A stretch of 45,790 bases of DNA from an uncultured Verrucomicrobiota bacterium. GTDB taxonomy: Bacteria > Verrucomicrobiota > Kiritimatiellia > CAIVKH01. A program made the translations under genes and the position numbers. This document shows, one piece after another, positions 1 through 45,790 of the stretch. Positions within the stretch are counted from its first letter, which is position 1, and each line of letters opens with the position of its first letter. The stretch lies in contig CAYTVN010000002.1 of assembly GCA_964441655.1 (NCBI GenBank), forward strand, positions 1-45,790, read 5' to 3'. Under the pieces are notes generated by a model. That model saw only the letters and a program-made list of their open reading frames with translations, made no database searches and had not been told where the DNA came from.

Positions 1-24
1 GGCGGTCCGCCCGGCGTATGGGAA

Positions 25-1206
25 GTGATGGAGCAGAACCCCGCGACCATGATTTCCTTGGAAATTGCCTCGGATGATCCGGCGGGTCAGGTGGTGCTGC
101 AACAGGCGGCCACCTCCACCTGCAGGTGGTCCATCCGGGCCAACTGGAACCTGATGTACTGGCACGCCCTGCCCATGGCAGCCCGGACGCTCCACGAACT
201 GTGGCGCGAGGGCGAAGAGCGATTCCTTCAACGCCGGACCCCGTGCGCCAACTGTGCGCCCGTGACGTCTCGGCGTCTATATGCACCACCCAGCCGGCAG
301 GAGATCAAGGCATTCACCCGCACGCAACAGGCCCTGATTAAATCCGAGCAGGCCATCGACAGCTCCATGATGCGGCAGTGGATTCTGCTGTATGATACTT
401 CAGGCCCCGCCGACCGTCCTGACCTGTCCCGGTTCCGCAGGCTGACGCCACCACCTGACCGGGTGTGGGCGGATCCGTTTATTGTTCAGGTTAACGGACA
501 AACTGTAGTGATGTTTGAGGAGCATATTCTTTCTCGTCCGCATGCCCATATCAGCGCCATGACCGTAGCGGAGGACGGTACCTTTGGCGCTCCGGAGATG
601 GTGCTGGAGCGTCCGTATCATCTATCGTACCCATTCGTTTTCGAGCATCATGGACAGTGGTACATGATCCCGGAAACGCGAGGCCATCGCACGGTGGAGT
701 TGTATATCAGCCGGGATTTTCCTCGGCGCTGGGAGCTTTGCCGCACCCTGCTGGACAACGTCGATGCCGTGGATGCCACCTTGTGGAAGGACGATCAGCG
801 GTGGTGGATGTTCGCGGGCATCATTGAAAGCCGGGGGGCCTACACCTGGACGGATTTGCACCTGTACTACACCGATGATCCCGTGGAGGGCGAGTGGCGG
901 CCGCATGCCCTCAACCCCGTGGTAGCTGACGTGAGACGGTCACGTCCGGCAGGCCGGTTGTTTCACCATAACGGCGTGTTGTACCGCCCGGCCCAGGATG
1001 GTTCGGTGCGCTATGGCTATGGCCTACGCATGCACGAGGTCACCGAATTAACCCTCGAAGGGTACCGCGAGCGGGAAGTGTACGCCCTGGCTCCTACGTG
1101 GGCGCCTGACCTTTGTGGTGTACACACCATCAATCGCGCGGGCAACATCACCATGGCCGACGCCCGTATCGTGCGGCCCAAACCTGACCGCCTCCAGCCC
1201 TCATGA
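25..1206 (+). CDS. beta-propeller-like protein of the 'glucosamine inositolphosphorylceramide transferase-like'/GH43-like bacterial family; function unknown; possibly 5'-truncated by the window edge
   Basis: 393-aa ORF. The frame has no stop back to nt 1, so the true start may lie upstream. The C-terminal ~250 aa carry motifs I associate with this family (RVWADPFIV, HLSYPFVFEHHGQWYMIPET, DATLW). Its stop overlaps the next start (ATGA at 1203). Confidence 0.6.
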   Translation: MMEQNPATMISLEIASDDPAGQVVLQQAATSTCRWSIRANWNLMYWHALPMAARTLHELWREGEERFLQRRTPCANCAPVTSRRLYAPPSRQEIKAFTRTQQALIKSEQAIDSSMMRQWILLYDTSGPADRPDLSRFRRLTPPPDRVWADPFIVQVNGQTVVMFEEHILSRPHAHISAMTVAEDGTFGAPEMVLERPYHLSYPFVFEHHGQWYMIPETRGHRTVELYISRDFPRRWELCRTLLDNVDAVDATLWKDDQRWWMFAGIIESRGAYTWTDLHLYYTDDPVEGEWRPHALNPVVADVRRSRPAGRLFHHNGVLYRPAQDGSVRYGYGLRMHEVTELTLEGYREREVYALAPTWAPDLCGVHTINRAGNITMADARIVRPKPDRLQPS

Positions 1207-2243
1207 CCCATGCCTTACACGTAATTGTCCGATCCGCCGCCGAACGCACGGCGGACTATTGTTGCGCTGATCTGGTCCGACAAACGACCTCTGCCCAGGT
1301 CGAACGGATTGAATCGGCGCCCTTCTGGCGCACGCTCCGGGAGGGGTTGGAACACGGCCTGGCTTCTGGGTCTGAATGGGTGCTTTCGGTTGATGCAGAT
1401 GTGATCCCAGCTCCAGATGCCGTCCAGCGCATCCCAGCCTGCCTGGAAAAAGCTGACGCCGAGGTGGGCGTGATCACCTGCCTGATTCAGGACAAACTCA
1501 TGGGCGGCATGCGGTTTGGCGGGGTGCGGATTTACCGTGCGCGAGCGATTCCCGTCCTGTTGGAGGTCATGCCGCCGCAAGGGGCGGATGTCCGTCCCGA
1601 AACGGCCACCATCAACCGTGCGGCCACGCGAGGCTGGCGCGAATTACAGGTTCCCGCGTTGCTGGGGATTCACGATTATGAGCAATACTATCGGGACCTT
1701 TATCGCAAGGCCTTCCTGCATATGCAGAAGCACGGTTACATGGCTGCACGCTTTCTGCCGGCATGGAAAGAAAAAGCGGCCCTTGATGCAGATTTCCGGG
1801 CTGTCCTGGCCGGCGCAGGCGATGCCCTTTTCGAGGTTTCGGAGGTGGATTGCGATGCCCGCCATTCGGCGTACAAGCCTGAAGCGGCCTTGACGCGCAT
1901 AGGGCTGACGGAGAAAGGCCCCTTTTCATACGAAGCGCGGCGCTATGATGAAGAAATTCGTGCCTGGCAGGAAGCTCAGGATACCGGCAAATCGTCTCCC
2001 ATCGCCCCGCCGGATCAACTGGCCTATGATCGCACATCGCCCGAGGATCAGGTGGTGCGGCGCCTTGAACGCATTGGAGATAACCTCAAGCTGTATGCAG
2101 GATTTTCGGGCAAGACCCGGGCCGCGGCCCTGCATCAGGTGCGTCGTGCCTTGTCGGATGTTGATCTCCTCGACACCTTCAGCGCGCCGGAGTTGCTGCA
2201 ATATTTCAAAACCCGCATGATGCGACTCTTGAGGCGGAGATAG
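1203..2243 (+). CDS. hypothetical GT-A-fold (nucleotide-diphospho-sugar transferase-like) protein
   Basis: 346-aa ORF coupled to the upstream gene by an ATGA overlap. N-terminal beta-strand (HVIVRSAAER) and a D-x-D-like 'SVDADVIP' motif. No antisense alternative looks better. Confidence 0.6.
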   Translation: MTHALHVIVRSAAERTADYCCADLVRQTTSAQVERIESAPFWRTLREGLEHGLASGSEWVLSVDADVIPAPDAVQRIPACLEKADAEVGVITCLIQDKLMGGMRFGGVRIYRARAIPVLLEVMPPQGADVRPETATINRAATRGWRELQVPALLGIHDYEQYYRDLYRKAFLHMQKHGYMAARFLPAWKEKAALDADFRAVLAGAGDALFEVSEVDCDARHSAYKPEAALTRIGLTEKGPFSYEARRYDEEIRAWQEAQDTGKSSPIAPPDQLAYDRTSPEDQVVRRLERIGDNLKLYAGFSGKTRAAALHQVRRALSDVDLLDTFSAPELLQYFKTRMMRLLRRR

Positions 2244-2251
2244 GTTTCTAT

Positions 2252-3100
2252 ATGGCCGCGCGCCCCTGGCTTTTGGTTCATATAGGCGTGATGGCTTTAG
2301 CCGCTCTATCGGCCGCTGTGCAGGTGGGTTGTTCAAAAAAAGCGTCTGTCGGTACTGTAGTATTTCTCGGCGACAGTATCACCGAGGAAGGTCATTTTGT
2401 TGACGATATTGAATCGGTTTGGCGGCTGAAAAAGAGCGGGGTGCCGGGTCGAGTCATATCCCTGGGCGTGGGTGGAGAAACGGTATCCGGATTGACGGAA
2501 CCTCTGTTCCCCGGTGTACGGCCTACCGTGTTTTCGCGGTTGGATCTGGTGCTCGCTCGCCACCGCCCCGCCTGGGTCGTGGCCTGCTATGGAATGAATT
2601 GCGGCCTGTTTCAGCCTTTTGACCAGAGTCGGTTTGCAGCCTATCAGGAAGGCATGGAGCATCTGATCCGGGCCACACGTGCGGCGGGGATCCGGCTTGT
2701 CATTTTGATTCCGCCACCCTTTGCGCGACCGGGACGCACCATGCCGGAAGGCGCAGATAGCGAGGTCCGCCGCCGCAGGGTTGAAGATGCGCACGCAGAA
2801 GCCCGGGCCAAGTTAGCGGGCGAACCCAAGCGCTACGGTTACTATGCTCCGTATGAGTATTATGATGACGTCCTCGCCGTATACGCCGATTGGCTGAGCA
2901 CCCTGGCTGATCGCGAACATGTGTGGGTCGTGGACCTCCGCACGCCTCTGCTGGAAAGACGATCTGAAGCGTACGGTGACGATCCGGTGCATCCCAATCG
3001 CCAAGGCCATCGTATTATGGCGGAAACGTTTTTGAAGGCCTGGCCGGAAATCGCCGGGAACGATGAAAGACGGAAGACGGGGTCTATCCGGTCCCCATGA
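2252..3100 (+). CDS. secreted/lipoprotein SGNH (GDSL) hydrolase-family esterase or acyltransferase
   Basis: Signal peptide ending ...VQVGC. SGNH block I 'VVFLGDSITEEG', block II 'GVGGETVSG', block V 'DPVHPNRQGH'. GGAGA lies 11 nt upstream of the ATG. Confidence 0.85.
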   Translation: MAARPWLLVHIGVMALAALSAAVQVGCSKKASVGTVVFLGDSITEEGHFVDDIESVWRLKKSGVPGRVISLGVGGETVSGLTEPLFPGVRPTVFSRLDLVLARHRPAWVVACYGMNCGLFQPFDQSRFAAYQEGMEHLIRATRAAGIRLVILIPPPFARPGRTMPEGADSEVRRRRVEDAHAEARAKLAGEPKRYGYYAPYEYYDDVLAVYADWLSTLADREHVWVVDLRTPLLERRSEAYGDDPVHPNRQGHRIMAETFLKAWPEIAGNDERRKTGSIRSP

Positions 3101-4350
3101 AAATCGGTCTGTTAACCCAGGAATATCATCTGGGGGAGAATCGTTTCGGCGGAGTGGGGCGGGCTTTCGGAAAAATCGCGAACTGGTTGGCCGATCATGG
3201 GCACGAAGTCACCGTGTATCTGCAGGATCGGACCACCCGCGAAACCGTGGAACGACCTGGATTGCGGGTGGTGCACGTGGCACCGATCCGCCGCTTGCAC
3301 TGGCGGTTGCACCCCCTGATCGACCATCTGCCCGTGCTGGCGCGCAGTTGGTTGTGGCATGAAGAGGTGAACCATGGTCTGGGGGAACGCATCCTGGCCG
3401 ATTACCGGGAGGGCCGCATCGAGGTCCTGTTGGTCAACCGGGGCGTTACCGCGCCATCTTTGGTCACGGGTGGCAAACTACCCACGGTGGTGCGCATGCA
3501 ATATTCGTATCTGCGCAAGCAACGCGTGGAACAGTTGCCGATCACCCTGATGGATCGCTGGCATGATCGCGTGGAGCGAGCGGTGATTCGACACGCCGAT
3601 GGAGTGTATGCGCCGTGTCATTTTACAGCAGAATATGCCCGGGATTTTGCCGGTCGCGAGGTGGAGGTCATCCGCACCCCCATGTTTGAACTGCAACCAG
3701 CCCGCCCCTGGTCAGAGGTGCAGACGCGCTATAATTTGCCAGAGCGTTTCTATCTTTTCTGGGGTGGTCTGATCCGGGTTAAGGGGATCCATGTTCTGGC
3801 GAAGGCTTTGCCGCAGGTATTTAAACGTGATCCGGTGCGTCGGATGGTGATCGTGGGGTCGCGACGTTATGACACGGGCCGGGGCCGGACATCCGCAGAT
3901 GATATTGAGGCCTTGCGGGATCGTTTCCCGGACCGACTCCAGCTGCTGCCCTCGTTGGATCCGCCGGAATTGTTTGCCATCATTCGGCAAGCGGATGTGG
4001 CAGTGCTGCCATCCATCATGGACAACCTGCCCAATGCTCTGCTGGAAGCCATGTACTTTGGGAAAGTGATTGTTGCCTCCCGCGGGGCCAGTCTGGACGA
4101 ATTGATTGAGCACGAAAAAGAAGGGCTGCTGGTGACGCCGGGGCAACCTCGTGAGCTGGCGGATGCCATGGTCCGGGCTGCCACCATGAACGAAGGGGAT
4201 CGCACCCGCATGGGCGCGGCCGCTGCGGTCCGGGTGCGTGCAGCGTGTGAGCCTGATCGGGTAATGGCGCAGGTGGTAGAATTATGCGCGGCGGCCGTGG
4301 AGCGGTATGCCTGCAGCGGGATGGCTCGTTCGGACGGAAAAACGGCATGA
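3097..4350 (+). CDS. glycosyltransferase family 4 (GT-B fold)
   Basis: N-terminus 'MKIGLLTQEY..GGVGRAFGKIANWLADHGHEVTVY' and C-terminal E-x7-E region 'LPSIMDNLPNALLEAMYFGKVIVASR...EGLLV'. ATGA overlap with the upstream gene. Confidence 0.9.
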   Translation: MKIGLLTQEYHLGENRFGGVGRAFGKIANWLADHGHEVTVYLQDRTTRETVERPGLRVVHVAPIRRLHWRLHPLIDHLPVLARSWLWHEEVNHGLGERILADYREGRIEVLLVNRGVTAPSLVTGGKLPTVVRMQYSYLRKQRVEQLPITLMDRWHDRVERAVIRHADGVYAPCHFTAEYARDFAGREVEVIRTPMFELQPARPWSEVQTRYNLPERFYLFWGGLIRVKGIHVLAKALPQVFKRDPVRRMVIVGSRRYDTGRGRTSADDIEALRDRFPDRLQLLPSLDPPELFAIIRQADVAVLPSIMDNLPNALLEAMYFGKVIVASRGASLDELIEHEKEGLLVTPGQPRELADAMVRAATMNEGDRTRMGAAAAVRVRAACEPDRVMAQVVELCAAAVERYACSGMARSDGKTA

Positions 4351-5651
4351 CGAACCCTGTTCCCTTCGCGCGGTGCCGATTGGGATGGCTATTGTTTTTC
4401 CTGGGCATCCTATTGGTAGCGGGGTGTGGTTTGATCTACGCCAAGCGTGAAGGCGTGCGGCAGAAAATTGTGAAACTGCTTGAGGTTCGCATGCCGGAGA
4501 TGCCAGCTGACTATACCTTCCCGGTTGATTGGATAGATCGAGCCCTCGTAAACACGGGTAATAACGCGAGACTAAAAGCCGTTTTTGAAAAAGCCGGGCG
4601 CGGGGAGGAAATCATTCTCGGTTTCATCGGAGGCTCCATTACCCAGGGCCTGGAGGCCTCAAGTCCGCAGACCCAGTATTCTGGGTATGTGCAGCGCTGG
4701 TTCACCAGTGTATTTCCGCTGGCGTCAGTTCGCGTTGTAAATGCCGGCATCAACGCTACCGGATCCGACTACGGGGCGGCGCGAGCCGCTCGGGATCTGT
4801 TGGTCCATGCTCCTGACCTGGTGGTGGTGGAATTTGCCGTGAATGACGCGGATACCCCGGAGGCTGCGGCTTCCTATGAAGGACTGGTCCGGCAGATTCT
4901 GGACAGCCCGAACCGCCCGGCCGTGATTCTGCTTTTTATGTGCAACCGTTGGGGGAACAACGCTCAGGCTTGGGAAAGCAGGATCGGCGAACATTACGGC
5001 TTGCCCGCGGTTAGCTATAAGAATCTGATCGGCCCGGCTCTCGAGTCCGGTCGATTGCAATGGTCGGATTTAAGCCGCGACAGTGTGCATCCCAATGATC
5101 GTGGACATGCCTTCGCGGGCAAATTGCTGCAGATCGTGCTGCAACGTGTGAAGGACAGCCAATCGATGGATGCAGCAGGGGAGCCGCCCAATCCCTTGAT
5201 ATCGGACCACTTTGCCCACTGTTCATTGTCCGAAGCCAACACGCTCACCCCCGTGGTGAATCGGGGATGGCGACTTAAAGAGGACCCGGAACTTGGAGTG
5301 GGGAAGAACTACTTTTTCAGCAGTGATGATCCCGGGTCTGTCATTGAATTCACTGCGCGCGGCCGCAGTTTGTACCTGTCGTATTGGAGGCTGAATGACG
5401 ACATGGGCACCGTGGCGGTGTCGGTGGACGGACGCGCACCACAGAAGTTGGATGCCTGGTGTGCCGACACCTGGGGTGGCTCGCGTGCATCCCAGATGAT
5501 TTGGACCGGGGACGCGTGCGGAGACCACCGCGTGCGGGTTGAACTACTAAACGAAAAGAATGAGGCCAGCGAAGGACATGCCTTTCGCATCCTCGGGTTG
5601 AGCGCGGCGGGTGTGGTCGATACCAATCGAACGACAAGCCCGAGCGGATGA
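4347..5651 (+). CDS. lipoprotein with an N-terminal SGNH hydrolase domain and a C-terminal beta-sandwich-like domain (AlgX-like architecture)
   Basis: I chose the ATG at 4347 (ATGA overlap with the GT4 stop) rather than the ORF-track start at 4284. Lipobox 'LLVAGC'. SGNH blocks 'GFIGGSITQG', 'NAGINATGSDYG', 'EFAVNDA', 'DSVHPNDRGH'. About 170 further residues look beta-rich. Confidence 0.85.
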   Translation: MTNPVPFARCRLGWLLFFLGILLVAGCGLIYAKREGVRQKIVKLLEVRMPEMPADYTFPVDWIDRALVNTGNNARLKAVFEKAGRGEEIILGFIGGSITQGLEASSPQTQYSGYVQRWFTSVFPLASVRVVNAGINATGSDYGAARAARDLLVHAPDLVVVEFAVNDADTPEAAASYEGLVRQILDSPNRPAVILLFMCNRWGNNAQAWESRIGEHYGLPAVSYKNLIGPALESGRLQWSDLSRDSVHPNDRGHAFAGKLLQIVLQRVKDSQSMDAAGEPPNPLISDHFAHCSLSEANTLTPVVNRGWRLKEDPELGVGKNYFFSSDDPGSVIEFTARGRSLYLSYWRLNDDMGTVAVSVDGRAPQKLDAWCADTWGGSRASQMIWTGDACGDHRVRVELLNEKNEASEGHAFRILGLSAAGVVDTNRTTSPSG

Positions 5652-5657
5652 TCACTC

Positions 5658-7073
5658 ATGCTCTTCAATTCCCTTGATTTCGTGATCTTCTTCGCTGTGG
5701 TGTACGGGCTTTACCTCGTGCTCAACCACCGGGCGCAGAATGTGCTGCTGTTTGTGGCCAGCAACTTCTTCTACGGTTGCTGGGACTGGCGGTTCCTTTC
5801 GCTGCTGTGGTTGACCATGGCCATTGACTATGCGTGTGCGCTGGTCATTCACCGCTCCTCGGACGAATCCGTGCGGCGGCGCTTCATCTTCTTCAGCATG
5901 CTCAGCAACCTGGGCATCCTGTTTCTGTTCAAATATTTCGGTTTCTTTGCGGACAGCGCCCAGTTCTTTCTCCATCAGCTCGGCATCGAAGTTGATTGGG
6001 TGACCTTGAATATCGTGCTCCCGGTTGGCGTCTCGTTCTACACGTTCCAGTCCATGAGCTACACGCTGGATGTATACCGGCGGCAACTCACGCCCACCGC
6101 GGATGTGGTGGATTTTGTAGTTTTTGTGACCTATTTCCCGCAATTGGTGGCGGGCCCCATCGAGCGCGCGAGTCATCTGCTGCCGCAGGTGCAGAAACCC
6201 CGGACCATCAAGTATGCCATGGTGCGCGAAGGCGCCTGGCTGATTCTGTTCGGTTATTTCAAAAAGGTGGTGATCGCCGACAACATGGCACCGCTGGTGG
6301 CGGCTGTGTTTGATCATCCCGCGGAGGCGCATGGCCTTTCCATCGCACTCGCCGTGGTGGCGTTTGCCTTCCAGATCTACGGCGATTTCTCCGGTTATAC
6401 CGATATTGCGCGCGGCATCAGCAAGCTGATGGGTTTTGACATCATGCTGAACTTCCGCATGCCGTACTTCGCCCTCAATCCGCAGGATTTCTGGAAACGC
6501 TGGCACATCAGTTTGTCCACCTGGTTGCGTGACTATCTCTACATACCACTCGGCGGCAATCGCGGCAGTGAATTCATGACCTATCGCAATCTATTCCTGA
6601 CCATGTTGCTGGGCGGCTTGTGGCATGGCGCGGCCTGGCACTTCGTGGCCTGGGGTCTGTTCCACGGCGCCTTGTTGATCGTGCACCGACTGGCCACACC
6701 AGTATTGAGCCGGATCCGGCCCACGGGCCGGCCCGGGCAGCGCCTGTGGTGGAGTATCCGGCTGACCACATTTTTCGTGTTCACGTGTTTCGGTTGGCTG
6801 CTCTTCCGCGTGGACCAGCTGGCCGACGTGCCGCTGCTTTTGAGCCGCATGATGAGTCCGTTTGCCTGGAACGGCAAAATGGCGTTGTTGACCATGGCTT
6901 GTCTGTTGCCGCCTTTGCTCCTGGTGGATGTGCTGCAGGAGCGGAGCGGTGACCTCATGGTGGTTAAGCGCTGGAAGGCACCCGCCCGCCTGGCTCTGTA
7001 CGGCGTGTTGTGCGCTTATATCGTATTGACCGGATGGGTCGAGCGCATCGAATTCATCTACTTTCAGTTTTGA
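5658..7073 (+). CDS. MBOAT-family membrane O-acyltransferase (AlgI/PatA/DltB-like), copy 1
   Basis: Hallmarks 'FYTFQSMSYTLDVYRR', 'FPQLVAGPIERA', 'DFSGYTDIARG', 'FWKRWHISLSTWLRDYLYIPLGGNR', 'GLWHGAAW'. C-terminus ends ...YFQF, as in the two paralogues. Confidence 0.95.
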   Translation: MLFNSLDFVIFFAVVYGLYLVLNHRAQNVLLFVASNFFYGCWDWRFLSLLWLTMAIDYACALVIHRSSDESVRRRFIFFSMLSNLGILFLFKYFGFFADSAQFFLHQLGIEVDWVTLNIVLPVGVSFYTFQSMSYTLDVYRRQLTPTADVVDFVVFVTYFPQLVAGPIERASHLLPQVQKPRTIKYAMVREGAWLILFGYFKKVVIADNMAPLVAAVFDHPAEAHGLSIALAVVAFAFQIYGDFSGYTDIARGISKLMGFDIMLNFRMPYFALNPQDFWKRWHISLSTWLRDYLYIPLGGNRGSEFMTYRNLFLTMLLGGLWHGAAWHFVAWGLFHGALLIVHRLATPVLSRIRPTGRPGQRLWWSIRLTTFFVFTCFGWLLFRVDQLADVPLLLSRMMSPFAWNGKMALLTMACLLPPLLLVDVLQERSGDLMVVKRWKAPARLALYGVLCAYIVLTGWVERIEFIYFQF

Positions 7074-7084
7074 ACGGCCCCTTT

Positions 7085-8104
7085 ATGTTTAGTGCGGAAT
7101 ACCTGCAGGCCTATCGCAACCTCCCGTGGTCCATCCGTCGTTGGCACATCGTGTTGGCGGTTGTTTTCGTGCTGATCCTGACGCTCGGGTCAGAGCTTCT
7201 GCGGGTTACCAGCGGGCGCAAGTCCACTCCGGCAGAACCCTACATGTCGTTGGTCAACGACGACCTTGAGGTCATTTTCGCCGGATCATCGCACATCGGA
7301 TACGGCATTGATCCGCGCCTCTTTCACTTGAGGGGCATGAATATCACGGCGGGCGCTTTGAGCTATGAAGGCATGGAGATAATCCTGCGAAAATTCATCG
7401 ATCGGGCCCCGAATTTGAAGGTGTTGGTGGTGGAGGCGGGCATTGTTCCGTTGCGGGTGGACACCATGGCTCGCTTGGATGGTGATTATCGGTCGCTATA
7501 CCGGCTGGGCCTGACCACCTTCGATCTGCCCCTGGGGCCTTACCAGAAAATCATGCAATGGGTGCGAGAGTCGCGTCTGTTGTACCCGATTTACTTTACC
7601 GATCGATGGTCGCCCTCCTTGCTTGTCTGGGGAACGCGACCGTTGGGCAGCGAGGGGGAGGGACGGCTTGATACACGCGGTCATAGTTCGTTGGACCGTG
7701 TCATATCTGAGATCAATGATGGTGCGGTGGTCGTTGAGCATCATCGCAGCGATCATCTGCGCATAGACCATTCAGCCTATAATCTGCCCGCCTTGCTGCG
7801 CATCATGGACTTGGCGCAACAGCGCAATTTGCCCGTGGTTTTCTTCCGCACCCCGCACCATGCCTCCTATCTCGACCTGCGTCCGCCCGAATGGGAGGCG
7901 CAATATCAGCAGATGATGGCGGTTGTCCGGGAACACATGCGACCGGAGTTGTTGCATGTGTTGGACTGGGAACGGCATCCCGCCTTTCAGACCGGGCATT
8001 TTGCCGATGCCGACCACTTGAATGCACGAGGTGTGGTTTTGCTGCGGGATCTGCTTGATCCAGAACTGCAAGCGGCTGCGGGTATGGCCAAGGAAGGAAA
8101 CTGA
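7085..8104 (+). CDS. membrane-anchored SGNH-like protein, putative MBOAT partner (AlgJ/PatB/DltD/DUF1574-like)
   Basis: Start moved to the ATG at 7085, after the MBOAT stop. One N-terminal TM helix. '[14 protein letters not shown]' is a candidate Ser block and 'DADHLNARG' a D-x-x-H block. It lies immediately downstream of an MBOAT gene. Confidence 0.7.
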
Positions 8105-8108
8105 CGCC

Positions 8109-8726
8109 ATGAAAGGTATCATGCATGCCCTGCGTGGTGCGCCATTGCGAAGCTGGTGGTGGTCGCTCCGGCTGGGCTCGCGCGCGGTGCGGTTGTATCC
8201 CGGGCTTCACGTACATGTGGGTGAGCTGGCCCGCGTAACCGGTGATGGACAACTTGAACTGGGCGTGGCCTGGCCCGGCCTGCCTTATCGCCCGAGTGCC
8301 TTCAAGCTGGGGGAGGCTGCGCGGTTGGAATTGCTAGGTGGTATGCAGGTGTATTCGGATTGTCTGATAACGGTGGCGCCCCGGGCCACCTTGTCCCTGG
8401 CCAGTGGCTATGCCAACTACGGTTTGCGCTTGGAGTGCTACCAGTCGATTCGCATCGGGTATGGCGTGGCCATTGGTCCGGAGGTCATGATTCGTGACAG
8501 TGATAATCATTCGGTGGATGGCAAGGTCGCCACCGCGCCCGTGGTGATCGGGAACCAGGTCTGGATCGGAGCACGTGCCATCATCCTCAAAGGGGTTACC
8601 ATAGGAGATGGGGCGGTGATCGCCGCGGGAGCCGTGGTAAGTCGTGATGTACCGGCGGGAGCTCTGGTCGGGGGCGTGCCGGCCCGTGTGCTCCGCGAGG
8701 GTGTGCGGTGGCGGAATGAAAGCTGA
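8109..8726 (+). CDS. left-handed beta-helix (hexapeptide-repeat) acetyltransferase, WbbJ/WcaF/LacA-like
   Basis: Start at the ATG at 8109, after the upstream stop at 8104. 'IRDSDNHS' followed by hexapeptide repeats '[49 protein letters not shown]'. Confidence 0.85.
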
Positions 8727-8741
8727 AGACTGAAGATGTCC
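8714..8741. repeat. short tandem heptamer array (GAATGAA AGCTGAA GACTGAA GATGTCC)
   Basis: Read directly. It spans the acetyltransferase stop (8724-8726) and the GT4 start (8736). The reverse complement (TTCAGnn) is related to the TCAGAnn family. Confidence 0.5.
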
Positions 8742-10115
8742 AGTATGCGAATTGTCCTGGCTACCCTGGAATATCCGACCGAACCCTATCGGGCCGGCGG
8801 CATGTGCTGGGCTTTTGGCAAAATAGCCAGCGGACTGAAGGCGCAGGGACATGATGTCGCCGTGGTGGTGCCCGCGGAAAAAGCAGGCCTCGTTATCGAT
8901 GCGGCCGGGGTGCCGGTGCACCGATATGAAATTAAATCGCACCTGCCCGCCCGTCTTGAGGCCGCACTCTCGTGGCGTCTCCCCCTCGGAGTGGTGCACT
9001 ATAACCATGCCTGGTCGTTGTATGGGGCTTTGGATGAGGTGGACCGCGAAGGGTCGATTGATCTGGTGTTGGCGGTGGCTTCGCCGGAATCGTTTATCGC
9101 GGCGGGTTCTCGCCGGTGGCGATATGTGTGCCGCGTTTCTGCCTACCGCCTGTTCTGGGTCATCAGCAACTTTTTCCCCGTGACGAACGGTTATTTGTTT
9201 GAAGATTGGATGATGGTCCGGGCTTGTGCATGGGCGGACGCCCGTTATGCGCCTTCCGCGATTCTGGCCAACGTGTTTCAGCGGGTTGGCTGTGGGGATA
9301 CGGCGGTGATTCATACGCCCATGACCAAGGTCGCGCTGGCCACGCTCACCCCCGATGTACGCGAGCGAATGCCTGGTCGATTTGTGCTGTTTTACGGAAG
9401 TCTGCAGGGGACCAAAGGCGCCCATCTGCTGGCCGATGCCATGCCCGCCCTGTTGGGTGCCCATCCGGATCTCCATGTGGTTTTTATTGGCCGAGACCTT
9501 ACATCGCCCGGATTTGGCAGCATGCGCGCCTATATCGAACGGGCGTTGGCGGCGTTTCCAGACCGAACGCATGTGCCGGGCGTACTCGAACAGGCCGAGG
9601 CTCTACAGTATGTGGCGCGGGCGGAGTGGGTGGTATTTCCCTCGGTGATGGATAACCTGCCCAATGCTCTGCTGGAAGCCATGTATCTGGGCCGGCCTAT
9701 TGTGGTGACTCGCAACTCGGGCACCGATGAACTGGTGACGGATGGTCGGAATGGTCTGGTCGTGGACTCCAACGATATGGTCGCCCTGCGCGAAGGTCTT
9801 CGGAGAGCCCTGGCCATGAACCGGGAGCAGCGGGAAAGCATGGGGGAATGTGCGCGGGAAACCGTGACGCGCGAGTGTGATCCCGAAAAAGCCGCCCGCG
9901 CGTTGGAAGACTTGTTGGGGAAGGTGGCCTCTGCACCTATCGGTTGGCGGGCTTCCTGGTTGGCCATGGTTTTGCGCCTCGGGTGGCTGCGCTTGTTGTG
10001 GTTGTGGCGCGTCATCCGCATGTGCAGGTGGGGCGCATCCCGACGCGCTCTCGGTCGATTGCAGAGTCTGTGCCTGGACTATCTTCCGGGCGTAAAATTC
10101 GAATTCAAACCCTAG
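8736..10115 (+). CDS. glycosyltransferase family 4 with a Trp/Arg/Leu-rich C-terminal extension
   Basis: 'MRIVLATLEYP..AGGMCWAFGKIASGLKAQGHDVAVV' and 'FPSVMDNLPNALLEAMYLGRPIVVTRNSGTDELVTDGRNGLVV'. It is a paralogue of 3097..4350. Confidence 0.9.
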   Translation: MSSMRIVLATLEYPTEPYRAGGMCWAFGKIASGLKAQGHDVAVVVPAEKAGLVIDAAGVPVHRYEIKSHLPARLEAALSWRLPLGVVHYNHAWSLYGALDEVDREGSIDLVLAVASPESFIAAGSRRWRYVCRVSAYRLFWVISNFFPVTNGYLFEDWMMVRACAWADARYAPSAILANVFQRVGCGDTAVIHTPMTKVALATLTPDVRERMPGRFVLFYGSLQGTKGAHLLADAMPALLGAHPDLHVVFIGRDLTSPGFGSMRAYIERALAAFPDRTHVPGVLEQAEALQYVARAEWVVFPSVMDNLPNALLEAMYLGRPIVVTRNSGTDELVTDGRNGLVVDSNDMVALREGLRRALAMNREQRESMGECARETVTRECDPEKAARALEDLLGKVASAPIGWRASWLAMVLRLGWLRLLWLWRVIRMCRWGASRRALGRLQSLCLDYLPGVKFEFKP

Positions 10116-10128
10116 CTCTGGCCCCGCA

Positions 10129-11202
10129 TTGAGTACGTCTTCTTCGTCAACACCGGCCGTGACGGTCTTGTTGTCCAGCCATAATGGCGAGAAGTATCTG
10201 CGCCAGGCGCTGGACAGCATGGCGGGGCAGACGTTTTCCGATTGGGAATGGATTCTGGTGGATAACGCCTCGAACGACGGTACCGCCGCGATCATGGACT
10301 CCTATGCCGCGACATTCCCAGGGCGCGTGCAGGTGCTCAGAAATGACAGGAAATTGGACTTGGCCGATTCGCTGAATGTCGGGCTCCGGCGTGCCCGCGG
10401 TCGATATGTCGCGCGTATGGACGATGATGACCTGTCCCAGCCGGACCGGTTGGCGGCGCAGGTTTCAGCCATGGACCAGGATCCGGAGTTAATGTTGGTC
10501 GGAACCCTTGCGCGCCGCCTGCACGAGGACTCTGGAGTCATGGAAGATTATGGGTCGATGCTTGATCCGGCACGGTTGAAAATAGCGTTATGCTGGTTTA
10601 ATCCATTTATTCACACCTCGATCATGATGAGGAGAGTGGCTCACGATGGCCGTTGTGTTTCCTATCCCACTGCATACTCCTATGCTGAAGATTATGGCAT
10701 GTGGGCGGAGCTGGCCCGGTTGGGACGAATACGCATTCTGCCGCAGCGACTGATCACCTACCGAAAGCGGGGGGGCGGAATGACCGGCACAGGCCGAGCC
10801 TTGCAGCTGGAGTCCACCCAAAAGGTCAGCGCCTGGTATAGCAAGGTGTTTACGGCGGGTTCTTCGTGGACCGATGCTACACCGGAGGCGATGCGAGAAG
10901 CTTTGGAGGAACCCTCCATGCCGACGGCGTTGCGAATTGCCCACGTCCGTGAAGCATTCCGCGCGGCTGGACGTACGCCGGGGACCACGCATGCGGAACA
11001 GCAGGCGGCATTTCGTGACTGGGCTGAGGCTTTTCTGGACCAACTGGCATGGTCGCAGCTGTTGAGGGTGGAGGCGATTCGCTTGGCGTGTGCGTGCGGG
11101 GGTGCGGCCGGTCTCTATGTACTCCGGCGGGCTGCCCGAAGGATGGGGGTTCGTAGTGTCGCATCCGGGAGACGACCCTTTGCTGAGGAGGGAAGACCAT
11201 GA
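10129..11202 (+). CDS. glycosyltransferase family 2
   Basis: TTG start. 'VTVLLSSHNGEKYLRQALDSMAGQTFSDWEWILVDNASNDGT' and 'ARMDDDD' (DxD). Confidence 0.85.
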   Translation: MSTSSSSTPAVTVLLSSHNGEKYLRQALDSMAGQTFSDWEWILVDNASNDGTAAIMDSYAATFPGRVQVLRNDRKLDLADSLNVGLRRARGRYVARMDDDDLSQPDRLAAQVSAMDQDPELMLVGTLARRLHEDSGVMEDYGSMLDPARLKIALCWFNPFIHTSIMMRRVAHDGRCVSYPTAYSYAEDYGMWAELARLGRIRILPQRLITYRKRGGGMTGTGRALQLESTQKVSAWYSKVFTAGSSWTDATPEAMREALEEPSMPTALRIAHVREAFRAAGRTPGTTHAEQQAAFRDWAEAFLDQLAWSQLLRVEAIRLACACGGAAGLYVLRRAARRMGVRSVASGRRPFAEEGRP

Positions 11203-12323
11203 ACAAGTCTCTCCCTGCCCAGATGCTTCGTCCCAGGGCCCTTATCCTTCGCTGGGCCAGTGGATGCGCGATGGCCCTGGCCCTGGTGGTGTGGGTGGGC
11301 GGGTACTTCCTGGACAGTTACCCCTCAGCCGTGTGGTCAGAGGCGGTGTCACGCCGAGTGCCGCCGGAGGGAGGAGTTATTCAGTGGCGACGCGAAGGCT
11401 GGGCGACCACCCGCTTCTGGAAATACGGCATCAGCGGGGTGGATGAGCGGTGTATGTCAGCGAAGGCGCGCGTGCTGATCTGGGGCGATTCCTATGTGGA
11501 GGCGCTCCAGGTGAATGACGGAGACAAGGCGGCGCAACAGGCCACGCATTTGTGGAGCGAACAGGGTCGGTCGGATCTGGTGGCATTAGGGGTGGGAGTG
11601 TCGGGAGCGTCGGCGGCCGATTATTACTTTGGTTTTGATTTGTATGAAAAACTGCTGGCCCCCGTTCCGGTGCATGTCGTCCTGGTATCTCAACTTGAGG
11701 ATTTTTATCCCGACGAAAACTCCCACGAACTGGCCCGGTTTGTATCCGAGCCGGACATGCACTTCGTACCTTTTGCCCGCCCGCCGACCTCGTCGTATGA
11801 GCAGACCATCAACTGGTATCACCGGTACCGGTTACAGGCCTACAAGCAGTTGAAGGATGCGGTGGTCGGCGGTAATGGGAAGCAACCCTTTTGGCGGCGC
11901 GCACAGTGGCGGATGGGCCCGCGGAAGCCGTCGCTCAAAGCTGGCGGGGAAACCCGGATATCACTGGCTACGCCCGAACAAATTGATGCCGCATTCGATT
12001 TTGTGTTCACCAAGTTTCGCGAGAAAACCAGCCGCCCTATCTTATTTGTCTATTGCCCGGCCATTCCACGCATCGCCCAAGGCGAAATCCTTCGGGTGGA
12101 TGAAGAACGTGACTTGGCGCTTCGATTCAAATCTGCCTGTGAGCGGCATGGGTTCGGCTTTTTCGACATGGGTCCAACGTTTCTTGAATCGTATGACCGG
12201 ACGGGCCGGTTCCCGCGTGGTTTCGCCAGTACGCGGCCGGGGCGGGCACATTTTAATCCGCTTGGGCACCGCCTGGTGGCGGAAGCCATCGTGCGGGAAA
12301 CCGCTCCTTTTGTAGCGCCATGA
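11199..12323 (+). CDS. membrane-anchored SGNH-like protein, putative partner of MBOAT copy 2
   Basis: ATGA overlaps at both ends. N-terminal TM helix. 'VLIWGDSYVEALQ' resembles a GDS block and the C-terminal 'AHFNPLGHRLVAEAI' resembles SGNH block V, although the Asp is not evident. Confidence 0.7.
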   Translation: MNKSLPAQMLRPRALILRWASGCAMALALVVWVGGYFLDSYPSAVWSEAVSRRVPPEGGVIQWRREGWATTRFWKYGISGVDERCMSAKARVLIWGDSYVEALQVNDGDKAAQQATHLWSEQGRSDLVALGVGVSGASAADYYFGFDLYEKLLAPVPVHVVLVSQLEDFYPDENSHELARFVSEPDMHFVPFARPPTSSYEQTINWYHRYRLQAYKQLKDAVVGGNGKQPFWRRAQWRMGPRKPSLKAGGETRISLATPEQIDAAFDFVFTKFREKTSRPILFVYCPAIPRIAQGEILRVDEERDLALRFKSACERHGFGFFDMGPTFLESYDRTGRFPRGFASTRPGRAHFNPLGHRLVAEAIVRETAPFVAP

Positions 12324-13717
12324 TATTCAATCAGATTGAATTTGTGCTGTTGATGGTCGGGGTCTTGCTGTTTCACGCCCTGGTGCGGAATCAGGTGGCC
12401 CGTAGGCGGTTCTTGCTTCTGACCAGTTATTATTTCTACGGGTACTGGGATTGGCGATTCCTTGGTTTGATGACCAGCACTATCACCGTGGATTACCTGG
12501 TCGCCCGGGCGATCCATGCACAGTCCGACCCCGGTATTCGAAAGCGACTGCTGTTGGTCAGCCTGGTCGTCAATCTGGGCGTTCTGGGCTTCTTCAAGTA
12601 CTTCAATTTCTTCATCGCCTCAGCCACCCCGTTGCTGCAGGCGCTGGGACTTCACCCGCATACGCTGAATTTGATTCTGCCCGTGGGTATCTCCTTCTTC
12701 ACCTTTCAATCTCTGAGCTACACCATTGACGTATACCGGCGACACATCACGCCCTGCCGTCACTACTTGGATTATGCCCTCTACGTCTCGTTTTTCCCCC
12801 AACTGGTGGCCGGACCCATTGTCCGGGCATCGGAGTTTCTGCCGCAGTTGGAGCGCCCTTCTGCCATCACCTGGACCCGAGCCTTTGAAGGATTTCGTCA
12901 GTTTGTGTTCGGATTCTTCAAGAAGGTGTTCATCGCGGACCGGATCGCCCCCTTCATTGACAATTGCTTTGACCACGCCGGGGTAATGTCGGGTACGACC
13001 TTGTGGCTGGCCGTCGTGGCCTACGCGATGCAGATCTACTGCGACTTTTCCGGCTATTCGGACATGGCCATCGGGTGCGCGCGCATGTTGGGTTACGACT
13101 TTTCCCGCAACTTCAACCTTCCTTACCTTGCGACCAACATTACGGAGTTCTGGCGGCGCTGGCATATCTCGCTGTCGAGCTGGTTGCGCGATTACCTCTA
13201 TATTCCGCTGGGCGGCAACCGCCGGGGGCGCGGACGCACGTATATAAACCTCATGTTGACCATGATCCTCGGTGGCCTGTGGCACGGTGCATCATGGTCG
13301 TTTATCTGGTGGGGCACGTTGCATGGGGTAGGCCTGGCCAGTCATAAATTGTATATGGAATTCCGCGGTACACGCACCCCCGCCAGGCTCCCGGGCGTCC
13401 TGCTGTCGTGGTTGGCCACCATGACCCTTGTTCTGGTGGCCTGGGTGTTTTTCCGCGCTAATAATATGGATAAGGCGTTGGGCATCCTGACCAGCATGTT
13501 TACGCTGGCCGATGGCGTGGCGTGGGCGCACCCGTTTGTTCTACTGGCGCTCAGCTTGCTGGCCCTGCAACATCTTGCCGCCTGCTGGGGGTGGCGAGGT
13601 GAGACCGCCTTGACGGCAGATCGCTGGTATACGCCGGTCATCCTCTTCTTCCTGCTGGGCCTGGCCATCCTGTTTTATCCAAAAGGCTTCGCCCCCTTTG
13701 TTTATTTTCAATTCTAG
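12320..13717 (+). CDS. MBOAT-family membrane O-acyltransferase, copy 2
   Basis: 'FFTFQSLSYTIDVYRR', 'FPQLVAGPIVRA', 'DFSGYSDMAIG', 'FWRRWHISLSSWLRDYLYIPLGGNR', 'GLWHGASW'. Ends ...YFQF then TAG. Confidence 0.95.
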   Translation: MIFNQIEFVLLMVGVLLFHALVRNQVARRRFLLLTSYYFYGYWDWRFLGLMTSTITVDYLVARAIHAQSDPGIRKRLLLVSLVVNLGVLGFFKYFNFFIASATPLLQALGLHPHTLNLILPVGISFFTFQSLSYTIDVYRRHITPCRHYLDYALYVSFFPQLVAGPIVRASEFLPQLERPSAITWTRAFEGFRQFVFGFFKKVFIADRIAPFIDNCFDHAGVMSGTTLWLAVVAYAMQIYCDFSGYSDMAIGCARMLGYDFSRNFNLPYLATNITEFWRRWHISLSSWLRDYLYIPLGGNRRGRGRTYINLMLTMILGGLWHGASWSFIWWGTLHGVGLASHKLYMEFRGTRTPARLPGVLLSWLATMTLVLVAWVFFRANNMDKALGILTSMFTLADGVAWAHPFVLLALSLLALQHLAACWGWRGETALTADRWYTPVILFFLLGLAILFYPKGFAPFVYFQF

Positions 13718-13813
13718 CCTGCGCCACCAAGGAACAGCCTGAACGCTTTTTCTACCACGTTTATCTTCCCCATTGGGGAAACGCTGGGCGGAGCCAACAT
13801 CTGGTCGGCCCGT

Positions 13814-14962
13814 ATGTGTGGCCACCTGGCTTCGATCGGTCACCCGGTGGCCGCCGTAGTGCATGCCAACCCGGGTTGGCATCCGGACGCCCGGCTGCCC
13901 ATGCCGGACTCCATTCGACGCCTGTCTTGCGGCGGCCCGCCGGTGACGGAAGCCAAGCGGTCAGACCTGGCGGCGTTTGCCGAGGTGTACGGGAAAACCC
14001 TGCCCGCCATCGTGGTGCCCAACTGGAATGACGTTTCGTATGCGGTGTGTGCTGCTTTATCCCAAACCCGCGCGGACGATATCCGGGTGCTGGGCGTCGC
14101 GCACGGGAACAACGAAAGCTATTATGGGACGTTGACCCGCTACGAACCCATCATTCATGCGTTTATCGGGGTCAGCGATGAAATCGCCGCCGAGTTAATG
14201 AGGCGACTCCCGGATCGGAAGGCCGATATCTATACGCGCGCCTGTCCGGTTGATGTACCCGAGGTGCTGGACCGCGCGGTGACAGACCGTGACCAACCCT
14301 TGACCATTACCTATGTCGGACGGCTGACCAATCACGAGAAAAAGGTGTCGAATCTCGCGCCGTTGATGGCGGAGTTGAGTCGGCTGGGGGTGGATTACCG
14401 GTTTCGAATTATCGGCGAGGGCGGCTACCGGGCCACCTTGATGCACGAGATTTCGTGTCTGCCGCCCGAAGCGCAGGCCCGGGTGACCGTGGAAGGTGCC
14501 TTGGCCCCGGACCAGATCGCGAAGGTGTGGCAGGCCACCGATGTGTGTGTGCTGGTGTCGGATTCCGAGGGAACTTCGATCTCCATGCTGGAAGCCATGT
14601 CCGCCGGTTGCGTGCCCGTGGTCACGCGGGTCAGTGGTGTGGCGGCCGTTATTGAAGAGGGCGTTAATGGTTTCGTGGTGGATCGCGGTGACATGCCGGC
14701 TATGGCGCGAGTCATCGCCAATTTGGCACGTGATCGGAGTCGGCTTTCCACCGTGGGACGGACCGCGCATGCCCGGGTTTTGGCGGATTATTCTTACGAA
14801 CACTATGTACCTTGGTTTATGGAACTGTCCCGGCGGTTGGCCCAGGCCTCCGCGCGGCGTTGGCCGGCGGATCAGCCCTTGTTGCCACCGGGGCCCGGCT
14901 TCGCAAAGATGGCGTGGAATCGGGCGAAAAATATGCTGCACTACCTGTTGAACCGGGGTTAA
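13814..14962 (+). CDS. glycosyltransferase family 4; the true start is probably upstream, with a candidate CTG at 13739
   Basis: C-terminal GT-B motifs 'VLVSDSEGTSISMLEAMSAGCVPVVTRVSGVAAVIEEGVNGFVV'. The expected N-terminal Rossmann strand and Gly-loop (TTFIFPIGETLGGANIW) are encoded in frame upstream of the first ATG, at 13751..13804. Confidence 0.85.
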   Translation: MCGHLASIGHPVAAVVHANPGWHPDARLPMPDSIRRLSCGGPPVTEAKRSDLAAFAEVYGKTLPAIVVPNWNDVSYAVCAALSQTRADDIRVLGVAHGNNESYYGTLTRYEPIIHAFIGVSDEIAAELMRRLPDRKADIYTRACPVDVPEVLDRAVTDRDQPLTITYVGRLTNHEKKVSNLAPLMAELSRLGVDYRFRIIGEGGYRATLMHEISCLPPEAQARVTVEGALAPDQIAKVWQATDVCVLVSDSEGTSISMLEAMSAGCVPVVTRVSGVAAVIEEGVNGFVVDRGDMPAMARVIANLARDRSRLSTVGRTAHARVLADYSYEHYVPWFMELSRRLAQASARRWPADQPLLPPGPGFAKMAWNRAKNMLHYLLNRG

Positions 14963-15019
14963 GCGGCATCTTCATTTCGGATGGTTGTCGTGGCGTAGTC
15001 CGGACGAAGTAAGAACATT

Positions 15020-16192
15020 ATGAGCGATCAAACTGGCGGCATAGAACTCAGCATCGTGATCCCCTGTCTCAATGAGGCAGATACCCTTGGCACCTGTCTC
15101 AAAAAATGTCAGACGGTGATTGCCCATCATGGATTGGCCGCCGAGGTAATTGTCGCTGACAACGGGAGCACGGATGCCTCCCTGGAAATCGCCCGCTCCT
15201 TCGGGGCCCGGGTGGTGCCGGTCAGCAAAAAGGGATATGGCAGCGCCTTGATGGGCGGCATTGAGCAGGCACGTGGCCGCTTTATTCTGATGGCGGATGC
15301 CGATGACAGTTATGACTTCCTGGAAACCTTCAAATTCCTGGAGAAAATTCGCGAGGGCTACGATCTGGTGCAGGGCTGCCGTCTCCCGTGGGGCGGGGGG
15401 ACCGTCAACCCGGGGGCCATGCCGTGGTCCCACCGGTGGATTGGCAACCCGATGTTTTCCATCTTTTGTCGCACCTGGTTCGGCGCTCCCATCCACGACG
15501 TGTATTGTGGCATGCGCATCTTCAGCAAGACGTTCTACCAGTCGCTCGACCAGCAATGCACGGGCATGGAATTCGCGACGGAAATGATCATCAAGGCCAG
15601 TTTATTCAAGGCGCGGATCGCGGAGGTGCCCATTACGCTGCACAAGGACGGGCGCATTGCTCATCCCCCGCACTTGAAAACCATCCGGGACGGCTGGCGC
15701 ACCCTGCGCTTCTTCCTGCTGTACAGTCCGCGCTGGCTGTTCCTGATCCCGGGCGCCCTGCTCATTCTGCTGGGCCTGCTGGCCTATGCTTTGGCCCTGC
15801 CGGGAGTCGTGATTAACGGCATTACCTTTGATTTGCACACCCTTTTGTATGGCAGCGTGATGATGGTGTGTGGCTACCAGTCGATACTATTTGCGGTTAT
15901 GACAAAGACGTTTGCCATGAACGAGCGGTTGATGCCGGAGGATCCCCGGTTGCTCAAGTTCTTCAAGGTGTTTTACCTGGAGCGGGGAGTAACCCTGGGC
16001 GCCCTCGCATTTCTGGTGGGCCTTGGAGTGCTGTTCTGGTCGCTCAACGTGTGGCGATTAACCGGTTTCGGCCCCCTCGATTATGCCTACTCCATGCGGC
16101 GGGCTATTCCGTCCGCGTTGCTGATCATCCTTGGCTTCCAGACCGTGATGTTCAGTTTCTTTGTAAGCATCCTGGGCCTGGCGAAACGATGA
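15020..16192 (+). CDS. GT2 polyprenyl-phosphate glycosyltransferase (DPM1/GtrB/ArnC-like) with four C-terminal TM helices
   Basis: 'LSIVIPCLNEADTLGTCL', 'VADNGSTDASLEIA', 'GYGSALMGG', 'ILMADADDSYDF'. The C-terminal ~170 aa contain four hydrophobic helices. Confidence 0.9.
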   Translation: MSDQTGGIELSIVIPCLNEADTLGTCLKKCQTVIAHHGLAAEVIVADNGSTDASLEIARSFGARVVPVSKKGYGSALMGGIEQARGRFILMADADDSYDFLETFKFLEKIREGYDLVQGCRLPWGGGTVNPGAMPWSHRWIGNPMFSIFCRTWFGAPIHDVYCGMRIFSKTFYQSLDQQCTGMEFATEMIIKASLFKARIAEVPITLHKDGRIAHPPHLKTIRDGWRTLRFFLLYSPRWLFLIPGALLILLGLLAYALALPGVVINGITFDLHTLLYGSVMMVCGYQSILFAVMTKTFAMNERLMPEDPRLLKFFKVFYLERGVTLGALAFLVGLGVLFWSLNVWRLTGFGPLDYAYSMRRAIPSALLIILGFQTVMFSFFVSILGLAKR

Positions 16193-16914
16193 TGAATACG
16201 GATCCCAACCAGACATTTGACGCCTACTCGTCGAACTACGACGAAGCCTTGCAGCGCGGGGTTTCTCTCTCCGGAGAGGCCAAGGAGTACTTTGCGCTCC
16301 ACCGGATCCAGTGGTTGCGCCAAGTGCTGCCGCGGTCCCCGGACGGATTTCGTGTGCTCGATTTCGGCTGCGGTACCGGCACCTCCGGTCCCTATCTCCT
16401 GGACCATCTGGGGGCCCGCGAGGTGGTAGGGGTGGATGTCTCCGCGGGCTCCATTGACATGGCTCGCCAGTTGCATCATCGGCCCGGTCTCCGGTTTACC
16501 ACGCAGGCGGAACTGGATCCCGCAGAGCGATTTGACCTGGTGTTCTGTAACGGCGTATTTCATCACATTCCGCTGGCCGAGCGCGCCGGCGCGGCCCGTT
16601 TTGTAGCGAACTGTCTCAAGCCGGGCGGCTTCTTTGCCTTTTGGGAGAACAACCCATGGAATCCCGGTACGCATTGGGTTATGGCCCGGATTCCTTTTGA
16701 TCGCGATGCCATCAAGCTGTTCCCCCGCGAGGCCGTTCGCTTGGTTCGGCACTCGGGGCTCGAGCGGATATCGGTCACCTTTGCCTTTATCTTTCCGAAG
16801 ATTTTGTCCGCGCTGCGTTGTCTCGAACCCGCTCTGTCCCGCCTCCCGCTGGGTGCCCAATATCAGGTGCTGGCCCGTAAACCGGATGGCCATGCAGTAT
16901 CCAGGCAGAGCTAA
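16189..16914 (+). CDS. class I SAM-dependent methyltransferase
   Basis: Start reassigned to ATGATGA at 16189, overlapping the GT2 stop. The ORF-track start at 15868 overlaps GT2. Motif I 'VLDFGCGTGTSG'; 'FDLVFCNGVFHHI'; 'LKPGGFFAFWE'. Confidence 0.85.
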   Translation: MMNTDPNQTFDAYSSNYDEALQRGVSLSGEAKEYFALHRIQWLRQVLPRSPDGFRVLDFGCGTGTSGPYLLDHLGAREVVGVDVSAGSIDMARQLHHRPGLRFTTQAELDPAERFDLVFCNGVFHHIPLAERAGAARFVANCLKPGGFFAFWENNPWNPGTHWVMARIPFDRDAIKLFPREAVRLVRHSGLERISVTFAFIFPKILSALRCLEPALSRLPLGAQYQVLARKPDGHAVSRQS

Positions 16915-16936
16915 TCCAGTTTTCTAACGAATCACG

Positions 16937-18598
16937 ATGGAACCCACGGCTAACCTCAGAAAGACAACCGACCGGATACTGGTGGTGGTCTTGGCCCTGA
17001 TTGCGCTGGGCTTCCGGCTGCTCGCAGCCCGGTCTGCGCATCCCGCGTGTGGCGACGCCCTGCACTTTATCGAATTTGGCTGGCGCCTGGCGCAGGGCGA
17101 TCTGACAGGTCTCTCAAATTATTGGAGCCAGGGCCAGATTCTGGTGGCCGCCGCGGCATTCCTGACCGGCCTCGATCCACAGTTGACCCTTCAAGCCACC
17201 ACCATGGCTGCCGGAACGCTCGCCGCATCGTTGCTTTACCTGCTGGCGCGGCGGCTGGATGCGTCGGTTCCAACCGCTGTGGTGGCGGGTTTGCTGGTGG
17301 CCATAAACCCGTTTCTCATCAACCTCTCCATCACCGGATACTCGGAAGTACCCTACCTGACCGGATGGCTGGCGGGATCTGTGTTTCTGCTGTCTGGCGG
17401 TGCGGGCTGGCGTCGCATTCTGACCGCCGTGCTGGCCGGGTTCGGTTTCGGCGCTTCGATCTACTTTCGTATGACGGATGCCATTATCTTGATTGGTTTG
17501 ACCCTGGCCAGCTATGGCGCGCTGGAGTGGTTGGTCAGGAAGTGCAGCCTCAAGACGGTCGCGGGCCGCCTTCTGTTGGTGACGGCGGTCATCCTCGTGG
17601 CATTAGCACCGCTTTCCTATCATGCCAAACGGGTCTCCGGTTCCTGGCTCCCCAGTTCTTCGAAGGTACACACCATCGTGATCGGCGCGGATGCGTATGA
17701 CTCGAAGTGGATGTATGGGCTAAACGTGGAGTATCCCTGGCAAAAGCGCGTGGCGGCCTATGAGCAGCAAGGCCTGGTGGGCTACCTGTGGGAGAATCGG
17801 GCGGACGTCATGCATCGTTCCGCGGGCAACCTGGCCAACATCGTTCGGCTTACCTCGGCAGATCTATTTCCGGCTACGGTACGGCTGGGGCCACTGGCCT
17901 TCCTCCTGGTTCTGGCCGGTTGCACGGTGGCCGCGCTGGCCGTTCGCAATTGGAAGGTGACCGTGCTGGCGTTGTTGTTGCTGGCGGCGCATTCGCTGGC
18001 CCTCTCGATCTATTTCATTTTCCCGCGTTACATGGCCACCACCGTCACGCTCCTCAGCTTGGTGCTCGCTGGTGGGGTGGGGGCCGTGCTGCAGTCATCC
18101 CTCGGGCGTGCGCGCGGAATTGCCGTGGGCGTTTGTATCGTCTATCTGGCGGTGACCGCGCGAGCTGCGGCCGATGCCTTCCATTTGGAGTTCATGTGGT
18201 ATCACTATGCGCGCTGGGTCGCGGTGGCGGATGATCTGGCCCCCCTGCTCAAGCCGGGTGAAGTGTTCATGGCCCAGGGAGCCAGCGTCATAGCACAACG
18301 TATGGGCATCTACGACCGGGAACGATTTCTGGAGGTGCCCTATGAGGACATGGACACCGTGGCGCGTTTGTGCGAGGAAAAGGGAGTGCGGTTGGTGGTC
18401 GCCTCGGATGGCGTGCGCCCGCATTGGCCCATCAGCGAAGCGGTGCGGAACAGCACCGCCCTTCCGCCGTCGTGGCGGGTGCTGCGGGAGTGGAAATTTG
18501 ATGGTGATCCCTGGGTAAATCCCAGCGAGCGCATGGTGCTTTTTGAGTATCAGCCCGAAAGGTTGCAGGTCGAGTCCTCCGAATCCGGTCGGCCATGA
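16937..18598 (+). CDS. GT-C-fold membrane glycosyltransferase (ArnT/PMT, GT39/83-like) with a C-terminal soluble domain
   Basis: At least 10 predicted TM helices. After TM1 comes an acidic loop motif 'GDALHFIEFG', shared with 38161.. and 42216... It sits next to a polyprenyl-P GT2. Confidence 0.8.
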   Translation: MEPTANLRKTTDRILVVVLALIALGFRLLAARSAHPACGDALHFIEFGWRLAQGDLTGLSNYWSQGQILVAAAAFLTGLDPQLTLQATTMAAGTLAASLLYLLARRLDASVPTAVVAGLLVAINPFLINLSITGYSEVPYLTGWLAGSVFLLSGGAGWRRILTAVLAGFGFGASIYFRMTDAIILIGLTLASYGALEWLVRKCSLKTVAGRLLLVTAVILVALAPLSYHAKRVSGSWLPSSSKVHTIVIGADAYDSKWMYGLNVEYPWQKRVAAYEQQGLVGYLWENRADVMHRSAGNLANIVRLTSADLFPATVRLGPLAFLLVLAGCTVAALAVRNWKVTVLALLLLAAHSLALSIYFIFPRYMATTVTLLSLVLAGGVGAVLQSSLGRARGIAVGVCIVYLAVTARAAADAFHLEFMWYHYARWVAVADDLAPLLKPGEVFMAQGASVIAQRMGIYDRERFLEVPYEDMDTVARLCEEKGVRLVVASDGVRPHWPISEAVRNSTALPPSWRVLREWKFDGDPWVNPSERMVLFEYQPERLQVESSESGRP

Positions 18599-19350
18599 CG
18601 AATATGAATACCAGCCATAAAACCAAACCATCCGCCCTCTACGACAATGCCTTCTTTGAGCCGTTTATCGAAGGCGCGGGTTTATCCGCAATGAAGATAT
18701 TCTCCGTACTCCATGAGTACTATCAACCGGAGCGTGCTGTGGATGTCGGGTGTGGACGGGGAGCCTGGGTGGCCGCGTTGCGCAAGTCGGGCGTGGGACA
18801 GGTGGTGGGCGTGGATGGAGATTATGTGGATACGGACGCGCTACTGTTCCCCAAGAGCGACTTTGTGCCGATGGATCTTCAGGCCCCCGTCGGGCTGGAC
18901 CAGAAGTTTGACCTGGCACTCTCCATGGAAGTAGCCGAACACCTTAATCCCACCTCATCGTCTGCCTTTGTGCGTTTTCTGGTTTCCCTCGCCCCGGTGG
19001 TTCTCTTTTCCGCGGCCATTCCCGGGCAGCCCGGGGTCGGGCACATCAATGCACGCTGGCCGTCGTTCTGGGTGCGCGAATTTGAAGCCCACGGCTACCT
19101 GGCCCTCGACTTTATCCGGCCCCGCCTCTGGCATGACGAATCGGTGTATTTGCATTACCGGCAAAATTCGCTGGTGTTTGTCTCCGCATCCGAACTGAGC
19201 GGAAATCCCAAGCTCGCGTCCCTGGTCAATCAACCCCGGGCCAATTGCCTGACCTTGGTGGACGAGGGAATAATTGAACAGCAAATGACATTGCGCGAAA
19301 CCTTTTCCCGCCTGCCGGGTCAACTCCGGCGCTGGCTGTTTCGGCCTTGA
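18595..19350 (+). CDS. class I SAM-dependent methyltransferase
   Basis: ATGA overlap with the upstream gene. Motif I 'AVDVGCGRGAWVAAL'; 'FDLALSMEVAEHL'. Confidence 0.85.
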   Translation: MTNMNTSHKTKPSALYDNAFFEPFIEGAGLSAMKIFSVLHEYYQPERAVDVGCGRGAWVAALRKSGVGQVVGVDGDYVDTDALLFPKSDFVPMDLQAPVGLDQKFDLALSMEVAEHLNPTSSSAFVRFLVSLAPVVLFSAAIPGQPGVGHINARWPSFWVREFEAHGYLALDFIRPRLWHDESVYLHYRQNSLVFVSASELSGNPKLASLVNQPRANCLTLVDEGIIEQQMTLRETFSRLPGQLRRWLFRP

Positions 19351-19391
19351 TGGATTACGTGCCCGCGAAATACCGCCTGGACTGACTGCCT

Positions 19392-20387
19392 ATGCATCCC
19401 AAATTTCTTGACCTGCTGTGCTGCCCCAAAACTGGTCAGCCCCTTTCGTTGCAGGCTGTAACCACCGATTCACATGGGTGTGTGATAGAGGGCTCACTTA
19501 CCTCGGTCGATGGGATTGTCTATCCGATCAAGGGGCGGGTTCCCCGCTTTGTGGACCAGGAATATTATAGCGGCAGTTTTGGTTACGAGTGGTCCCGGTG
19601 GCCCCGGGTTCAATTCGACTCGGAGAACGAAGGCGGCCCCATGGCCGGGGAAACGACACGGATGTGGGAGCGTATTACACTCTCCGAAGCCGAGGATTTG
19701 CGGGGCAAGTATTATGTGGAGTTTGGTTGCGGCCCCGGCCGGTTTCTCGATGTTGTGCGGCGAAAGGGCGGATATGCTGTTGGCATTGACATGAGTATTG
19801 CGGTCGAGGCGGCGGCCCGGAATTTTTCGGCCGACTCCGATGTCCTGATCGTGCAGGGCGATATCACCCGTCCGCCCTTCCGGGAGAATGTCTTTGATGG
19901 CGGGTTTACGATCGGCGTCCTTCATCACACGCCGGAGCCCGCCCAGGGTCTTCGCCAACTGGTCAAGGCCGTCAAGCCCGGTGGATGGATCGCCTGTGCC
20001 GTCTATCGCAAGGGCGGATTCTATGATCTGCCGTCGGTCCACCGGTACCGGCGCAATCATTTACGCATCCGCAAGTGGCTGGGAAATCGACCCGCCCTGT
20101 ATTACTCCTACTTTTCTGCGTACGTGTTGTATTTTCTGCATCTTTTTTTATACCGCCTGAAACTGGGTTCCATCGCCGAGTACCTGTACCGGAATTGGTT
20201 CGTGATCGTGGAGCACCCCAACGCCCGCTGGCGTGTGTTGGATACCTTTGACGCCATCACGCCGGAAATCGCCACCAATCATACCGGGGATGAAGTACGG
20301 ACCTGGTTTCAGGCGGCAGAATGCCGCGATATTCGCGATAGCAAATGGACGACCTCTGCATTGGTTGCCCGCAAACCGCTGGGCTGA
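19392..20387 (+). CDS. SAM-dependent methyltransferase with an N-terminal Trm112-like zinc-ribbon segment
   Basis: 'FLDLLCCPKTGQPL...GRVPRF' resembles a Trm112p-like motif. This is followed by 'YVEFGCGPGRFL', 'VQGDITRPPF' and 'GVLHHTPEP'. Confidence 0.85.
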   Translation: MHPKFLDLLCCPKTGQPLSLQAVTTDSHGCVIEGSLTSVDGIVYPIKGRVPRFVDQEYYSGSFGYEWSRWPRVQFDSENEGGPMAGETTRMWERITLSEAEDLRGKYYVEFGCGPGRFLDVVRRKGGYAVGIDMSIAVEAAARNFSADSDVLIVQGDITRPPFRENVFDGGFTIGVLHHTPEPAQGLRQLVKAVKPGGWIACAVYRKGGFYDLPSVHRYRRNHLRIRKWLGNRPALYYSYFSAYVLYFLHLFLYRLKLGSIAEYLYRNWFVIVEHPNARWRVLDTFDAITPEIATNHTGDEVRTWFQAAECRDIRDSKWTTSALVARKPLG

Positions 20388-20427
20388 GGGTGCGCCTCCG
20401 CAGGTTGCCCGCTCGCCCTGAACACGT

Positions 20428-21510
20428 GTGATCTACGCCATTCTTCATGATGTGCGCACCTATTGTGCGCGCTCGAGTTTCCCGCCCCTGCTGGAAAATC
20501 TCGATTGTCGTGTGGTGCCGTACCATGCCACGTGGGAAGCTGTACAGAGCAGAAGCTGGACCGCCGGGCATGCCTTGCGCCGGTGGGGGATGAATCATTA
20601 CGGCAGCGAGTGGAATTGGCTGGTCCCGTATGCCCATGAGTGGCTGCTGGCGCGGGCCACCCAGGCGGCCGGTCGGGGGGATGTCATTCACTTTCTCATG
20701 GCGGAGTTCGCATCGCCCCGCCATCCGCGCTGGTTCAACCGCCACGGGGCCCGACTGGTGGGCACCTTTCATTGTTCGGCACGCCGGTTGGAGCAGGTGC
20801 TGGGGCGGTATCGGTGCCTGTCTGCCTTCGACCGGATTTCGGTGATGTCCGCGTCGCAGGTTCCATTCTTTGTGGCCCGAGGCTATCCTGCGGACCGGAT
20901 ACAGGTGACGCTGCACGGGGTGGATTCCGACTATTTCCATCCCGGCACCCAACCACGCGAGCCCCGGTCAGACGGGGCCCTGCGCCTCTTGCTGGTCGGC
21001 TCCACGGAACGGGATCATGCCTTTGCCGCCAGGGTGATGCGGCAGGTGCAGGCCGAACCTTTTCATCTTGAAGTGCTGACATCGCCGGTCAATCGCCAGG
21101 CCTACGAAGGATTGCCGAATGTAACCTGTTTATCCGGCTTGAACGACGCCCAATTGGTGGAGGTCTATCGCAGGGCGGACCTTCTCTTTATGCCGGTATT
21201 GGATTGCACGGCCAATAATGCGGTGATGGAATCCATGTCGTGCGGAACGCCGGTGATGGCCAACCGCGCGGGTGGAATACCCGAGTACGTGAAGGCCGAC
21301 TGCAACTATCTGTTTGATCGGAAAGATGTGGATGAATGGGTGACCGCCTTGCGAAGGCTGAACGGGAACCGGGTGGAGTTGCTGGCTCGGCGCGCGGCGG
21401 TGCGGGCGTGGGCGGAGTCCTTGGACTGGCGCGTGGTAAAGAGCCAATATCTTGAGTTGTACGATGCAGTTTTAGCGCACGGACGATCAGCCGTGGGCGA
21501 GAGGAGATAA
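20428..21510 (+). CDS. glycosyltransferase family 4
   Basis: GTG start. C-terminal GT-B motifs 'LLFMPVLDCTANNAVMESMSCGTPVMANRAGGIPEYV'. Confidence 0.85.
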   Translation: MIYAILHDVRTYCARSSFPPLLENLDCRVVPYHATWEAVQSRSWTAGHALRRWGMNHYGSEWNWLVPYAHEWLLARATQAAGRGDVIHFLMAEFASPRHPRWFNRHGARLVGTFHCSARRLEQVLGRYRCLSAFDRISVMSASQVPFFVARGYPADRIQVTLHGVDSDYFHPGTQPREPRSDGALRLLLVGSTERDHAFAARVMRQVQAEPFHLEVLTSPVNRQAYEGLPNVTCLSGLNDAQLVEVYRRADLLFMPVLDCTANNAVMESMSCGTPVMANRAGGIPEYVKADCNYLFDRKDVDEWVTALRRLNGNRVELLARRAAVRAWAESLDWRVVKSQYLELYDAVLAHGRSAVGERR

Positions 21511-21515
21511 CCTGA

Positions 21516-22229
21516 ATGAAAAAGAATCTGAAACATTCCATGCTGAAATGGGCTCTTTCTAAAATTTACAGCGGCGAGGAGTTGGCCCCGTATGTGCGGG
21601 ACGACATTCTGGCCCAGGCCATGTTTGCCAAGGGCGTGTTTCAGTACCGGCCGCACCCGGAAATCTTTGGCCCCTTGATCTCCTCGAACTACGATCCGGT
21701 CCGGATGACCGTGCTGGCCGCCGCCATTCAACGCGTGCAAGATAATCGGATTGTCGGCAGTTTCGCCGAAGTCGGGGTATACCGCGGGGACACCAGCCGC
21801 ATCGTGCACGGCCTGGCTCCGGACCGAAAATATTACCTGTTTGATTCCTTCGAGGGTTTTGCTGAAGACCGGTCCACCGATGGCCGGTTCCGCGATACCT
21901 CGGTCGAGCAGGTGCTTAAAAAGTTGAACAACAGCCCGCAGGTGGTGCCGGTCAAAGGGTTTGTTCCAGGCACCTTCGGGCCTTATGCCGGGGAGACTTT
22001 CGCCCTGGTGATCATTGACCTCGATAAATATGAGGCGACCCGGGACAGCCTGGAATTCTTCCATCCCCGCCTGGCCCCCGGTGGCTACATCTTTTTCCAT
22101 GACTACAACTCGCCGGAATCCAATTGGGGGGTCAAGCGCGCGGTGGACGAGTATATGAAGAACAAGCCCGACGCCCTCCTGGATATCCCCGATCGTTGGG
22201 GCTCGCTGGCGCTGTGCAAAGCGAGATAG
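21516..22229 (+). CDS. TylF/MycF-family (macrocin-type) sugar O-methyltransferase
   Basis: GGAGA SD upstream. 'FAEVGVYRGDTSRIV', 'YLFDSFEGF', 'IIDLDKYEATRDSLEFFHPRLAPGGYIFFHDY'. Confidence 0.85.
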   Translation: MKKNLKHSMLKWALSKIYSGEELAPYVRDDILAQAMFAKGVFQYRPHPEIFGPLISSNYDPVRMTVLAAAIQRVQDNRIVGSFAEVGVYRGDTSRIVHGLAPDRKYYLFDSFEGFAEDRSTDGRFRDTSVEQVLKKLNNSPQVVPVKGFVPGTFGPYAGETFALVIIDLDKYEATRDSLEFFHPRLAPGGYIFFHDYNSPESNWGVKRAVDEYMKNKPDALLDIPDRWGSLALCKAR

Positions 22230-22232
22230 GCG

Positions 22233-24083
22233 ATGTGTGGAATAGCCGGAATTATTGATCACGCTCGGCCTGCTCCTGCGGACCTGCTGGGGCGCATGCT
22301 GGACCTCATCGTGCACCGGGGGCCGGATGACCAGGGTTCCCTTGTGCAGGGCCCGTGTGCCATGGGGATGCGCCGATTGAGCATCATTGACCTGGCGGGC
22401 GGTCACCAGCCGATTGCCAACGAGGATCGGACGGTCTGGGTGGTGTTTAATGGTGAAATCTACAACTACGTGGAGTTGCGGGCTGAGCTGGAGGCGCGCG
22501 GCCATGTATTCCAAACCCACACCGACACGGAAGTGCTGGTTCACGCCTATGAGGAATACGGGGATGATTTCCCGGCCCGGCTGAACGGCATGTTCGGCTT
22601 TGCCATCTGGGATCGTCGCCGCGAACGCCTGCTGTTGGCGAGGGATCATCTGGGCATCAAACCGCTCTATTGGTCGTACCGGGCCGGGCGTTTGGTCTTT
22701 GCTTCAGAACTGCGTTGCCTGCCCGCCGTCGGAGTGTCGCGCGAGCGTAACGACGCTGCGATTGCCGCCTATCTGCATCTCGGCTACATCCCACGCGAAC
22801 AATCGCCGTATCGGGACGCTCAGAAATTATTGCCGGGATGGCGACTGGTGCTGGAGAAGGGCGGAGTACCCGCGGTCGCCCCCTTTTGGCGCTTATCGGA
22901 TGCCTTTGACCGTGCGACGACACTTTCCGATGGTGCCGTGGCCGAGCAGGCAGCCTGGCTGCTACAGGATGCGGTACGGCTCCAGTTGCGGAGTGATGTT
23001 CCGGTGGGGACCTTCCTTTCCGGTGGGATTGATTCCAGCGGAATAACCGCTCTGGCGGCTCGGTTGGTGCCCACGCTGGATACCTTCGGGGTGGCGTTCC
23101 GCGACCACTATTTCGACGAAAGCGAATATGCCCGTCTGGTGGCCGGTCACTGCCGGACGCGGCACCATGAGCAGTCGGTTGATCCCGCCGCCCTGGTGGC
23201 CCATCTTGACACGCTGGCCACCTACATGGACGAACCGAATTCCGATCCGGCCCTGCTGCCCAGCTACCTGATCTGTAAATTCGCCAGAGAGCACGTCAAG
23301 GTGGTGTTGTCGGGCAACGGCGGGGATGAGGTGTTTGGCGGTTATGCGCGTCATTTGGATGCGCCCGCGCAGACCAGTGCCGTCGAAGCGTTCCGCCGAC
23401 GCCTGCCCGCCGGCTTGCGGTCCATTCTTTTGCCACTGGTGCGCGGTTTGGGCGATCGCTCCCGCGTGCGACGACTGATGACCGAGGCAGACGTGATGGG
23501 GATGTCGTACTGGGTGGAGCAGGCCCGGCCCCCGCTCGCGGATGCTGTGACGCCATGGGCCGTGCGGGACTTCTCCGCCCTGAACTGGATCGAGCACGTC
23601 TACGGAGAGATTCACGGCGCCGACTGGATCAATAGCCGGCTGTACTTTGATTCCACCAACTACATGGTGGACCAGGTGCTGAATATGCTCGACCGCGCCA
23701 GCATGGCGGTGTCACTCGAGGTGCGCGTGCCTCTGCTGGATGTGCGGCTGGTTGAATTCATGGCCTCGCTTCCGGGGCCGGCCAAGATCAAGGGAGGCGG
23801 TTCCGGAAAGGCCGTGCTCAAGCAGGCGCTGCGACCCTATCTGCCGGATGCCATTTTCACCCGCCGCAAACTCGGCTTCGGCATGCCGCTGGTGAATTGG
23901 ATTGTGGACGGAGCCCTGCGCGATCTGCTGGAGCAGTTGCCTTCGGGGCGATGCGCTCAAGCCGGTCTGTTGGATGGCAAGGCGCTGTCGCCGTTGCTGC
24001 GCAACCAGCAGATGTTGAAAGATCATTGGTCGTTTCTATGGAACCTGATGGTGTTGGAAATGTGGATGCGCAAGCACGGATGA
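22233..24083 (+). CDS. asnB: asparagine synthase (glutamine-hydrolysing)-like amidotransferase, copy 1
   Basis: N-terminal nucleophile 'MCGIAGI', 'RLSIIDL..GHQP', 'VFNGEIYNY'. PP-loop 'SGGIDSS'. 616 aa. Confidence 0.95.
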   Translation: MCGIAGIIDHARPAPADLLGRMLDLIVHRGPDDQGSLVQGPCAMGMRRLSIIDLAGGHQPIANEDRTVWVVFNGEIYNYVELRAELEARGHVFQTHTDTEVLVHAYEEYGDDFPARLNGMFGFAIWDRRRERLLLARDHLGIKPLYWSYRAGRLVFASELRCLPAVGVSRERNDAAIAAYLHLGYIPREQSPYRDAQKLLPGWRLVLEKGGVPAVAPFWRLSDAFDRATTLSDGAVAEQAAWLLQDAVRLQLRSDVPVGTFLSGGIDSSGITALAARLVPTLDTFGVAFRDHYFDESEYARLVAGHCRTRHHEQSVDPAALVAHLDTLATYMDEPNSDPALLPSYLICKFAREHVKVVLSGNGGDEVFGGYARHLDAPAQTSAVEAFRRRLPAGLRSILLPLVRGLGDRSRVRRLMTEADVMGMSYWVEQARPPLADAVTPWAVRDFSALNWIEHVYGEIHGADWINSRLYFDSTNYMVDQVLNMLDRASMAVSLEVRVPLLDVRLVEFMASLPGPAKIKGGGSGKAVLKQALRPYLPDAIFTRRKLGFGMPLVNWIVDGALRDLLEQLPSGRCAQAGLLDGKALSPLLRNQQMLKDHWSFLWNLMVLEMWMRKHG

Positions 24084-24108
24084 CCTTGGACGAAGGACCA
24101 GTCGACGC

Positions 24109-25050
24109 GTGAACGAAGAAGGCCACTATTCAGATTGCAGCACCGCCGCACCACGGGTTTCGGTGGTGGTGGGGACCTACAATTGTGCCGCTTTTCTGCC
24201 CGGTCTATGGGCCAGTTTGGCCGCGCAGACCTTCCGTGATTTCGAAGTCGTAGTGGTGGACGATGCGTCAACCGACGGAGCAACCCTGGCCGCCCTGGAG
24301 GAACGGGGGCCGCGCGTCCGCTTGATCCGGCGGACCCAAAACTCCGGGACCTGCGAATTACCCCGCTATCAGGGGGTCCAGGCCGCGCGCGCGCCGTTGT
24401 GCGCATTTCTGGACGCCGACGATCGCTGGGACCCGACTTTTCTGGAGCGTTGTGTGTCTTATCTGGATGCGCATGCGGAGGCCGCGCTGGTGCATACGTC
24501 CGTCCGGGTGATCGATGGCGAGGATCGCGTGCAGCGTATCCGCCATGAAGGTGTGCTGGAAACCATTCACAATTGGCCGCGGGCCTTGCTGGAGCACTGC
24601 TATATTACCATCAGCGCGGTGGTGGCACGGCGCGATCTCTGGTTGTCCGCCCTGACGGAGGAGGAGATCAACGATTTTGGGATGGATCAGGATTTCTTTC
24701 TGACCCTGGCCCGCCGTCATCCCATCGGATATCTCCCCGAAGTGCTGGCCTCCTACCGTCGTTCCGAGACCAGCGTCAGCGTGAAAAAGTGGAAGCGTGT
24801 TCCGCGCAATGTGCACACGCTGGAACGCATCTATCGCAAGGGACTGTGGGAAGGCGTGGTTTCGAGGCGGGAGATGGTGGCGATCCTGACTGCGGCGTAT
24901 CTGGAGGATGCACAGCATTGGCGCGGGATGGGCGAACCCGGCAAGGCCCTGTGGTTTATCCGGCAGGGTTTGCTGCATAACCTGTTCGCGCTGTCCCTTT
25001 GGAAGGAAGGCGCGAAGGCGCTGCTCCAGTTTCGGAAGGTAGCTTATTGA
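24109..25050 (+). CDS. glycosyltransferase family 2
   Basis: GTG start. 'VSVVVGTYNCAAFLPGLWASLAAQTFRDFEVVVVDDASTDG', 'FLDADDRW'. Confidence 0.85.
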   Translation: MNEEGHYSDCSTAAPRVSVVVGTYNCAAFLPGLWASLAAQTFRDFEVVVVDDASTDGATLAALEERGPRVRLIRRTQNSGTCELPRYQGVQAARAPLCAFLDADDRWDPTFLERCVSYLDAHAEAALVHTSVRVIDGEDRVQRIRHEGVLETIHNWPRALLEHCYITISAVVARRDLWLSALTEEEINDFGMDQDFFLTLARRHPIGYLPEVLASYRRSETSVSVKKWKRVPRNVHTLERIYRKGLWEGVVSRREMVAILTAAYLEDAQHWRGMGEPGKALWFIRQGLLHNLFALSLWKEGAKALLQFRKVAY

Positions 25051-26117
25051 CCGCGCGCTTGAATCGCCGCCCACCGCCGCTTGACGATGGCGGGGATTTG
25101 CCGGGAGAAACGGTGGATCCGGTGCAGTTGAAGGCGGTCGGCGAGGGTGACGGTATCCGGCAGATTGGCCGCGCGAATGTCTTCAATCAAGCTTGAGCGG
25201 TCCAACCACTCCTGCTGTACAAAAAATGTGTAATGAAGCGCAATTTGCCGACAATCAAGCACATGGTTTTGCCGGTTATCAGCCACCCACTGGCACCAGC
25301 CCGGTTCATCGTTCCACGGAATACCACCCATCTTCTGCCAGTGACGGTAGTCGTACCCAATGCATCCGATGGAGAAGGGGATGCTGAAAAGATGATAGGC
25401 GATGGGCGATGGGCGAGGACTCAATGGTCGGGTCGTGCCCACGTTGTCCGGTGTCTTTCGTCTATCGTCCAATGTCCCCAGTCTCTCTCGCTGCTGTTCG
25501 TTCGCCTCGGCTAAATTCAAGAATTTGCGGGTGGCCCATTCAGCCACGTAGGGGCTGTGCCAGGTGAGGCAGTCCCGCTGGGGCTGGGGGACGCATCCAA
25601 AGAGGCGTTGATGTTCCTCCAACAGTTCGGGATAAAATTGATGACACAGGATGTGCAAGCCGTAGGCGTTGTTGGGGAGCAGGGGGGTGATCAGTGCGAG
25701 ATCATCCCGGTCCCGGTTGGCCTCGTAGGCTTCCCACATCATACGGGCCCATCCCGGCGGCACAAACACGTCCTCGTCGGTCTTGGTGTAGAAACAGCCG
25801 GGGTACTTCTCGATACAGCGATTCTGCATGTCGGAGATGCCTTTGGGGCGGGTTCCGTCGCCGATGATCTTGTCGCATGCCACGGAGGGGTGTCCCTCGA
25901 TCCATGCGTCAATGAAGCGCATGTGGCTGGCCGTGACATCGTTGAGCAGGAACACCACCTTGTCAAAGACGGCGAAGCTGCCCCCTCGTTCGTGGAGGAG
26001 GAGATTAATGTCGACGCAATCTTCCCGATCTTTGGTCAGAACCATCAGAATTTTATTCACGCGCCAGACCATAGCCAAGATTCGCGCGTGATTCAATGCC
26101 ATGCCGGCGGTGTTCAT
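25044..26117 (-). CDS. hypothetical GT-A-like protein (DxD 'KTDEDVF'); start codon uncertain
   Basis: 357-aa minus-strand ORF whose 3' end overlaps the preceding + gene by 7 nt. 'KILMVLTKDRED' resembles a beta1 strand, and there is a 'TDED' motif. Alternative in-frame ATGs at 26102 and 26072. Confidence 0.65.
   Translation of the reverse strand: MNTAGMALNHARILAMVWRVNKILMVLTKDREDCVDINLLLHERGGSFAVFDKVVFLLNDVTASHMRFIDAWIEGHPSVACDKIIGDGTRPKGISDMQNRCIEKYPGCFYTKTDEDVFVPPGWARMMWEAYEANRDRDDLALITPLLPNNAYGLHILCHQFYPELLEEHQRLFGCVPQPQRDCLTWHSPYVAEWATRKFLNLAEANEQQRERLGTLDDRRKTPDNVGTTRPLSPRPSPIAYHLFSIPFSIGCIGYDYRHWQKMGGIPWNDEPGWCQWVADNRQNHVLDCRQIALHYTFFVQQEWLDRSSLIEDIRAANLPDTVTLADRLQLHRIHRFSRQIPAIVKRRWAAIQARGQ
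25391..25418. repeat. tandem heptamer array GATGATA GGCGATG GGCGATG GGCGAGG inside the minus-strand CDS
   Basis: Read directly. On the coding (minus) strand it reads CCTCGCC CATCGCC CATCGCC TATCATC and encodes ...SPRPSPIAYH... Confidence 0.55.
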
Positions 26118-26164
26118 CCGCGGCGGGCGTTGCGAAGACCCACTGCTTTTGCTAGGACTACCCG
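26118..26164. promoter_or_regulatory. 47-nt divergent intergenic region that must carry the promoter(s) for the minus-strand GT-A-like gene and/or the MBOAT-3 operon
   Basis: Positional argument only. It follows from the strand switch, and I could not identify a confident -35/-10 pair. Confidence 0.3.
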
Positions 26165-27604
26165 GTGATATTCAGCAGTTACGAATTTCTGTTTCTATTC
26201 CTCCCCGTGGTCCTGGCCGTGTACTATCTTTTGCCGGGCCGCCAGCGGGTTTTCTTTCTCACCCTGGCCAGTTATTTTTTCTACGGATGGTGGGATTTCC
26301 GATTCTGCGGTCTGATGCTGCTGTCCACGCTGATTGACTACGGCGCCGGCCTGGGGATCAGCCGGGCGGAAACCCCTTCGGGCCGGAAAAAATGGATGGT
26401 GGTTTCCGTCATCAGCAATCTCTCCCTGTTGGGCTTCTTCAAGTATTTTGACATGTTCGCCACTACACTGAATTACGGACTCTCCTCCGTTCTGCACGCT
26501 TCATTCTCCATTCCCAATTTGCATCTGGTCCTGCCGGTCGGCATTTCGTTCTACACCTTTCAGAGCATGAGCTACGCGATTGATCTGTATCGCGGGCACG
26601 CCAAACCCACCCGTTCCTTCATGGATTTTGCCTGCTACGTAAGTCTGTACCCCCAGTTGGTGGCGGGACCGATCGTGCGCTATCATGAGCTTGCGGCACA
26701 ACTTGTGGAGCGAAAGCATACCGCAGCCAAAGCAGCCCGTGGCGTGGCCATCTTCATTGTCGGATTGGCGAAGAAAATAGTGGTAGCCGACAGCGTGGCC
26801 TCGCTGACCGTGTTGGCTTTCGGAGAACCTGCGCCGGGTCTGCTCCATGCCTGGGTGGGGGCGTTGGCCTATGCCATGCAAATCTATTTTGATTTCAGTG
26901 GTTACTCCGACATGGCGATAGGGCTGGGCTTGATGCTGGGGTTCCAGTTTCCCATCAATTTCAATTCACCTTATCAGGCGATTTCCATCACGGATTTCTG
27001 GCGCCGCTGGCATATCTCCCTTTCGAACTGGCTGCGCGACTATCTGTATATCCCGCTGGGCGGTAATCGACTGGGTCCCGGGCGGACCTACGTCAATCTG
27101 GCCCTGGTAATGCTGCTGGGCGGGCTATGGCATGGAGCCAATTGGACTTTTGTGGTGTGGGGTGGCCTGCATGGCACCTTGCTGGCTTGGGAAAAGTTCC
27201 GTGGCACGACGGTGCCGCGTCGGATCTGGTGGGGCCGGGTCCGTACCTTCGTGCTGGTTTGCCTCGCGTGGGTTCCCTTCCGTGCCACCAGCATGGCTCA
27301 GGCCCTCGATGTCTGGCGCGGGATGCTCGGGTTGAATGGGACGGGTTGGATCGTATCATGGAGCGGGGCGCTGCCTCTGCAAGCGTCGCTCACGCTGCTT
27401 GGGATGGCGCTGGTCATTGCCTTTGCCCTGCCGAATTCGTGGTCCCTCCTGCGCATGGATGACGCCGACGAAGAGGCCTCTTTTCTGGGGGAGAGCTTGG
27501 GTGGTGTGGTGGCACGCATCGCGGCGGCGGCCCTGCTCTTCATGTTGTGTGTGGGTGTATTGATGATCAATAGCAGCTCGCCCTTTCTCTATTTTCAATT
27601 CTAG
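26165..27604 (+). CDS. MBOAT-family membrane O-acyltransferase, copy 3
   Basis: GTG start. 'FYTFQSMSYAIDLYRG', 'YPQLVAGPIVRY', 'DFSGYSDMAIG', 'FWRRWHISLSNWLRDYLYIPLGGNR', 'GLWHGANW'. Ends ...YFQF. Confidence 0.95.
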   Translation: MIFSSYEFLFLFLPVVLAVYYLLPGRQRVFFLTLASYFFYGWWDFRFCGLMLLSTLIDYGAGLGISRAETPSGRKKWMVVSVISNLSLLGFFKYFDMFATTLNYGLSSVLHASFSIPNLHLVLPVGISFYTFQSMSYAIDLYRGHAKPTRSFMDFACYVSLYPQLVAGPIVRYHELAAQLVERKHTAAKAARGVAIFIVGLAKKIVVADSVASLTVLAFGEPAPGLLHAWVGALAYAMQIYFDFSGYSDMAIGLGLMLGFQFPINFNSPYQAISITDFWRRWHISLSNWLRDYLYIPLGGNRLGPGRTYVNLALVMLLGGLWHGANWTFVVWGGLHGTLLAWEKFRGTTVPRRIWWGRVRTFVLVCLAWVPFRATSMAQALDVWRGMLGLNGTGWIVSWSGALPLQASLTLLGMALVIAFALPNSWSLLRMDDADEEASFLGESLGGVVARIAAAALLFMLCVGVLMINSSSPFLYFQF

Positions 27605-27677
27605 GAACCGGCTCCGGAGACATCGGGGCGATCCCGTCACGTCCGCCAAAATCTCCAATGCGGGAACATAAACAGTC

Positions 27678-28970
27678 GTGAAAACGAATTCCAACTCCAC
27701 GGTTATTCTGGGCGCCGGCCTGACCGGCCTGGGTGCGGCCACCCAACTTTCCGGCGCCGTGATCTACGAAGCCAAGAACCATCCGGGTGGCCATGTGTAT
27801 TCACATCGGCAGTGTGGTTACTCGTTCGACGAAGGGGCCCATATCTGTCATGCCAAGGATCCGGTATGGCTGGAGAAGCTGCATCAGAATGCCGGCCGGG
27901 TTGTCCGCATTTCGCAAAGTCGGGTGGCCAATTACTGGCATGGGCACTGGGTGACCTATCCGGTGCAAAATCATTTGCGTGATTTGCCCGTGGAACATCG
28001 CATCCGTGCCCTCACGGAAATAGTAGCCGCCCAGTCGGTCCCGGAGCGGACGCCAGGGAACTACGAGGAATGGTGCCGCTATCAGTATGGGACGTTCTTA
28101 ACCGAGCGATTCTACAAGGAATATACCGATAAATATTGGCGCACCTCCATGGCTGACATGGACACGGATTGGCTGGCCGGTCGCCTGTTGCCGTCCCAGG
28201 TGGACCGTATTGTGCATGGCGCCATCGCTCCGCTGGATGAAAAGCAGTCCGTCTTTTCCACCTTTCATTATCCGCTGGAGGGAGGCTTCTTCGCCTTTTT
28301 TCAAAAGTTCTACCAGACGGTGCCGGTCCAGTTGGGCATGAAGGTGGTCGGTATTGACCCCGACCTGCGCCGACTGCGGTTCGCCAATGGCGAACAAGCG
28401 TCGTATGGTCAACTGATCAGCACCATCCCGCTGAACGAGTTGATCCGTGCGCTGCCGGAGGTGCCCGATGCCATACGCCGGGATGCCGAATCGTTGCGGC
28501 ACACTCAACTGATCGGGATCAACCTGGTGGTCCGCAAGCCCAACCTGGTGCCTCATCACTGGTTCTATATTTACGATCCGGAAGTGGAGGTGTCCCGCGT
28601 CAAAGTCCTAAGTAATGTCATACCGGACGGTCTGCCGCCTGGCGTTACCGTGCTTCAGACGGAGATATTCCGGCGGGATGACGAAGTGTTTGATGTGGAA
28701 GCGCTGAAGCGGGGGGCGGTGGAGGACCTGGGCCGATTGCTGGGATTTGACCCGGCGAGCGATGTGGTCGCCGTGGATCACGTAGTGGTGTCACACGCCT
28801 ATACCATCCCGACCCTGGGGCGGCAGGCGGCGGTGGACCGTATCGTGGGATGGCTTGAAAGCAAGGGCATCGAGACGGCTGGATTGTATGGCCGATGGAA
28901 ATACATGTGGTCTGATCAGGCCTATCAAGCCGGAATTGAAGCCGCGGGAAGAATCAACGCCCGGTGTTAA
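27678..28970 (+). CDS. FAD/NAD(P)-binding flavoenzyme related to UDP-galactopyranose mutase / amine-oxidase superfamily
   Basis: GTG start. Dinucleotide-binding 'VILGAGLTGLGAA'; 'HPGGH'; 'YPVQNHL'; 'NYEEW'; C-terminal 'GLYGRWKYMWSDQAYQAG'. Paralogous to 30070..31515. Confidence 0.85.
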   Translation: MKTNSNSTVILGAGLTGLGAATQLSGAVIYEAKNHPGGHVYSHRQCGYSFDEGAHICHAKDPVWLEKLHQNAGRVVRISQSRVANYWHGHWVTYPVQNHLRDLPVEHRIRALTEIVAAQSVPERTPGNYEEWCRYQYGTFLTERFYKEYTDKYWRTSMADMDTDWLAGRLLPSQVDRIVHGAIAPLDEKQSVFSTFHYPLEGGFFAFFQKFYQTVPVQLGMKVVGIDPDLRRLRFANGEQASYGQLISTIPLNELIRALPEVPDAIRRDAESLRHTQLIGINLVVRKPNLVPHHWFYIYDPEVEVSRVKVLSNVIPDGLPPGVTVLQTEIFRRDDEVFDVEALKRGAVEDLGRLLGFDPASDVVAVDHVVVSHAYTIPTLGRQAAVDRIVGWLESKGIETAGLYGRWKYMWSDQAYQAGIEAAGRINARC

Positions 28971-29001
28971 CGCCCATCCATGGGAATGTCGCTCTGACGC
29001 A

Positions 29002-30018
29002 ATGAAATCCGAAGCAGTAACGGCTCCTCCAGCATCAACTAGGCCGGCAAGGATGAACTCTATTGATGTGGCGAAGGGCATCGGCATTCTGCTGGTGGTG
29101 ATCGGACATACGGATGCCCGGCCGTGGGTGGGAAACCTGATTTATCAATTTCACATGCCGTTCTTCTTCATCCTCAGCGGGTATCTGTTCCGGCCGACCA
29201 CGCTACGGGATTTTCTTCAAAGAAAAACCGTTCGCTACCTGTTGCCCTACTTTTCGTATTTGGTCCTGTTTGCACTGGCCGCCCCCAAGCCCGCCATGGA
29301 GACCATTCTCGGGGCTCAAGGCGCCCAACATCCCGTGCTGTCGTTGCTGATAGGCGGTGTGCACTTGGAAACGTATGCCACACCTTTCTGGTTCCCAACC
29401 GCACTTTACATCACGGCTCTTTTGGCCACAGGGGTTGCCCTGGTGAAACGCCGGCATTTTGCCTCGGGCGCGGCCATCGTCTGTCTGTTGGGCGCGCTGA
29501 TAAACCAGCGCCACCACACCATCGCCTGGCCGTTCGCGGCGAATGTGGCCTTGATGGGCTATGTTTTCTTTTTCTGCGGACAGTGGTTACGAGAGCATCT
29601 CGATTCCAAGCCGCTGCTGTGGTGGGCGGGCGTCCTTACTGCGGCATCGGCAGGCGCCATTCTTTTTACAGATTTACCGTTCTCTTTTGACATGAAACAT
29701 GCCTATTACGGGATATTCCCCATCAGCCTGGTCATGGCTCTCTCCATGTCCGTGATGTTGTTGGCGCTCTCGCAAGTTGCTTATGCGCGCGCGCCTGTGT
29801 TAGCTCATGCCCTGATCTATGTGGGCCAGGCTTCGATGACCATTATGTATCTTCATCAGTTCTTCCAACTGAGATTGGGCTACACGCGCTTTCACGACTG
29901 GCACCTGCTGCGCATCGCGGCCGGGGTTTTGATCCCCTTGATCTTGCATGCAGGGCTGATGCGGGTGGGTGTGTTGCGGGTATTCTTCTGCGGGTTGCCC
30001 AAGCCGGTGCGGGCATAG
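29002..30018 (+). CDS. acyltransferase family 3 (OafA/YrhL-like) integral membrane O-acyltransferase
   Basis: 'IDVAKGIGILLVVIGH...FHMPFFFILSGYLF' plus about 9 further TM helices. The start is either the ATG at 29002 or the ATG at 29053. The ORF-track start at 28855 overlaps the upstream gene. Confidence 0.85.
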   Translation: MKSEAVTAPPASTRPARMNSIDVAKGIGILLVVIGHTDARPWVGNLIYQFHMPFFFILSGYLFRPTTLRDFLQRKTVRYLLPYFSYLVLFALAAPKPAMETILGAQGAQHPVLSLLIGGVHLETYATPFWFPTALYITALLATGVALVKRRHFASGAAIVCLLGALINQRHHTIAWPFAANVALMGYVFFFCGQWLREHLDSKPLLWWAGVLTAASAGAILFTDLPFSFDMKHAYYGIFPISLVMALSMSVMLLALSQVAYARAPVLAHALIYVGQASMTIMYLHQFFQLRLGYTRFHDWHLLRIAAGVLIPLILHAGLMRVGVLRVFFCGLPKPVRA

Positions 30019-30069
30019 ATCCATGGACGATGTACGATAGGGTGAAGAGGATGGCAGGGCGATTTAGGC

Positions 30070-31515
30070 ATGAATAAAACAGAATATTTGATAATTGGCG
30101 CGGGTCCGACCGGGCTGGGGGCAGCGACGCGTTTGCAGGAAAAAGGGAAGGACTGGCTCCTGCTGGAAGCCGAACAGCATTTTGGCGGATTGGCGTCATC
30201 CTTCAAAGATCCGCAGGGATTTACCTGGGATATGGGCGGGCACGTCCAGTTTTCCCACTACGAAACCTTCGACCGCTACATGGACCAGGCCTTGGGCCCG
30301 GAGGGATGGAATACTCACCAGCGGGAATCCTGGGTCTGGATCAAGAAGCGCTTCGTACCTTATCCCTTCCAAAACAATCTTCACCGTCTCGACCCCGAGG
30401 ACCGGTGGGCTTGCATGGAGGGACTATTGGAGGCGTGGCAGCGGGAGCAGGCCAGAAGTCAGACTTCAGATCTCAGATCTCAGACCGCAGACCTCAAACC
30501 TCAGGCCTCGACCAGAAACTTTGAAGAATGGATGCTCGATACCTTTGGCCCGGGCATCACCGAATTGTTCATGTATCCCTATAACTTCAAAGTGTGGGCC
30601 TATCCACCGTCTCAGATGGACGCGCACTGGATCGGTGAGCGCGTATCCGTGCCGGGCCTGGGGGGCGTGATCAAATCCATCTGCCTGAACCGAGACGAAG
30701 TTTCCTGGGGCCCCAACAAGGTCTTCCGTTTTCCCAAGCGGGGTGGCACGGGGGCGGTGTGGGAAGCCATCGGCCGGGGGCTTCCCGCGGATCGGGTTCA
30801 ATTGGGCCGGGCCGTGACCCATATCGATCCCGTTGCCCGTACGGTGAAAACCCACGACGGCCAAACATGGTCGTATCAACATCTGATCTCCACCATAGCG
30901 CTGAATCACTTGATCGGGATGGCACCGGGTGTGGTTCCTCCGGAACACGCCGGCTTGCTCCGCTATTCATCCACCAACGTCGTTGGTGTCGGCTTGAACG
31001 GCGCGGTGCCCGAGTCCCTCAAAACCAAGTGCTGGATGTATTTCCCGGATGCCAACAGCCCGTACTACCGGGTGACCGTGTTCACCAACTACAGCCAGGA
31101 GAATGCGGCCAAACCCGGCCAGCAGTGGTCCCTCATGACGGAAACGGCCGAAAGCCCCCTGAAGCCTGTCCGTCCGGAAAGCTTGGTGGAAGAAACACTG
31201 CTGGCTTTGGAAGAAGACCGGTTGATACCCGACCGCTCCGCCATCTGCTCGGTGGTACATAAGCGTCTGGAGCAGGGCTATCCCACGCCATTCTTGGGCC
31301 GGGATGCCGTGGTGGATCCAATGCTGCGCGCTTTTGAAGCAAAGAGCATTTATAGCCGAGGGCGGTTCGGGGCCTGGAAATACGAGGTGGCCAACCAGGA
31401 TCATTCTTTTGCCCAGGGCTACGAATGTGTGGAGCGACTGGTTGCGGGGGGCGGATCTGAATGCGAGCCCACGCTGTTTACGCCTGATCTGGTGAACAGC
31501 CGGAGAAATCCCTGA
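30070..31515 (+). CDS. glf: UDP-galactopyranose mutase, resembling the eukaryotic-type enzymes (from memory of fungal/kinetoplastid UGM sequences)
   Basis: 'LIIGAGPTGLGAA', 'GGLASS..GFTWDMGGHVQFSHY', 'YPFQNN', 'YNFKVWA', 'FRFPKRGGTG', 'GYPTP', 'SRGRFGAWKYEVANQDHSF'. Contains an in-frame heptamer-repeat insertion. Confidence 0.8.
   Translation: MNKTEYLIIGAGPTGLGAATRLQEKGKDWLLLEAEQHFGGLASSFKDPQGFTWDMGGHVQFSHYETFDRYMDQALGPEGWNTHQRESWVWIKKRFVPYPFQNNLHRLDPEDRWACMEGLLEAWQREQARSQTSDLRSQTADLKPQASTRNFEEWMLDTFGPGITELFMYPYNFKVWAYPPSQMDAHWIGERVSVPGLGGVIKSICLNRDEVSWGPNKVFRFPKRGGTGAVWEAIGRGLPADRVQLGRAVTHIDPVARTVKTHDGQTWSYQHLISTIALNHLIGMAPGVVPPEHAGLLRYSSTNVVGVGLNGAVPESLKTKCWMYFPDANSPYYRVTVFTNYSQENAAKPGQQWSLMTETAESPLKPVRPESLVEETLLALEEDRLIPDRSAICSVVHKRLEQGYPTPFLGRDAVVDPMLRAFEAKSIYSRGRFGAWKYEVANQDHSFAQGYECVERLVAGGGSECEPTLFTPDLVNSRRNP
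30452..30514. repeat. nine tandem heptamers (CCAGAAG TCAGACT TCAGATC TCAGATC TCAGACC GCAGACC TCAAACC TCAGGCC TCGACCA), 63 nt, in frame inside the UGM gene
   Basis: Read directly. It encodes RSQTSDLRSQTADLKPQAST. 9 x 7 = 63 nt preserves the reading frame. Confidence 0.8.
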
Positions 31516-32664
31516 TTGAACGCCCGGATATCCATTTTGGTTCCTGATGTGGGCAGCCCCATTCTGGGCGCGGCCACCGCACTGGCCAAGCATTTGCAGC
31601 AGGCTTACCAGGTGGAAATTGTTGGTCCTGATTTGGGGTCGGGTGTGTGCGCGATGTATCGCGATACCTTTCCGTACCGGGTGGTCCCGGCGCCCCGCCT
31701 GTACCGCCTGCCCGATTTCATCTGGGAATCGCGCCGGTTGAGCCGTGCCCTGGATGGTGATTTGATCATCGCGGTGAAGGCTTACGCCAACACCATTCCG
31801 CTGGCCTGGTGGGAGAAGGTTAGGCGGGGCCGGCGGGCGGTGGCCTATCTCGATGAATGGGATGGCGCATTGTTCAGCATGCTGAACCTACGCCAGAAAT
31901 GCCGCTCGGCCCTTGGCAACCTCCACCATCCCTTGGAGGATATTTATTACCCTTGGATCGAAAAATTGATCCCGCGACTGGATACGGTGCTGTCCACCAC
32001 CACCTTTCTTCAAAAGAAATTCGGCGGCCACCTTGTGCATATGGGGGTGGATACCGACTATTTTTCGCCCAGCGCTGAGGCGGAGGTCGAAGCGCTGAAA
32101 CACGAGTTGGGCCTCGGTTCGTTGAAGAATATTGTCTTTGGCGGTGTGGTGCGGCCACACAAGGGGATTGAATTGATTCTGGAAGCGCTGGCCCAGTTGG
32201 GAAATGCCCGCTACCGGCTGGTCATTGTTGGGCCCAAAAATGCACATGTGGAGCATCTGCTGGCCGAGGAGCGCTATCGTCCGTATCTGGTCGCTCTGGG
32301 TGCCCGGCCCAAGGAGGAGATGCCCCGTTATTTGAGTTTGGCCGATGCCATCGTACTTCCGCTATCCAACAACCTGCTGGCTCAGTCCCAGATGCCGTGC
32401 AAGGTTTTTGAGGCCATGTCCATGGCCAAGCCGGTGATCGCCTCCCAGGTGTCAGATCTGCCGCTGGTGCTGGAGGGCTGCGGCCGGTTGGTTCCGCCGG
32501 ATGATGCCACCGCACTGGCTCGCGCCATTGATGAGTTGTTCTCCAATGAAGCGGAAGCTCGTCAACTGGGTTTGGCCGCCCGGGAAAAATGTATTCGCCT
32601 CTATAGCCGCGACGTCACCAGAAACCAGTTGATCAAGTTGGCCGCATCGCTCCTGGACGCGTGA
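31516..32664 (+). CDS. glycosyltransferase family 4/1 (GT-B)
   Basis: TTG start directly abutting the upstream TGA. 'GGVVRPHKGIELILEAL', 'KVFEAMSMAKPVIASQVSDLPLVLEGCGRLV'. Confidence 0.85.
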   Translation: MNARISILVPDVGSPILGAATALAKHLQQAYQVEIVGPDLGSGVCAMYRDTFPYRVVPAPRLYRLPDFIWESRRLSRALDGDLIIAVKAYANTIPLAWWEKVRRGRRAVAYLDEWDGALFSMLNLRQKCRSALGNLHHPLEDIYYPWIEKLIPRLDTVLSTTTFLQKKFGGHLVHMGVDTDYFSPSAEAEVEALKHELGLGSLKNIVFGGVVRPHKGIELILEALAQLGNARYRLVIVGPKNAHVEHLLAEERYRPYLVALGARPKEEMPRYLSLADAIVLPLSNNLLAQSQMPCKVFEAMSMAKPVIASQVSDLPLVLEGCGRLVPPDDATALARAIDELFSNEAEARQLGLAAREKCIRLYSRDVTRNQLIKLAASLLDA

Positions 32665-32692
32665 AGACCTCATACCCGCCGTATAATATCCC

Positions 32693-33967
32693 ATGATGTC
32701 CCGACCACTACGCATCCTGTTTGTCAACCGCATGGCCACCCTGGTCCGGGGTGGGGGGGAGACATTTGATCTGGAGATTTCCGCCAGTCTGGAGAAATTA
32801 GGCTGCCAGATAAGCTATCTTACCGGAGCCCCCGTGTGGGGCGCGCCGCCGTTGCCGCTGGCACATCCCCGGTCCCATCTGATTCGATCCCCGTATCTGC
32901 CCTGGTTCCCGTGGGACAAGGTAAAGGCCGGTTGGCGCGTCCGGGTGTGGGAATTCAGCCAGTTTGAGCGCAAGGCCGCGCGGTGGATCATGGCCCACGC
33001 CAACGAGTATGATGTGATCCAAATCTGCGAGCTGCCGTATCTTGTTTCCCTGCTTAAATCGGCGGACACTCCTTGTCCGACCCCTGTTGTCCTTCGTCTT
33101 ACCGCGCCTAATGCCCACGATCCATGGGGCGGCGTGAAGCTGGCGGATGCCGTTATCGCCAGCGGAACGTCCATTGAAAAAGTGCGGAAGAAGGTGCGGC
33201 CGTCCGTGTTTGATGTGCCCAACGGAGTAAATTTGGAGCGGTTTAACCAGCCTGAAGCCGCAAGACTGACGACGGATTTTCGGGCTCGCCACAACATTCC
33301 GGCCTCCGCCCCGGTAATGCTCTATGTCGCCCGCTTTCAGGCCTTCAAAAATCACAATCTTCTGATGGATGCCTTTCTGCGCGTGGTCCAGGACGCACCC
33401 GACGTGCGGTTGGTTCTGGCTGGGAGTGGACCGCTCAAGAAGGAGATCGAGGCCAGATGTCAGACGTCAGAGCTGCGGGATCGCGTGCTTTTTCTGGGCG
33501 AGGTTCCCTTTTCCGATCTGCCCAAGGTATATGCCGCGGCTGACATCAAAGTTATTTCCAGCGAGTACGAGTCTTTTTGCTTCGCCGCCATCGAGGCCAT
33601 GGCGGCGGGTCTGCCGGTGGTCACCACGGATTGTGGATGGGTCCCGAAACTGATTGGCGATACGCTACCGCCCATCGAAAAACAGTGGGCCCACGGGGGT
33701 GATGCGCCGGGGCGATTCGCGGTCGAGCAGGATGGGAAACGCATCCGCACGGCGCCGGGCGGCCTGGTGGTAAGCAGGGTGGAGGCAGACTCGCTGGCCG
33801 CAGCCATGAAGGTGATGCTGCAAGATGCAACTCTGCGGGCCGAAAACGGCGCGTGGAATCGCAAAAAAGCTGTGCGTGAGCACGGCTGGGAAAGTAGCGC
33901 CCAAAAATTGCTGGGCGTGTACCGGGGGCTGGTATCTGATGTCGGAGGTCGGAGATCAGAGGTCTGA
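32693..33967 (+). CDS. glycosyltransferase family 4
   Basis: 'RILFVNRMATLVRGGGETF', 'LYVARFQAFKNHNLLMDAF', 'SSEYESFCFAAIEAMAAGLPVVTTD'. The last ~10 codons and the stop lie inside a heptamer array. Confidence 0.9.
   Translation: MMSRPLRILFVNRMATLVRGGGETFDLEISASLEKLGCQISYLTGAPVWGAPPLPLAHPRSHLIRSPYLPWFPWDKVKAGWRVRVWEFSQFERKAARWIMAHANEYDVIQICELPYLVSLLKSADTPCPTPVVLRLTAPNAHDPWGGVKLADAVIASGTSIEKVRKKVRPSVFDVPNGVNLERFNQPEAARLTTDFRARHNIPASAPVMLYVARFQAFKNHNLLMDAFLRVVQDAPDVRLVLAGSGPLKKEIEARCQTSELRDRVLFLGEVPFSDLPKVYAAADIKVISSEYESFCFAAIEAMAAGLPVVTTDCGWVPKLIGDTLPPIEKQWAHGGDAPGRFAVEQDGKRIRTAPGGLVVSRVEADSLAAAMKVMLQDATLRAENGAWNRKKAVREHGWESSAQKLLGVYRGLVSDVGGRRSEV
33453..33473. repeat. three tandem heptamers CCAGATG TCAGACG TCAGAGC inside the GT4 CDS
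   Basis: Read directly. Same TCAGAnn family. Encodes ...RCQTSEL... Confidence 0.45.
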
Positions 33968-33972
33968 AGGCA
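33938..33972. repeat. heptamer array GATGTCG GAGGTCG GAGATCA GAGGTCT GAAGGCA (left arm; inverted orientation of the CnGACCT unit)
   Basis: Read directly. It contains the GT4 stop codon (33965-33967). 'GAGGTCTGAAG' is the perfect complement of 'CTTCAGACCTC' at 34367-34377. Confidence 0.8.
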
Positions 33973-33981
33973 AGAGCTGGC

Positions 33982-34401
33982 ATGCAGATTAAATCAGCGA
34001 AGGAACTGGACGTATATAAACTGGCGTATTCCTTGAGTATGCACATATATGATCTTTCCAAGGCATGGCCGAAAGATGAGCAGTACGCTTTGACCGATCA
34101 ATGTCGAAGATCCAGTCGTGCGGTCTGCGCCGGTCTACGTGAAGCATGGGCGAAACGACGGTACGAAGCTCACTTCGTCAATAAGCTGACAACGTGCGAC
34201 GGCGAGAACAGCGAAACGGACACATGGTTGGATTATGCCTTGGATTGCGGTTACATCTCCGCTGATGTTCATCGTGATCTCGTCGGAACGATTGCCCATA
34301 TCGGAGCTATGTTGGGGAAAATGATGCATAACCCAAAGCCTTTCTTATCGGTAAGCCGACCCCCCACTTCAGACCTCCGACCTCAAGCCTCTGACCTCTG
34401 A
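33982..34401 (+). CDS. four-helix-bundle protein (23S rRNA intervening-sequence protein / S23p family; Avd-like fold)
   Basis: 'ELDVYKLAYSLSMHIYDLSKAWPKDEQYALTDQCRRSSRAVCAGLREAW...ENSETDTWLDYALDCGYIS' matches my memory of the family pattern (L-VY-A...IY...FP..E...L..Q.RR...S). The body is visibly AT-richer than its neighbours (by eye, not computed). The C-terminal 'RPPTSDLRPQASDL' is encoded by the heptamer array. Confidence 0.85.
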   Translation: MQIKSAKELDVYKLAYSLSMHIYDLSKAWPKDEQYALTDQCRRSSRAVCAGLREAWAKRRYEAHFVNKLTTCDGENSETDTWLDYALDCGYISADVHRDLVGTIAHIGAMLGKMMHNPKPFLSVSRPPTSDLRPQASDL

Positions 34402-34404
34402 CCT
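34356..34404. repeat. heptamer array CCGACCC CCCACTT CAGACCT CCGACCT CAAGCCT CTGACCT CTGACCT (right arm)
   Basis: Read directly. It contains the stop of the four-helix-bundle ORF (34399-34401) and ends 6 nt before the asnB-2 ATG. Confidence 0.8.
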
Positions 34405-34410
34405 TCAATC

Positions 34411-36276
34411 ATGTGTGGCATAGCCGGATTCATCGGTACGGATTCCCGCCTAGACGAGGCTCTCCTCGTGCGCATGCAGCGCGCGCAGAAGCATCGGGGG
34501 CCGGACGACACGGGTCTCATGTTTCAGATCCGGGCCTCGGCGGATGCAAACCGTCCGGCGGTTCGTGTCGGCATGGCGCATAACCGGCTGAGTGTGCTGG
34601 ATCTTTCCGGGGCGGGGCATCAGCCCATGCGCACCACCTCCGGCGAGCACTGGATTTGTTACAACGGAGAATTTTATAATTCGCCCGACTATCGTGCGGC
34701 CATGAAGGGGCGGGGGTTAGAATTCCGGTCCACCTCCGACACTGAAGTGCTGCTGAACCTATGTCGCGACCTGGGCGTGGAGAAGACGCTGCCAAACGTC
34801 AATGGAATGTTTGCTTTCAGCTATTTTGACGGGACGCGCGAGGAGCTATTCCTCTGCCGCGACCGAGCCGGTCAGAAACCGCTTTTCTACATGATTCTCC
34901 CCGATGGTTCGCTGGTTTATGCTTCGGAAATACCAGCCCTTTTGGCCTCTGGACTGGTCCCGGAACGGGACATCGACGTTCAGGCTTTTGATCATTATTG
35001 GACCATGGGCTACACCGCGGGGGAACGCACATTCTACCGTTCCATACGCCGACTGCGGCCCGGAGCCATGGCCTGCTGGCGTCAGGGCAAAACGGAGATC
35101 AAAACGTATTGGCAACTCACCTTTGATCCGCTGGATGACGCGGGCAAGGATCTCAAGCGTCATGTGGATGAGTTCATCCCGCTGTTGGAAGACGCGGTCC
35201 GGTTGCGTCTGCTGTCCGATGTGCCGGTGGGCATCTGCCTGTCCGGGGGCATTGATTCGTCCCTGATGGCGGTCATGATTTCCCGGCTGCGCGCCGATGT
35301 GCCCGCGTACACCATTGCCTTTGAGGGATCGCCCGCGGACGAAGCCCAGCAGGCGGGTGCCATTGCCCGCCACCTCGGAATTGAGCACCGCGTACTGAAT
35401 GTATCGGGCGACCTGGCCCGCGAGTTCCCCACCATCGCTTCCTGGTATGGCGAGCCGTTTGGCGATGCCTCTTCCATTCCCATGTACTTTTTGTCCCGCA
35501 TGATCCGGGAAAGCGCCACCGTGGCCCTGACCGGCGATGGCGGGGATGAACTTTTCGGCGGCTATCACCATTATCGGGAAGGATTACACATCTGGGGGGC
35601 GGGCCATCTTGACCGGGCCGGTGGGCCGCGCGGGTTCAAGGCGGCGATTCGTGCCGTGTTGTTGCGGAGGGCCGGGATCGCCACTGGTTACGAACGCATG
35701 CAGCGTCATGCCAATGAGAAACTAAAACGTGCCCTCTACAGCACGACTGCGCTGGAGCTGATTGATCCGGAGGAAACGGCCGAGCAGCGCCGGCAATGGC
35801 TGGCCCCGGTTCGCGATCCTCTGGCCGCCATGCAGAATTGTGATTTCCATGTGTACATGACCGACGACGTGCATACCAAGGTGGACCGCATGAGCATGGC
35901 GCATGCATTGGAGTGCCGGAGCCCGTTTATGGATTACCGGATTCTGGAGTGGGCGGCCCGCCTGCCCACGCGGGTCAAAGTGTCCGGGTCGGGAGCGGGC
36001 AAACTGGTCTTGCGCGATTTGCTTTCTCGCTTCATGCCTCGGGAATTGTATGATCGTCCCAAGCAAGGGTTTACGCCGCCCTGGGAGCGCTGGTGCACGG
36101 GTGAATTCCGTCGGCAGGTGCGTGCGGACTGGCTTGGTTTGAACGACGCGATGGTAAACCCCGGTGCCGTTGACATACTGCTGCCGGAGCAAGGGCCGGT
36201 CTCACCTGTTCTGTCCTGGATGGCGTATTCCTATGTGCAGTGGAAGAAGTCACAACTTGTAACCTGCAACCTGTAA
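34411..36276 (+). CDS. asnB: asparagine synthase (glutamine-hydrolysing)-like amidotransferase, copy 2
   Basis: 'MCGIAGF', 'RLSVLDL..GHQP', 'CYNGEFYN', PP-loop 'SGGIDSS'. The stop codon lies inside a TGTAACY heptamer array. Confidence 0.95.
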   Translation: MCGIAGFIGTDSRLDEALLVRMQRAQKHRGPDDTGLMFQIRASADANRPAVRVGMAHNRLSVLDLSGAGHQPMRTTSGEHWICYNGEFYNSPDYRAAMKGRGLEFRSTSDTEVLLNLCRDLGVEKTLPNVNGMFAFSYFDGTREELFLCRDRAGQKPLFYMILPDGSLVYASEIPALLASGLVPERDIDVQAFDHYWTMGYTAGERTFYRSIRRLRPGAMACWRQGKTEIKTYWQLTFDPLDDAGKDLKRHVDEFIPLLEDAVRLRLLSDVPVGICLSGGIDSSLMAVMISRLRADVPAYTIAFEGSPADEAQQAGAIARHLGIEHRVLNVSGDLAREFPTIASWYGEPFGDASSIPMYFLSRMIRESATVALTGDGGDELFGGYHHYREGLHIWGAGHLDRAGGPRGFKAAIRAVLLRRAGIATGYERMQRHANEKLKRALYSTTALELIDPEETAEQRRQWLAPVRDPLAAMQNCDFHVYMTDDVHTKVDRMSMAHALECRSPFMDYRILEWAARLPTRVKVSGSGAGKLVLRDLLSRFMPRELYDRPKQGFTPPWERWCTGEFRRQVRADWLGLNDAMVNPGAVDILLPEQGPVSPVLSWMAYSYVQWKKSQLVTCNL

Positions 36277-36285
36277 CTTGTAACG
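36251..36285. repeat. heptamer array CACAACT TGTAACC TGCAACC TGTAACT TGTAACG (a distinct unit family, TGYAACY)
   Basis: Read directly. It encodes the asnB-2 C-terminus (...QLVTCNL*), contains its TAA stop, and ends 7 nt before the next ATG. Confidence 0.75.
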
Positions 36286-36292
36286 TTCCTGT

Positions 36293-37102
36293 ATGACGCA
36301 ACGTTTCAAATTTGTAAAAAACTGGCAGCGGTTTCTCACCTACTTGACGGACGAGCGGATTGCCGAGGCCGAGAAATCGCTGCGCGCCATGCTCGGGGTG
36401 GAGAATCTGGCCGGTCGCACCTTTCTTGATATCGGATCGGGCAGCGGGTTGTTCAGCCTGGCCGCACGGCGTCTGGGTGCGCGTGTGCGCTCTTTTGACT
36501 ACGATCGCGACTCGGTGGCCTGCGCCGAAGACCTGAAGCAACGTTTCGAAAAGGATCCGGCGGCATGGACTGTCAGCTGGGGCGATGTGTTGGACGCGGA
36601 CTTCATGGCGGGGCTGGGTCTCTACGACGTGGTATACGCGTGGGGCGTGCTTCATCACACGGGTGATATGTACCGCGCCTTGGATCATGCCGGGCGCTGC
36701 GTAAAGCCGGGCGGCCAGTTGTTTATCGCCATTTACAACGATCAGGGCGGCATTTCCCGACGCTGGCTGGCCGTGAAGAAAATGTACTGCTCCGGATGGC
36801 CCGGACGCTGGCTGGTGACCGTGTTCGGATCGGCCTATTTCGTCTTGGTCTGCCTCAAGGAGGACCTGGTCCGGTTTCGCAATCCGTTCACCCGGTACCG
36901 CGAGTACAAAAAGAACCGGGGCATGTCTATGTTCACGGACTGGATTGACTGGTTCGGTGGCTACCCCTTTGAAGTCGCCAAACCGGAAGGGCTGTTTGAA
37001 TTCTACCGGGAACGCGGCTTTGTGCTCGAAAAACTGGTCACCGTGGGCGGCAATCTCGCATGCAATGAACTGGTGCTGCGAAAAAAGGATAACCAGGCAT
37101 GA
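36293..37102 (+). CDS. class I SAM-dependent methyltransferase
   Basis: Motif I 'FLDIGSGSGLFSLAA'; 'YDVVYAWGVLHHTGD'; 'VKPGGQLFIAIYN'. Confidence 0.85.
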   Translation: MTQRFKFVKNWQRFLTYLTDERIAEAEKSLRAMLGVENLAGRTFLDIGSGSGLFSLAARRLGARVRSFDYDRDSVACAEDLKQRFEKDPAAWTVSWGDVLDADFMAGLGLYDVVYAWGVLHHTGDMYRALDHAGRCVKPGGQLFIAIYNDQGGISRRWLAVKKMYCSGWPGRWLVTVFGSAYFVLVCLKEDLVRFRNPFTRYREYKKNRGMSMFTDWIDWFGGYPFEVAKPEGLFEFYRERGFVLEKLVTVGGNLACNELVLRKKDNQA

Positions 37103-37341
37103 CCCCTTCTGTCCTTCGGAGACGCCTTGCCGCCAGGCCCTGGTGGTTTGCGCTGGTATTGGCGTCCTCGTGTGCCGAACGTCCCGACACGGACTGGTAC
37201 GACGCTTCTGTCCAGGACAAAGAGGCTAAGAAGGACTACATCCAGACCCAGGTGTCGATTGGGGTGGATCCTGAGCAGGCCCGCAAGCAGTATGAATTGA
37301 ATGAGATCATTCTCAATACGGAAGGGCGAAACAGCGACTGA
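37099..37341 (+). CDS. small hypothetical secreted protein or lipoprotein (80 aa)
   Basis: ATGA overlap with the upstream stop. Basic N-terminus, hydrophobic stretch, then '...LASSC' (non-canonical lipobox), followed by a charged tail. No family recognised. Confidence 0.45.
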   Translation: MTPSVLRRRLAARPWWFALVLASSCAERPDTDWYDASVQDKEAKKDYIQTQVSIGVDPEQARKQYELNEIILNTEGRNSD

Positions 37342-37375
37342 AGCGCCCCCCTCCGCGCCAGTGCCTCCGCGAACT

Positions 37376-38086
37376 ATGAACACGCCTCTGGTCACCATTG
37401 TCTGCAGCACCTATAACCGTGCGGATATTGTACGCGGGGCCATTGAATCGGTGCTGGCTCAGGACTATCGCGACTGGGAGATGTGTGTGGTGGGTGACTG
37501 TACCCCCGATGACACGGCGGGCACGGTGGCTTCCTACAAGGATGCCCGGCTGCGCTACTACAATTTGACCGAAAAATCGCCGCCGGGCAGTCACGGCGCG
37601 ATCGCGAAGAATCACGCCATTTTCAACATGGCCCGGACCCCGTACATCGCTTACCTCGATGACGATGACCACTATCGGCCCCAGTACCTGAGCACCATGA
37701 TGGGCTATCTGGCGAAGCACCCGGAGGCGGACTTCCTCTACTGCCGCTGTGCTTATCGCGACAAGAAAACCGGGCGCCGGGTTTGGGGCAATCCCTTCCA
37801 GCGCTGGTTGCATGGTTATTCGAAGGAAAAGCTGAAGCGATACAACTTCATTGATACCGATTGCGTTGTTCACCGGCGGGCCATCCTGGACGATGTGGGT
37901 GGGTGGAACCCGGATTTCTATTTCGACGACTACGAACTCTGGCTGCGCATCAGCGAGAAATACAACATCCACTACTTGAACAAAGTGTTGGTGGAAAAGT
38001 TCGTGTCGGAACCACCCTTCCTCGTGCGCGCCTTTACCAAGGGCATGAAGATTCTGCGACACGGCCGGACCAATCCGCTGGAATAG
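37376..38086 (+). CDS. glycosyltransferase family 2
   Basis: Start placed at the ATG at 37376, so that 'LVTIVCSTYNRADIVRGAIESVLAQDYRDWEMCVVGD' is N-terminal. 'YLDDDD' is the DxD motif. Confidence 0.85.
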   Translation: MNTPLVTIVCSTYNRADIVRGAIESVLAQDYRDWEMCVVGDCTPDDTAGTVASYKDARLRYYNLTEKSPPGSHGAIAKNHAIFNMARTPYIAYLDDDDHYRPQYLSTMMGYLAKHPEADFLYCRCAYRDKKTGRRVWGNPFQRWLHGYSKEKLKRYNFIDTDCVVHRRAILDDVGGWNPDFYFDDYELWLRISEKYNIHYLNKVLVEKFVSEPPFLVRAFTKGMKILRHGRTNPLE

Positions 38087-38096
38087 GCGGAAAGTG

Positions 38097-38124
38097 TTCA
38101 GGAACCAGAAGACAGAACACTGGA
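38097..38124. repeat. intergenic heptamer-periodic run TTCAGGA ACCAGAA GACAGAA CACTGGA, flanked by a GTGTTC/GAACAC inverted repeat
   Basis: Read directly, in the 74-nt spacer between GT2 (stop at 38086) and the GT-C-like gene (GTG at 38161). Confidence 0.45.
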
Positions 38125-38160
38125 GGCCGCGTCAGTCAGTCCCCGAAAACAATTTGTTCC

Positions 38161-39786
38161 GTGAAGCCCAGCCCTAAATTCTTCGCCGCTCTTGTGATGC
38201 TCCTGGCGCTGGCCAATGCCCTGTTGCTTTTCGTGCACCGGGTCATGACCAACGGGGACAATCTCGACTACCTGTTTATCGCGGGATCGGTGCTGGGCGG
38301 GGATTGGGCGGAGCCCTTTCTGTGGCGATTCCCGGTGGGCTACCCCTTCCTGATCGCGGCCTTCAGCGCACTGGCGGGCATTCCCATCGGAACGGATCCC
38401 CTGGCTATTTCAACCGCCGGCCTGTACGCCATCCAACTGCTGGGTGTTGCCATGGCGCCCATTGCCGTGTTGGCGGTGTGGTGGTGGAGCCGGGCGATCT
38501 GGCCAACCAGCGCCCTGGCGATTGTCCTGGTGGCACTGTTCGCCAGCACCCAGCAAGTGGCTCCGGTTTATTCCATCATCGGGGCCGAGCCCTTTTTTAT
38601 AGTTCTTTCCTGGCTGGCTCTGTGGGCGTGGGAAAAAGCTTTTTCGCCCGACGGTCGCGTGCCGCGAAAAATTCTCCTTCTTGCCACCGCCTGCACCCTG
38701 TTGGCGGTCCTGTTCCGGCAAATCGGAATGGCCCTGGCCCTGGCCGTCCTGCTTGGACTTCTTCTTACGCCCGGACGGTATGCCCGCCGTGACAAGGTGC
38801 TGCTGTTGGCCGGTGCCGGTTTAGTTTTTGTGGCGGGGCTACTGTTGATGCTTCTTTCCAACCCCAGCCATCTGGAGCAGTTGTCAGCAGGGGAATCGGC
38901 GGGCGCCTCACTCGTGACATCAATTTCCGAAAAAGTCGCCTTGGTGCGCCACAATGCACAGACCTATCAAATGACGATCCCCGACATGCTGTTGCCCAAG
39001 GTGTTCGGCGGGGATGGCCTTCTTGCGCGGGCGGGCACCTCGTTCTTGCAGGTGCCGCTTGCGGTGTTGCTGTATCTGTTCTTCCTGACCGGCCTGGTGG
39101 AGGGACTGACGCGCCGGAAAGAAGGCATGATCGCCACCCTTTACGTGGTGCTCTCGGTAGCTATTTTCCTGGTGTGGCCCTATACCGATGGGCGCTTTTT
39201 TGTGCCGCTAATCCCGGCCTTGTGGATGATGGTCATCGTCGGCGTTCTGCGTCTGGCAAAGATGTTGCGCCCAGCAAATTCGGTTGGCGCACCGAGCGTT
39301 GCGGTCGTGCTCAGCCTGCTGGTGATCTGGCAGCTGGCGACCAATGCCTACGCGGGCAAAAAAAACATCCAGGCCATGTGGGCCTTTGCCGGTCAGCCGG
39401 CCTGGCATCCCGATCGCTATGAGCGCACAGGGGAACCGGATTTCGCCGACCATCTCGCGTGCGGCCTCTGGCTGGCCGGGCATGCCGAATCCGATGCCGT
39501 CGTGTTTGGGGAAAAATCGGCCTTTCTGGCCCTGTCTTCCGGCCGGCGCGCGTACTACCTGCGCGATTTCCTAGCCGCGTACCCCGCAGGTCTGGGGGCG
39601 ATTTCCGGCGGTCCTGTTTACGTGGTGGTGGACAGTTTCCCGCTGACCGCCGGTTATGGCAGGGTCAAGTTGGCGCTACTTGATCTGATTGCACCGCAGG
39701 ATCCGACGCTTTTTAATGAAGTGTTTCGCGGTCCCCATGGCGCACGCGTACTTCAGGTGACGCCCTCTGCGCTCAACCCGCCATAG
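38161..39786 (+). CDS. multi-pass membrane protein, GT-C-like (ArnT/PMT-like) putative glycosyltransferase
   Basis: GTG at 38161 is the first in-frame start after the upstream stop; the ORF-track start at 37861 overlaps GT2. TM1 is followed by 'NGDNLDYLFIAG'. About 11 hydrophobic helices and a ~150-aa C-terminal soluble region. Confidence 0.7.
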   Translation: MKPSPKFFAALVMLLALANALLLFVHRVMTNGDNLDYLFIAGSVLGGDWAEPFLWRFPVGYPFLIAAFSALAGIPIGTDPLAISTAGLYAIQLLGVAMAPIAVLAVWWWSRAIWPTSALAIVLVALFASTQQVAPVYSIIGAEPFFIVLSWLALWAWEKAFSPDGRVPRKILLLATACTLLAVLFRQIGMALALAVLLGLLLTPGRYARRDKVLLLAGAGLVFVAGLLLMLLSNPSHLEQLSAGESAGASLVTSISEKVALVRHNAQTYQMTIPDMLLPKVFGGDGLLARAGTSFLQVPLAVLLYLFFLTGLVEGLTRRKEGMIATLYVVLSVAIFLVWPYTDGRFFVPLIPALWMMVIVGVLRLAKMLRPANSVGAPSVAVVLSLLVIWQLATNAYAGKKNIQAMWAFAGQPAWHPDRYERTGEPDFADHLACGLWLAGHAESDAVVFGEKSAFLALSSGRRAYYLRDFLAAYPAGLGAISGGPVYVVVDSFPLTAGYGRVKLALLDLIAPQDPTLFNEVFRGPHGARVLQVTPSALNPP

Positions 39787-40891
39787 CCGCCACAATCCGC
39801 TGCAAGTCCGCTTCGGACAGGTCCGGATGCATGGGCAGGCTGACCACTTCGCGTGAGGCTTTTTCCGACACCGGTAGATCACCCAAGCGGTATCCGCAGT
39901 ACGCGAACGCCGGTTGCTCATGGATGCACTTCGGATAGTAAATCGCCGTGGGAATGTTCGCTGCCTTCAGTTTGGCCTGCACCGCATCGCGATCGGACAC
40001 CCGCAGCGTGTATTGCGCATAGACATGCGTATTGCCGGGCGCCACCACCGGCGTGGTGCCCCGGCCCCGCGCGTCGAGCAGCGGGCGGAGCAACTCCGAG
40101 TAGCGGGCTCCGATGGCGTTGCGGCGTTCCACCTCCCAGTCGAAGCGGGTCAATTTGACCAGTACGATGGCGGCCTGCAGGGTGTCGAACCGGCCGTTCA
40201 TGCCGATGCAGGTGTGGTGATGGCGCACCAGACCACCATGATTTCGGATGGCTTTCATCTTTTCATCCAGCGCTTTGTCGGTGGTGAACAGCGCCCCGCC
40301 GTCACCGTAACACCCGAGCGGTTTGGCCGGGAAGAAGCTGGTGGCCGCAATTTTGGTCACCCCACAACTCCGCTTGCCGTGGCGCGTGGCCCCGAAGCTC
40401 TGAGCCGCATCCTCGATGACCGTGATGCCGTGCTTCGCGGCAATCTCGTTGATGCGCTCGTAGTTGGCCATCTGCCCGAACAGGCTGACCGGCATGATGG
40501 CCTTGGTCTTCGGCGTGATGGCCGCTTCCAGCAGGTCGGGATCCATATTGTAGGTGTCGGGCTCGATATCAATAAAGACCGGACGGGCGCCGACCTGACC
40601 AATGACTTCCGCCGTGCTGATCCACGTGAACGGCACCGTGATCACTTCGTCACCCGGCCCAATGTCGAGGGCGCGCAGGGCGATTTCCAGGCTGTCCGTT
40701 CCGCTGGCCGTGGTGATGGCGTGGGGCACCCCGACATAGGCGGCCAGCTTGTCTTCAAGCTGCTTGATCTCCGGTCCCATGATGAACTGGCCGTGGGCCA
40801 GCACGGCATCCATGGCGGCCCGGATTTCCCGTTCCAGGGCGTGGAATTGGGTTTTGAGGTCAATAAATGGAATCGATTTCTGCTCGGCCAT
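39773..40891 (-). CDS. DegT/DnrJ/EryC1/StrS-family PLP sugar aminotransferase, WbpE-like (UDP-3-oxo-sugar aminotransferase)
   Basis: 'IPFIDLKTQ', 'HGQFIMGPEIKQLEDKLAAYVG', 'ASGTDSLEIAL', 'IEDAAQSFGA', 'SFFPAKPLGCYGDGGALFT', 'DTLQAAI'. The ATG at 40891 is preceded by GGGAG 8 nt upstream. The 3' end overlaps the convergent gene by 14 nt. Confidence 0.95.
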   Translation of the reverse strand: MAEQKSIPFIDLKTQFHALEREIRAAMDAVLAHGQFIMGPEIKQLEDKLAAYVGVPHAITTASGTDSLEIALRALDIGPGDEVITVPFTWISTAEVIGQVGARPVFIDIEPDTYNMDPDLLEAAITPKTKAIMPVSLFGQMANYERINEIAAKHGITVIEDAAQSFGATRHGKRSCGVTKIAATSFFPAKPLGCYGDGGALFTTDKALDEKMKAIRNHGGLVRHHHTCIGMNGRFDTLQAAIVLVKLTRFDWEVERRNAIGARYSELLRPLLDARGRGTTPVVAPGNTHVYAQYTLRVSDRDAVQAKLKAANIPTAIYYPKCIHEQPAFAYCGYRLGDLPVSEKASREVVSLPMHPDLSEADLQRIVAAMAG

Positions 40892-40967
40892 ACATTTCAC
40901 TCCCAACGATGTTGCGGCAACGTTTCAATTTTTACGGGCGGAAGTCAATGAAGGAGCACGGGCGCAT
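40892..40967. promoter_or_regulatory. 76-nt divergent intergenic region (aminotransferase <-> GT4 operon) containing the palindrome GTTGC-G-GCAAC (40911-40921) and an A/T-rich tract
   Basis: Strand switch. The palindrome and 'tttcaattttta' were read directly. SD-like GAAGGAG precedes the TTG start at 40968, and GGGAG precedes the minus-strand ATG. Confidence 0.35.
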
Positions 40968-42188
40968 TTGATCAAACTTGCCTACATTTGTGAACCGCAA
41001 CTGGGTGGTACGTTCACCTTCTTCCTGCGCCTGCGGCCGGCTCTGGCCGGGCATGGCATTGATTTGCGCTGTATCACCACCTTGTCGGCGGAACGCCTGA
41101 GAGGCACCCCGTTTCAAGGGGTTGAGGGGGTGGAGTGCGTCGGGTGCGGAGAGGATGACTTGCCCGGGGCGACCCGGAAGCTGGTCGCTTATCTGGTCGA
41201 CCAGGCGTACGACTTGGTGATGATCCTGCCCGGCACGGATTACCTGTCCGGCAATCTACCCGCGTATTTGCCGCGTTCCATCCGATGTGTCATCCGCGTG
41301 CCCATGATGACCCGGGGCGCCTATGCCCCGACCCAGGCCATCGCCCCGCACCTCAACCGGATCTATGCCGTCAGTGATCGTATTGCCGATGACTTGATCA
41401 GCCGCTACGGCATTCTCCGCGACCAGGTGGAGGTGGTGTATCACGGCATGGATCCCGCCCTGTATGCTGACGCCCTGACCGGGAAGAGCGTCACGGGAAC
41501 GGTGCGCCTCTTGTATGCCGGACGCTTGTGGGACATTGATAAGGGCGTTTTTCTGCTGCCGGAAATCATGAAGAAGTTGCGGGCCGAAGGAGCCGACGTG
41601 CAGCTCACCGTGGCGGGCAGTGGGCCGGATGAGGCGGAGTTGCGGCAGCGTTTTTCCAGGGCCGGACTTATGGACCGGGTGGTGATGACGGGGGGTCTGC
41701 CGCTCGACCAAATGCAGGCGCAATTCCGCGCCGCGGATATCTTTGTTTTCCCATCCCGATTCGAGGGTTTTGGCTTCGCCGTGCTGGAGGCCATGGCGGC
41801 CGGGTGTGCGCCGGTGGTGTCGGATATTCGCGGATCGTTGCGGGTGATCGTGGATGAGGGACGCGCGGGTGGGCTGGCCCGGGTGGGGGATGCTGCGGGG
41901 TTTGCCCGGGTCATAGGCGCTCTGGTCCAGAACCGCGGTGCGTTGCGGGCTGTGCAGGAAAAAGCCCAGGCCCGCGTTCGCGATCACTTTACATTGGACC
42001 GGATGGCCGCCCGCTATGCGGAAAGCCTGAAGGCTGTACTGCGGGCGCCGGACCTGCGCGCGGCCCCGCGATCGCTCAACGAATACGAACTGCCCCATGC
42101 CTTCAAGCCAACCTGGCGCACCCGGATTCCCCGACCGGTCAAAAATTTTCTTCGCATGTGGATGGAGCGGTTCGGCATTTCCAGTTGA
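40968..42188 (+). CDS. glycosyltransferase family 4
   Basis: TTG at 40968, preceded by GAAGGAG about 11 nt upstream, gives the N-terminus 'MIKLAYICEPQLGGTFTF'. 'FVFPSRFEGFGFAVLEAMAAGCAPVVSDIRGS'. Confidence 0.85.
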   Translation: MIKLAYICEPQLGGTFTFFLRLRPALAGHGIDLRCITTLSAERLRGTPFQGVEGVECVGCGEDDLPGATRKLVAYLVDQAYDLVMILPGTDYLSGNLPAYLPRSIRCVIRVPMMTRGAYAPTQAIAPHLNRIYAVSDRIADDLISRYGILRDQVEVVYHGMDPALYADALTGKSVTGTVRLLYAGRLWDIDKGVFLLPEIMKKLRAEGADVQLTVAGSGPDEAELRQRFSRAGLMDRVVMTGGLPLDQMQAQFRAADIFVFPSRFEGFGFAVLEAMAAGCAPVVSDIRGSLRVIVDEGRAGGLARVGDAAGFARVIGALVQNRGALRAVQEKAQARVRDHFTLDRMAARYAESLKAVLRAPDLRAAPRSLNEYELPHAFKPTWRTRIPRPVKNFLRMWMERFGISS

Positions 42189-42215
42189 GTGAGGTTCTGT
42201 GTTTACTTCAGGATT

Positions 42216-43736
42216 ATGGTGAAAAAAACCGACCATACATTGACGGGCCTTTCGGCGGGGCTGCTGCTGATCTCCCTGTGCCTGGGACTTGGCCAGCTTA
42301 CTGCCGGCCATAATTGGGGCGGCGATTTTGCCCAGTACATCATGCAGGCGGAAAGCGTGGTGAAGGGCACCGTCGCGGATTTTATTGAGGCGAATCGCTG
42401 GACCATGGAGCAGTCCTATCGCCCCATCGGCCCCGTCGCTTATCCGTGGGGGCTGCCGTTGTTGCTGGCACCACTGTACGCTTTGTGGGGGGTAAACCTG
42501 TTGGCGTTCAAGCTGGTGGGAGTGGCGGCTTGGTTGGGGGTATTGCTGCTGTTGGTCCACTATGGCCGGGTGCGACACGGCGTGGTCGGGTTAGTGATGC
42601 TGGCGGTGCTGGCCCTAAATCCATTTTTGCTGGCCTATCTGAATCAAATAGCCTCCGACATTCCCTTTATGTTGGCCTCCACCGCGGCCATCATGCTGAT
42701 GCCCGGCTGGAGTGGATCAGGGATTACGGCGCGTCGTGGTGTGGCGTTGGGATTGGTCATGGCTGCGGCCAGCCTGCTGCGCTCGAACGGCATACTGCTG
42801 GTGATTCCGCTGGCGGTCGCGCAGTTTATCCATGTGCTGGAATCCGGGCGCTTCCGCGCCGGCCTGCGTGCGGTGTGGTCCCGGGATTATCTATGCCCGT
42901 GGCTGACCTTTGTCCCGGTCTACGCAGCGGTGACGGCTTGGTTGCCGGAGGGCGGTTCGTCGCATGTCGGTCATTTCTCCCTGGTGACCGCCCAGACCAT
43001 CCGCGAAAACATCGTTTACTACTTCAAGCTTCCGCTGGCCCTGTACGAAGGTGTGCCCGGTCGGCAGGCCATCTGTCTGCTGACCTATGCGTGGTGTGCC
43101 ATCGGCATGCTGGCGCGCATGCGGCGTGATCTGCCCACGCTGCTGTATATGGCCGCTACGCTGGGAATCTATTTGATCTGGCCTGACTCCATGCAGGGCT
43201 TGCGATTCCTCTTCCCGCTCTTGCCCTTCTATCTCTCTTTTACCCTGACCGGATTTCAGACGCTGGCGGATCGCCTCTCACCGGGTCTGCGCCGGGTGGT
43301 ATTGGGTGCGGGATGGGGCCTGGCCGTTTACGTGGCGGGCGCCATGATGGTGACCGCTGCGGATCGCTTCATCACCAATCAGCGCCAGAGCCGACCCGCG
43401 CCGGAAGGGCCCTACACCGAGGTGTCCCGCGCGTTGTTCGACGATGTCCGGCGGGTTACCCAACCGGATGATCAGGTCGTATTTTTCAAGCCCCGCGTGA
43501 TGCGCTTCCTGACCGGTCGTCCCTCGACGTTGCAGCGTTCTTTGGACCACCTGCGGCCCGGCACTTACCTCGTGCTTTATCGGGATGACGATGATAGCGT
43601 TTGGCCCATTTCTGAGCCTGAAGCAGAGGCGGCCGTTCTCGCGCATCAACTCGTGCGCGTTTCCGGCGCGGCCCGTCATGGGATCTATTTTTACAGTGGG
43701 GAAGAAGAACGTGTGCAAGGAGCGAATCAACCATGA
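42216..43736 (+). CDS. multi-pass membrane protein, GT-C-like (ArnT/PMT-like) putative glycosyltransferase
   Basis: The start is uncertain: GTG at 42189, ATG at 42216 or GTG at 42219. TM1 is followed by 'GGDFAQYIMQAE', the same G-D-x3-[FY]-[IL] motif as the other two GT-C-like genes. About 11 TM helices and a C-terminal soluble domain. Confidence 0.7.
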   Translation: MVKKTDHTLTGLSAGLLLISLCLGLGQLTAGHNWGGDFAQYIMQAESVVKGTVADFIEANRWTMEQSYRPIGPVAYPWGLPLLLAPLYALWGVNLLAFKLVGVAAWLGVLLLLVHYGRVRHGVVGLVMLAVLALNPFLLAYLNQIASDIPFMLASTAAIMLMPGWSGSGITARRGVALGLVMAAASLLRSNGILLVIPLAVAQFIHVLESGRFRAGLRAVWSRDYLCPWLTFVPVYAAVTAWLPEGGSSHVGHFSLVTAQTIRENIVYYFKLPLALYEGVPGRQAICLLTYAWCAIGMLARMRRDLPTLLYMAATLGIYLIWPDSMQGLRFLFPLLPFYLSFTLTGFQTLADRLSPGLRRVVLGAGWGLAVYVAGAMMVTAADRFITNQRQSRPAPEGPYTEVSRALFDDVRRVTQPDDQVVFFKPRVMRFLTGRPSTLQRSLDHLRPGTYLVLYRDDDDSVWPISEPEAEAAVLAHQLVRVSGAARHGIYFYSGEEERVQGANQP

Positions 43737-44665
43737 ATGAGCATAAATTTCCTGACGAATTTGAAAGTCCGACCCAGACTCCGCAAACCCCGGAGGACCG
43801 GGTCCGCTGGCAGGAAATGAACCGTTCATGGTGGGAAAACAATCCCATGCGCTATGATCAGGAAGTGGGCGTAAATCGCATTCCGGCCCCCTACGGGAGT
43901 CCCGAATATTTTGCGCAAAATGACGCGATATTCTTTTCCGAAGCCTGGCATTTCCTGCCTTGGAAGAAACTGCCTTTTGAAGCCCTCATGCCTTTCGATG
44001 AGTTGCCCAAGCTGGATGTGCTGGAGATCGGTACGGGGTTGGGCAGTCATGCCATGTTGCTGGCCCGGCACGCCAAAAGCTTCACCGGGATTGATTTGAC
44101 GAACCAGGCCATCGAAGCAACTTCCGGTCGCATCAAGCAGTCCGGCATCAGCACCGCGAAGGCCATTCGCATGGATGCCGAGCATATGCAATTCCCAGAC
44201 CAATCGTTCGATTTTATCTGGACGTGGGGTGTCATTCACCACTCTTCCGATACCCGGCAGATCATCAGCGAAATGGAGCGGGTCTTGCGCCCCGGCGGGC
44301 GGACGGTGGTCATGGTGTATCACCGGAGTTGGTGGATGTATTACTTCAAGATGTTTCTGATCGAGGGCCTAATCCGGGGCAAATTGAAAAAGCTGGGTTC
44401 CATCCATCGCATCGCCCAGGAGAACATCGATGGTTCATTTGCCCGCTATTACACCAAGTCGGAATGGCGCGAGTTGGTGGCCGGCAAATTTATTGTGGAT
44501 AAAATTGAGATCACCGGGATGAAGCAGGAGGTGGTTTTTCTGCCCGGGCGCACGTTGAAGAAGTGGGGGAAGAAGTACATTCCGGACGTCTTCACACGCT
44601 TTTTGAGCAACCACTGCCAGATGGGCGGCTTTCTTGTGGCGCATATGCACAAGAAGCCAGCGTAA
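43733..44665 (+). CDS. class I SAM-dependent methyltransferase
   Basis: ATGA overlap with the upstream gene. Motif I 'VLEIGTGLGSHAMLLA'; 'FDFIWTWGVIHHS'; 'LRPGGRTVVMVYH'. Confidence 0.85.
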   Translation: MNEHKFPDEFESPTQTPQTPEDRVRWQEMNRSWWENNPMRYDQEVGVNRIPAPYGSPEYFAQNDAIFFSEAWHFLPWKKLPFEALMPFDELPKLDVLEIGTGLGSHAMLLARHAKSFTGIDLTNQAIEATSGRIKQSGISTAKAIRMDAEHMQFPDQSFDFIWTWGVIHHSSDTRQIISEMERVLRPGGRTVVMVYHRSWWMYYFKMFLIEGLIRGKLKKLGSIHRIAQENIDGSFARYYTKSEWRELVAGKFIVDKIEITGMKQEVVFLPGRTLKKWGKKYIPDVFTRFLSNHCQMGGFLVAHMHKKPA

Positions 44666-44722
44666 CGTGCGGCGGTGTGTGACGCAGTAACCGGACGGGA
44701 AGTCTTCAGAGACTAGAGCATC

Positions 44723-45790
44723 ATGTGCGGCATTGCAGGCTACATGGATATCAGGGGAGGGCTTCCGCCCACCACGTTTGCACGCATGCGCGATGCGATG
44801 GCCCACCGGGGGCCCGATGGCTTTGGCCTTGCCCTGGTGGGCGAGGATGGACGGCGCACGGAAGATGCAACGGCGGCCCGCGGGGGCCTGGCGCACCGTC
44901 GTCTGAGCATTATTGATCTCACCGAGGCGGGCGCCCAGCCCATGGCAAATGAGGACGGCTCGGTTTGGATCACCTACAACGGCGAGTGTTACAATTTCCA
45001 GGAATTCCGCCAGGATCTGGAGCAGCGCGGCCACGTCTTCCGCTCCCACTGCGATACCGAAACTATCATCCATTTGTACGAGGAGTATGGGATCGAGGAA
45101 ACCTTGCGCCGCATGAATGGCATGTGGGGCTTTGGCTTGTACGACGGTCCGAGTCGCAGGTTGATACTGGCCCGGGACCGGGTGGGCAAGAAGCCCTTGT
45201 ATTACGCCGAGGTTCAGGGCGGTCTGCTGTTTGCCTCCGAGATGAAGGCGCTGTATGCCTCGGGTTTGATTGACCTGCAGCAGCTGGATGACGACGCGGT
45301 GGCAGATTCCCTGCGCGTGGGCACACCGCTGGGGTCGCGCACCATGTTTCGGCAAATTCGGATGGTGCCGCCCGGTCACTATGCAATCTGGGAAAAGGGG
45401 CGTCTGTCCGTCCATCGGTATTACGTCCACCCGATGGAGCGGCTGGAGCCGGAAGATCGCACCTTGGATGATTTTTCCGATGAGCTGGAAGCGTTACTGG
45501 AGGATGCCATACGCATTCGGCTGATTGCGGATGTGCCGGTGGGACTCTTTCTGTCCGGCGGCATTGATTCCTCGCTCATGGCGGCTTTGACCAGGAAAAA
45601 GGTGGGGCGGGATGTCAGCGCCTATTGCATTTCGTTCGAAGACCAGGCCTATGATGAATCCCACCATGCACGCCGGGTGGCGGAACATCTGGGGCTGCCC
45701 TTTTATGTGATGCCCGCATCGTCCAGTGGCCCAGAGCTATTTGAGAAAATTGCCAGGCATATTGATCAGCCGCTCGGCGATGCCTCCCTG
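44723..45790 (+). CDS. asnB: asparagine synthase (glutamine-hydrolysing)-like amidotransferase, copy 3; 3'-partial, running off the window
   Basis: Absent from the ORF track because there is no stop before the window end. My translation from the ATG at 44723 gives MCGIAGYMDIRGG...HRRLSIIDLTEAGAQPMANEDGSVWITYNGECYNFQEF...DTETIIHLYEEYG...GMWGFGLYD. The frame stays open for 356 codons to nt 45790 and includes the PP-loop 'LSGGIDSS'. Confidence 0.9.
   Translation, partial: MCGIAGYMDIRGGLPPTTFARMRDAMAHRGPDGFGLALVGEDGRRTEDATAARGGLAHRRLSIIDLTEAGAQPMANEDGSVWITYNGECYNFQEFRQDLEQRGHVFRSHCDTETIIHLYEEYGIEETLRRMNGMWGFGLYDGPSRRLILARDRVGKKPLYYAEVQGGLLFASEMKALYASGLIDLQQLDDDAVADSLRVGTPLGSRTMFRQIRMVPPGHYAIWEKGRLSVHRYYVHPMERLEPEDRTLDDFSDELEALLEDAIRIRLIADVPVGLFLSGGIDSSLMAALTRKKVGRDVSAYCISFEDQAYDESHHARRVAEHLGLPFYVMPASSSGPELFEKIARHIDQPLGDASL

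Follow-up and report, generated by a model that had tools for sequence, protein, structure and literature searches.

A translated heptanucleotide repeat array in a predicted disordered loop of a putative UDP-galactopyranose mutase from an uncultured PVC-group bacterium

Contingency genes are exemplified by opa of Neisseria, with its CTCTT repeats, and by the tetranucleotide repeats of Haemophilus, and heptamer-dependent phase variation has reportedly been described in H. influenzae as well. In heterocyst-forming cyanobacteria, the gene for RNase P RNA is said to harbour arrays of the STRR kind, a report attributed to Vioque in 1997. Heptameric SSRs are over-represented in bacteria and prefer about four units (PMC4692102), and the GGGAATC arrays of Xanthomonas and the GGGGA(T/C)T arrays of Nostoc were treated by Rehm et al. 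2015 (PMC4692102). The S23p IVS of Coxiella burnetii carries two to three tandem GACAGAT heptamers beside its ORF, the number of which varies between strains (PMC4990558). Literature searches that paired heptamer arrays with Verrucomicrobia or with the 4HB family turned up no account of in-frame arrays in enzymes.

The array considered here lies in a 45.8-kb stretch of DNA that was analysed as a whole (the window; Table 1) and is carried by a gene located in a 45-kb surface-polysaccharide cluster. The product of this gene is predicted by sequence and fold to be a eukaryote-type UDP-galactopyranose mutase (UGM), which would convert UDP-Galp to UDP-Galf, as it matches the UGMs of T. cruzi (PDB 4dsg; E = 1e-132 over residues 6–479) and A. 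fumigatus (E = 1e-125), and its AlphaFold2 model (pTM 0.85) is aligned by Foldseek to the UGMs of these two organisms with TM-scores of 0.82–0.86 at 40–44% identity. The motifs GGH loop, WIGERV, YYRVT, GYPTP and RFGAWKYEVxNQDHS do not vary among 42 aligned sequences and can also be aligned with the UGMs of the PDB; by analogy with the A. fumigatus structures, we take them to be flavin and substrate active-site residues.

Table 1. Coordinates of the heptamer array, its host gene and related features in the window
Feature	Position	Strand	Basis or remark
Distant UGM-like paralogue, 430 aa, array-free 29-residue loop	27678..28970	+	BLASTP 28% identity to the mutase, E = 2e-36
Predicted eukaryote-type UGM (host gene), 481 aa	30070..31515	+	PDB matches, AlphaFold2, Foldseek
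Polymorphic mosaic patch, array plus ~30 nt of right flank	30442..30545	+	Block replacement in near-identical strain
Heptamer run of the mutase, 63 bases	30454..30516	+	TRF array 30459-30513
4HB (23S-rRNA-IVS-protein/S23p family) cassette with inverted heptamer arms	33935..34408	+	PF05635 E = 1.3e-26, TIGR02436
4HB cassette left arm, GTCGGAG type	~33938-33970		TRF array 33941-33964
4HB ORF	33982-34401		Between the arms
4HB cassette right arm, TCCGACC/TCAGACC type	~34356-34404		TRF array 34356-34404
Heptamer array AACCTGT x4.4	36254..36286	+	TRF; 3' end of asnB-like gene and next intergenic gap

The array falls in the segment between YPFQNN and NFEEW, which spans 47 residues in the mutase versus 29 in the second UGM-like protein of the window and 26–31 (mode 30) in about 40 diverse bacterial homologues outside the clade. 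The array-bearing loop thus exceeds the 30-residue bacterial baseline by about 17 residues and is predicted to be disordered, as the array-coded residues 135–147 have pLDDT values below 50 and lie between helices 109–133 and 151–159 of the AlphaFold2 model. An insertion into an otherwise short loop, as had been claimed from the letters of the DNA, is correct. The finding that was to count against it, a loop of equal length in homologues from genomes without arrays, did not turn up, and array-free lineages have the short loop. The gene at 27678..28970, which the same reading used as a paralogue, serves for the comparison of loop lengths, but with just 28% identity it is a UGM-like protein and no duplicate of the mutase; its best PDB matches are also eukaryote-type UGMs (E = 1e-37).

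The heptamer run consists of eight recognisable units and a degenerate ninth. In register, and bounded by GGCC on the left and GACCAGA on the right, the units read AGAAGTC, AGACTTC, AGATCTC, AGATCTC, AGACCGC, AGACCTC, AAACCTC and AGGCCTC, and TRF assigns them a period of 7, 8.0 copies, 79% matches and the consensus TCAGACC. The longest perfect run, TCAGATCTCAGATCTCAGA, covers 2.7 units. The array exceeds chance, as its period-7 self-match is 29/35, while the other periods from 4 to 12 reach 23/35 or less across the whole 45.8 kb. It is translated in frame within the mutase ORF as RSQTSDLRSQTADLKPQAST(R) and is free of stops in all three forward frames, and all three reverse frames contain stops. 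The sequence-only reading had described an in-frame heptamer insert of nine TCAGAnn units in a UGM coding sequence; TRF, the register alignment and the ORF confirm the insert, and its nine units correspond to the present register once the degenerate unit at either end is included. No ORF is found inside the array. An RNA hairpin in this array was also considered and was rejected, as shuffled versions fold just as well (z = +0.9 and -1.05); in this genome the array is without a complementary arm.

The cassette located 3.4 kb downstream of the mutase array contains a 4HB ORF between two complementary heptamer arms, and the array had been proposed to share its unit, with the sense of the right arm and complementary to the left one. 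This relationship holds, since the array is 77% identical to the right arm over 39 nt without gaps and 79% identical over 33 nt to the left arm in reverse complement, while about 3000 39-mers of the window used as a random control reach at most 72%, none equalling the match between array and arm. The link between the mutase array and the 4HB cassette is one of unit similarity, and the shared unit need not signify direct descent from this cassette, because the TC[CA]GACC family also occurs in other genomes, at L072, L074, L017 and L075 (loci of relatives are given by L numbers). In L072 and L001, the syntenic junction of GT and asnB is without the whole cassette, which is present in L160 with arm lengths equal to those in the window. 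The AACCTGT array, which keeps its place and length in L072, indicates that the gene cluster also holds arrays with other units.

Heptamer arrays are pervasive in this PVC lineage, where they occur between genes, beside 4HB genes and in frame inside other enzymes, the in-frame examples within real genes being MBOAT (L075), GT4 (L005 and L008) and GT9 (L008). In 172 kb of close relatives, 38 of the 47 tandem repeats found by TRF (score of at least 40) have a period of 7, 14 or 21; periods are broadly mixed in 1.23 Mb from distant taxa. The modal array size is about 4–4.7 units. The non-coding 4HB arm differs by a clean 7-nt indel between L003 on the one hand and L001 and L002 on the other, all three having identical UGM proteins and unchanged UGM arrays, and single-unit slippage is thus seen in the lineage. 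A single unit used throughout each genome was considered and rejected, as L001 has TCAGGTG/CCTGAAA in its mutase but GAAGACT/TCTTCAG around its 4HB gene; L075 contains more than six unit types within 5 kb.

Nearly every member of the clade has some array in exactly this loop of the UGM, and arrays of at least seven unit families, often forming inverted two-arm hairpins, are found there. L001 contains TCAGGTG x4.6 and CCTGAAA x4.4 (hairpin z = -3.7), L075 a 168-nt GATACGR/ATCCCGY hairpin (-65.7 kcal/mol), L077 and L078 CAACATC together with AATCCAA, L008 ATCGAAA, and L159 a perfect (ATTGCCA) x4.3, the shortest allele of the clade being (ATTGCCA)4. L074 and L158 possess two-armed homologues of the window array in register with it: that of L074 has 8 units and folds into a hairpin of -31.8 kcal/mol (z = -4.9), and that of L158 has 11 units, being longer by 21 nt or exactly three units. 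The loop is unrelated in sequence between close relatives, and among proteins that are otherwise 85–93% identical its length ranges from 9 to 59 residues.

The loop alleles do not follow the rest of the gene. The window and L071 belong to the same species and share about 99.3% DNA identity over 2.7 kb outside the loop tract, where L071 instead has a short loop with a 36-nt ATTGGCAATG...CATTGCCAAT mini-hairpin, six substitutions in the next 25 nt and sharp boundaries. Over positions 30430-30650 the identity between the window and L158 is 0.96/0.89/0.93/0.93/0.87, against 0.756 for the whole gene, while the window and L072, with an identity of 0.858 over the whole gene, fall to 0.71/0.67 at the loop; the patch in the window is thus closest to the L158 lineage, which is only 76% identical overall. 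On the gene tree, the allele classes are dispersed, and the same ones recur in distant branches. As judged from these alignments, the loop alleles are mosaic and appear to be exchanged between lineages by recombination.

The array is probably a tolerated, rapidly evolving passenger heptamer repeat which derives from a two-arm module, is kept in frame and free of stops by selection, and has its alleles shuffled by recombination. It may be regarded as a translated heptanucleotide SSR of the STRR or heptameric-SSR kind that occupies a surface loop which is permissive and disordered and joins two helices, and as the degenerate descendant of a module whose left arm was (AGAAGTC)n and whose right arm, (TGACCTC/AGACCTC)n, was inverted. 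The ancestral module would resemble the arms of the 4HB/S23p cassette in kind and here also in its unit family. Replication slippage would alter the number of units, and purifying selection on the mutase would then retain only in-frame and stop-free versions, which in the window may have left a nearly one-sided array, with TCAGA in place of the TCTGA of the complement, and cost it the hairpin. Homologous recombination would carry loop alleles as a whole from strain to strain and from lineage to lineage. In the genome studied here, the array is most likely a passenger without a function of its own and not an efficient ON/OFF switch, its presence being presumably neutral. Two observations speak against a mere passenger: the near-universal presence of an array in this loop, with its recurring allele classes, could mean targeting or selection, and the strong coding-sequence hairpins of several orthologues hint at a possible RNA-level role. 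A different reading, which we hold to be doubtful although it deserves mention, denies that the arrays of this lineage arose by random slippage and takes them for modules of defined size, each arm measuring about 4.5 units (~32 nt) and the arms often being paired in inverted orientation; they would be non-autonomous relatives of the S23p/4HB 'IVS' cassette that can invade coding DNA and be maintained there as translated loops. The loop of the UGM would in that case be favoured for landing or conversion, with alleles spreading between lineages, and the polysaccharide operons might come under RNase III- or structure-dependent control.

The sequence-only reading had proposed slipped-strand phase variation, in which gain or loss of units not divisible by three truncates the mutase and toggles the incorporation of galactofuranose into polysaccharide. 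The frame logic of this proposal is sound, as the unit length is not divisible by three and the addition or removal of one or two units in silico leads to stops at codons 147–205, three units in either direction staying in frame; moreover, a surface-polysaccharide cluster is a typical setting for contingency genes, single-unit slippage occurs in the lineage (the non-coding arm of L003 versus L001), and orthologues differ in unit number (L158). That the array acts as a switch is nevertheless unlikely. With 79% matches and a longest perfect run of 2.7 units, the tract is impure, and its length is constant in the five assemblies of this genotype (the window, P0001, P0124, P0125 and P0126), all of them consensus assemblies in which minority out-of-frame variants within populations would not show; the DNA of two of the five, from separate sequencing runs, differs by a single substitution and nothing else. 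The 78-nt variable segment is equally long in the orthologues L072 (90% identity) and L074 (81%), and the sole length difference seen, that of L158, is a multiple of three units. Every UGM orthologue examined is in frame, with no frameshifted one in about 150 loci, and no truncated near-identical ORF was found when the N-terminal 148 residues were searched in a collection of 5.8 billion proteins, where no match exceeded 80% identity and the short matches on long contigs came from distant species with ordinary loops and frameshifts elsewhere. A metagenome DNA scan for frame-blind alleles, using a degenerate pattern encoding WAC[VM]EGLLEAWQ, found nothing, and a protein-seeded metagenome scan returned a single close relative (L078) among 80 loci, too few to serve as a population test. 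Similar arrays sit in many other genes and intergenic sites, and the feature is therefore not specific to this locus. An RNA-level element, in which the hairpin of the inverted arms would be a site for RNase III or for structure-dependent control of the mRNA and would tune the expression of the mutase or its operon, can draw on the strong hairpins of the orthologous loops of L001, L074, L075 and L158 (z between -3.7 and -5.8) and on the S23p IVS of Coxiella, where the 5' cut of RNase III falls at the first heptamer repeat (PMC4990558). It is quite improbable for the present array, which is without a second arm and folds like its shuffles; Rfam has no match anywhere in the window, cutting within the coding sequence would destroy the message, and the fact that the arrays are kept translatable argues for read-through.

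The extra residues may also have been selected at the protein level, the repeats merely supplying the raw material for 17 disordered residues that would serve an oligomer contact, a partner or solubility. The expanded loop is kept in most of the clade, and its length of 47 residues is common to four lineages (the window, L072, L074 and L001) in spite of their differing sequences, but loops unrelated in sequence between close relatives and ranging widely in length, a short loop in a strain of the same species (L071) and the predicted disorder make such an adaptation unlikely. Diversifying selection on a surface would be improbable too, because the enzyme is presumably cytoplasmic. The 4HB protein resembles Avd, and the loop could accordingly be read as the target of a diversity-generating retroelement (DGR); the protein does give weak bAvd and DGR-Avd matches (E = 5.8e-6 and 7e-8, neither reaching the curated cut-off), and the loop is hypervariable. 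This reading is hardly credible, and Avd-type diversification is effectively refuted by the absence of a reverse transcriptase and of a template/variable repeat pair from the window: none of the former and no template repeat occurs among the 36 annotated ORFs of the 45.8 kb, the variation consists of unit turnover and indels and not of adenine-specific substitutions, and L072 is without the 4HB cassette yet has an equally divergent loop. The passenger repeat accordingly remains the reading we prefer.

A single array of this kind would by itself be a minor curiosity; of greater interest is its setting. Heptamer-repeat modules within conserved enzymes are tolerated by a whole PVC lineage that has barely been studied, and one surface loop of a cytoplasmic mutase is a hypervariable, recombining array site. 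The lineage thereby offers a natural system for the origin of heptameric repeats, the bacterial excess of which is known but unexplained, for the reason why about four units are favoured, and for the relation of such repeats to the enigmatic S23p/IVS elements. For annotation, the case also cautions against equating every repeat of a glycan gene whose unit length is not divisible by three with a phase-variation switch.

In comparison with known systems, the arrays resemble heptameric SSRs and STRRs in that 7-nt tandem units occur at many loci and are over-represented relative to other periods, in that length and sequence vary between related genomes (three additional units in L158, a 7-nt indel in L003), and in that the modal size of about 4–4.7 units is close to the four units preferred there (PMC4692102). 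Unlike the published arrays, which are mostly intergenic and under-represented in coding sequences, this one is translated inside a conserved enzyme, and a single loop accommodates at least seven unit families within the clade; the units are not rich in G, which leaves no place for the G-quadruplex rationale, and the host is an uncultured PVC-group bacterium and not a cyanobacterium or a xanthomonad. The cassette at 33935-34408, with a PF05635 ORF between complementary heptamer arms, is like the Coxiella IVS, and the mutase array has the unit and sense of its right arm; unlike an IVS, the array is without an ORF and a complementary arm and lies in a protein-coding gene instead of rRNA. As with the STRRs of the RNase P RNA gene, the arrays occupy a permissive part of a conserved essential gene with function kept, but in contrast to an RNA gene both the frame and the avoidance of stops are needed here, in a disordered protein loop. 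With contingency genes, the locus shares a unit not divisible by three, a role in surface-glycan biosynthesis and truncation of the product by frameshift. Contingency tracts, however, are long, near-perfect and polymorphic between and within strains, while the present tract is impure and constant in length in the close genomes seen, and unlike a dedicated switch it belongs to a genome-wide class of repeats.

The heptamer array in the window is real and translated, lying in frame within ORF 30070-31515 (+) of a eukaryote-type UDP-galactopyranose mutase (UGM) and encoding RSQTSDLRSQTADLKPQAST. TRF identifies a period-7 array at 30459-30513 (8.0 copies, 79% matches, consensus TCAGACC), and in a self-match scan of the window its period-7 score is 29/35, with periods from 4 to 12 scoring at most 23/35 in the rest of the 45.8-kb window, so the sequence-only reading had described the array correctly. 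The 481-residue product aligns from end to end with solved eukaryote-type UGMs (T. cruzi 4dsg, E = 1e-132; A. fumigatus, E = 1e-125), and its AlphaFold2 model (pTM 0.85) fits the structures of these two enzymes with a TM-score of 0.82-0.86; NCBIfam and Pfam return only the generic amine-oxidase/PRK07208 fold. Homologues of this type with 40-51% identity (loci L019-L070) occur in many bacterial phyla, including Gemmatimonadota, Bdellovibrionota, Acidobacteriota, Rokubacteria, Bacteroidota and Myxococcota, and are usually annotated publicly as merely 'FAD-dependent oxidoreductase' or 'protoporphyrinogen oxidase'. The distance from YPFQxN to the phenylalanine of NF(E/D)xW is 47 residues in the window mutase and 26-31 (mode 30) in about 40 homologues spread over many phyla. 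The model places residues 135-147, at pLDDT <50, between helices 109-133 and 151-159, from which the array is predicted to encode a helix end and a disordered connector.

The closest mutase homologues (72-99% identity) have 461 to 514 residues, with the length difference concentrated in the array loop, and heptamer arrays occupy this loop in almost all of the twelve whose DNA was fetched (table below; L numbers denote loci of relatives). The loops of distant PVC and non-PVC homologues are short and non-repetitive. The 57-residue loop of L076 (L076:502-678) consists of a GACCACA array and two copies of a ~48-nt repeat (GCACCC.GCTTCGCCAAGAGGCTGCGCCG.GGCAAGCCAA), and the mutase loop therefore also accepts non-heptamer repeats. 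The window array shares its register with the L074 and L158 arrays, retains the first left-arm unit alone and has no folding advantage over shuffled sequence (z = +0.9 and -1.05), which gives it the appearance of a two-armed module with the left arm converted to the right-arm type. Units consisting of a palindromic hexamer plus one base are present at window 30468-30481 (AGATCT+C) and L159:6391-6420 (CAATTG+C). One-sided arrays of such units are nearly self-complementary, which may be a route for a change of arm orientation.

Heptamer arrays in the mutase loop, the four-helix-bundle (4HB) cassette and other enzymes
Feature	Locus and position	Strand	Identity to window mutase	Units or size	Hairpin
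Mutase array	window 30442-30519	+		CGGGAGCAGGCC AGAAGTC AGACTTC AGATCTC AGATCTC AGACCGC AGACCTC AAACCTC AGGCCTC GACCAGAAAC	
Mutase loop	L072 (best genome, GCA_963852765.1)		90%	loop length as window; units diverged (AGAAGTC... / CCTCCGA...)	
Mutase loop	L074		81%	78-nt variable segment, length as in window; five AGAAGTC-type, then three inverted TGACCTC-type units	-31.8 kcal/mol, z = -4.9
Mutase loop	L158		81%	window/L074 element with 11 units (+21 nt)	
Mutase loop	L001		80%	TCAGGTG x4.6 + CCTGAAA x4.4	z = -3.7
Mutase loop	L159		80%	perfect (ATTGCCA) x4.3, 10-residue loop	
Mutase loop	L075		79%	GATACGR / ATCCCGY, 168 nt	-65.7 kcal/mol
Mutase loop	L077, L078		75%, 80%	CAACATC + AATCCAA	
Mutase loop	L008		66% (tblastn)	ATCGAAA x4.3	
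4HB cassette arms	window 33941-33964 and 34356-34404			inverted heptamers	
MBOAT	L075:3743-5179			in-frame array	
GT4	L005:17021-18283			in-frame array	
GT4	L008:17109-18734			six arrays	
GT9	L008:2979-4637			four arrays	

All forward frames of the array are open and all three reverse frames closed. A perfect left-arm complement, (GACTTCT)n, would give an in-frame TGA at every third unit, and the coding right arms contain TCAGA where the non-coding cassette arm has TCTGA at the equivalent place. From the open forward frames and the TCAGA arms, we infer selection for translatability of the array. Loop patches are exchanged by recombination, as the following comparisons indicate. Over 2.7 kb, L071 (SRR17331998) and the window share ~99.3% identity everywhere but at 30442-30545, where in L071 a 36-nt ATTGGCAATG...CATTGCCAAT mini-hairpin replaces the array and the following 25 nt contain six substitutions matching L072 and L159. 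Across 30430-30650 the window shares 87-96% identity with L158 (75.6% gene-wide), and at the loop 67-71% with L072 (85.8% gene-wide). The allele classes (TCAGAnn, CAACATC/AATCCAA, TCAGGTG/CCTGAAA, ATTGCCA, RDLRPET-type and GATACGA) occur at scattered places in the gene tree, and unrelated loops occur in protein pairs 88-93% identical elsewhere.

Gain or loss of one or two units would, in silico, introduce stops at codons 147-205, while three units preserve the frame; the sequence-only reading had taken the array for a substrate of slipped-strand phase variation of the mutase. Slippage of heptamer arrays by one unit is real: the non-coding 4HB left arm of L003 (L003:4820-4853) contains exactly one GAAGACT unit (7 nt) more than that of L001 (L001:4827-4853), and one more than that of L002, while the three mutase proteins are identical and their arrays unchanged. 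However, the mutase tract is impure, with 2.7 perfect units only. The 90%-identity protein cluster comprises seven sequences from separate contigs, five of which (window included) are 98-100% identical with equal loop length; the sixth, the L072 orthologue, also has 481 residues, and P0123, the seventh, differs in its loop. The DNA of L160 and L161 (two independent runs, 99.0-99.4% identical) shows one substitution and no change in array length. No truncated near-identical ORF was found in a protein search with the N-terminal 148 residues of the mutase, nor any frameshifted orthologue among about 150 loci, and the sole length difference within the homologous mutase array is the three additional units of L158. 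Phase variation is thus unsupported in the assembled data and appears quite unlikely, although these consensus-level data are compatible with rare OFF variants within populations. The mutase-array data fit slippage filtered by reading-frame selection. The best explanation is that the array is a degenerate two-arm module, a heptamer SSR carried as a passenger in a permissive mutase loop, which selection probably holds in frame and stop-free while recombination reshuffles the loop alleles.

ORF 33982-34401 of the 4HB cassette belongs to the PF05635/TIGR02436 family. L072 and L001 lack the whole ~470-nt cassette (window 33935-34408) at their syntenic GT/asnB junction, which shows it to be a clean insertion that brought its arms along. 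The upstream GT ORF (32693-33967) terminates within the left arm, and the right arm encodes the C-terminal 22 residues of the 4HB protein. The mutase array had been proposed to share its unit with these arms, and it is indeed 77% identical to the right arm over 39 nt and, over 33 nt, 79% identical to the left arm read as its reverse complement; of about 3000 39-mers taken at random from the window, none reached this level. This indicates a common repeat family and is not proof of direct descent, since TC[CA]GACC units are also present in L072, L074, L017 and L075.

The 36 annotated ORFs of the window constitute a surface-polysaccharide cluster, with GT4 and GT2 glycosyltransferases, MBOAT acyltransferases, methyltransferases, asparagine-synthase-like amidotransferases and a DegT aminotransferase; none of them encodes a reverse transcriptase or a transposase. 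The flavoprotein encoded at 27678-28970 is a distant UGM-like paralogue, as it shares 28% identity with the mutase and its nearest structures are also eukaryote-type UGMs (E = 1e-37). It contains FDEGAH in place of the mutase WDMGGH and adjoins an MBOAT and an acyltransferase, an arrangement kept in L072, L073 and L161. In L160, whose mutase is 99% identical to that of the window, the gene table lists no PF01757 acyltransferase between paralogue and mutase (L160:2606-2772 vs window 28855-30018), which suggests strain-level variation in gene content. The stop codon of the asnB-like gene (34411-36276) lies within an AACCTGT x4.4 array (36254-36286), whose position and length are unchanged in L072 (about 86% identical in DNA, UGM gene value), and a short GATGGGC x3 array (25388-25418) lies within an unannotated minus-strand ORF (25044-26117).

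The window and its close relatives (172 kb) contain 47 tandem repeats with a TRF score of 40 or more, 38 of which have a period of 7, 14 or 21; distant taxa (1.23 Mb) show a broad mix of periods. The arrays occupy intergenic gaps, both sides of 4HB genes (L001 and the window) and, in frame, the interior of other real enzymes of related genomes (L075, L005 and L008), where several form adjacent pairs. Among the arrays of at least 95% purity in all fetched loci (detection from 2.9 copies upward), 17 of 25 contain 4.3-4.7 copies (30-33 nt), a preferred module size which would not be expected from random slippage. The more interesting finding is the lineage-wide lodging of size-defined heptamer modules inside enzymes, with the mutase loop as a hot spot, of which no description was found in the searchable literature. 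The copy-number mode echoes the 'preference for four units' reported for the heptameric SSRs of Xanthomonas and Nostoc (PMC4692102); however, as the units here are not G-rich, it is not accounted for by the published G-quadruplex rationale. In the S23p IVS of Coxiella, 2-3 tandem heptamers, varying in number by strain and with an RNase III site at the first repeat, adjoin the S23p ORF (PMC4990558), as heptamers likewise do in the 4HB cassette of the window.

Follow-up and report, generated by a model that had tools for sequence, protein, structure and literature searches.

A four-helix-bundle gene between inverted heptamer arrays at an operon junction: a candidate IVS-like cassette

The GT4/asnB junction and its arrays

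The window is the whole stretch of DNA analysed here, 45,790 nucleotides from an uncultured Verrucomicrobiota bacterium (Kiritimatiellia). In it, a GT4 glycosyltransferase gene and a gene for an asparagine-synthase-like amidotransferase (asnB-like) are separated by a small ORF with an array of degenerate heptamers at each end. ORF and arrays form a cassette of about 470 bp. The left arm (GAGGTCR)n is followed by a short leader, then by a four-helix-bundle gene of the TIGR02436/PF05635 family and finally by the right arm (YGACCTC)n. The genes scanned with Pfam near the cassette encode an amine oxidase, two GT4 proteins, AsnB, a methyltransferase and a GT2 protein. The features discussed below are:

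32693..33967, + strand: GT4 glycosyltransferase (Pfam), upstream host gene
33938..33972, + strand: left arm, about five degenerate heptamers, unit GAGGTCR
33982..34401, + strand: cassette ORF, 139 aa; core 33982-34347 (residues 1-122)
34348-34398, + strand: array-encoded tail of the cassette ORF, predicted disordered, low confidence in the model
34356..34404, + strand: right arm, about seven degenerate heptamers, unit YGACCTC, complementary to the left arm
33935..34401, + strand: whole cassette, predicted long-range stem-loop; 33935-33969 pairs with 34367-34401, ORF start in the loop
34411..36276, + strand: asnB-like amidotransferase, downstream host gene, starting directly after the right arm
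36254..36284, + strand: solo (AACCTGY)n array at the asnB/methyltransferase junction
30459..30513, + strand: solo (TCAGACC)x8 array of the right-arm unit, in frame within the amine-oxidase-like gene 30070-31515

The preliminary description assigned the ORF to the protein family of 23S rRNA intervening sequences (IVSs). Profile searches confirmed this assignment, with scores well above the cut-offs of both PF05635 (93.4 bits, cut-off 33.8) and TIGR02436 (84.9 bits, cut-off 24). It also gave spacers of 14 nt between the GT4 gene and the ORF and 9 nt between the ORF and asnB, which were found as described, and an AT-richer body, which agrees with a GC content of 0.495-0.535 over 33900-34399 compared to 0.59 for the whole window.

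An AF2 model of the protein as a monomer (pLDDT 89.4) contains helices at residues 10-26, 34-57, 62-88 and 94-116. Foldseek matched the model to 2gsc (TM 0.89-0.93, rmsd 1.2-1.6), 2rld and Avd (4dwl, TM 0.89), and 2gsc and 2rld were matched at the sequence level as well. The protein is therefore modelled as a four-helix bundle, as in the solved members of the family. The dN/dS of the ORF is 0.10 relative to its orthologue at locus L003, which indicates purifying selection and thus a functional protein. By analogy with S23p and Avd, it is likely to be a nucleic-acid-binding pentamer.

The four-helix-bundle protein is the sole ORF of the cassette. No transposase, integrase or reverse transcriptase was found in the cassette or among its immediate neighbours, and no second copy of the ORF was found in the window by phmmer against six-frame ORFs. 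The cassette had no match among PADLOC defence-system models, and no homologue of its protein was found in phage genomes. A promoter and terminator scan around the cassette gave nothing exceeding shuffled sequences; the cassette appears to be promoter-less. A conserved link between cassette and asnB was considered and rejected: besides the window, only L029 has an asnB-like gene directly 3' of the cassette, and at L052 and L081 such a gene lies 2-3 kb upstream.

The left arm codes for the final 10 residues and the stop codon of GT4, and the right arm contains the stop codon of the cassette ORF and ends 6 nt 5' of the asnB ATG. Since both stops (33965-33967 and 34399-34401) lie within the arrays, the tails ..SDVGGRRSEV of GT4 and ..TSDLRPQASDL of the cassette protein are encoded by the repeats, as had been noted at the outset. 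At two orthologous junctions that lack the cassette, GT4 ends in ..VYQHLLS* or ..VYGALLVGNHAVVTDK*. The native C-terminus of GT4 has been replaced or extended by left-arm sequence. The asnB-like protein in turn ends in ..LVTCNL, which is encoded by a further heptamer array.

Heptamer arrays in opposite orientation, with a perfect 11-bp complement, were located where the preliminary description had put them. TRF reported period-7 arrays at 33941-33964 and 34356-34404. Only about two to three units per arm are exact heptamers and the remainder are degenerate. The two-unit pattern GAGGTCNGAGGTC, with at most two mismatches, matched 18 times in the window as compared to 3.3 ± 2.2 times in shuffled sequences, and none of 100 shuffles reached 18. 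The arms form a 35-nt inverted repeat (33935-33969 vs. 34367-34401) with 77% complementarity, within which the perfect 11-mer is GAGGTCTGAAG/CTTCAGACCTC.

Folding of 33900-34440 as RNA predicted a stem in both the minimum-free-energy structure and the ensemble. In the 541-nt transcript, bases of the left arm had a mean predicted probability of 0.76 of pairing with the right arm; the values were 0.70 and 0.68 in the orthologues L004 and L003, respectively. Against shuffled controls, the arms alone folded at -45.0 kcal/mol (shuffles -30.6 ± 4.1; z = -3.6; 0/300 reached it), whereas the z-score of the whole region was only -1.97. We also considered mimicry of Shine-Dalgarno and anti-Shine-Dalgarno sequences by the arms (GGAGG/CCTCC); the distance between arms and start codon is 10-40 nt, and the hosts include Bacteroidota, in which Shine-Dalgarno sites are rarely used.

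Occupied junctions, empty junctions and the spread of the cassette

Orthologous GT4/asnB junctions were found in both states. The ORF with both arms is present in four relatives (L002, L003/L131 and L004). Two others, found via relatives of asnB, have neither ORF nor arrays and have spacers of 67 nt (L132) and 40 nt (L136). A search for clean empty sites via GT4 relatives in metagenomes was uninformative because gene order differed, except for L089. Because ORF and arms are present or absent together at these junctions, they constitute one cassette. The comparison indicates that ORF and arms entered together, between the stop of GT4 and the start of asnB, in an ancestor of the lineage, which was probably Kiritimatiellia-like. 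The cassette is old at this site; the arms in L004 are still 25/27 complementary despite saturated dS. No direct repeat was visible outside the arms as a target-site duplication.

Species-representative genomes contained at least 589 relatives of the cassette ORF, of which the best 80 are from Kiritimatiellia, Lentisphaerota, Verrucomicrobiota, Planctomycetota, Chloroflexota, Desulfobacterota and Bacteroidota/Ignavibacteria, as well as Acidobacteriota, Gammaproteobacteria, Alphaproteobacteria and Clostridia. In the same best 80, a period of 7 was seen on both sides at 71 loci. Around related genes, GAGGTC is enriched about 80-fold over background at -80..-20 and GACCTC about 85-fold at 0..+80, and the opposite orientation of either motif was absent from these bins. 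An inverted-flank score of 12 or more was obtained for 95% of 78 loci drawn from related genes in more than 10 phyla, compared to 3% of 374 displaced control windows. Together with the shuffle test, these positional controls rule out chance or generic microsatellites as the source of the arms.

The arms typically have about 4-5 units. The unit varies between lineages, and apparently gradually within a clade without being tied to changes in the protein, while the two arms stay complementary. Other complementary pairs are GGAGGCA/TGCCTCC, CAGGAGT/CTGACTC, a period-8 pair (GAGGGGCA/CTGACCCT) and a cyanobacterial pair (GCAGGGGA/TCCCCTGC); the design also occurs on cyanobacterial plasmids. A second clade of four-helix-bundle genes has the arms CAGGTTG/CAACCTG, and a Xanthomonas four-helix-bundle gene between accB and accC has GGGAATC/GATTCCC. 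In Xanthomonas citri, the accB/accC cassette is found at L142 2429-2871. One exception is a cyanobacterial locus (L130), whose arrays are direct and not inverted. Arms of the same inverted design also flank a gene of another type, GxxExxY (TIGR04256, PD-(D/E)XK).

The upstream gene is co-directional with the cassette in 62 of 70 loci, and the operon partners split by cassettes include Wzm/Wzt, DUF58/TgpA and oxidoreductase/acetyltransferase. C-terminal residues of the ..SDL type occur in 34/111 homologue clusters. The closest intragenomic pair seen (L053) has 85% nucleotide identity. A search for 23S motifs in 88 sequences (the window and L001-L087, including the 80 genome-scan loci) found none, a negative of moderate strength. 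The cassette belongs to a very large, horizontally spread family which sits between co-directional genes and has close relatives inside 23S rRNA as intervening sequences. The suggestion in the preliminary description of a selfish IVS-like insertion cassette is supported by this recurrence in unrelated operons across many phyla, by the empty sites and by the analogy with the Coxiella IVS. Its other suggestion, an RNA-processing or segmental-stability element, is an inference from the predicted stem.

Arrays also occur apart from complete cassettes, and the window itself contains two beyond the cassette arms, one of a different heptamer. In unit and position, the solo array at 36254..36284 matches the right arm of a cassette from the second four-helix-bundle clade, which occupies the same asnB/methyltransferase junction in L134 and L135; the junction is empty in L136, and L131 has the same remnant as the window. 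This solo array is a probable cassette remnant. The array at 30459..30513 encodes ..TSDLRSQTADLKPQAS..; at this site the L004 orthologue of the amine-oxidase-like gene has different heptamers, and the insert is missing from a more distant homologue. Two-arm derivatives without an ORF were found in an intergenic region (L089) and as an in-frame insert in the GT4 gene of L004 (8800-8861).

Possible roles of the arms

We favor the view that the cassette is a promoter-less, horizontally spread, IVS-like selfish element in which pairing of the arms in the read-through transcript forms a stem and loops out the ORF, and we give it a probability of about 0.55. The cassette would be transcribed by read-through of the operon, and the arms would then pair into a long-range stem. 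Since they are tandem arrays, pairing is possible in many registers. By analogy with rRNA IVSs, the stem is probably a substrate cut by RNase III. A cut would free the cassette mRNA from the transcripts of the host genes, which would make the insertion tolerable and would set how strongly the ORF and the downstream gene are expressed. Both the GT4 ORF and the cassette ORF extend into the arms, and their stops fall 14 nt and 9 nt short of the following ATG, so that translating each of them would unfold the stem and might couple all three cistrons. Both arms are translated in the window and ribosomes would melt the stem, which counts against this mechanism. The whole-region z-score of -1.97, the direct arrays at L130 and the failure to see a target-site duplication, transposase or reverse transcriptase count against it too.

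The mismatches between the arms also do not favor an RNA stem. Strong selection on such a stem should favor G·U wobble pairs, but among the transitions on the sense strand A·C mismatches (200) outnumber G·U (162). The absence of a wobble bias counts against the RNA-stem reading and leaves room for a role at the DNA level. Similarly, the units of one arm have been homogenised at the seventh position (A or G), but this position is unmatched between arms (67 observed vs. 68.2 expected), with nothing in unit-by-unit complementarity beyond composition. Many stems would therefore be 6-bp helices broken by mismatches.

It is possible, although we consider it clearly the less probable explanation, that the arms act in DNA as terminal inverted repeats, a cruciform or a hairpin for insertion, excision or copying by a host- or element-encoded activity, and that pairing in RNA is incidental. 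In its favor are the missing wobble bias and the fact that, at orthologous junctions, the arms are present or absent along with the ORF. The ORF-less two-arm derivatives in L089 and L004 are MITE-like, solo arms lie within or at the ends of genes, the cross-phylum distribution implies mobility, and two unrelated ORF types (four-helix bundle and GxxExxY/PD-(D/E)XK) share the design. Against these points stand the lack of a transposase, integrase or reverse transcriptase in the cassette and its immediate neighbours and the lack of a visible target-site duplication. Moreover, the arms have been kept at an orthologous site although dS is saturated there, while transposon ends without a use would degenerate. 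The ORF is always preceded by the purine-rich arm, and the cassettes run in the direction of host transcription, which points to a constraint at the transcript level.

The arrays may instead be repeated binding sites (iterons or operators, in RNA or DNA) for the pentameric four-helix-bundle protein, serving autoregulation or nucleoprotein assembly, and the complementarity of the arms would then reflect one duplex motif in two orientations. This explanation fits the unit, in which a 6-nt core is conserved and the seventh position is free, the homogenised arrays within each arm and the presence of a separate unit for each protein clade. A typical number of about 4-5 units, also given by Rehm et al. 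(2015; PMC4692102), could fit a pentamer, and the structural relative Avd binds RNA stem-loops (bioRxiv 10.1101/2023.10.23.563531; 8ub7_C). We nevertheless regard it as improbable. A GxxExxY cassette is bracketed by arms of this design, so a four-helix-bundle protein is not required for them; ORF-less two-arm elements persist; and the unit appears to drift gradually within a clade with no tie to protein changes.

A domesticated component or regulator of the glycan operon, with arrays that are ordinary slippage-prone microsatellites or G-quadruplex motifs unrelated to the ORF, would agree with the synteny in four relatives, with the purifying selection on the ORF and with the over-representation of heptamers in prokaryotes and their reading as G-quadruplex formers in Xanthomonas and Nostoc in PMC4692102, but it is very unlikely and largely refuted by the orientation-specific, complementary 80-85-fold enrichment around the ORF, by the displaced-window controls, by the absence of the ORF from the same operon in L132 and L136, by close homologues in unrelated operons of many phyla, and, for quadruplexes, by the lack of G-tracts of three or more in GAGGTCR.

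Relation to known elements and significance

The closest known counterpart of the cassette is the 23S IVS. In Coxiella burnetii, terminal inverted repeats of the IVS form a stem cut by RNase III; the loop contains the S23p ORF, which is immediately preceded by a variable tandem array of heptamers (GACAGAT) (PMC4990558). The IVSs with S23p ORFs of Coxiella burnetii and Leptospira resemble the cassette in their inverted repeats and in having the same protein family in the loop. They too have no promoter of their own, are expressed only by host read-through and are regarded as selfish elements. The Coxiella unit is near-identical to the unit GACAGAG of some cassettes. In contrast, the cassette lies between protein-coding genes of operons and not in helix 25 or 45 of 23S rRNA, its arms are whole heptamer arrays instead of a unique 28-bp repeat, and purifying selection acts on its ORF while the Coxiella ORF is decaying.

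Rehm et al. (2015; PMC4692102) describe inverted GGGAATC heptamer pairs in Xanthomonas and heptamer repeats in Nostoc, read them as G-quadruplex formers and report that heptamer repeats are over-represented in prokaryotes generally. As given there, these repeats share with the cassette arms about four tandem units, convergent pairing, a location mostly between co-directional ORFs and near the upstream stop, transcription, and variable length among relatives. One of the Xanthomonas pairs brackets the four-helix-bundle gene between accB and accC, so that this gene lies within published but unexplained repeats. The main text of that paper contains no mention of S23, intervening, xcc0516, accB or accC, and none of the passages inspected for the word "four" refers to a four-helix bundle. 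GAGGTCR has only GG runs and, unlike the repeats as read there, cannot form canonical G-quadruplexes. Unlike in that paper, the arrays are shown here to belong to a gene cassette.

The cassette protein has the fold of Avd (4dwl and 8ub7_C). Avd, the accessory protein of diversity-generating retroelements (DGRs), is a positively charged pentamer, and the RNA it binds is structured and flanks its template. In the DGR ribonucleoprotein it binds RNA stem-loops (bioRxiv 10.1101/2023.10.23.563531). Identity with a DGR Avd was rejected on the scores for NF033474 (32.7 vs. 80 bits) and PF22296 (27.2 vs. 40 bits). The five flanking window genes covered by the Pfam scan included neither a DGR reverse transcriptase nor a template/variable repeat pair.

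Among small mobile elements, the Correia elements of Neisseria are MITE-like, are transcribed into mRNAs and are cut by RNase III. Like Correia and REP/BIME elements, the cassettes are short insertions with inverted repeats that lie between co-transcribed genes and are predicted to fold in the mRNA. The ORF-less two-arm derivatives described here resemble MITEs, whereas the full cassette differs in its conserved ORF and tandem short-period arms. As in a MITE or transposon, terminal inverted repeats mark the boundaries of the insertion, being present at occupied junctions and absent at empty ones. We know of no cognate transposase or RAYT-type enzyme for the cassette. An integron cassette was rejected as well: there are two arms instead of one attC, and no window gene in the Pfam scan of 30070-38086 matched an integrase family.

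In the open-access literature, we found nothing on the gene-plus-arms design beyond the heptamers of the Coxiella IVS and the paper on Xanthomonas and Nostoc repeats, and the design appears to be previously undescribed. We suggest that the ORFs of 23S IVSs, the scattered genes annotated as "four helix bundle protein" and the intergenic heptamer excess, including the Xanthomonas pairs, which have been treated as separate puzzles, are aspects of one type of element, in which complementary tandem-array arms loop out a small gene that has been inserted between co-transcribed genes. A broader proposal is tentative and on balance unlikely. In it, the four-helix-bundle and GxxExxY genes with inverted arrays would form one unrecognised class of tiny mobile intervening sequences in rRNA and at operon junctions. 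The arms would serve both mobility and RNase III excision, the protein would be a factor that recognises the arrays, and ORF-less and solo arms would explain much of the heptamer excess.

The cassettes also affect annotation: neighbouring proteins acquire tails encoded by the repeats, and genes are left with in-frame repeat inserts. Whether the arms act in RNA or in DNA, the idea is testable in tractable organisms. If the arms act on DNA, the cassettes would point to an undescribed mobility mechanism. If they direct RNA processing, the cassettes would be the mRNA counterparts of rRNA IVSs and would reshape operon expression in many phyla, even at accBC of Xanthomonas.

Cassette gene and arms in the window

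The genes and arrays concerned are as follows.

32693..33967, + strand: GT4, the upstream glycosyltransferase gene; its stop lies 14 nt before the cassette ORF start
33938..33972: left arm, tandem GAGGTCR units
33982..34401, + strand: cassette ORF, 139 aa, matching the PF05635/TIGR02436 profiles
34356..34404: right arm, tandem YGACCTC units
34411..36276, + strand: asnB, an asparagine-synthase-like gene, 9 nt beyond the cassette ORF end

The preliminary description assigned the ORF, with its 14-nt and 9-nt spacers, to the four-helix-bundle protein family first described from intervening sequences (IVSs) inside 23S rRNA. The coordinates agree, and the profile search it proposed places the ORF in the family, with 93.4 bits against PF05635 (cut-off 33.8) and 84.9 bits against TIGR02436 (cut-off 24). 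The AlphaFold model of the protein (pLDDT 89.4, residues 122-139 of low confidence) contains four helices and superposes on 2gsc and 2rld of the S23p family, and also on the DGR protein Avd. Identity with DGR Avd was rejected: the scores fell under the cut-offs and no reverse transcriptase was present among the flanking genes scanned. The cassette body is indeed AT-richer, as had been noted (GC 0.50-0.53 vs. 0.59 in the window). A scan of the cassette surroundings found no promoter- or terminator-like sites.

The opposite heptamer arrays and their 11-bp inner complement were also recovered. TRF placed period-7 arrays at 33941-33964 and 34356-34404, and the segments 33935-33969 and 34367-34401 form a 35-nt inverted repeat that is 77% complementary, with a perfect 11-mer complement at the inner ends. 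Matches to the two-unit heptamer pattern number 18 in the window, compared to 3.3 +/- 2.2 in shuffles. The stop codons of GT4 and the cassette ORF both lie within the arrays; therefore the tails of both proteins are repeat-encoded, as first proposed. In the suggested folding comparison, the arms alone gave -45 kcal/mol vs. -30.6 +/- 4.1 for shuffles, and in a 541-nt transcript the predicted mean probability of left-arm/right-arm pairing is 0.76. A weak three-unit GAGGTC-like run without an exact unit, inside GT4 (33449-33468), probably arose by chance.

Occupied and empty junctions

The asnB orthologues form a graded series of one operon, which allowed the empty-site test that had been called for.

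Table. GT4|asnB junction in loci of other genomes; percentages are asnB identity to the window unless stated.
L131, 83%: ORF and both GAGGTCR arms
L004, 68%: ORF and both GAGGTCR arms
L132, 70%: 67-nt spacer, neither ORF nor arrays
L136, 59%: 40-nt spacer, neither ORF nor arrays
L135, 68%: 171-nt ORF-less element with different (CACGGAT-type) arms
L089, without downstream asnB-like gene (GT4 60% identical): both GAGGTCR arms, no ORF

L131 and L004 thus carry the ORF with both arms, and L132 and L136 carry neither. At occupied sites arm sequence supplies the final ~10 codons of GT4, and the asnB ATG directly adjoins the right arm. These comparisons indicate that the cassette is an insertion and that the arms belong to it. 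In L089 (4016-4150) the arms enclose a ~70-nt loop in which leader-like sequence is kept and the four-helix-bundle ORF is absent; this locus is an ORF-deleted derivative.

The ORF, compared with its counterparts at the orthologous site, shows a dN/dS of 0.10 (dS 0.47) against L003, a locus grouped with L131, and a dN of 0.14 with saturated dS against L004. Its amino-acid identity to these orthologues is 87% and 78%, respectively; the neighbours are less conserved (GT4 76% and 65%, asnB 83% and 68%). The L004 arms are complementary at 25 of 27 positions. Therefore both ORF and arms are maintained, unlike the Coxiella IVS, whose S23p ORF is decaying.

At the asnB|methyltransferase junction, L136 has no insertion, L134 and L135 each have a second-clade TIGR02436 gene between CAGGTTG/CAACCTG arms, L133 has a GxxExxY (TIGR04256, PD-(D/E)XK) gene flanked by inverted arrays of CACGGAT type, and L131 and the window have only a solo array. 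Two solo arrays were located in the window.

36254-36284: (AACCTGY)n, encoding the asnB tail ..LVTCNL and ending just before the methyltransferase ATG
30459-30513: (TCAGACC)8, the right-arm unit, in frame in an amine-oxidase-like gene (30070-31515), encoding ..TSDLRSQTADLKPQAS..

The first matches the right arm of the second-clade cassette in L134/L135 and is probably a remnant of such a cassette, since lost. At the point corresponding to the second, the L004 orthologue carries (CAACATT)n and (AATCCAA)n, and in a more distant homologue nothing is inserted there; the protein loop encoded here appears to be a hot spot for heptamer arrays. In L004, the interdomain linker of GT4 also carries 16 extra in-frame residues (8800-8861), encoded by left-type and then right-type heptamers; the window, L003 and L089 have no counterpart of this miniature inverted pair, which contains no ORF.

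Inverted arrays of a CACGGAT-containing ~10-nt unit occur at L133 5860-6440, L135 2810-2990 and L132 5845-6030, and flank the GxxExxY/TIGR04256 gene as well as ORF-less elements. The unit resembles the native asnB 3' end (..ccacggataa), so arms may possibly be seeded from local sequence. Toxin-antitoxin modules (PhdYeFM-PIN, PemK, PIN) are found at cassette junctions in L134 (1676-3759 and 7982-8377) and L135 (4958-5589), and in L135 a toxin-antitoxin pair is flanked by two left-arm copies. Small selfish genes seem to gather at these junctions.

Arms across the gene family

Scanning a single genome for each species turned up at least 589 relatives; the best 80 among them share 55-68% identity and span at least 10 phyla. 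Among these 80, exact GAGGTC is ~80-fold enriched at -80..-20 of the start and exact GACCTC ~85-fold at 0..+80 past the core, with zero occurrences of the opposite-orientation motif in these bins; both flanks repeat with period 7 in 71 of them. An orientation-neutral inverted-flank score reached the threshold of >=12 in 95% of 78 loci vs. 3% of 374 control windows displaced by 1.5-3.5 kb. When these flanks were instead scored as direct repeats, 14% reached it. Metagenome homologues (60-70% identity) frequently end in ..RPTSDLRPPTSDL, ..TSDL or ..SDR, the translation of (YGACCTC)n; such an end is present in 34 of the 111 homologue clusters with a locatable core end (among 120 listed). These patterns argue that the arms characterise the gene family as a whole and are not peculiar to the window locus. 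The earlier proposal of a selfish IVS-like insertion cassette is thus supported by the empty sites and generalised by the family-wide arms.

Loci without GAGGTC arrays have different units, inverted as well: GGAGGCA/TGCCTCC (up to 15 units), CAGGAGT/CTGACTC, CAGAGGA/CCCTGTC, and the period-8 pairs GAGGGGCA/CTGACCCT and GTCTGTGC/GCACCGAC. Of the 8 loci read for cyanobacterial plasmid homologues (42-52% identity), 7 have GCAGGGGA/TCCCCTGC-type arms, the sole exception being an Oscillatoria plasmid (L130, ~2486-2896) where direct GGGAGAGT-like arrays flank the gene. In Xanthomonas citri (L142, 2429-2871), a four-helix-bundle gene between accB and accC, sharing 85% identity with XCC0516, whose structure is PDB 2gsc, is bracketed by a GGGAATC-type array and its complement; no in-frame start seems to precede the called ATG, which may mean that the copy is truncated. 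Because these units are mostly inverted, arm complementarity is conserved while the unit drifts. In L056 (4702-4949) and L011 (3740-3982), left arms are amplified into higher-order repeats of four heptamers plus an 8-11-nt spacer (6-7 copies, period 39 or 36 nt).

Among 70 loci, the upstream gene is co-directional in 62 and both neighbours in 41, and the gaps between cassette ORF and neighbours are about one arm length. The flanking genes differ and are unrelated between loci; known operon partners split in this way include Wzm|Wzt, DUF58|TgpA, GT2|carbamoyltransferase, accB|accC and GFO-type oxidoreductase|hexapeptide acetyltransferase.

Predicted RNA stem, possible DNA-level role and relation to known elements

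We rank a composite transcript-level model first, with a probability of about 0.55. By our subjective split, its component of one inserted cassette is very probable, and RNase III processing of the cassette stem is a tentative suggestion falling somewhat short of even odds. Several observations favour an RNA stem: long-range pairing is predicted in three orthologues, cassettes point the same way as host transcription and have no promoter, the purine-rich arm is always the upstream one, and the arms have been kept at a site inherited vertically; RNase III cuts comparable stems of rRNA IVSs (PMC4990558). However, strong selection on RNA pairing is disfavoured by the transition mismatches (A·C 200 vs. 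G·U 162), by a seventh position (A 87, G 47, T 5, C 2) homogenised within arms and unmatched between them, and by the translation of both window arms.

A DNA-level role of the arms, ranked second, is rather unlikely by our estimate. Arms and ORF appear and disappear together, MITE-like ORF-less pairs and solo arms occur, the family is distributed across phyla, and two unrelated ORF types have the design in common, but neither a recombinase nor a target-site duplication was found. The transcript-level model and a DNA-level role are compatible rather than exclusive.

By location, between coding genes, the cassette is not an rRNA IVS, yet it has the IVS design, including heptamers like those of the Coxiella IVS; we regard it as an element of IVS type that resides in operons and has tandem arrays for arms. 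Rehm et al. (2015) reported that each Xanthomonas genome carries 70-75 inverted pairs of the GGGAATC heptamer (PMC4692102), which are transcribed, lie between co-directional genes and were read as G-quadruplex formers. The main text of that paper does not contain S23, XCC0516, accB, accC or "intervening". The Xanthomonas citri locus shows that, in at least one case, a GGGAATC-type pair forms the two arms around a four-helix-bundle gene. No description of the gene-plus-arms design was found in the open-access literature searched. The design is widespread, and it ties together IVS ORFs, scattered four-helix-bundle genes and the excess of heptamer repeats.
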